Origin: an uncultured Clostridia bacterium
GTDB taxonomy: Bacteria > Bacillota > Clostridia > TANB77 > CAG-508
Length of the DNA: 64,000 bases
Direction: 5' to 3'
Assembly: GCA_947623725.1 (NCBI GenBank)
Contig: CANQHI010000004.1
Location: forward strand, 764 to 64,763
Below the pieces are notes generated by a model. The model was not told where the DNA came from, made no database searches, and worked only from the letters and a program-made list of their open reading frames with translations. Of this stretch, positions 1-64,000 are shown one piece after another. How positions within the stretch are numbered: position 1 is the stretch's first letter; every line of letters starts with the position of its first letter. A program made the position numbers and the translations under genes.

Positions 1-8551: not shown

Positions 8552-9805
8552 TTATTCTATATTAGTTTCATCTGAATCATTTTCATTTGAATTAGTCTCA
8601 TCTGATATAATGTTATACTTGTATTTCCATGCTAATATTCTTTTAACTGCTGTATTTATTTGCGTTTCTGAAATTCTTCCATCATTTACTGCATTTAATA
8701 CTTCCTGTTTTTGTCTTGCAAAATCTGATGAAATAATCATATCATTTCCAGCTAATACTGCTTGAACTGCCACTTCTCCATTCTCAACATATTCCTTTAC
8801 TGCATCCATTGCTAAATCATCTGTTATTATTATTCCAGAGAAATCTAAATCATCTCTTAAAATATTATGTACATTTTCTGATAGTGATGCTGGCTTATCT
8901 GCATCCATTGATTTTACTATGATGTGACTAACTAATATACAAGGTCCATCCTCTTCAATTCCACTCATAAATGGTAAAAAGTCTGACGTTTTATAATTAT
9001 CATATTCTCTTTCATCAATTACAATTCCTGTATGAGTATCTGCATTATCTCCATATCCTGGAAAATGCTTCATTACAGAAATCATACCATCATTATTCAT
9101 TTGTTTTATCAATTGAGCTACATATGAAGCAGTTTCTTCGGCTCCTTTTCCATAAGCTCTTTTATAAATAAAAGATGTAGATGTTGTTGATACATCAGAT
9201 ACTGGTGCAAAATTCATATTTAATCCAAGACTTTTTAATAAATTAGATTTTTCTGTTGAATCATCTAAAATTGCTTGCATACCTCCATTGTTCCATACTT
9301 GTTGTGGTGATAGAAATTTACTTTGGCGGAATGCTTTATAAGCACTTACTCTTACTACTGTTCCACCTTCTTCATCAACACCTAATGCTAATTTTATTTT
9401 ACTAGCATCTTGACATTCTTGTAATTTTTTTTGAATAGATTCTTTTGTTTCTTTTTCAAAATCTCTACCAAATAATATATATCCACCCGGATTGTAATTT
9501 TTTATTTCTTCAATTACATTACTTGTTGGAAATCTTACCATAAACATCTGACCAACTTTTTCTTCTAAAGTCATATTTTGCATTATTTTTTCAGCTTGAT
9601 CATAATATTCTTCAAATAAATCTTTTTCAACTATTTCTGGTATAGTATTCTGACTAATATTTTCTTCTGGATCATTACCACTATCAGTAACTTTTTGTTT
9701 ATTATTTATATACCAAAATAATATTGCGGTTCCTATCGCTAGTATAATAACTAATACACAATAAATCCATTTATGTTTTCTTGTTTTACTATGTTTGTTA
9801 CTCAT
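8552..9805 (-). CDS. glycoside hydrolase family 3 beta-N-acetylhexosaminidase-like protein, membrane anchored
   Basis: 417 aa with an N-terminal TM segment and GH3 N-domain motifs (GVDEEGGTVVRV, KHFPGYG, IITDDLAM). Confidence 0.85.
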   Translation of the reverse strand: MSNKHSKTRKHKWIYCVLVIILAIGTAILFWYINNKQKVTDSGNDPEENISQNTIPEIVEKDLFEEYYDQAEKIMQNMTLEEKVGQMFMVRFPTSNVIEEIKNYNPGGYILFGRDFEKETKESIQKKLQECQDASKIKLALGVDEEGGTVVRVSAYKAFRQSKFLSPQQVWNNGGMQAILDDSTEKSNLLKSLGLNMNFAPVSDVSTTSTSFIYKRAYGKGAEETASYVAQLIKQMNNDGMISVMKHFPGYGDNADTHTGIVIDEREYDNYKTSDFLPFMSGIEEDGPCILVSHIIVKSMDADKPASLSENVHNILRDDLDFSGIIITDDLAMDAVKEYVENGEVAVQAVLAGNDMIISSDFARQKQEVLNAVNDGRISETQINTAVKRILAWKYKYNIISDETNSNENDSDETNIE

Positions 9806-9883
9806 TTTTTATAACCTTTCTTCAATGATAAGGTCATTATATATTAAAAGGATTCAAATATCAATATTAAATCTATTCCGCAT

Positions 9884-11164
9884 TTAGCATTCCTTTAAAT
9901 ATAAAAGTGGTCGAAAACCTAAGAAACTACACTCATCGGTCTCCATGTAAGTTTGGCGATACACCGTAGCAAACTCAAAATTAATTACGTAATCATCACC
10001 GCGAGCAACACAAGGATACGCCTCATCAGAGCCGATATCATCACTATATTCTGTTGTCCACTCTCTTACATTTGCTGCCATATCATATATATTGCATTTC
10101 ACATCGCTTGATTCCCCTGTATTTAACAATGAAGTAGCATTTCCTGCTGTGCCCCTACTTGCATTTGCATAATTTTCATTTCCCATTGCTTGTATATATA
10201 CTATCGCTGTATCCCATGCATAACTATTTACTAAATCACTTTCTACATATTTTCCTTCATTTTTCCCTTCGCTATACATATTTTGACTTATTTTTGCTGC
10301 CTCTTCTTGAGTAATACAATTCCACAACATTCCCGAAGTATAATCGATTCCTACTCTACTACAACTCGTAGATGGCTTTGAATACGGCTCGTCATCACTT
10401 TTATAACTCGCCTCATATCTTGCTAAATAATATCCATGATTCTCTTCTACACTTTGTACAAATCCTGCTAAATCTTTTGCTCCTTTTCCTCCAAGTACTC
10501 TTTTATCACTAGCATACTCATAATAGTTACCATACATAAATTCTAATACAGTATCAGTCGAATAGTCCGAACCCTTCTGTACTAATGTTTCCTTTCCATT
10601 ATTATCACTTTTGGCAAATGTGTATCTTCCTAGTGTTATTTCTACTTTTTTATTATCTTTTAATACTATTAGATCTTCTGCATCTGGTTGTGTAGTTGCA
10701 TCATTATCCCCATCTATATTACTTACTGGTATCCATACAAATTCATTTTCTTCATCATCTTTTATTATTATTCCGTCTTGTACTGTATCATCTGTGTTTC
10801 CTGCAAATTTGAATCCTCCTGGTATTACTACTGGATTTCCTAAACTATCTTCATATGTTTCTGTGTTATGATTTGTACTTGTTACTGTTTTTAGTAATGG
10901 TTTTCCATTTGGTCCTTTTTCTACTTTTTTTGAATCCTTTCCATCTATTATCTTATCTATCTCTTTTTCTACTTCTCCTAGCTTTTCTGCCTCATCTGCT
11001 TCTGATTCTTTATATTTTTCTCCTGCATCTTTTGCCCTTTGAAATAGTCCATTTTGTCCTAATGCTGTTGTTAGTGTTACTCCTGCTAATATTAGCAATA
11101 TTATGACTGTGATTACTAGTGCTATTAATGTGATTCCTTTTTCTTTATAGTTTATTTTTCTCAT
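9884..11164 (-). CDS. pseudopilin-like anchor fused to an FGE-sulfatase (SUMF1)-like domain
   Basis: N-terminus MRKINYKEKGITLIALVITVIILLILAGVTL. The C-terminal half carries NIYDMAANVREWTTE, VARGDDY and FLGFRPLLYL, resembling the FGE-sulfatase domain motifs. Confidence 0.7.
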   Translation of the reverse strand: MRKINYKEKGITLIALVITVIILLILAGVTLTTALGQNGLFQRAKDAGEKYKESEADEAEKLGEVEKEIDKIIDGKDSKKVEKGPNGKPLLKTVTSTNHNTETYEDSLGNPVVIPGGFKFAGNTDDTVQDGIIIKDDEENEFVWIPVSNIDGDNDATTQPDAEDLIVLKDNKKVEITLGRYTFAKSDNNGKETLVQKGSDYSTDTVLEFMYGNYYEYASDKRVLGGKGAKDLAGFVQSVEENHGYYLARYEASYKSDDEPYSKPSTSCSRVGIDYTSGMLWNCITQEEAAKISQNMYSEGKNEGKYVESDLVNSYAWDTAIVYIQAMGNENYANASRGTAGNATSLLNTGESSDVKCNIYDMAANVREWTTEYSDDIGSDEAYPCVARGDDYVINFEFATVYRQTYMETDECSFLGFRPLLYLKEC

Positions 11165-11226
11165 CTTTTGAGTTCCTCCCTTTGTTTTTTTACTATTTAT
11201 TTTTTGTTATATTTATTAATAAATTA

Positions 11227-11255
11227 ATTTTATTATTTATAATGTATTAAGTCAA
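11227..11255 (-). promoter_or_regulatory. sigmaA-type promoter TTGACT-17-TAAAAT for the 9884..11164 gene
   Basis: It has the same hexamers and spacing as 2211..2239. Confidence 0.55.
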
Positions 11256-11286
11256 TATTAAGCATTATTTTATTTCTATTTTTTTA

Positions 11287-11472
11287 TTAAGTAAAAAGAT
11301 TAATAAAAAAGTATAAAATTCTGTAATCCATTTATTCCAATGCTTTTTCAAAATTCTATACTTTATTTTTTTTACAATTTTGTAATATTTTTTATCTTTA
11401 TTTTATTCTTATAATTGTTTATATTATGCTATATTTTATACATATTTATTTTTTATTAATCTTTTTACTTAA
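11287..11472. repeat. IR element 2: perfect 24-bp inverted repeats flanking a 138-bp core
   Basis: 11287..11310 TTAAGTAAAAAGATTAATAAAAAA is the exact reverse complement of 11449..11472. The core is homologous to element 1 and in the same orientation. Confidence 0.8.
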
Positions 11473-11532
11473 TAGTAATTTTCTAAGCTATTTATCCAAT
11501 TTTACAAATTATATCTAAAATAAATCCGAAAT

Positions 11533-11575
11533 AAAAAAACTGCATACAAGAATCAATCTTATACACAGTTTTTTC
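11533..11575 (-). terminator. intrinsic (bidirectional) terminator after nrdG
   Basis: AAAAAACTG...CAGTTTTTT stem with an inner AAGA/TCTT pairing and A/T runs on both sides. Confidence 0.6.
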
Positions 11576-11625
11576 ATATTTATTATTCGGTTTAAACAAC
11601 TAAAACGATTTCTTTATTATTCCGT

Positions 11626-12117
11626 TTAATCAACTAAAACAATTTCTTTATTCTTTAATGTTTTTTGAACATCTATAACTCTTTGATTTGATGAACCTTT
11701 CCACTTTAAAGTTGGATCATGCAATTCTTCAACATATCTTCCATCAACTAATACATCTATATATTTTAGTGCTTCTTTATCTTTTAAATCTTCATCAAAC
11801 TTATAACCTGTCCATACCCATACTGTTTTATTTGGATATTTTTCTTTAAATTCTTTTGCAATTTTAGTTGTAGCTTCTATATTTTTAGGATGCATAGGTT
11901 CTCCACCTAAAATTGAAAGCCCTTTTATATAATCCTTGCTACACAAATCCATAATCTCGTCAATTGTATCTTGTGTAATCTTTTTTCCACCTTCAAAATC
12001 CCAAGTTTCTTGATTAAAACAATTTTTACAGTGGAATTCACATCCTTGCATAAACACAGAAACTCTTACTCCAGGTCCATTTGATATATCCATTTTTCTA
12101 ATTACATTATATCTCAT
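11626..12117 (-). CDS. nrdG: anaerobic ribonucleoside-triphosphate reductase activating protein
   Basis: 163 aa with the radical-SAM cluster motif CEFHCKNC. It overlaps the nrdD stop by 4 nt. Confidence 0.9.
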   Translation of the reverse strand: MRYNVIRKMDISNGPGVRVSVFMQGCEFHCKNCFNQETWDFEGGKKITQDTIDEIMDLCSKDYIKGLSILGGEPMHPKNIEATTKIAKEFKEKYPNKTVWVWTGYKFDEDLKDKEALKYIDVLVDGRYVEELHDPTLKWKGSSNQRVIDVQKTLKNKEIVLVD

Positions 12118-14312
12118 TTTTTATCAGCTTCCTTATTATCTATATGTAATACTCTTTCTTTAATTTCTTGTGTTCTTCCTTTATTCCAGAAGTTTGTACC
12201 AATATATCCACAAGTTCTTCTTGCTACATTTAATGTATTGTGATCTCTATTACCACATTCTGGACAATACCATTCTAAATTATCATCTATTAATATTTCT
12301 CCAGTGAATCCACATTTTTGACAATAATCTGATTTTGTATTTAATTCTGCATACATTATGTTATCATATATGAATTCAATAACTTGCATAACTGCATCAA
12401 GATTATTTTGTAAGTTTGGAGTTTCAACATAAGAAATTGCTCCTCCTGGACTTAATCTCTGGAATTCACTTTCTAATTTTAATTTTGTGAAAGCATCTAT
12501 TTCCTCAAATACTGGAACATGATATGAGTTAGTTATATATCCTCTATCTGTGATTCCTTCAACTGTACCAAATCTTTCTTTTAAGCATTTTGCAAATTTA
12601 TATGTTGTTGATTCAATTGGAGTTCCATATACTGAATAATCAATATCTTCTTCCTCTTTCCACTTTTTGCATGCATCATTTAATTTTTGCATAACTTTTA
12701 GTCCAAATTCTTTGCCTTCTCCATTATCTGTATGTGAATGTCCTGTCATGTATTTAACACATTCATATAATCCAGCATATCCTAGTGAAATAGTAGAATA
12801 TCCATGATGTAATAATTCATGTATAGTTTCTCCTGGCTCTAATCTTGCCAATGCTCCATCTTGCCATAATATAGGTGCTACATCACTTAAGGCACTACTT
12901 AATCTTTTATGTCTTACTTGTAATGCTCTATGGCATAACTCTAGTCTTTCATCAAATATTTCCCAGAATTTATCCATATCTTTTTCTGAAGAAAGAGCAA
13001 CATCTGGTAAATTAATAGTTACAACACCTTGATTAAATCTACCATAATATTTTCCTTTTCCTTTTACATAGTTTTTAGCTTTTGCTATATTTCCTAAATG
13101 CATTGTTCTATCTGGTGTTAAGAAACTTCTGCATCCCATGCAAGGATAACATTCTCCATCTCCATTTTCATTTTTCTTAAGTTCTAACATAACTTTTTCT
13201 GAAATGTAATCAGGAACCATTCTCTTAGCTGTACATTCTGCTGCAAGTTTTGTTAAGTAATAATATTCTCCATCTTCTTTTATATTATCTTCTTCTAAAA
13301 CATATAAAAGTTTTGGAAATGCTGGTGTTATATATACACCTTTTCTATTTTTAAATCCTAAAATTCTTTGTTTTAAAAATTCTTCAATTATCATTGCCAA
13401 TTCTTTTTTGTATTCTTGTGTTTCATTCATATACATAAATACACTTAAAAATGGTGCTTGTCCATTCGTGTTTGTCATTGAATTTACTTGATAATTAAAT
13501 GTTTGAACTCCATCAGATACTTCTTTTCTAGTATCTTCCCATGCATATTTATCACAATCATTTTTATTTAATTTTCTTGCTTCATATTTTTTATAATATC
13601 TTTCATAACTACTTCTTACAAATGGAGCTAAATGTGTAAGTGAAACTGTTGCTCCACCATAGCTTGATGATGTAACTGCTAAAATAATCTGTGTTGCAAT
13701 TGTTGCTGCTGTTATAAATCTATGTGGTTTTTCTATCATAACACCATTTATTATTGTTCCATTTTGTAACATATCATCTAAATTAATTAATTCACAATTA
13801 TGTAAAGCATTTTGAGCAAAATAATCTGCATCATGGAAATGTATTATTCCTTCATCATGTGCCTTAACTATATCTGGTGGAAGTAAAAATCTTCTAGTAA
13901 TATCAGTACTTGTAATTCCTGCTAGATAATCTCTTTGGGTTGTAACAACTTTTGCATTTTTATTAGAATTTTCATTATTCCAATATTCATTTTCCCCTTC
14001 AATTAATTCTTTAATTGTTTGGTCTGTTGTATTTGCTTTTCTAACTAAGTCTCTAGTATAACGATATGTAATATATTTTTTTGCTAATTGATATTTATCA
14101 AATTCCATTAATTTTTGTTCAATTATGTCTTGTATATCTTCAACTAAAATTCTTTTCTTATTTAAGCTTTCAATATATTTTATAATTTCTTTTATTTGCT
14201 TATCTGATGCCCTTTCATCTTCTTTTACTTCTAGATTTGCTTTTCCGATTGCTACTACTATTTTGTTTGGATCATAGTCAACAAAATGTCCATCTCTCTT
14301 AACTATTTTCAT
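12114..14312 (-). CDS. nrdD: anaerobic ribonucleoside-triphosphate reductase
   Basis: 732 aa with a C-terminal Zn-ribbon CQKCG...CPECG and the glycyl-radical motif RRTCGYIG. A strong SD (AAGGAGGGAAG) lies upstream. Confidence 0.95.
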   Translation of the reverse strand: MKIVKRDGHFVDYDPNKIVVAIGKANLEVKEDERASDKQIKEIIKYIESLNKKRILVEDIQDIIEQKLMEFDKYQLAKKYITYRYTRDLVRKANTTDQTIKELIEGENEYWNNENSNKNAKVVTTQRDYLAGITSTDITRRFLLPPDIVKAHDEGIIHFHDADYFAQNALHNCELINLDDMLQNGTIINGVMIEKPHRFITAATIATQIILAVTSSSYGGATVSLTHLAPFVRSSYERYYKKYEARKLNKNDCDKYAWEDTRKEVSDGVQTFNYQVNSMTNTNGQAPFLSVFMYMNETQEYKKELAMIIEEFLKQRILGFKNRKGVYITPAFPKLLYVLEEDNIKEDGEYYYLTKLAAECTAKRMVPDYISEKVMLELKKNENGDGECYPCMGCRSFLTPDRTMHLGNIAKAKNYVKGKGKYYGRFNQGVVTINLPDVALSSEKDMDKFWEIFDERLELCHRALQVRHKRLSSALSDVAPILWQDGALARLEPGETIHELLHHGYSTISLGYAGLYECVKYMTGHSHTDNGEGKEFGLKVMQKLNDACKKWKEEEDIDYSVYGTPIESTTYKFAKCLKERFGTVEGITDRGYITNSYHVPVFEEIDAFTKLKLESEFQRLSPGGAISYVETPNLQNNLDAVMQVIEFIYDNIMYAELNTKSDYCQKCGFTGEILIDDNLEWYCPECGNRDHNTLNVARRTCGYIGTNFWNKGRTQEIKERVLHIDNKEADKK

Positions 14313-14474
14313 TTCTTCCCTCCTTAGTTAATTCATATAATTTGTATATTTTTTTGCAAAGATTTTTAGGATATTTTTTTCTTCGCTAGAAAAATTCTAA
14401 CAATAAATTAATAAATAAAAAAGGTGCATTTGCAACTTTTATTAAAATATGATAAAATTTTTTTGAGGTGTAAA

Positions 14475-15116
14475 ATGATTAATCCATTCGAAGGCTTGTC
14501 TAGCTTACAAAAGACCAGATTACTAACTAAATTAGAGAGTCATATTTATAAATTTTCTAAAAATGAAGAAATAATACCAACTTTAAAAAGCAATGATATT
14601 GTATGCATTTTGTTAGAAGGTTCTGCCGAGATTCTTAATATCAATTATCTTGGTGAGGAAATTTTAATTGAGGAACTTCATGAAAACAGTGTTTTTGGAA
14701 CTAATATTTCTAACATTGATGGAATTGAGTGTCAAATCAAAGCTTTAGAGGATTGTGTTGTTTTAGTCATTGATTACGACAAATTAATTAACATAAAAAA
14801 TTTAGATTCTACTTACTACAACACTTTTATTTTAAATTTATTTAAAATATATAATGCAAAATTAGGTGACATAAATGATAGAATCAAAGTTCTCACTCAA
14901 AAAAGTATTAGAGATAAACTTTTAGCTTTTTTTGAAAATGAATATAGAAAAAATCGTTACAAAAATATTTATTTAGAATTTAATTTTAAGGAACTCGCAG
15001 ATTATCTTGCTATAAATAGATCTGCAATGTTTAGAGAGCTAAAAAACTTAAAAGAAGAAAACTTTATAAAAATTAATGGAAAAAGAATTACACTGTTATA
15101 CACTCCTATAATTTAA
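14475..15116 (+). CDS. Crp/Fnr family transcriptional regulator
   Basis: Cyclic-nucleotide-binding-like N-domain plus a C-terminal HTH (...LADYLAINRSAMFRELKNLKEE...). I place the start at the ATG preceded by GAGGTG. The track ORF starts at a GTG at 14424. Confidence 0.8.
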   Translation: MINPFEGLSSLQKTRLLTKLESHIYKFSKNEEIIPTLKSNDIVCILLEGSAEILNINYLGEEILIEELHENSVFGTNISNIDGIECQIKALEDCVVLVIDYDKLINIKNLDSTYYNTFILNLFKIYNAKLGDINDRIKVLTQKSIRDKLLAFFENEYRKNRYKNIYLEFNFKELADYLAINRSAMFRELKNLKEENFIKINGKRITLLYTPII

Positions 15117-15145
15117 TTTATAGGATATATAACAGTGCACTTATA

Positions 15146-16354
15146 TTATTTTTTCTTTTTACTCTTTTTAACTTCAGCACCCATCTCTTCAAATTTAGCT
15201 GCTAATGATGGAGCGTTTGCAGTTAATCTTTTTATAGATAACTCTTCAGTTTTATTATTTGCTAATCTTAAATTATTTTCACTTGATAATAAATTATTTT
15301 TTATTTTTTGTAAATGGTCTATAGATTTATCTATTTCTTCAATTGCTGTATTAAATCTTTCACTTGCTATTCTATAATTCTTTCCAAATGCTTCTTTAAA
15401 ATTGTTCATATTTTCTTCAAAATTAGCAATATCAATATTTTGATTTTGTACTTCTATTAATTGTCTTTTGCTCTCTAATGTTTTTAATGCCGCACCTCTC
15501 AAAATATTAATTATTGTAACAAATGATTGTGGTCTTATAACATACATTTTTTCATATTTATGAGATACATCTACAATTCCTTCATTATAGATTTCATTGT
15601 CTTTTTCTAGTAAAGATACTAATACTGCATATTCACATTTTTTCTCTCTTCTGTCTTTGTCTAGTTCCTTAAAGAAATCCTCATTTTTATGCTTTGTTGC
15701 AGTTTCATCATTTTCATTTTTCATTTCAAACATTATTGAAATATATTCAATACCATCTTCTGAATAATCTCTAAAAATGAAATCACCCTTTGAACCTGTT
15801 TTAGCATCATTATCTTTTTCAAAATATGCTCTAGGTAATGCAGGTCTTAGATATTTATTATACTCGATATTGCAATGTTGCTCTAAAGATTCTCCAACCA
15901 TTTTAGTTGACATTTTTAATTTCATATCTTTATATAGTTCAATTTCTTCGTCTTTTCCTTTTAATTTATTTTCATAAGACTCTTTTAAACCTTGTTCTTT
16001 TAGTTGATATTCTTTTTCACTTAATTTAATTTGGTTGTTTAAATCATTAATTTCATCTACTTTTTCTTGAACTGCATTCTTTAACTCTAATTGATATTCA
16101 GAATCTTTTTGTTTTAAGTCACTTTTTAGTTTTTCAATTTCTTTATCTTTTTCTGATAATTCATTATTATTTTTTAATTCTAAATCTTTCTTTAAAAGTT
16201 CAAGTGCATTATCTTTATCTTTTTTATATTGCTCTTCTCTATTTAGAATTTCTTCTTCAAATTCATGATTACGAATCTGCTTTACTATTGAATCGTAATC
16301 TTTCTCATCTATTTGAAATATCTTTCCACAATTTGGACATTTTATTTCATTCAT
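15146..16354 (-). CDS. DUF2130-like coiled-coil protein with an N-terminal CxxC zinc ribbon
   Basis: MNEIKCPNCGKIFQIDEKDYDSIVKQIRNHEFEEE... followed by a long coiled coil. I place the start at the Met preceded by AGGAGA. The track ORF runs to 16378. Confidence 0.6.
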   Translation of the reverse strand: MNEIKCPNCGKIFQIDEKDYDSIVKQIRNHEFEEEILNREEQYKKDKDNALELLKKDLELKNNNELSEKDKEIEKLKSDLKQKDSEYQLELKNAVQEKVDEINDLNNQIKLSEKEYQLKEQGLKESYENKLKGKDEEIELYKDMKLKMSTKMVGESLEQHCNIEYNKYLRPALPRAYFEKDNDAKTGSKGDFIFRDYSEDGIEYISIMFEMKNENDETATKHKNEDFFKELDKDRREKKCEYAVLVSLLEKDNEIYNEGIVDVSHKYEKMYVIRPQSFVTIINILRGAALKTLESKRQLIEVQNQNIDIANFEENMNNFKEAFGKNYRIASERFNTAIEEIDKSIDHLQKIKNNLLSSENNLRLANNKTEELSIKRLTANAPSLAAKFEEMGAEVKKSKKKK

Positions 16355-16368
16355 AAAAACAATATCTC

Positions 16369-17091
16369 CTACTCCCAATTATGATAAACATTCATTACAT
16401 CATCTAATTCTTCAAGTGCATCTATTAATCTTTGAACTTTTTCTTCTCCATCACTATCTAATGCAACTGTAGTCGTTGGTACCATTTGAACTTCTGCTTC
16501 TTCAAATTCTATTCCTTCTTTTTCTAAAGCTTCTCTAACTGTAGAAAAATTTGATGGATCTGTTGTTATTTCATAAATTTCTTCGTCTGTTACAAAATCT
16601 TCTGCTCCATTATCTATTGCAACCATCATTAAATCATCTTCTGATAAAAGTGACTTTGTTTTATCTATTACAATAACACCTTTTTTATTAAACATATATG
16701 ATACACAACCAGATGTTCCTAAGTTTCCACCTGCTTTATCAAATAAATGTCTTACATCAGCTGCTGTTCTATTTTTATTATCTGTACTTGCTTCTACAAT
16801 AAATGCAACTCCAGATGGTCCATATCCTTCATAAGTAATTTCTTCATATACTTTATCATTTCCTTCTCCTGATGCTTTTTTTATTGCATTTTGTATTGTA
16901 TCATTTGGCATGTTATTTGCTTTACATTTTGCTATTACATCTTTTAATTTTGAATTACCTGCTGGATCTGGTCCTCCTTGTTTTACTGCAATTAATAATT
17001 CTCTTCCTAGTTTTGTAAATACTTTTCCTCTTGCTGCATCTGCTTTACCTTTTTTTGCTTGAATATTGTGCCATTTGCTATGTCCTGACAT
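16369..17091 (-). CDS. yebC: YebC/PmpR family DNA-binding transcriptional regulator
   Basis: [43 protein letters not shown]... is the hallmark N-terminus. Confidence 0.95.
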
Positions 17092-17210
17092 TGTTAAATC
17101 CTCCTTTTATCTTCTTATTACTACCTAAAGTATTATAGCATAATTTATTGTATTTGTGTAGTGTCTTTTGCAAATTTTACTAGTGTCTAATATCAAATTT
17201 ACCATATCTC

Positions 17211-17240
17211 TTGACTTTTTACTTATTAATATATTATAAT
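17211..17240 (+). promoter_or_regulatory. sigmaA promoter TTGACT-18-TATAAT for the small RNA
   Basis: TTGACT at 17211..17216 and TATAAT at 17235..17240. Confidence 0.6.
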
Positions 17241-17246
17241 AAATAT

Positions 17247-17335
17247 AGGAAATGACAAATCCACAAACGTGGTTTTGCCCAGATTAAGATTTAATAAACC
17301 ATTAGCTAGGCACAGCAGAATGGTTTATTTTTTAT
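17247..17335 (+). ncRNA. candidate antisense/antitoxin sRNA (about 90 nt), convergent with the small toxin ORF
   Basis: Near-consensus promoter upstream, with no ORF or SD. It ends in the hairpin AAACCATT...AATGGTTT (17296..17326) followed by ATTTTTTATTT. Its 3' end overlaps the stop codon and 3' end of the minus-strand peptide gene. Confidence 0.5.
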
Positions 17336-17337
17336 TT
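17296..17337. terminator. shared bidirectional terminator of the convergent sRNA / toxin mRNA pair
   Basis: Stem 17296..17303 with 17319..17326. The T-run is on the plus strand, and an A-rich run precedes it (T-rich on the minus strand). Confidence 0.55.
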
Positions 17338-17451
17338 ATGTAGTTGCTTATCAATCCAGTTCTTATACAGAACTGCTGTCAAGGCAACGTTTAATGTTAA
17401 AGAAAACATTAATGATAATATTAAAAATAGTATCACTTTAACCATAAACAT
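17332..17451 (-). CDS. 39-aa hydrophobic peptide, candidate type I toxin
   Basis: Not in the ORF track because it is too short. ATG at 17451 is preceded by AGGAAAGGTGGTG. Translation is MFMVKVILFLILSLMFSLTLNVALTAVLYKNWIDKQLHK*: one TM helix plus a charged tail. The 5' UTR contains CCACC, which can pair with the GGTGG SD. Confidence 0.55.
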   Translation of the reverse strand: MFMVKVILFLILSLMFSLTLNVALTAVLYKNWIDKQLHK

Positions 17452-17526
17452 CACCACCTTTCCTACGAAGCTTCGTAAAATTGGTGGCAAAACCACATCT
17501 GCTAATTATCATTTCCTATGTTAATT

Positions 17527-17555
17527 ATTCTATAATATTATTTTTATTCTGTCTA
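17527..17555 (-). promoter_or_regulatory. promoter TAGACA-17-TAGAAT for the small-peptide mRNA
   Basis: Minus-strand hexamers at 17555..17550 and 17532..17527. Confidence 0.45.
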
Positions 17556-17570
17556 GTCCTTTTTCTTTAT

Positions 17571-17608
17571 AAATAAGATGAGCCCATTACAAATGCCTCA
17601 TCTTATTT
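17571..17608. terminator. hairpin downstream of the ABC transporter gene
   Basis: AAATAAGATGAG...CTCATCTTATTT 12-bp stem with T/A runs on both sides. Confidence 0.45.
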
Positions 17609-17620
17609 TTATAAAATAAT

Positions 17621-39027: not shown

Positions 39028-39152
39028 AAAAAAATAAAATATTATAATTTTTTGTGGTTTGCTGTCGCAGAAAATGTCAAGACATTTTCGCTCCATTCGC
39101 GCTTCGCTTGATCGCTGCGCACCACTGTCAAATTATAATATTTTATTTTTTT
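39028..39152. repeat. GC-rich hairpin core inside 23-bp AT-rich inverted repeats (copy 2)
   Basis: Arm 39028..39050 is the exact reverse complement of 39130..39152. The core is homologous to 4763..4832. The inner stem 39070..39077 with 39082..39089 differs from copy 1 at three base pairs, all changed on both sides of the stem. Confidence 0.85.
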
Positions 39153-39165
39153 GTTATATATAATT

Positions 39166-40164
39166 TTATATATTCTTCGTAAAATTCCAAGAATCTTTAC
39201 ACATATCTTCAAGATTTTTTTCTGCTTTCCATCCTAATATATTTTCTGCTTTACTTGGATCAGCATAACATTCCGCAATATCTCCTGGTCTTCTTGGAGC
39301 AATTTCATATTTTATCTTTATACCATTTGCTTTTTCAAAATTTTTAACAATATCAAGAACAGAATATCCTTTTCCAGTTCCTAAATTATAACTTTCTACG
39401 CCTTTCATTTTATCTGCTCTTTCAATTGCTTTAATATGTCCTTTTGCAAGATCAACTACATGAATATAATCTCTTACTCCTGTTCCATCAGGTGTATCAT
39501 AATCATTTCCAAAAATATTTAAATGGTCAAGTTTTCCAGTTGCAACTTGATTTATGTAAGGCATTAAATTATTTGGTATACCATTTGGAAGTTCTCCAAT
39601 TAGTCCACTTTCATGTGCTCCTATTGGATTGAAATATCGCAACAATACAACACTCCAATCATTGTCTGAAACATAAACATCTTCTAAAATTTGCTCTATC
39701 ATTACTTTTGTTTGTCCATAAGGATTAGTTGCATGTTTTGGAAAATCCTCTTTAATTGGAACTCTTTCCGGATCTCCATAAACAGTTGCAGATGAACTAA
39801 ATACTATTTTTTTAACATTATTTTTTTTCATAACTTCTAATAAACTTAAAGTTCCTGCTATGTTATTTTTATAATATTCAATTGGTTTTTCTACAGATTC
39901 TCCAACTGCTTTTAGTGCTGCAAAATGTATAACTGCTGTTATATCTTTATTTTCTTCAAATACTTCATTTAATTTTTCAGTATCTAAAATATCTACTTCA
40001 TAAAATTTGAAATCTTTTCCTGTTATTTTTTTTATTGCATCTAATGCTTGTGGTTTGCTATTGCAAAAATTATCTACTATAATTACATCATATCCTGAAT
40101 TTAATAATTCTACTACTGTATGTGAACCTATAAATCCAGCTCCTCCTGTTACTAAAATTGACAT
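39166..40164 (-). CDS. galE: UDP-glucose 4-epimerase
   Basis: 332 aa with the GGAGFIGSH Rossmann motif, YGQTK catalytic motif and other typical GalE blocks. Confidence 0.95.
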
Positions 40165-40305
40165 ATTTTTTTCTTATGATAATTTAAAAATTATCATATT
40201 CTCCTTTCTTTTTATTCTAATTTAGCTAATATCTTATAAATGTTGTTTTTATTTTATCTTAATTTTATTTTGTTTTTATATTAAAAATTTATTATTCAAT
40301 TACTA

Positions 40306-41241
40306 TTACCTATGTAATTTTTCTTTAATTATTTCTTCAATTTTTTGGCTATTTATTTCAAAATAATTCATTAAATCTTCTGCTCTTCCTGACATTCCAA
40401 ATCTATCATTTATTCCTAATCTTATTAATTTTTTTGGATGTTCTTCTGTAAGAACTTCTGCAATTGCAGTTCCTAATCCTCCAATAATATTATGATCTTC
40501 AACTGAAAAAAGTAAACCAGTTTCTTTTGCACATTTTATAATCATTTCTCTATCTATTGGTTTTATTGTATGAACATCAACAACTCTAATATCAATTCCT
40601 TGTTCTAACAATTTTTCTTGTGCTTTTAAACTTTCTGCAACCGTTACTCCTGTTGCAAAAACTGTTGCATCTATTCCTTCTCCAAGTTGTACCGCTTTTC
40701 CTATTTCAAAATCAACATCATTTTCATAAATTACTGGTGTTTTTAACCTACTTAATCTTAAATATACTGGTCCATTCATTTTTGCTATTTCTTTAACCAT
40801 TTTTTTAGTTTGAACATCATCTGATGTTGATATTACTGTCATATTTGGCATACCTCTCATAAGGTTTATATCTTCTAACATTTGATGTGTTGCTCCATCT
40901 TCCCCAACAGTAATACCTGCATGAGTTCCACAAATCTTCACATTCAAATTTGGATAAGCTATACTTGTTCTTATTTGATCATAGCATCTTCCTGTTGCAA
41001 ATGCTGCAAATGTTGAAACAAAAGGTATTTTTTTACATGTAGCAAGTCCTGCTGCAGTCCCCATCATATCTGCTTCTGCAATTCCTACTTCTATAAATCT
41101 TTCTGGATGCTTTTCTTTAAATAAATCTGTTTTGGTTGATGAATCTAAATCCGCATCTAGTACAACAATATTCTCATCTTTTAACTCACTAAGAGCTTTT
41201 CCAAAACTTTCTCTTGTGGCTATCTTTTTTTCTTCTATCAT
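40306..41241 (-). CDS. transketolase, C-terminal subunit
   Basis: 311 aa with pyrimidine-binding and C-terminal domains (FIEVGIAEADMMGTAAG, EDGATHQ). Confidence 0.9.
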   Translation of the reverse strand: MIEEKKIATRESFGKALSELKDENIVVLDADLDSSTKTDLFKEKHPERFIEVGIAEADMMGTAAGLATCKKIPFVSTFAAFATGRCYDQIRTSIAYPNLNVKICGTHAGITVGEDGATHQMLEDINLMRGMPNMTVISTSDDVQTKKMVKEIAKMNGPVYLRLSRLKTPVIYENDVDFEIGKAVQLGEGIDATVFATGVTVAESLKAQEKLLEQGIDIRVVDVHTIKPIDREMIIKCAKETGLLFSVEDHNIIGGLGTAIAEVLTEEHPKKLIRLGINDRFGMSGRAEDLMNYFEINSQKIEEIIKEKLHR

Positions 41242-41298
41242 TATTATTTTCCCTTGTATATTATATTTAGGTTTTAAGGTTTTACCTATAAACCAATT

Positions 41299-42129
41299 TT
41301 ACATTTTATTCAACTCTTCTAATGCTTCTTTATATTCTTCATCATTTAGGGCTTTTCCATGCCAAGCAGGATTGTTTTCCATAAATGAAATTCCTTTACC
41401 TTTAATTGTTTTAGCAATAATTGCAGTTGGTACGCCCTTCGTTTGTTCTGCTTCACTAAATCCATCCATTATCTGTTCTATATTATGACCATCAATAATT
41501 TTTGTATGAAATCCAAAGCTCTTAAATTTGTATTCAATATCTTCTAAGCTTAAATTTTTAATATCTTCTGTTTTTCCAGTTAATTGAAGTCCATTGCAAT
41601 CAACTATAACGCATAAATTATCTAATTTATACTTAGCTGATGTCATTGCAGCTTCCCAGATTTGACCTTCTTCAATTTCTCCATCTCCAAGTAAACAGTA
41701 AACTCTATATCCCATTTTATCCATTTTTGATGCTAATGCCATACCATTTGCAACAGATAAACCTTGTCCAAGAGAACCTGTAGTCATATCTACTCCTGGA
41801 ACCTTATTCATATCTGGATGTCCTTGAAATGGGCTATCAATATGTCTAAAAGTAATTAAATCATCTTTTGAATAGTATTCTCTTTCTGCTAATGCAGAGT
41901 AAATAGCTGCCGATGCATGTCCTTTTGATAAAACAAATCTATCTCTTGATAAATCATCAGGCTTTTGAGGATTTATATTCATTTCATTAAAATATAAAAC
42001 TGCTAAAATATCTGCACAAGATAGTGATCCTCCTGGATGACCAGATTTTCCATAATAAATTGCCTGAATTATGTCTTGTCTTATTTTATTTGCTTTTTCT
42101 TCTAATGCTTCAACCTTTGTTATTTTCAT
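41299..42129 (-). CDS. transketolase, N-terminal (TPP-binding) subunit
   Basis: 276 aa with SGHPGGSLS and GDGEIEEGQIWEA motifs. Confidence 0.9.
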   Translation of the reverse strand: MKITKVEALEEKANKIRQDIIQAIYYGKSGHPGGSLSCADILAVLYFNEMNINPQKPDDLSRDRFVLSKGHASAAIYSALAEREYYSKDDLITFRHIDSPFQGHPDMNKVPGVDMTTGSLGQGLSVANGMALASKMDKMGYRVYCLLGDGEIEEGQIWEAAMTSAKYKLDNLCVIVDCNGLQLTGKTEDIKNLSLEDIEYKFKSFGFHTKIIDGHNIEQIMDGFSEAEQTKGVPTAIIAKTIKGKGISFMENNPAWHGKALNDEEYKEALEELNKM

Positions 42130-42180
42130 ATTACTTTTCTCGTATAAAACAAATTATACGAAACTCCCTTCTTTTTATAG

Positions 42181-43074
42181 TTATATGCACAAATAATTTT
42201 TGGCAAGGAAATTTAAAATATCGCTTGCTAAAACATCTTCTTTATTTTTATAACCATGATTTGCTTTATCAATGTAATTAATGTCTTTTGTTTTATTAGT
42301 AATTTTTTTATTTAATATATTTACTAATTCACTTGCCTCAATACTTATCAGTTCATTCACATTTCCCCATCTCATAAAAAGTGGTACTTTTATTTTATTT
42401 AACATATCAAATTTATAATTTTTATCTGTATACTTGAAAAAATCTATTTCTTCATTATCTAAATATCTTAAAATAGTTTTAGGTTTAACTGGTGGCAAAC
42501 TGTTATTTACTTCAATTATTAAATCTTCTGTATCTTTTTCTGCAAATCTCTTTAAATCATTTATTACATTTTCAAATTTATTTCCTAGATACATTTTTAA
42601 AACTCTTGGTACATCTACCATTGATAATAAACTAATTCCAACAATTGATTTTAATAATTTTTCATTTTCTTCTAATAATCTATTATAAGTATAAACTGTT
42701 TTTGTGCAGCCCAAACTGTGTCCTTGCAAAACAATATTTTTAAATCCATACTTTAACATAGTTTCCATTGCAGATTTTATATCAAAATAAGAATCAAATA
42801 TATTTTCTGCAACCGCACCTTGTAACTTGTTTTCATCACTTCCATCATTATTTAAAAGTTCATGTCCTCTATTATTATACGTAAAATATGCTACATTATT
42901 TTCTGTAAGTAATTTTGCAATTACATCATCTCTATATTTTAAACAATTACTTGCTATTCCATGAGTTGTAATTACCACTGTACTCGGCTTTATTTCCTCT
43001 GGTAAATGTAATAATCCTATTAAATTAAGATTATCCTCTGTCTTAAAGTAAACTTTATTTATTCTCATAACCAA
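42181..43074 (-). CDS. alpha/beta hydrolase
   Basis: 297 aa with the nucleophile elbow GHSLG. Confidence 0.7.
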   Translation of the reverse strand: MVMRINKVYFKTEDNLNLIGLLHLPEEIKPSTVVITTHGIASNCLKYRDDVIAKLLTENNVAYFTYNNRGHELLNNDGSDENKLQGAVAENIFDSYFDIKSAMETMLKYGFKNIVLQGHSLGCTKTVYTYNRLLEENEKLLKSIVGISLLSMVDVPRVLKMYLGNKFENVINDLKRFAEKDTEDLIIEVNNSLPPVKPKTILRYLDNEEIDFFKYTDKNYKFDMLNKIKVPLFMRWGNVNELISIEASELVNILNKKITNKTKDINYIDKANHGYKNKEDVLASDILNFLAKNYLCI

Positions 43075-43213
43075 AAATTTGATTTAGACTCCTTTCTTAA
43101 AATATTTTTTAGTGGGTCTATTTTATAATATACATTTTTTTTATTAATGTGATTTTTTAATTTATAAATTATTTGATTATCCATGAATTATTTATAAATT
43201 ATTAATAAGCTAT

Positions 43214-43918
43214 TTATAAAATTTTTATAGGATCAAATTTTAAATAATCAGAACTAACTAATTTTAATTCAACCCCATCTATCATTCCTTCTATTGCTTC
43301 ACTATGCGATTTTCCATGTAAATGTCCATATATACATTTATGTATATTATATTTTTTCATTAATTCAATAAATTCACTTTTTTCATTATTTTCTACCATA
43401 TTTTTAGATATAGGAGGATAATGCATCATGCATATAATTTCTTTATTACTATTCTTTTGTTTTGCATCATTTATTGATAATTCTAGTCTTGCTAACTCTC
43501 TATTTATCATTTTTTCACTATTTTCTGTATCATTAAATGTCCATCCTCTTGTTCCAACTATCATTGCTTTATCTAATTCATAAGAATTATTGTATAAAAA
43601 TTTTATATTTCTAAAATCTTTTTCCTTAAAAAATTCTTCCATTTTTTTTAAGGTTGTCCACCAATAATCATGATTACCTTTAAGTAATATTTTTATTCCT
43701 TTTAATTCATTTAGATATGCAAAATCTTGTATTGTATCTTCTAAATATGTTGCCCATGAAAAATCACCTGGAATTAATATAATATCATCTTCTTTTATTT
43801 TATTATTCCAGTTTTCTTTTAATTTTTCCTCATAATTTAGCCAATTCTCTCCAAATACATTCATTGGCTTATTTGTACCAAATGATAAATGCAAATCTCC
43901 TATTGCATATATAAACAC
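43214..43918 (-). CDS. metallophosphoesterase
   Basis: 234 aa with the motifs GDLHL, PGDF, GNHD and GHLHG. Confidence 0.8.
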   Translation of the reverse strand: MFIYAIGDLHLSFGTNKPMNVFGENWLNYEEKLKENWNNKIKEDDIILIPGDFSWATYLEDTIQDFAYLNELKGIKILLKGNHDYWWTTLKKMEEFFKEKDFRNIKFLYNNSYELDKAMIVGTRGWTFNDTENSEKMINRELARLELSINDAKQKNSNKEIICMMHYPPISKNMVENNEKSEFIELMKKYNIHKCIYGHLHGKSHSEAIEGMIDGVELKLVSSDYLKFDPIKIL

Positions 43919-43979
43919 TAAAAATACTCCTTTTATATATTCTTTTATATTATTTTTTAGCCTTTTTATATAATTTTTT

Positions 43980-44960
43980 CTACAATTTTAAATCTGGCTC
44001 TGCATTTAAAGTTAAATCACTAATTTTACCAGAAATATAATTATAATAACCGGCTGATGCTATCATAGCAGCATTATCAGTACATAATTTCAAATCCGGC
44101 ATATATACTTTTGCATTTTCCAAATTTAGAAATTCTTTTCTAATATAACTATTAGCTGAAACTCCTCCTGCTAATATTATTTTATTTATTTTTGTTTGCT
44201 CAATTGCTTTTTTTATATTATCAACTAATGTTTCTGCAATTGTTTTTTCAAAACTTTTACATAAATCTGCTTTATTTATTTCTGGATTTTTGTGATATAA
44301 ATTTATAATAGCTGTTTTTATTCCACTAAAGCTAAAATCTAAATTATCAAAATGTGTTTTTGGAAGAGTAATATTGGCTTCTCCCTTTTTGGCTAACTCA
44401 TCTATTTTTGGTCCACCAGGATATCCAAGTCCAATTACTCTTGCAATTTTATCAAAAGCCTCTCCTACAGCATCATCTCTTGTTTTTCCAAGAACTTCAA
44501 ATTCATTATAATCTTTTATATGTATTATTTGAGTATTTCCACCAGACATCATAACACATAAAAACGGAGGCTCTAAATCTTTGTGTGTAATGTAATTTGC
44601 TGCTATATGTCCTTCTATATGATTAGTTCCAACTAATGGTTTATTTAATGCATAGCTTAAGGCTTTTCCATAAGATAAACCTACTAAAAGTGCTCCAACT
44701 AATCCTGGTCCATAAGTGCAAGCCACTGCATCAATGTCATTCATATTAATTCCTGCTTCTTTAATAGCCATTTTTACTACTTCAGAAATATTTAATATGT
44801 GATTTCTTGATGCAATTTCTGGCACAACACCTCCATATAAAGTATGTATATCAATTTGAGAATTTACAACATTTGATACGATTTCTCTTCCATTTTTTAC
44901 AATAGATGCGGCTGTTTCGTCACAACTTGATTCAATTCCTAGTACATATATATCTTTCAT
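43980..44960 (-). CDS. tsaD: tRNA N6-adenosine threonylcarbamoyltransferase
   Basis: 326 aa. [16 protein letters not shown]... and HIEGHI... are typical of TsaD/Kae1. Confidence 0.95.
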
Positions 44961-45013
44961 TTATGCTCCCTAATTTCAAATATCTATTTGTATTATTTTT
45001 TATTGTCAATTAT

Positions 45014-45757
45014 TTATCCACCAAGCCCCACTATTGTATTTATTAATTTTAATAAAAGTTTATTTATTCCACCTATTGCTGGTGATATTATTAAACTTGC
45101 AAGTGGAGTTATCCAAACTATAATAAAAATAAAATATAACATTCTTTCATGTTGCGTATACCATACTCTTGCCTTTGCTGGTAAAAATGCTTGTAATACT
45201 TTTGAACCATCAAGAGGAGGTAATGGTATTAAATTAAACACTCCTAATCCAACATTCATTGAAATTGTAGAAATTATTACTGTTTCAATTATTTGCCCTG
45301 TTGTTGTAAGCAAAAAGCTATAAGAAAATGCAAGCAACAAACCATATATTACTGAGAAAATAAGTGCTAAACAAAAATTCATGACTGGACCTGCTAATGA
45401 TACTAATGCATTACCTTTTCTTAAACTTATTGTTCTATTAAAATTATTAGGATTGATTTCTACAGGTTTTCCCCAGCCAAATCCTGCTGTTATAAGTAGA
45501 ATCGCACCAATTGGATCAAGATGCTTTAATGGATTTAATGTAAGTCTACCTTGATTTCTAGGTGTATCATCACCTAATCTATCTGCCATCCAAGCATGGG
45601 CAAATTCATGAAATGTTATCGCTATTAATATTGCTGGTATTGATAATATTAAAGATAAAAAAGCTCCTGGTGTTCTTAAATAATATGATACATTATCAAT
45701 TATTAACCATATTATGAATATCATCATCCATGGATTTGAAAAATTACCAAAATACAT
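45014..45757 (-). CDS. site-2 protease family (M50) membrane metalloprotease
   Basis: 247 aa, polytopic, with the HEFAHA zinc motif and NLIPLPPLDG. Confidence 0.85.
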   Translation of the reverse strand: MYFGNFSNPWMMIFIIWLIIDNVSYYLRTPGAFLSLILSIPAILIAITFHEFAHAWMADRLGDDTPRNQGRLTLNPLKHLDPIGAILLITAGFGWGKPVEINPNNFNRTISLRKGNALVSLAGPVMNFCLALIFSVIYGLLLAFSYSFLLTTTGQIIETVIISTISMNVGLGVFNLIPLPPLDGSKVLQAFLPAKARVWYTQHERMLYFIFIIVWITPLASLIISPAIGGINKLLLKLINTIVGLGG

Positions 45758-45899
45758 ATTTTTTATTTAATCAATTATATTTAATTGATTAATTCCTTTC
45801 TTTTTTATTTATATGCAACCATTATTTCAAAATTTTTCCAACTTCTTGCATACATTTTTATTTTTTCTAATATATCATATTATACAAAAAATTTCAATT

Positions 45900-46949
45900 T
45901 TAATAGTCAAGTTTCATTGATTTCTTTACTTTTTCCATAGTCTTTTTAGCAATCTCTCTTGCATGTTCTGTTCCAGACATTAATATATCCATCACTTCTT
46001 TTGGTCTTTCTTCATAATAATGTCTCTTTTCTCTAATTGGACCTAAAGTGTTATTAATATTTTCAATTAATTGTTTCTTGCAAGCTACACAACCTCTTTG
46101 TCCTTTTTTACATTCTTCACATACATTTTTACAAGTATTTTCATCACTAAATAATTTATGATAATAATATACCATACAAATATCTGGATTTCCTGGATCA
46201 TCTTTTTTTATTCTTGCTGGATCTGTTACTGCTCCCATAACCTTTGTTTTAATTGTTTCTATATCATCTGACAGATAAAGTGCATTTCCTAAAGATTTAC
46301 CCATTTTTTCATTTCCATCTAATCCTTTAATTCTAGGTTTGTTGCTCATTACCGCAACTGGCTCTCTTAAAGTTTCTCCATAAATTGAATTAAATTTTCT
46401 TACAATTTCTCTACATTGTTCTATTAATGGGAGTTGATCCTCTCCAACCGGTACAAAGCTTGCATCAAAAGCTGTTATATCTGCTGCTTGACTTACTGGG
46501 TATCCTAAAAATCCATAAGTTACACTTTCTCCAAATAATTCTTTTTTTTGTGCTATTTCTGTTTTTACAGTAGGATTTCTTTGAAGTCTTGCTATTGTAA
46601 CTAAATTTGAATAAAATACTGTAAGTTCTGCTATCTCTGGAATCCTTGATTGTAAAAGTATCGTCACTTTATTAGGATCAAGTCCTACAGATAAATAATC
46701 CATAACAATTTGTGATACATTCTGTTTTACTTTATCTGGATTATTGAAATTATCTGTCAAGGCTTGGACATCTGCAACTTCTATAAATGTTTCAAACTTA
46801 TCTTGAAGTTCTACTCTTGATTTTAATGAGCCAAAGTAATGGCCAATATGTAATCTTCCTGTTGGTCTATCTCCTGTAAGTATTTTTAGATTTTTATCTG
46901 GTTTTATATCTTCTAACATTATTTTTTCATCATCTACTGTATTATCCAT
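45900..46949 (-). CDS. trpS: tryptophan--tRNA ligase
   Basis: It has the class I motifs HIGHY and KMGKS. The start is uncertain: I chose ATG at 46949, while the track ORF starts at a TTG at 46997. Confidence 0.9.
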   Translation of the reverse strand: MDNTVDDEKIMLEDIKPDKNLKILTGDRPTGRLHIGHYFGSLKSRVELQDKFETFIEVADVQALTDNFNNPDKVKQNVSQIVMDYLSVGLDPNKVTILLQSRIPEIAELTVFYSNLVTIARLQRNPTVKTEIAQKKELFGESVTYGFLGYPVSQAADITAFDASFVPVGEDQLPLIEQCREIVRKFNSIYGETLREPVAVMSNKPRIKGLDGNEKMGKSLGNALYLSDDIETIKTKVMGAVTDPARIKKDDPGNPDICMVYYYHKLFSDENTCKNVCEECKKGQRGCVACKKQLIENINNTLGPIREKRHYYEERPKEVMDILMSGTEHAREIAKKTMEKVKKSMKLDY

Positions 46950-47037
46950 TTCATTATTCTTGTATAAAAAATTATACAAAACTCCCTTCTTTTTCAAAAC
47001 TATTTATCAATTCATCATTAATCTCTGTTATATTTTA

Positions 47038-47346
47038 TTAAATTTCTTCTGCGGTTAATTTTATTAATAAGTCTTTATTATCATCTTCTGCGGATTTATT
47101 TCTTTTTATTGCTCCACATTTATCACATTTATAAACTATAATATATCCTTTTTTGCTATTAAGTTCAACCTTTATAGGTCTTAATATTCCATGACACTCT
47201 TCTTTTCTATCTCCTGGCATCACATCTACATGCTTTGAACATAAACATTCAGGGCAGTGATCCCTTGATGTATATCCTAATTTTTCTACTTTATTTCCAC
47301 AGTTTTCACATACAAAACTTTCATCTCTTTTTGTAAAATTTTTCAT
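47038..47346 (-). CDS. RNHCP domain-containing protein
   Basis: 102 aa. FVCENCGNKV...SRDHCPECLCSKHVDVMPGDR...CHG matches the RNHCP zinc-ribbon family. Confidence 0.7.
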   Translation of the reverse strand: MKNFTKRDESFVCENCGNKVEKLGYTSRDHCPECLCSKHVDVMPGDRKEECHGILRPIKVELNSKKGYIIVYKCDKCGAIKRNKSAEDDNKDLLIKLTAEEI

Positions 47347-47406
47347 TATCTTCCTTTAACTTTCTTCTAAAAATTTGTAAGTATTAATATTTCACTATAA
47401 TCCAAA

Positions 47407-49095
47407 TTATCTTTCTAGCAAATAAGCATCTAGGCTATAATAATCAACTTTGTCTGATTTTTCATAATAACTTATAGAAAAATAATCTAATATTATCTTT
47501 CTATTATCATCAAGTATTATTTCATTCATATTTTCAAACTCTTCATCTAATGAATCTGCTTTTAAATATTTTTTTACTAAATCTAACATGTTGACATTTA
47601 TTATCTCTTCTGTATCTTCTATTTTAAATCTAACATCTGAAAATATATCTTCTAATTTTTGTCTACTATCACTTCTTAAATTTTTTCCTGTTTTAATATC
47701 TATATAGACATAAGATCCAGCATCTAATTTTTTTACTGTTTTATATCCTTCTACATTTAAAAAATTTGATTTTCTACTAGCATCTAAATTAATTGGATTT
47801 TCAATAGTAAGAGGATTTATAAGATAATTAGCAATCATATTACTTTCATAATCTTCTATATCTTGATTTAAGTTATTTTTTAAATATTGTTTTCCAATTA
47901 CTGATCTTTCTAAATAACCATATGCTCCATTTAATTTTGCTTCTTCTTCACTAGTAATATCTTCTTTTCCTACATACTTTTTTAAAATATTATATTGACT
48001 CATTGCAGATATTCTATACATATTAATAAATGGTGCAATAGTTGAAATAATTGTAAGTGCAACTGCTACTAATAAAATTTTACCGATATTTAACTTATCT
48101 TTAATATAAATTATTGTGTAGATTATTTCAAAAATAATTAACATCACACATAAATATCTTGCTTCTGTAATTCCATTTGCTCCAATCCTAACTCCTATTG
48201 AATACATCTGCAAAAATATAAATGGAATAAATAATAATGGCAATTTATTATTTATTTTATCAAAGGTTTTACCTTCATCTAAATAATCACACATTGTCCA
48301 TATAGGAAGACCAACTACAAATAATGCTGCAAGTATTCTAAATATTTGATTTGAAGGAATATCTCTTAAAATAATTATCTTTAATATATATATGTATATT
48401 ATTGCAAAAGCTGTCATTAAAAGACTTCCTAATACATATTTTATAACCTTTGCAAACTTACCTACTTCATCACTAGGACTATATAACGTATAAATAAGAG
48501 TTGGCAAATAATATAATCCTAAAAGCAATATTTCAACTCTAGCTATTAATATATAGCCCCTTCCATTTAATATTAAGAATATAAATATTGCTGATATAAT
48601 TGCACTTCCTATTGCTAGTATTTCATATATAATAGTTGTTTTAAAGAAACCTATTACTACTTTAGTAAAATATTCTTCTAAACCTTTTTCAGATTTTTTG
48701 AAATTAAAGTATATACTTAAAACTGAAAGAGATATTATATAACAAATAATAAATCTAGTCATAAAATGCACAAATGCATCATTAGGTATTCCTAAAATAT
48801 TACTTTTTGAAAAGACTAATGTTGTAAGTATAATTGACAATATTAATGATAATATATAATAAATAATATTTTTCTTTTTTTCTTTTATTAATGTTTCTAT
48901 CAAATATGTTGTACTTGCAAATATAATTGTAGCAACAATTAATCTTTTTATTATATTCCAATCGAATTGTGAATTTCCTATATAACAGGTAAAAATTATA
49001 GTTAATACAAATATTGATATTATCGTTCCTGGAAATTTTTCTATGCTTTTTCTTAATACTTTTAATAAATTATATATTTTTTCTTTTACTTGCAT
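47407..49095 (-). CDS. large polytopic membrane protein (DUF4153-like)
   Basis: 562 aa with about 10 predicted TM helices followed by a soluble C-terminal domain. The family assignment is from memory and is tentative. Confidence 0.45.
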   Translation of the reverse strand: MQVKEKIYNLLKVLRKSIEKFPGTIISIFVLTIIFTCYIGNSQFDWNIIKRLIVATIIFASTTYLIETLIKEKKKNIIYYILSLILSIILTTLVFSKSNILGIPNDAFVHFMTRFIICYIISLSVLSIYFNFKKSEKGLEEYFTKVVIGFFKTTIIYEILAIGSAIISAIFIFLILNGRGYILIARVEILLLGLYYLPTLIYTLYSPSDEVGKFAKVIKYVLGSLLMTAFAIIYIYILKIIILRDIPSNQIFRILAALFVVGLPIWTMCDYLDEGKTFDKINNKLPLLFIPFIFLQMYSIGVRIGANGITEARYLCVMLIIFEIIYTIIYIKDKLNIGKILLVAVALTIISTIAPFINMYRISAMSQYNILKKYVGKEDITSEEEAKLNGAYGYLERSVIGKQYLKNNLNQDIEDYESNMIANYLINPLTIENPINLDASRKSNFLNVEGYKTVKKLDAGSYVYIDIKTGKNLRSDSRQKLEDIFSDVRFKIEDTEEIINVNMLDLVKKYLKADSLDEEFENMNEIILDDNRKIILDYFSISYYEKSDKVDYYSLDAYLLER

Positions 49096-49135
49096 ATTTA
49101 TAATGATCCCCTTCTAAAATATTATCATAAATAAT

Positions 49136-49732
49136 TTATATTATACGATTTAGAATCATTTTTCCAAAGCCTCCAATTAAAGCAAAATAAGATATACCAA
49201 TAAGAATACCAAAGAAACAGCCAAAACCATATATTACATCATAAATTGATATTGCTTTTCTATTTTTATTATCATCATATTGTTTAGTAACATTATAAAG
49301 TAATTTTGGAATATCCCATATTCCCAACCATAACATTTCTATAGATATTAATACTTTTTCAATTATCAGCGCTCTTACTGCATATTGAGAATGAGAGCTG
49401 TTTGCATCATTCATTAAATATACTATTACTACCCATATTATTTCTCCAAGTATAAATAAAAGATATGGAATGTTCTTTATAATTCCTTTTTTTATGTTAC
49501 TTTTTTTAGATGCTTCCATTGGAAAAGAAACTATTAAAGCCACAAATAATGTTTCTACAATTGATAAGGTTTCTGTTATTTTGTCGCTCCACATACTTAT
49601 TAGCGTAACTAAAATAAGAATATTTGATAATGAGAATGTTACTGGAAAATTTTTTACATCTTTCTTTATTATGTTTACAGGATTATAATCTTTTAAATCT
49701 ATTTTCATCTTTTTGTTCCCTTCTATATTCAT
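49136..49732 (-). CDS. hypothetical membrane protein (paralog of 49794..50363)
   Basis: 198 aa with four or five TM helices. It shares the N-terminal pattern ..KDVKNFPVTFSL.. with its neighbour (..EDVKRFPITMIL..). Confidence 0.5.
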   Translation of the reverse strand: MNIEGNKKMKIDLKDYNPVNIIKKDVKNFPVTFSLSNILILVTLISMWSDKITETLSIVETLFVALIVSFPMEASKKSNIKKGIIKNIPYLLFILGEIIWVVIVYLMNDANSSHSQYAVRALIIEKVLISIEMLWLGIWDIPKLLYNVTKQYDDNKNRKAISIYDVIYGFGCFFGILIGISYFALIGGFGKMILNRII

Positions 49733-49793
49733 TAATACATTTTTTAATGCTTAATAAATTATATATTTTTACTTTTATCATTTTTTCCTCATA

Positions 49794-50363
49794 TTATATT
49801 TGTATATTTTTAAATATTAACAAAACAAAATTAAAAATTAATAGAACGTAACCAAAACCTATTATACATGCCAATACACACTTTAATAAAATTATACCTA
49901 TTTTTTCTCTTTCTTTTTCTTGTATACAAATTTTATAAATTATTTTCGGTATATTGTATATACCAATAATAATTATTTCTATTCCAATCAATAAAGACAT
50001 TTGTTTTGCTAAATTTGATTTTGGATCGTCTCCACTGAAAGCCCAAGCCATTAATATAATTGAAATTTTTGTAATGCAAAATATAATATATGGTAAACTA
50101 TTTTTTATACTACCTTTTTTTTCAGAGTTTTTATTATATTCTATAAAAAAAGCTATTAACCAAAAAAGTGGTAAAATAATTACAAGCATTTTTAATATAT
50201 TATATATTGTATCAAACATTTCGGAATCATTAGCAATTGGTGCTATATGCCAACCCAATATACTTAAAGTTATCATAAATTCCAAAATCATTGTAATAGG
50301 AAATCTTTTTACATCTTCTTTTACTATTTTAAATATGTTAAATTCATTCAATATCTCTTTCAT
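49794..50363 (-). CDS. hypothetical membrane protein (paralog of 49136..49732)
   Basis: 189 aa with the same topology and motif pattern as its neighbour. Confidence 0.5.
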   Translation of the reverse strand: MKEILNEFNIFKIVKEDVKRFPITMILEFMITLSILGWHIAPIANDSEMFDTIYNILKMLVIILPLFWLIAFFIEYNKNSEKKGSIKNSLPYIIFCITKISIILMAWAFSGDDPKSNLAKQMSLLIGIEIIIIGIYNIPKIIYKICIQEKEREKIGIILLKCVLACIIGFGYVLLIFNFVLLIFKNIQI

Positions 50364-50384
50364 AATATATTTTTCCTTATAATA

Positions 50385-52034
50385 TTAATATTCAAAAACA
50401 CTTCCACCTATAAATTCTCTTAAAACTGAGTTATTTGGTATTGCACTTTCATCTTCAATCGGCTTAAAATATTGCAAGAAAGAAATAAGTCTTTTAGCCT
50501 CTGAATATTCTTTTTTATCTTTTCCGATTTCTTTTAATAATGGAATTGCATATTTTGATAAAACTGAAAGTTCATAAACTAATGAGCTATTAAACATTAC
50601 ATTTGCTTCTTCTTGATATGGGAATATATTTTTATTTTCACCATTATTTACAGATGCCCATCTTGATAATGTATCAAGTGCTGAGTATCCTCTATAATTA
50701 TAATCTCTTACAATTCTTCTAATAAGTCTTGTATCAGTTGTTGAAATACGATTAAAATAGTCTACATTTAAAACAGTTAAATCACTTATATATATTTTAA
50801 ACTTATTTTCTTTTGGAATTGCTGAAGTTAATCTATCATTCAAACAATGTATTCCTTCTATAACTAATACTTCATCATCTGCAAGACTTAAGAAATTTGT
50901 TCCATCATATCTTTTAGTTCCAACTTTAAAATCAAATACTGGAACTTCTACTCTTTCGCCTTTAATTAATCTTGTTAAATGGTCATTAAATAATTTTAAA
51001 TCTAATGCATCTATTGTTTCAAAATCATAATCTCCATTTTCATCTCTAGGAGTGTCAGGTCTTTCTACAAAATAATTATCTGTTCCAATTGTTACAGGTT
51101 TAAGTCCATTTACTTTAAGCTGTATACCTAATCTTTTTGCAAAAGTAGTTTTTCCAGATGATGATGGACCTGCTATTAAAATCATTTTTAATCCTTCTCT
51201 TTTAGAGATCATATCTGATATTTCTGCAATCTTTTTTTCAAGTAATGCTTCTGATGTTAATATTAAATTTTTACCACCGTCTTTTTCTATTTCATTATTT
51301 ACATGGAATATTGTCTTAACTCTCATTAAACTATTTATATCATCATATTCTTTAAGCGTTGCATGTAATTTTTTTGTTTCTTTAAAAGGTCCTATCTCTG
51401 TCGTATTATCCTCACTTGGATATCTTACGATAAAACCTGTTTTATATTTTTTTACATCAAATATATCTACAAATCCTGTGCTTATTGGCATTACTCCATA
51501 AAAATAGTTGTAATAATCTTCACAAAAGTAAAAAGTTATTTCTTCTTTTTCTTTTTTACTTAATTGCAAGATTCCTCTTATGCTTTTTTCTTTATCATAA
51601 AATCCTTCTGCTTCTTTTCTTGTCATTACTTTTTTAGTAATTGGTAAATCACTATCTATAATTTCTTGCATTTTATTTTTTACTTTTTCTATTACCTCAT
51701 CAGTAATTTCCATGTTTTCAACTTCACAAAACATAGAGTTTGTTAATTGAAAATTTACAATTACCTGTGCTTCTGGATAAAGTTTATTAAAAGCCATTGC
51801 CATTATATAAAGAATGCCTCTTATATAAACCATTCTTCCATCTTTACTAGTTATATCAAGAAGTTCAATTGAATCTCCTTCATTTATTTCATAATCAAGA
51901 GATTTTACTTCATTATTGCATCTGCAAGCAATTATATGTTTTGGAGATAATCTTATATTATCTTTAAACATATCAATTACCTTTTTTATATCGTTTATCA
52001 TTCCAACTTCTTTGTCTTGGTAAATTATTTTCAT
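50385..52034 (-). CDS. uridine kinase / phosphoribulokinase-family P-loop kinase with an N-terminal TGS-like domain
   Basis: 549 aa with the Walker A motif GPSSSGKTTFAKRL and a downstream PRK/uridine-kinase-like region. Confidence 0.6.
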   Translation of the reverse strand: MKIIYQDKEVGMINDIKKVIDMFKDNIRLSPKHIIACRCNNEVKSLDYEINEGDSIELLDITSKDGRMVYIRGILYIMAMAFNKLYPEAQVIVNFQLTNSMFCEVENMEITDEVIEKVKNKMQEIIDSDLPITKKVMTRKEAEGFYDKEKSIRGILQLSKKEKEEITFYFCEDYYNYFYGVMPISTGFVDIFDVKKYKTGFIVRYPSEDNTTEIGPFKETKKLHATLKEYDDINSLMRVKTIFHVNNEIEKDGGKNLILTSEALLEKKIAEISDMISKREGLKMILIAGPSSSGKTTFAKRLGIQLKVNGLKPVTIGTDNYFVERPDTPRDENGDYDFETIDALDLKLFNDHLTRLIKGERVEVPVFDFKVGTKRYDGTNFLSLADDEVLVIEGIHCLNDRLTSAIPKENKFKIYISDLTVLNVDYFNRISTTDTRLIRRIVRDYNYRGYSALDTLSRWASVNNGENKNIFPYQEEANVMFNSSLVYELSVLSKYAIPLLKEIGKDKKEYSEAKRLISFLQYFKPIEDESAIPNNSVLREFIGGSVFEY

Positions 52035-52110
52035 AAGTATCTTTCCTTCCTAAACATTTTTACATAAATTTATTTTATGCATAATTTTATTATATTATTG
52101 TTTTTTATAA

Positions 52111-54789
52111 TTATTTCATTTTTTCTTTTATTTTAGATAAAATATTTAAAGCATCTATTGGTGTTACTTCTTCTAATTTTATATTATCTAATTCATGTGC
52201 AATTTCAGCTAATTTATAGTTATACATACTTAATTGACCTTGTTCTTCTTGCATTTCCGTTTTTGTTTTTGGTCCTTCTTTCAAAATACTTTTTCTCTCT
52301 AATCCTTTTAAAATATTATTTGCTCTAGATACTACTTCTTTAGGTACTCCTGCAAGTTTTGCAACATGAACTCCATAACTTTCATCTGTTCCACCTTCAA
52401 GTATCTTTCTTAAAAATATTACATCTTCTCCTCTTTCTTTAACTGCTACATGATAATTTTTAGTCCCTTCTAATATTTCTTCTAATTTTATTAATTCATG
52501 ATAATGAGTAGCAAATAAAGTTTTTGCTTTTATTTTAGATATATATTCTGCGACAGCCCACGCAATTGACATTCCGTCATAAGTTGAAGTTCCTCTTCCT
52601 ATTTCATCTAATATAACTAAGCTCTTTGAAGTTGCATTATTAAGTATACTTGAAACCTCCATCATTTCAACCATAAAAGTACTTTCTCCCATACTTAAAT
52701 CATCAGATGCTCCAACTCTTGTAAAAATTTTGTCTACAACTCCTATATGTGCTTCTTTTGCTGGTACAAAACTTCCGATTTGTGCCATTAAAGTTATTAA
52801 AGCAACTTGTCTCATATATGTGGATTTTCCAGCCATATTTGGACCAGTTATAATATTCAACCTATTGTCTTGTGAATCTAAATATGTATCATTTTCTACA
52901 AATGAGCCTGCACTAAGTATCTTTTCTATAACTGGGTGTCTACCTTCTTTTATTTCTATAACATCAGAATTGTCAACTATAGGCATACAATAATTTTGAT
53001 TTTGAGCAACAATTGCAAAAGAGCATAATACATCAATTTTAGAGACAATATTTGCAACATTTTGTATCCTTTTAACATTTTTTTCTACTTCTTCTCTTAT
53101 TTGTGTAAATATTTCATATTCTAAATTAACTATTTTTTCTTGTGCTCCTATTATTTGATTTTCTAGATTTTTTAATTCCTCTGTAATATACCTTTCTCCA
53201 TTAACTAAAGTTTGTTTTCTAATATATTTATCCTGTGGAACCATATTAACAAAAGATTTACTAACTTCTAGATAATAACCAAAAACTTTATTATATCCTA
53301 TTTTTAAGGTTCTAATTCCTGTCTTTTCTTTTTCTCTAGCTTCTAAGTCTAATAAATATTTTTTTCCATTTGTAGTAAGTTCTATTAGTTCATCAACATC
53401 TTGATTATACCCTCTTTTTATAATTCCGCCTTCTTTTATTGAAATTGGTGGATCATCAATTATTGATATATTAATAATGTTGTATATATCATCTAATGTA
53501 TCTAATTCTTTATACAAATTTTTTAATAAGTCTGAATTTGCTTCTGATAAAATAGTTTTCAATTCTGGAAGTTGTGATATTGAATTTTTAAGTGAAATTA
53601 AATCTCTTCCATTTGCTGAACCATAGGCTACTTTACCGGCTAATCTTTCTATATCGTATATATCTTTTAATAAACCTATTACATCATCTCTTAATATTTC
53701 ATTCTCTTTTAATTCTTTAACCGCACCTAATCTATTATTTATATCTTGAACATCAATTAATGGATCACTAATCCATCTTCTCAATAATCTTCCTCCCATT
53801 GATGTTGAAGTTTTGTCAAGCACCCACAAAAGCGTTCCTTTTTTTGATTTATCTCTAAGCTTTTCCGTTAGTTCTAAATTTCTTCTTGCATTTATATCAA
53901 GTGACATATATTTTGTTGTTTCATAAACAATAATTTTATTCAAATTTTCCGGTCTACTTTTTTGAGTATCTTCAATGTAATAAATTAGTGCATTAACTGC
54001 TGGAATTATAAATGTCCTTTTTTCAAATTCTTTATATTCATTGTTATTCTTATCAAGTATCTCAAAATTATTCTTTACTTTATCTAAGTCCTCTGAAAAA
54101 ATTTCATTTTCTTTATTTGATATAAAACTGTTAAATCTTTTTTGTATCTGAGTTAACTCTTCTTCTGAGTTACTTAACATTGTATTTACTATCATTTCTG
54201 ATGGATTATATCTTGAAATTTCATCTAATAATTTTTGAAAATTATTATCCTCTTTAATTTCTGTTGCATAAAAATCTCCTGTTGAAATATCACAAACAGC
54301 AAGTCCAAAATATATGCCCTCTTTATATATGCTCATTATAAAATTATTTTTCTTTTCTTCTAGTATATTTCCATCAAGTATAGTTCCCGGAGTTACAACT
54401 TTTATTACATCTCTTTTTACTATTCCTTTAGCTATTTTAGGATCTTCTAATTGTTCACATATTGCAACTTTATATCCTTTTTCAACTAATCTATTTATAT
54501 AAATATCTGCGGCATGGAAAGGAACCCCACACATTGGAGCTCTTTCTTCTTGTCCACAATTTTTTCCTGTTAATGTTAATTCAAGTTCTTTTGAAACATT
54601 TAATGCATCATCAAAAAACATTTCATAAAAATCACCTAATCTATAAAATAAAATACAATCTTTGTACTTTTCTTTTGTTGCTAAATAATGTTGCATCATT
54701 GGAGAAAATTTATCAAAATCAAATTCGGATTTTTTATCGTTTTCTTCATTATTATTTATTTCTTTTGTATCTTCTTTTAATTCTGACAT
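52111..54789 (-). CDS. mutS: DNA mismatch repair protein MutS
   Basis: 892 aa. The N-terminal TPMMQHYL...FYRLGDFYEMFFDDA, the Walker A GPNMAGKST and DEIGRGTSTYDG are canonical MutS motifs. Confidence 0.97.
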   Translation of the reverse strand: MSELKEDTKEINNNEENDKKSEFDFDKFSPMMQHYLATKEKYKDCILFYRLGDFYEMFFDDALNVSKELELTLTGKNCGQEERAPMCGVPFHAADIYINRLVEKGYKVAICEQLEDPKIAKGIVKRDVIKVVTPGTILDGNILEEKKNNFIMSIYKEGIYFGLAVCDISTGDFYATEIKEDNNFQKLLDEISRYNPSEMIVNTMLSNSEEELTQIQKRFNSFISNKENEIFSEDLDKVKNNFEILDKNNNEYKEFEKRTFIIPAVNALIYYIEDTQKSRPENLNKIIVYETTKYMSLDINARRNLELTEKLRDKSKKGTLLWVLDKTSTSMGGRLLRRWISDPLIDVQDINNRLGAVKELKENEILRDDVIGLLKDIYDIERLAGKVAYGSANGRDLISLKNSISQLPELKTILSEANSDLLKNLYKELDTLDDIYNIINISIIDDPPISIKEGGIIKRGYNQDVDELIELTTNGKKYLLDLEAREKEKTGIRTLKIGYNKVFGYYLEVSKSFVNMVPQDKYIRKQTLVNGERYITEELKNLENQIIGAQEKIVNLEYEIFTQIREEVEKNVKRIQNVANIVSKIDVLCSFAIVAQNQNYCMPIVDNSDVIEIKEGRHPVIEKILSAGSFVENDTYLDSQDNRLNIITGPNMAGKSTYMRQVALITLMAQIGSFVPAKEAHIGVVDKIFTRVGASDDLSMGESTFMVEMMEVSSILNNATSKSLVILDEIGRGTSTYDGMSIAWAVAEYISKIKAKTLFATHYHELIKLEEILEGTKNYHVAVKERGEDVIFLRKILEGGTDESYGVHVAKLAGVPKEVVSRANNILKGLERKSILKEGPKTKTEMQEEQGQLSMYNYKLAEIAHELDNIKLEEVTPIDALNILSKIKEKMK

Positions 54790-54868
54790 TTTTAGTTCCT
54801 TTCATTTTGCATTTATATAAAGCATTATATAATATGATTACTTATAAATCAAGCAAATCAAAATAGTT

Positions 54869-56338
54869 TTAATTGCCTATTATATTTCCTTTTAAATACC
54901 ATTGATGCTCTGATATTATCTTAATCTTTATGACTTTTCCTATTAAATCATCAGTTCCTTCAAAATTAACAATTTTGTTAGAAATAGTTCTTCCAGTTAG
55001 CATCTTATCATTATTTTTGCTTTTTCCTTCAACAAGTATTTCAACTTCTTTTCCAACATAATTCTTATTTTGAGCTTGCATCCTGCTCTCTACTTGATTT
55101 TTTAATTTTTCAAATCTTTCATGTTTTATTTCTTCTAGAATTTGATTTTCCATTTTATCAGCAACTGTTCCAACCCTTCTTGAATAAATAAACATAAAAA
55201 CTTGTTCAAAATCAACTTTTCTTACTACATCTAATGTATCTTCAAAATCTTCTTCAGTTTCACCTGGAAACCCAACAATTATATCAGTTGAAAATGTTAT
55301 TTCTGGAATTTCTTTTTTTATTTTTTCAGCTAATTTTAGATATTCTTCTTTTGTATATTTTCTATTCATAGCCTTCAAAATTTTTGTACTTCCAGATTGA
55401 AGTGGTAGATGAATTTGTTTGCAAACTTTTTTTGAATTTTTTATTGCTTCAATTACATCATCTGTAAAATCTTTTGGATGTGGGGAAATAAATCTAATTC
55501 TTTCTATTCCTTTTATTTTATTTAGTGCTAATAACAGTGTAGCAAATGAATTAACTATAATCTCACTTTTTTCTTCACCTGATTGCTCTAATAAATTCTC
55601 ATCAATCTTTACTTTAAAATTTACATCTTCCCCTTTTTCTTTTTGGCTAACTAAGTATGAATTCACATTTTGTCCTAATAATGTGATTTCTTTGTAGCCT
55701 TCTTTAGCTAATTCTTGAACTTCATTTATTATGTCCTGTGGATTTCTACTTCTCTCTCTTCCTCTTACATAAGGCACTATACAATATGTGCAAAAATTAT
55801 TGCATCCATTCATTATTGTAACTGATGCCTTAATTTTATCTTCCCTGTAAACTGGAACACCCTCATATACAATGCCATCAATATCTATTATATCTTCAAT
55901 TTTCTTTTTTTCCTTTATTGATTCATATAAATCTTTAGGAAATTGTTCTAAAGTATGTGTACCAAAAACAATATCAACAAATTTATAGCTTTCTTTTATT
56001 TTATTAGTTATATGTTTTTCTTGCATCATACAACCACCTATAGCTATAATTGTTCCTTTTTCTTCCTTATATTTTTTTACTTCCCCTAATTTTCCAAAAA
56101 GTCTTTCCTCTGCATTTTCTCTAACACAACAGGTATTAAAAATTATTAAGTCTGCTTCTTCTATTTTTTCAGTCTTTGAATATCCTGCTTCATTAAGCAT
56201 ACCACTAATTTTTTCAGAATCATTTTCATTAAGTTGGCATCCCATTGTTAAAATGTGATATTTAGGACTTTTATTTATATTCATTTCTTTTATTTTTTCT
56301 ATATATTTTAATTCTTCATTTACTTTTTTTATTTGCAC
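54869..56338 (-). CDS. miaB: tRNA (N6-isopentenyladenosine-37-C2)-methylthiotransferase
   Basis: 489 aa with an N-terminal MTTase domain (GCQLNENDSE), a radical-SAM motif CNNFCTYCIVP and a TRAM domain. The GTG start is preceded by AGGAGA. Confidence 0.9.
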   Translation of the reverse strand: MQIKKVNEELKYIEKIKEMNINKSPKYHILTMGCQLNENDSEKISGMLNEAGYSKTEKIEEADLIIFNTCCVRENAEERLFGKLGEVKKYKEEKGTIIAIGGCMMQEKHITNKIKESYKFVDIVFGTHTLEQFPKDLYESIKEKKKIEDIIDIDGIVYEGVPVYREDKIKASVTIMNGCNNFCTYCIVPYVRGRERSRNPQDIINEVQELAKEGYKEITLLGQNVNSYLVSQKEKGEDVNFKVKIDENLLEQSGEEKSEIIVNSFATLLLALNKIKGIERIRFISPHPKDFTDDVIEAIKNSKKVCKQIHLPLQSGSTKILKAMNRKYTKEEYLKLAEKIKKEIPEITFSTDIIVGFPGETEEDFEDTLDVVRKVDFEQVFMFIYSRRVGTVADKMENQILEEIKHERFEKLKNQVESRMQAQNKNYVGKEVEILVEGKSKNNDKMLTGRTISNKIVNFEGTDDLIGKVIKIKIISEHQWYLKGNIIGN

Positions 56339-56485
56339 TAGTTTAATCTCCTACTATTATAATATTTTTAATAGAAATCTAATTATTTCATATCTTTATA
56401 TATAAAAACAAGAAAATATAACTAATGATTTATTATATTTTCTTATTTATATAAATATTTATTTTTATATACTTAAAATTTACAT

Positions 56486-57139
56486 CTATTCAGGTTTATT
56501 TTCTTCTTTTTTTGCTGATTTTGTGTCCAATTGCATTTCACTCTTAATTGTACTCATAAATATTGTTGATGCATATACTAGAAGTGCTATAGACATTACT
56601 AATTCATTTACTGGAATTCTTGCAATTACATATATACTATACAATAAGCCTTCTGATATAATTAAATTTCTTATAAGCTCTATCATCTTTTTTGTTCCCT
56701 TATATCTAACAGCATAGAATCCTACTATCAATAAAGTAGATAGTCCAAATGGAATTATATATGGTTCTACTATAGTACTTAATTTAACATTTGAAATATG
56801 TTCTATTGAAAAATTACTTGATGTTAATTCTACTCCATATTTTTCATTAATTTTTGAACATAAATCTTGTACTTGTTCATCTGTAACATTTTCTGTAACT
56901 TTTATAATTGCACTATCACCAAATAGCTCAACTTCTTGAACTAATATATTTTTTGAATTCCATATTTGAGATGCAATTTCTTTTATTTCTTTTGTTTCAA
57001 TACTTTTGCCTACTGTAAATGTTATAGTGTTTCCTTCAGCATAGTTTAAATCTACTTTTAATCCTATTGTTGCAGTCATTATAATTGCTACAATAAATAT
57101 TATAACTAATGCTATATATAATATTTTTTTTGATTTCAT
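56486..57139 (-). CDS. SecF-like membrane protein (short, divergent)
   Basis: 217 aa with TM1, a periplasmic-type domain and three TM helices. It lies after the SecD-like gene in a tgt-yajC neighbourhood. The C-terminal half of canonical SecF is missing. Confidence 0.4.
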   Translation of the reverse strand: MKSKKILYIALVIIFIVAIIMTATIGLKVDLNYAEGNTITFTVGKSIETKEIKEIASQIWNSKNILVQEVELFGDSAIIKVTENVTDEQVQDLCSKINEKYGVELTSSNFSIEHISNVKLSTIVEPYIIPFGLSTLLIVGFYAVRYKGTKKMIELIRNLIISEGLLYSIYVIARIPVNELVMSIALLVYASTIFMSTIKSEMQLDTKSAKKEENKPE

Positions 57140-57203
57140 TTTACTATTTTTGCTCCTTATAATATATTTAGGTTTTTAAGATTTCCTATAAATCAATTTA
57201 TGT

Positions 57204-58736
57204 TTATTTACTTCTTACTATAAAATTAGTAACTATTAAATTATAAAGTATGCTTATATCTATTGCCCAGAATGTAACCATTCCAAAACTGTAAATTGAA
57301 TCCCAATTTATAAAACAACATATAATTGATAATATTATCAATGGAATTATAGATATACAATATTTTTTTAGTGTTTTATCATAGTTTTCAATTTTTTCTT
57401 CTCTAGTCAATTTTTTATCTTTTATTTTTTCAAATAACACATAATAGAATCCTAAATTTAGTATAAATGCAAATCCTATAGCAAATATTCCTTCTAATGA
57501 TAATGTTACATTAGTATATCTTAATGCAATTAATAATACTGCTATATATCCAACTGAAAGTATTGTGCTTAATACACCTTTCATTTTGAATTTTACTATC
57601 ATTGCAATTGAAATTACTACACCTATTCCAATTAATACATAAATTATTGTATTTATATCACTTGTTTGTATTGTTCCACCAACATAAATGTTTCCTGTAA
57701 TTTCATAATCAATAGGTAATGGATCATTTTCAATTATAGCTGCTATATTATAACCACCATATAATGCTGATTTAAGATCAGTTTCATCTATATAAGAGCC
57801 CATTGATAATTCTAATTTGCCACTATCAATAACTTCATCAAAACTTGTTGAAAGCATTACTGTATCATCTATTTTTATATCAATTGTTTTATTAACTTCT
57901 TCACCACTAGCTTCTGATTCATCTACTGCATTTTCATCAGTTGTATTTTCTTCTGATGTATTCTCTTGTGTTGTATTTTCATCAGTTGTTTCTTCTGAAA
58001 CATTATTTTCTGTTTCACTAGTATCTTCTGATGTTTCATTATCTACTGCATTTACTATGATTGTTGCATTTGAATTATATTGCTCTGTAATATCTTTAAA
58101 TATTTTTGTGCCATTTAAGTTAAAATTAATATCCATTCCTACAATAGAATAACCATAAGTATCCGTTGCACTTACATTTACGCTTTTTACATCTTTATTA
58201 GTAAGTAAAGTTTCTCCTGTATTTGTATCTGATACTTCAAAATTACCCTTTTGAACTAAATCTGATAGAATTACATCTGTTTGTTCATTTTCTGGAAGTG
58301 ATAATTCTATTTTTCCTGTTTTCTCATCAAATGCTAAAACAAAATCATCAATTTTTAAAGCCTTTAGTCTTGCTCTAAATACTTCTTCTGCTTTTTTATA
58401 ATTATTTAATTTTTCCTTTTCTTTTTCTGCAGAATTATCTTCATTCTGATTTTCTGTGCTTTCACCATCTGTATTATTTTCTGTTTCTACAGAATTTTCA
58501 TCTTCTATTTTTGCTTCACCTAAATCTATACTCTCATTTTCAGTGTCACTTTGTATTTCTGAAGGTACTAAAGTTACAAATCTATACCCACTTACATCTG
58601 TTCCTAATATATAATTTGGTAATGAACTTACCATTTGATTTTTATCTAAATGGTATATTCCTACAAATGATATTAGTGATACTAGTATAATTATTAATAT
58701 AACTAAAGCTATGTTTAATTTTTTTTGCGTTTTCAT
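57204..58736 (-). CDS. SecD-like membrane protein (divergent)
   Basis: 510 aa with an N-terminal TM segment, a large acidic extracytoplasmic region and a C-terminal bundle of about six TM helices. It lies downstream of yajC, the usual secDF position. Confidence 0.45.
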   Translation of the reverse strand: MKTQKKLNIALVILIIILVSLISFVGIYHLDKNQMVSSLPNYILGTDVSGYRFVTLVPSEIQSDTENESIDLGEAKIEDENSVETENNTDGESTENQNEDNSAEKEKEKLNNYKKAEEVFRARLKALKIDDFVLAFDEKTGKIELSLPENEQTDVILSDLVQKGNFEVSDTNTGETLLTNKDVKSVNVSATDTYGYSIVGMDINFNLNGTKIFKDITEQYNSNATIIVNAVDNETSEDTSETENNVSEETTDENTTQENTSEENTTDENAVDESEASGEEVNKTIDIKIDDTVMLSTSFDEVIDSGKLELSMGSYIDETDLKSALYGGYNIAAIIENDPLPIDYEITGNIYVGGTIQTSDINTIIYVLIGIGVVISIAMIVKFKMKGVLSTILSVGYIAVLLIALRYTNVTLSLEGIFAIGFAFILNLGFYYVLFEKIKDKKLTREEKIENYDKTLKKYCISIIPLIILSIICCFINWDSIYSFGMVTFWAIDISILYNLIVTNFIVRSK

Positions 58737-58750
58737 TTTTCCTCCTAAAA

Positions 58751-59218
58751 TTATTTATGTATATTTACTCCAATTATTCCTCCAATTACTCCAGCTAAAA
58801 TTGAAGCCACTAACATTATAACCGTTTTTATGTTAAATGTAAAGCCTGTTATAGCTATACTTGATAATAAATATATAAAAATTATATAAATTCCACCTAC
58901 AATTGCACCATTAAGTAACCCATTTTTCTTAATATTCATTGTGCTTAAAATACTTCCTATTAATATACTTAAAGCTGCAATACTAATTATTGAGGTTGGT
59001 ATTATATTTTCTGATACATTAGTAAATGCAAGAATAATCGATAATATCAATAATAATACCATAGATATTATTATTGATATTATACTCCCTTTTAATATTT
59101 TAATCAAATTATTAGTCTTTGAACCTTCATCTAATTTTTTTACATTTTCCATATATACTTCCACCTTATCAAAATTATTTAGGTTTTTGGCTTTACCTAT
59201 AAACCTTATTTGATTCAA
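58751..59218 (-). CDS. small polytopic membrane protein (TIGR04086-like)
   Basis: 155 aa with four TM helices. The family assignment is tentative. Confidence 0.4.
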   Translation of the reverse strand: MNQIRFIGKAKNLNNFDKVEVYMENVKKLDEGSKTNNLIKILKGSIISIIISMVLLLILSIILAFTNVSENIIPTSIISIAALSILIGSILSTMNIKKNGLLNGAIVGGIYIIFIYLLSSIAITGFTFNIKTVIMLVASILAGVIGGIIGVNIHK

Positions 59219-59244
59219 TTATATGCAGAAGTATATATATTTTA

Positions 59245-59538
59245 TTACTTTATATCTCTATCATCTAATCCTGCTATAGCCCATTTTTCAACAGATAGCC
59301 TTACTTTATCTGGATTAGTTTCTATTATTATTCTATCATCTTCTATTTCAGTTATTACTCCAGATAGACCAGAAAATGTAACTACTTTGTCGCCTTTTTT
59401 CAATTCATCTTGCATCTTCTTTACATTTTTTTCTTGTCTTTTTCTTTCTGCAAATGAAACATAATATATAAGTAATATTATTACAATTACGACAATTGTT
59501 GTTAAAATATCTTTTAGCTCCATTTTTAATCCTTTCAT
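59245..59538 (-). CDS. yajC: preprotein translocase subunit YajC
   Basis: 97 aa with one TM helix followed by ...MQDELKKGDKVVTFSGLSGVITEIEDDRIIIE..., typical of YajC. Confidence 0.85.
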   Translation of the reverse strand: MKGLKMELKDILTTIVVIVIILLIYYVSFAERKRQEKNVKKMQDELKKGDKVVTFSGLSGVITEIEDDRIIIETNPDKVRLSVEKWAIAGLDDRDIK

Positions 59539-59569
59539 TTTACAAATAATAATTTATTCTTCTATATTA

Positions 59570-61133
59570 TCAATCCTGTTGCATTTGGCTATCTAGATCA
59601 TCGTCTTGCTGAATCTGGCTATCTTGAACTATATCATCATTTTCTCCATTACTATTACCTACGTTTTGATTATTACCATTGCCCTCTTGAACAACACCAT
59701 TATCTTGCGAATTATTTTCATTATTCTGTCTTGATTGCTCTTCATACCACCAATTTACAATATCTAATGCTTGATTTTGAAAGGTTACATAGTAGGTTGT
59801 AACATCTGCTATTGTTGTCGAATAAACATTATCTAAAACAACATTAATCATTGGCTCTCCAAGATTACTAACAATTCCGTACTTTCTAGTTACTGTATTA
59901 TTATTTTGTTCTTCATTATCAACTTCAACAACTATACCTTTTATATCTGGAATTACAACTACTGGATTTGTATTTCTGTTTCCCGTATCAGGTACTTCTT
60001 TACATCCTATTCCATTATATTCAACTGGTACTATCGTCTCCCCATTCTTATCAATTAATCCCCATTTATCATTTAATGACACTGGTATAGCATTTCCAAA
60101 TAATAAATATCTATTTGTTACGTTTGCATCATCATATGAATCTGCATTTAATCCTATAGTATCATAATCTTGATGGATTATTATTTTTCCGTTACTATTA
60201 ATTACACCTTGTTTATTGCTACTTGTAACTAAATATAATCCTGCATTCTTATCAATTATTTCTATTTTATCATAATCTGGTCTAACCTTTGTAATTCCAT
60301 CACTGCCAATTATTCCAACCTTTTTATCTTCAGTTGTTACAATGAAATCTTCTGTTCCTTCCATATACTCAACTTGTGTATATCTTGGAGTAATAACTGA
60401 ATTTAATGTTCCATCATTACTAATTAAATCTACACCATAAAGCGTCGTTCCTTCATCTTGAACAACAATTAAATTATTAAGTATAGCTTTTTCATTATTA
60501 AATTTTACTTGATCAGAAAATTTCGACTTTTCTAAACTAGCTGTAGTAATTGCCCCTTCGTAATAAGTTGTTAAATAAGGAAGTGTTTGTATTATGACTG
60601 TATTTGTAGTAGCATCATAACTTATATTTAAGTTAAATGCTCTTGAAAGTCCTTGACTACTTATATATAAGTTTTCACCTTTTAACATAACTTCTTCATC
60701 TATTTCAAAAGTCTGTGGTTGTAAATCTCCTGTACCGAGGATATTTTACTATTTCATTTGAACCTGAAGCAAATGTAACAATTTCTTTTGAATTATTTAC
60801 ATAGCATTTTGTTCTATCTTCAGAAAATTGTTTATATCCTCCTGGATAATAAATATATCCTACATAAGAGCAAATATTGCTAATTGACGTATATACTTTT
60901 CCATCTTGAATAAGGAATAATCCTTCTTCATTACTTGCTTTAGAATTTTGTAATCCATCTATACTAACTTTAAAAAGTTGATCTTTTAAACTTTGTGCAT
61001 AGATCCAAATTCCAACTGCAGCAATTATTAAAATTACCATTAATACCAAAACTATTACAAGTGGTACACTTACTTTTCCCTTTTTCTTTTCTTGTATAGG
61101 ATTTTCTGGCATTAAATCCATATTTTTCACCAT
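59570..61133 (-). CDS. membrane-anchored WG-repeat protein (two track ORFs joined by a +1 shift at CGG 60737..60735)
   Basis: ORF 60705..61133 (TM anchor) ends ..NEIVKYP-CGG. Skipping the C reads GTGDLQPQTFEIDEEVMLKGENLYISSQ..., running without a stop into ORF 59570..60688. That ORF contains KWGLIDKNGETIVPVEY-type WG repeats and otherwise has no signal sequence. Confidence 0.75.
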
Positions 61134-61180
61134 TCCTTCCTAAGGCAAAATATTTAGTTGAACAAGAAATAATTTCAACT

Positions 61181-62309
<1,129 letters not shown>

Positions 62310-62332
62310 CTATTTTTTCCTTCCAATTTTTA

Positions 62333-64000: not shown

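Follow-up and report, generated by a model that had tools for sequence, protein, structure and literature searches.

A portable multicopy cassette with type I toxin-antitoxin-like architecture in uncultured gut Clostridia

Does the gap between yebC and an ABC transporter gene in a 64,000-nt stretch of DNA from an uncultured Clostridia bacterium (the window) hold a type I toxin-antitoxin (TA) locus, and why would two convergent transcripts within it begin with the same sequence? To our knowledge, type I TA modules hardly ever receive an annotation, and C. difficile is the only clostridial species in which they have been characterised. By definition, such a module pairs a toxin, a small, hydrophobic peptide of about 20-60 aa that has a transmembrane segment and ends in a charged C-terminus, with an antitoxin, a non-coding antisense RNA that is transcribed from a promoter of its own and is complementary to the toxin mRNA (PMC6563280, PMC8594479). 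The fold of the toxin mRNA sequesters the ribosome-binding site (RBS), overexpression of the peptide is toxic and is neutralised by the RNA, and the toxin mRNA is stable while the antitoxin is labile (PMC6563280, PMC8594479). The original prediction, which was made from the sequence of the window, described a convergent pair consisting of a gene for a small hydrophobic peptide and a non-coding antisense RNA. This architecture was borne out by comparison with related loci, which revealed a bounded cassette with an intact ORF, kept promoters, a sequestered Shine-Dalgarno sequence (SD) and a covarying hairpin at 282 loci, and the cassette looks like an undescribed family with type I TA architecture (Table 1).

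The significance of the cassette in the window comes from this comparison, because pairs of promoter-like hexamers are about as frequent in its 27% GC DNA as expected by chance (8 found in the window versus 7.0 +/- 2.9 expected) and the central hairpin was not called by a simple terminator scan, which missed it because its loop is 15 nt. The 282 loci were found in species-representative genomes and confirmed by tblastn, and their carriers are almost all uncultured gut Clostridia. We fetched 80 of these loci, across which the arrangement and spacing of the cassette in the window are repeated; the alignment of helix and hairpin comprises 52 members, and further counts draw on 84 ORF copies, 86 loci matched by blastn, 69 units for substitutions and 57 modules for repeats in the flanks. 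Conservation is confined between the two -35 boxes, the flanking DNA is unrelated among loci, and blastn matches stop at 17555 in 52 of the 86 matched loci. Neither a second case of adjacency to yebC nor any conserved partner gene or neighbourhood was found across the related loci, and no CRISPR arrays or prophages linked to the cassette were seen in the flanks examined. Among the 80 loci kept, ten assemblies each hold two cassette loci, and tandem copies occur at loci L004 and L080. Decayed or partial copies were also found, as was one copy disrupted by an IS. The cassette is better conserved than the genes of its hosts, and its very high nucleotide identity across species could reflect recent spread instead of constraint.

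Table 1. Features of the cassette, in coordinates of the window.
Feature	Position	Strand	Remarks
Cassette	17211..17555	both	345 bases; conserved from -35 box to -35 box
sRNA promoter TTGACT-18-TATAAT	17211..17240	+	11/12 matches; other cassette edge
Predicted 3' arm of 5'-3' helix, complement of sRNA 5' box	17246..17279	-	Substitution pattern and fold
Predicted antisense sRNA, ~90 nt	17247..17337	+	5' hairpin CAAATCCAC/GTGGTTTTG, variable linker, terminator hairpin and U-tract
Central hairpin AATAAACCATT / AATGGTTTATT	17293..17329	both	Arms 17293..17303 and 17319..17329, 100% complementary
TTTTTTATTT	right after central hairpin	+	Tract 3' of sRNA terminator
Toxin ORF, 39 codons and stop, MFMVKVILFLILSLMFSLTLNVALTAVLYKNWIDKQLHK	17332..17451	-	Coding 17451..17335, stop 17334..17332; MFMVKV...KQLHK
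ORF-internal TAAACGTTGCC	17383..17393	-	Second predicted partner of SD/start region GGTGATGTTTA in full-length fold
5' UTR	17452..17488	-	Anti-SD GCCACC 17488..17483, hairpin TACGAAGCTTCGTA 17477..17464, SD GGTGG 17458..17454; inverted-repeat search and folds
Toxin mRNA 5' end, 5' arm of predicted 5'-3' helix ("shared box")	17486..17519	-	Predicted start about 17519
Toxin promoter TAGACA-17-TAGAAT	17527..17555	-	10/12 consensus matches; outer cassette edge 17555

The minus strand carries the putative toxin unit, whose promoter, 5' UTR and ORF all lie where they had been predicted. The promoter hexamers are kept in related loci and the spacer is variable, while about 10 loci carry an alternative promoter of the type TTGCTT-17-TGTTATACT in its place. 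Within the 5' UTR, the anti-SD, the palindrome and the SD are paired in the predicted fold, and across related loci the stem is invariant or shows wobble-only changes and the loop is variable. The ORF, with its single hydrophobic span and basic tail, is kept in the family at a length of 39 codons in 82 of 84 copies, which show 13, 5 and 16 variable sites at codon positions 1, 2 and 3, respectively, and conservative replacements only. Consistent with a type I toxin, the 39-aa peptide has hydrophobic residues at about 6-28 and a tail of YKNWIDKQLHK; it is free of proline. A second in-frame ATG (17445..17443), read from the sequence, has better spacing to the SD than the first, and the predicted product is a single-span membrane peptide of either 39 or 37 aa. 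Nucleotides 49-71 of the ORF are invariant, synonymous sites included, which we infer reflects pairing. In predicted folds of 13 family members, the SD has an unpaired probability of 0.1-0.3 in all three states, and the GCCACC/GGTGGT pairing is invariant, in line with the sequestration of the RBS that is typical of type I toxin mRNAs.

On the plus strand, the promoter of the predicted antisense RNA (sRNA) was likewise found at its proposed site; its TTGAC(T/A) and TATAAT hexamers are conserved in related loci, the spacers vary, and conservation stops just beyond it. The predicted sRNA overlaps the toxin stop codon and the entire 3' UTR, folds at -21.1 kcal/mol (z = -3.7), and has a 5' stretch of 33 nt that is nearly invariant across 80 loci. 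At the level of sequence and comparison, its conserved promoter, covarying terminator with a tract of 6-8 U, and complementarity of at least 55 nt to the toxin transcript correspond to those of a type I antitoxin. An action of the sRNA on the toxin start region, as in par or SprA1, was considered and rejected, as even the best duplex does not surpass those of shuffled sequences: the complementarity between the sRNA 5' domain and the toxin 5' region amounts to -17.3 kcal/mol, which is not above chance (-17.2 +/- 3.1 in shuffles), and pairing of box against box is predicted at -13.1 kcal/mol. A 12-nt imperfect match of the sRNA to AUGUUUAUGGUU exists, to which we give no weight.

The two units meet at the central hairpin, which had been proposed as a shared bidirectional terminator. 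The hairpin itself is well supported, since two sequence types of it exist among family members, 7 of its 8 stem pairs have changed on both sides, and its cells are paired in 99.8% of cases versus 36-47% for slid controls. The two types were found together in one genome and may set cognate specificity. The hairpin also stands as the terminator of the sRNA, in whose direction a T-run of at least 6 follows in 49 of 52 members. In the toxin direction, by contrast, such a run follows in 13 of 52 members and the T-run in this window is 3, so a bidirectional role is doubtful for most members and the hairpin is probably not the sole 3' end of the toxin transcript. In the toxin mRNA, it is probably an internal 3'-UTR stem-loop or a weak terminator, and, given the 13 members with a good run, many toxin transcripts may end before they reach the 3' arm described below.

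We then consider the sequence shared by the two predicted 5' ends. The box TAGGAAATGA-N-GTGGTTTTGCC is present at both places where it had been reported (17246..17279 on the plus strand and 17486..17518 on the minus strand), and it occurs nowhere else in 64 kb, versus 0.00 copies expected from shuffles. Its interpretation as a leader common to both RNAs did not hold up as well, and the two boxes are most likely the arms of a 29-bp helix in a longer toxin-sense RNA. This helix implies a full-length toxin mRNA of ~280 nt (about 17519..17240, with a putative 3' end) that reads through the hairpin and overlaps the sRNA fully. None of the cells of the 29 pairs is broken in 52 sequences: in the toxin sense, 1330 are Watson-Crick and 178 are G·U, and those 178 are A·C mismatches in the sRNA sense. 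Furthermore, single-sided transitions among 69 units keep toxin-sense pairing at a ratio of 10:2, in addition to 3 fixed G·U pairs, while columns outside the helix are without such bias (19 versus 28 transitions, plus 51 transversions), which amounts to a bias with Fisher p = 0.0025 and binomial p = 0.003. The middles of the boxes differ in sequence yet remain complementary through G·U. Predicted full-length folds agree with this polarity, with the toxin sense at -99.8 kcal/mol (z = -10.4) versus -75.4 kcal/mol (z = -6.9) for the other strand, and with the toxin sense more stable by 13-38 kcal/mol across 52 members.

Since most of its columns are invariant, the helix lacks two-sided covariation of the classical kind, and the argument for it rests on wobble polarity, with about 15 events; six transversion singletons among the 69 units break pairing and count against it. 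Such strand polarity of G·U pairs separates an RNA helix from a DNA inverted repeat where columns are too conserved for ordinary covariation. No canonical terminator was found 3' of the 3' arm, where there is only a U-rich TATATTTATTAT that is also the sRNA -10 region. Two other candidate roles for the boxes were set aside. Pairing of the toxin 5' box with the left arm of the hairpin, which appears in the minimum free energy fold of a truncated transcript and is possible in both hairpin types, is superseded by the far stronger 5'-3' helix once the 3' arm is included. Small ORFs of 24 and 11 codons that start from an ATG inside each box differ in frame between the boxes, shift among relatives and show no coding conservation.

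The main competitor to the helix retains a type I TA-like unit with a shared bidirectional terminator and a 3' overlap of ~50 nt, in which the 33-nt leader is a cis element of both RNAs, such as a 5' stabiliser, a site for ribosomes or a protein, or an operator at +1..+33 through which the two promoters are regulated together. We regard this reading as unlikely, although several observations suit it. The central hairpin is genuine and kept across the family, in some members it has a good U-tract both ways, the overlap by itself would form a 55-bp duplex of -83 kcal/mol in RNA duplex prediction, and AGGAAATGA, read from the sequence at both 5' ends, resembles an SD and start codon; in the par/Fst family, furthermore, convergent RNAs with a common bidirectional terminator are the rule (PMC7472228). 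A protein or DNA element, however, predicts no strand polarity, whereas all box differences and 10 of 12 single-sided transitions pair only in the toxin sense, and box middles that are unlike in sequence and complementary through G·U are not what a common leader predicts. The poor toxin-direction U-tract in most members, this window included, and the shuffle-level complementarity of the sRNA 5' domain to the toxin 5' region also argue against it.

We therefore return to the helix and favour, at a probability of roughly 0.55, a portable type I TA-like cassette of ~345 bp in which a read-through toxin mRNA is closed as a panhandle that the sRNA opens. According to this model, a moderate promoter would produce an mRNA for a single-span membrane peptide, and a near-consensus convergent promoter would produce the antisense RNA of ~90 nt. 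The RBS would be buried at all times, with either the upstream GCCACC or the ORF-internal complement as its partner, and the central hairpin would terminate the sRNA efficiently and the toxin transcript partially. The 3' end of the read-through toxin mRNA would pair with its own first 33 nt, which would hide the 5' end within a panhandle. Because the sRNA is the exact complement of the 3' arm, its 5' end necessarily resembles the toxin 5' end. The sRNA would make first contact with the exposed hairpin loop of the toxin mRNA, after which a perfect duplex of ~90 bp would form that is stabler than the G·U-containing panhandle; predicted energies are -64.9 kcal/mol for the duplex of sRNA and 3' arm versus -45.8 kcal/mol for the panhandle arms. 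Formation of the duplex would displace and expose the toxin mRNA 5' end, create a substrate for RNase III and free GCCACC to hold the SD, and the toxin message would be silenced and degraded as a result. Consistent with such exposure, the predicted unpaired probability of the first 10 nt is 0.04 in the full-length fold versus 0.5-0.7 with the sRNA site occupied. The transcript ends, the nucleases and the sequence of RNA-RNA events in this model are inferred, as is the toxicity of the peptide.

More tentatively, the sRNA might act as a molecular mimic of the toxin 5' end, one that strand-displaces the 5' arm of a deliberately imperfect G·U helix and thereby opens the 5' end to 5'-dependent nucleases, returns the anti-SD to the SD and yields an RNase III substrate. 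The papers cited here report no type I family in which a 3'-side antisense RNA competes with a 5'-3' fold-back. A further observation against our preferred model is that the SD is never exposed in the predicted structures of the toxin mRNA, which offer no route to synthesis of the peptide.

Burial of the SD in all states is also compatible with simple, tight regulation, as would be expected if the peptide were a small membrane protein that does no harm, such as a regulator or an accessory subunit, is tuned by cis-antisense RNA and is not part of a TA pair. Many small single-span proteins are not toxic. We consider this reading less probable again than a shared leader, since the unit has no conserved partner gene or neighbourhood, possesses its own strong antisense promoter, and is multicopy, tandemly duplicated, present in contexts that are unrelated to one another and more strongly conserved than the genes of its hosts. 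The existence of decayed, partial and IS-disrupted copies also speaks against it, and a housekeeping accessory accounts for these properties less well than does a module that is autonomous, addictive or selfish.

The sharp boundaries, portability and copy number of the cassette, its frequent position at contig ends and the inverted repeat near both of its ends would also suit a MITE-like non-autonomous element or recombination site, in which the ORF and promoters are incidental cargo or due to chance. This origin is very improbable, because the repeats lie ~35 nt inside the conserved ends and are not terminal, the flanks of 57 modules contain no target-site duplication and no shared inverted or direct 10-mers, and no transposase is associated with the cassette. 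Moreover, selection acts on the ORF and on the promoter hexamers, the wobble polarity points to an RNA helix and not a DNA site, and no match was found in plasmids, phages or viral contigs. Least probable of all is a leaderless bacteriocin or other secreted membrane-active peptide, which would agree with a cationic, Trp-containing, hydrophobic product of 39 aa and with the 1091-aa ABC/FtsX fusion transporter that lies directly upstream in the window and would serve it, but an ABC homologue occurs within 4 kb in only 8 of 80 related loci and in none is so arranged, no immunity or modification gene is present, and an antisense RNA and a buried SD are foreign to bacteriocin operons.

We searched databases for relatives of the peptide and RNA. 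Rfam gave nothing relevant at E <=10 for the region and nothing at the gathering score for the whole window, and no match to the peptide was found in Pfam, NCBIfam, PHROGs, PADLOC or PDB sequences, the only Pfam hit at E <=1 being DUF6535 at 15 bits, below cutoff. The lack of any match to a database family suggests that the family is new, and its absence from Pfam, NCBIfam and Rfam means that current pipelines overlook it. An exhaustive phmmer search of 1.84 billion cluster representatives returned 12 clusters and no distant homologues of the peptide. Identity to the query is 77% or more in eleven of the clusters, and the twelfth, a repetitive ORF of 1171 aa (P0030) that matched weakly at 14 places, was judged spurious. 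The cassette had no match in plasmids and phages by blastn in distant mode, and three hits from a box scan of IMG/VR were chance matches in unrelated GC-rich DNA without the peptide. Exact-sequence look-up returned no record of a 54-aa ORF extended from a GTG, and a literature search found nothing for the peptide or box strings.

How the cassette relates to known type I systems depends on which part is compared. The peptides of C. difficile CD2517.1 and CD2907.1 have 50-53 aa, and the cassette peptide is shorter at 39. The CD2517.1/RCd8 and CD2907.1/RCd9 modules otherwise resemble the cassette in their occurrence in Clostridia, their convergent overlapping transcripts, and their toxin mRNA of ~300 nt with a long 5' UTR and buried RBS (PMC5961336). 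They also share a small membrane peptide with a charged C-terminus and a short 3'-side antitoxin that is fully overlapped by the toxin mRNA, as for the 134-nt RCd9, all of which (134/134 nt) is overlapped by a toxin mRNA of 298 nt (PMC5961336). In contrast to these modules, the peptide described here has no sequence relationship to theirs by phmmer, no association with CRISPR or prophages was seen in the flanks examined, and a 5'-3' helix is unreported for them in that study (PMC5961336). The bsrG/SR4 and txpA/RatA modules of B. subtilis are like the cassette in that the antisense RNA lies on the 3' side. For bsrG/SR4, the antitoxin terminator loop makes first contact, the duplex is a substrate for RNase III, and binding of SR4 at the 3' end alters pairing at the distant SD (PMC3834814). 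The long-range effect predicted here, by contrast, is on the mRNA 5' end and not on SD accessibility, the toxin and RNA families differ, and the cassettes are not prophage-borne as far as seen. Membership in TxpA/RatA, BsrG/SR4, BsrE/SR5, YonT or SprA/SprG finds no support in a Pfam or NCBIfam family, an Rfam antitoxin at E <=10 or a PDB sequence match.

The par locus (Fst/RNA I-RNA II) of pAD1 also parallels the cassette in layout, in that its promoters converge on a central terminator hairpin, both 5' ends lie close to repeats, and the toxin RNA has a 5' stem-loop in which the SD is sequestered as well as a helix that conceals its extreme 5' end (PMC7472228). Its peptide, too, carries a charged tail and has a Trp at the membrane boundary (PMC7472228). 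The convergent promoters and central hairpin of the Fst/Ldr type are present in the cassette, with the directional imbalance in T-runs given above. The repeats of par (DRa/DRb) are direct, which makes the 5' ends of its RNAs complementary and lets the antitoxin block the start site, whereas those of the cassette are inverted, so its two RNAs are alike and not complementary. In addition, the peptide contains no PXXXG motif and has no Fst match in Pfam.

A 5'-3' fold-back keeps the full-length mRNA of hok inert. Similarly, AapA1 mRNA of Helicobacter pylori is held inert by its full-length fold until 3' processing (PMC5416894). Like the cassette, hok/sok of plasmid R1 and aapA1/IsoA1 thus have a full-length toxin mRNA that is closed by its own fold, which events at the 3' end change; in the cassette, the 5'-3' pairing is a prediction with support from strand-specific substitutions. 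Unlike in the cassette, the antisense RNA in those systems binds the 5' leader or start region of the 3'-processed mRNA, their hosts are Gram-negative and their toxin families differ. The sRNA of the cassette is antisense to the stop codon and 3' UTR, the peptide has no HOK_GEF match in Pfam, and the complementarity of the sRNA to the 3' arm of the fold-back implies direct competition with the toxin 5' end. If both fold-back and mimicry hold, the cassette would join the Gram-positive style of a 3'-side antisense RNA to the hok/AapA style of a 5'-3' locked mRNA and would constitute a compact, portable RNA switch.

The cassette represents an additional family, of 282 loci or more, in uncultured low-GC gut Clostridia. 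It is also a discrete multicopy repeat that breaks metagenome assemblies, and eleven copies lie <=400 nt from a contig end.

Each element named in the original prediction (two promoters, a leader, an ORF for a putative toxin, a central hairpin and two copies of a box) was present within the 530-bp gap between yebC and the ABC-FtsX gene. The box occurs exactly twice in the 64-kb window, where none is expected by chance. Promoter-like matches in a single sequence of 27% GC carry little weight (8 found versus 7.0 expected), so the weight of the evidence rests on comparison with relatives. Searching the whole window against Rfam returned no family at gathering score. Immediately outside the toxin promoter, on its upstream side (17560-17619), is a 23-nt inverted repeat, AAATAAGATGAG...CTCATCTTATTT; it probably terminates the ABC-FtsX gene and would insulate the cassette against read-through. 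Across positions 1-64000, GC content is 25-28% and the GC skew ranges from -0.24 to -0.31, so that leading and coding strand are probably both the minus strand over the whole 64 kb.

Features of the cassette and its surroundings in the window, and of a second repeat in related loci (locus coordinates)
Feature	Position	Strand	Detail
yebC	16369..17091	minus	Pfam TACO1/YebC
ABC-FtsX fusion gene	17621..20896	minus	1091 aa
Toxin promoter	17555..17527	minus	TAGACA-17-TAGAAT
Leader GCCACC	17488..17483	minus
Leader palindrome	17477..17464	minus	TACGAAGCTTCGTA
Leader GGTGG	17458..17454	minus	SD
Toxin ORF	17451..17335, stop 17334..17332	minus	MFMVKVILFLILSLMFSLTLNVALTAVLYKNWIDKQLHK
sRNA promoter	17211..17240	plus	TTGACT-18-TATAAT
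Central hairpin, between the promoters	17293..17303 / 17319..17329		perfect 11-bp stem, then TTTTTTATTT on plus strand
Box	17246..17279 and 17486..17518	plus and minus, respectively	TAGGAAATGA-N-GTGGTTTTGCC
Second repeat, L002	3852, 4287, 4326	+, -, +	AATAGTAAGTTGTCGCT(nAG)
Second repeat, L007	3854, 4268	+, -	AATAGTAAGTTGTCGCT(nAG)
Second repeat, L073	3851, 4872, 4910	+, -, +	AATAGTAAGTTGTCGCT(nAG)

With the GTG-extended ORF as query, a protein search returned 29 unnamed relatives, whose read-through translations already revealed nucleotide-level conservation of the 5' leader. Scanning one genome per species confirmed 282 loci, nearly all in metagenome-assembled genomes of uncultured gut Clostridia from human, rabbit, ruminant and chicken sources, with carriers including Clostridium sp. 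CAG:389, CAG:440 and Ca. Scatovivens. In nearly all of the 80 loci fetched for comparison, the ORF has a toxin-type box approximately 65 nt upstream and a convergent sRNA-type box approximately 240 nt downstream. Column conservation is 90-100% between the -35 boxes of the two promoters and collapses beyond both. Of 86 blastn matches to the window, 52 end at 17555, and the matches begin at 17195-17211. None of the other related copies is adjacent to yebC. Comparable host genes show 67-79% DNA identity, which is below that of the cassette, and the very high cross-species identity may partly reflect recent horizontal spread. Ten assemblies among the 80 hold two loci, two loci (L004 and L080) hold two copies each, and 11 copies lie less than 400 nt from a contig end, as expected where a repeat breaks assemblies. 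Searches for inverted or direct repeats flanking the cassettes, and for cassette matches in plasmids, phages and viral contigs, found none.

The ORF spans 39 codons in 82 of 84 copies; codon positions 1, 2 and 3 contain 13, 5 and 16 variable sites, respectively, and the replacements are I/V, L/F/I and A/S. The hexamers of both promoters persist across relatives while the spacers vary. The sRNA promoter is near consensus in all relatives, and the toxin promoter, of which there are two types, is weaker or different; in type I systems the antisense promoter is usually strong and the toxin promoter weaker. Sequence comparison thus indicates a genuine coding gene and two genuine promoters. ORF nucleotides 49-71 (17383-17403) are invariant in 52 of 52 aligned relatives, synonymous sites included, which, together with the wobble-containing complementarity of one part of this stretch, TAAACGTTGCC, to the SD/start region, suggests an RNA-level constraint within the coding sequence.

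The original prediction held that both transcripts begin with the same sequence, and the near-identical boxes would fit either a repeat at the DNA level or a leader common to the two RNAs. However, the positions at which the boxes differ form G·U pairs in the toxin-sense RNA and A·C on the opposite strand, and neither a repeat nor a common leader predicts any such polarity. Applied to an alignment that extends from the toxin box to the sRNA-box complement, RNAalifold joined the two arms by 29 pairs, and none of the 52 sequences contains a broken cell (1330 Watson-Crick, 178 G·U, 0 mismatches). Among 69 units obtained by relaxed extraction, toxin-sense pairing is preserved by 10 distinct single-sided transitions, and for another 2 only the other sense stays paired; in addition, 3 pairs are fixed as G·U and 6 singletons are transversions. 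Columns of this alignment outside the helix lack the bias (19 versus 28 transitions, and 51 transversions). The difference is significant (Fisher p = 0.0025; binomial p = 0.003) over approximately 15 substitution events, with polarity taken from consensus rather than phylogeny. The same wobble-only variation occurs in the 5'-UTR hairpin, which is possible in the toxin RNA alone and thus serves as an internal positive control. The full region also folds more stably in the toxin sense (-99.8 kcal/mol, z = -10.4) than on the other strand (-75.4, z = -6.9), by 13-38 kcal/mol in 52 of 52 members. We consider it likely that the two box copies represent a 5'-3' helix within the toxin-sense RNA, which implies a toxin transcript reaching at least 17246. 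As the complement of the 3' arm, the sRNA must resemble the 5' arm, which accounts for the feature first described as unusual.

The predicted sRNA (17247..17337) comprises a 5' hairpin and a terminator (-21.1 kcal/mol, z = -3.7). The central hairpin occurs as type A, present in the window (AAACCATT..AATGGTTT), and type B (CTCACATCTGT..AGATGTGAG), which differ on both sides of 7 of 8 stem pairs, and there are further compensatory variants. A proposed shared bidirectional terminator held for the sRNA direction, in which a run of at least six T follows the hairpin in 49 of 52 members, but not generally for the toxin direction (13 of 52; three T in the window), although some members have a good terminator there. 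Such poor U-tracts fit a toxin transcript extending to 17246. In the fold of a truncated toxin mRNA, GCCACC pairs with GGTGGT around a conserved inner hairpin and buries the SD; in the long form, ORF-internal TAAACGTTGCC (17383..17393) additionally pairs with GGTGATGTTTA. The SD has an unpaired probability of 0.1-0.3 in 13 members and in every state modelled.

The full-length toxin mRNA, of approximately 280 nt, would be closed end to end, with a modelled unpaired probability of 0.04 for its first 10 nt. An exposed hairpin loop would make the first contact with the sRNA, which could then displace the 5' arm, because its perfect pairing with the 3' arm (-64.9 kcal/mol) exceeds that of the wobble-containing panhandle arms (-45.8 kcal/mol). 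With the sRNA site occupied, the modelled 5' end is 0.5-0.7 unpaired and the SD is still buried. Among Firmicutes, RNase J1/Y attack is favoured when a 5' end is exposed, and RNase III acts on a duplex of 90 bp. The freed toxin 5' end would be open to RNase J1/Y and the approximately 90-bp sRNA duplex to RNase III; data from C. difficile implicate RNase J, Y and III (PMC5961336). Taken together, the sequence evidence suggests that the cassette probably encodes a type I toxin-antitoxin-like peptide and antisense RNA, and we give the combined model, in which such a cassette uses the 5'-3' helix, a probability of roughly 0.55.

Fold-back of the 5' end onto the 3' end is familiar from hok mRNA. 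The cassette would resemble hok and aapA1, whose mRNAs a full-length fold keeps inert (PMC5416894). It would also work like Gram-positive 3'-side antisense systems (T1TAdb classification, PMC8594479), such as bsrG/SR4 (PMC3834814) and C. difficile RCd9, all 134 nt of which are overlapped by a 298-nt toxin mRNA (PMC5961336). It shares with par/Fst convergent promoters, a central hairpin, an SD-sequestering stem-loop and a helix that hides the 5' end, whereas the par repeats are direct, which makes the two RNAs complementary, and those of the cassette are inverted (PMC7472228). No toxin family or RNA family matched the cassette, the only relatives in an exhaustive phmmer search with the peptide are at least 77% identical, and the peptide and box strings were found in no searchable paper. 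By these searches the family is new and its putative kind, type I toxin-antitoxin, already known, with mimicry combined with fold-back as a candidate new variant. The top-scoring phmmer match, P0030 (1171 aa), a long ORF of repetitive sequence, contains 14 weak matches (…SLTIYPTWLDKLLHE…) and was judged a repeat-inflated chance match rather than a relative.

A second repeat of approximately 20 nt, AATAGTAAGTTGTCGCT(nAG), is found at 19 loci and absent from the window. It lies in inverted orientation 70-150 nt outside both ends of approximately 15 related cassettes, also as head-to-head pairs approximately 40 nt apart, and could mark the boundaries of a larger repeated unit. Tandem copies in L004 (3425-3700 and 3932-4211) combine hairpin types A and B with identical boxes, as do L021/L022 and L039/L058, all tandem or same-genome copies; the hairpin types could set cognate sRNA-mRNA specificity via loop-loop contact. 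In locus L032, an IS3-like element (4150-5620; orfA 190 aa, orfB 273 aa) interrupts the central hairpin loop and separates the sRNA promoter and box from the toxin gene. Three partial cassettes (L021, L066 and L072, around position 4001 in each) are probably decaying copies: in one, the toxin gene and hairpin remain but the sRNA promoter and box are missing, and two have unrelated sequence in place of the toxin promoter and 5' box. The 644-nt metagenome contig L086 carries two back-to-back cassettes (1-644), the second of which has a fusion 23 nt upstream of its toxin-type box to a promoter and box of the sRNA type. The junction falls immediately after GTGGTTTTGCC, and the arrangement reflects either recombination at the common box or an assembly chimera.
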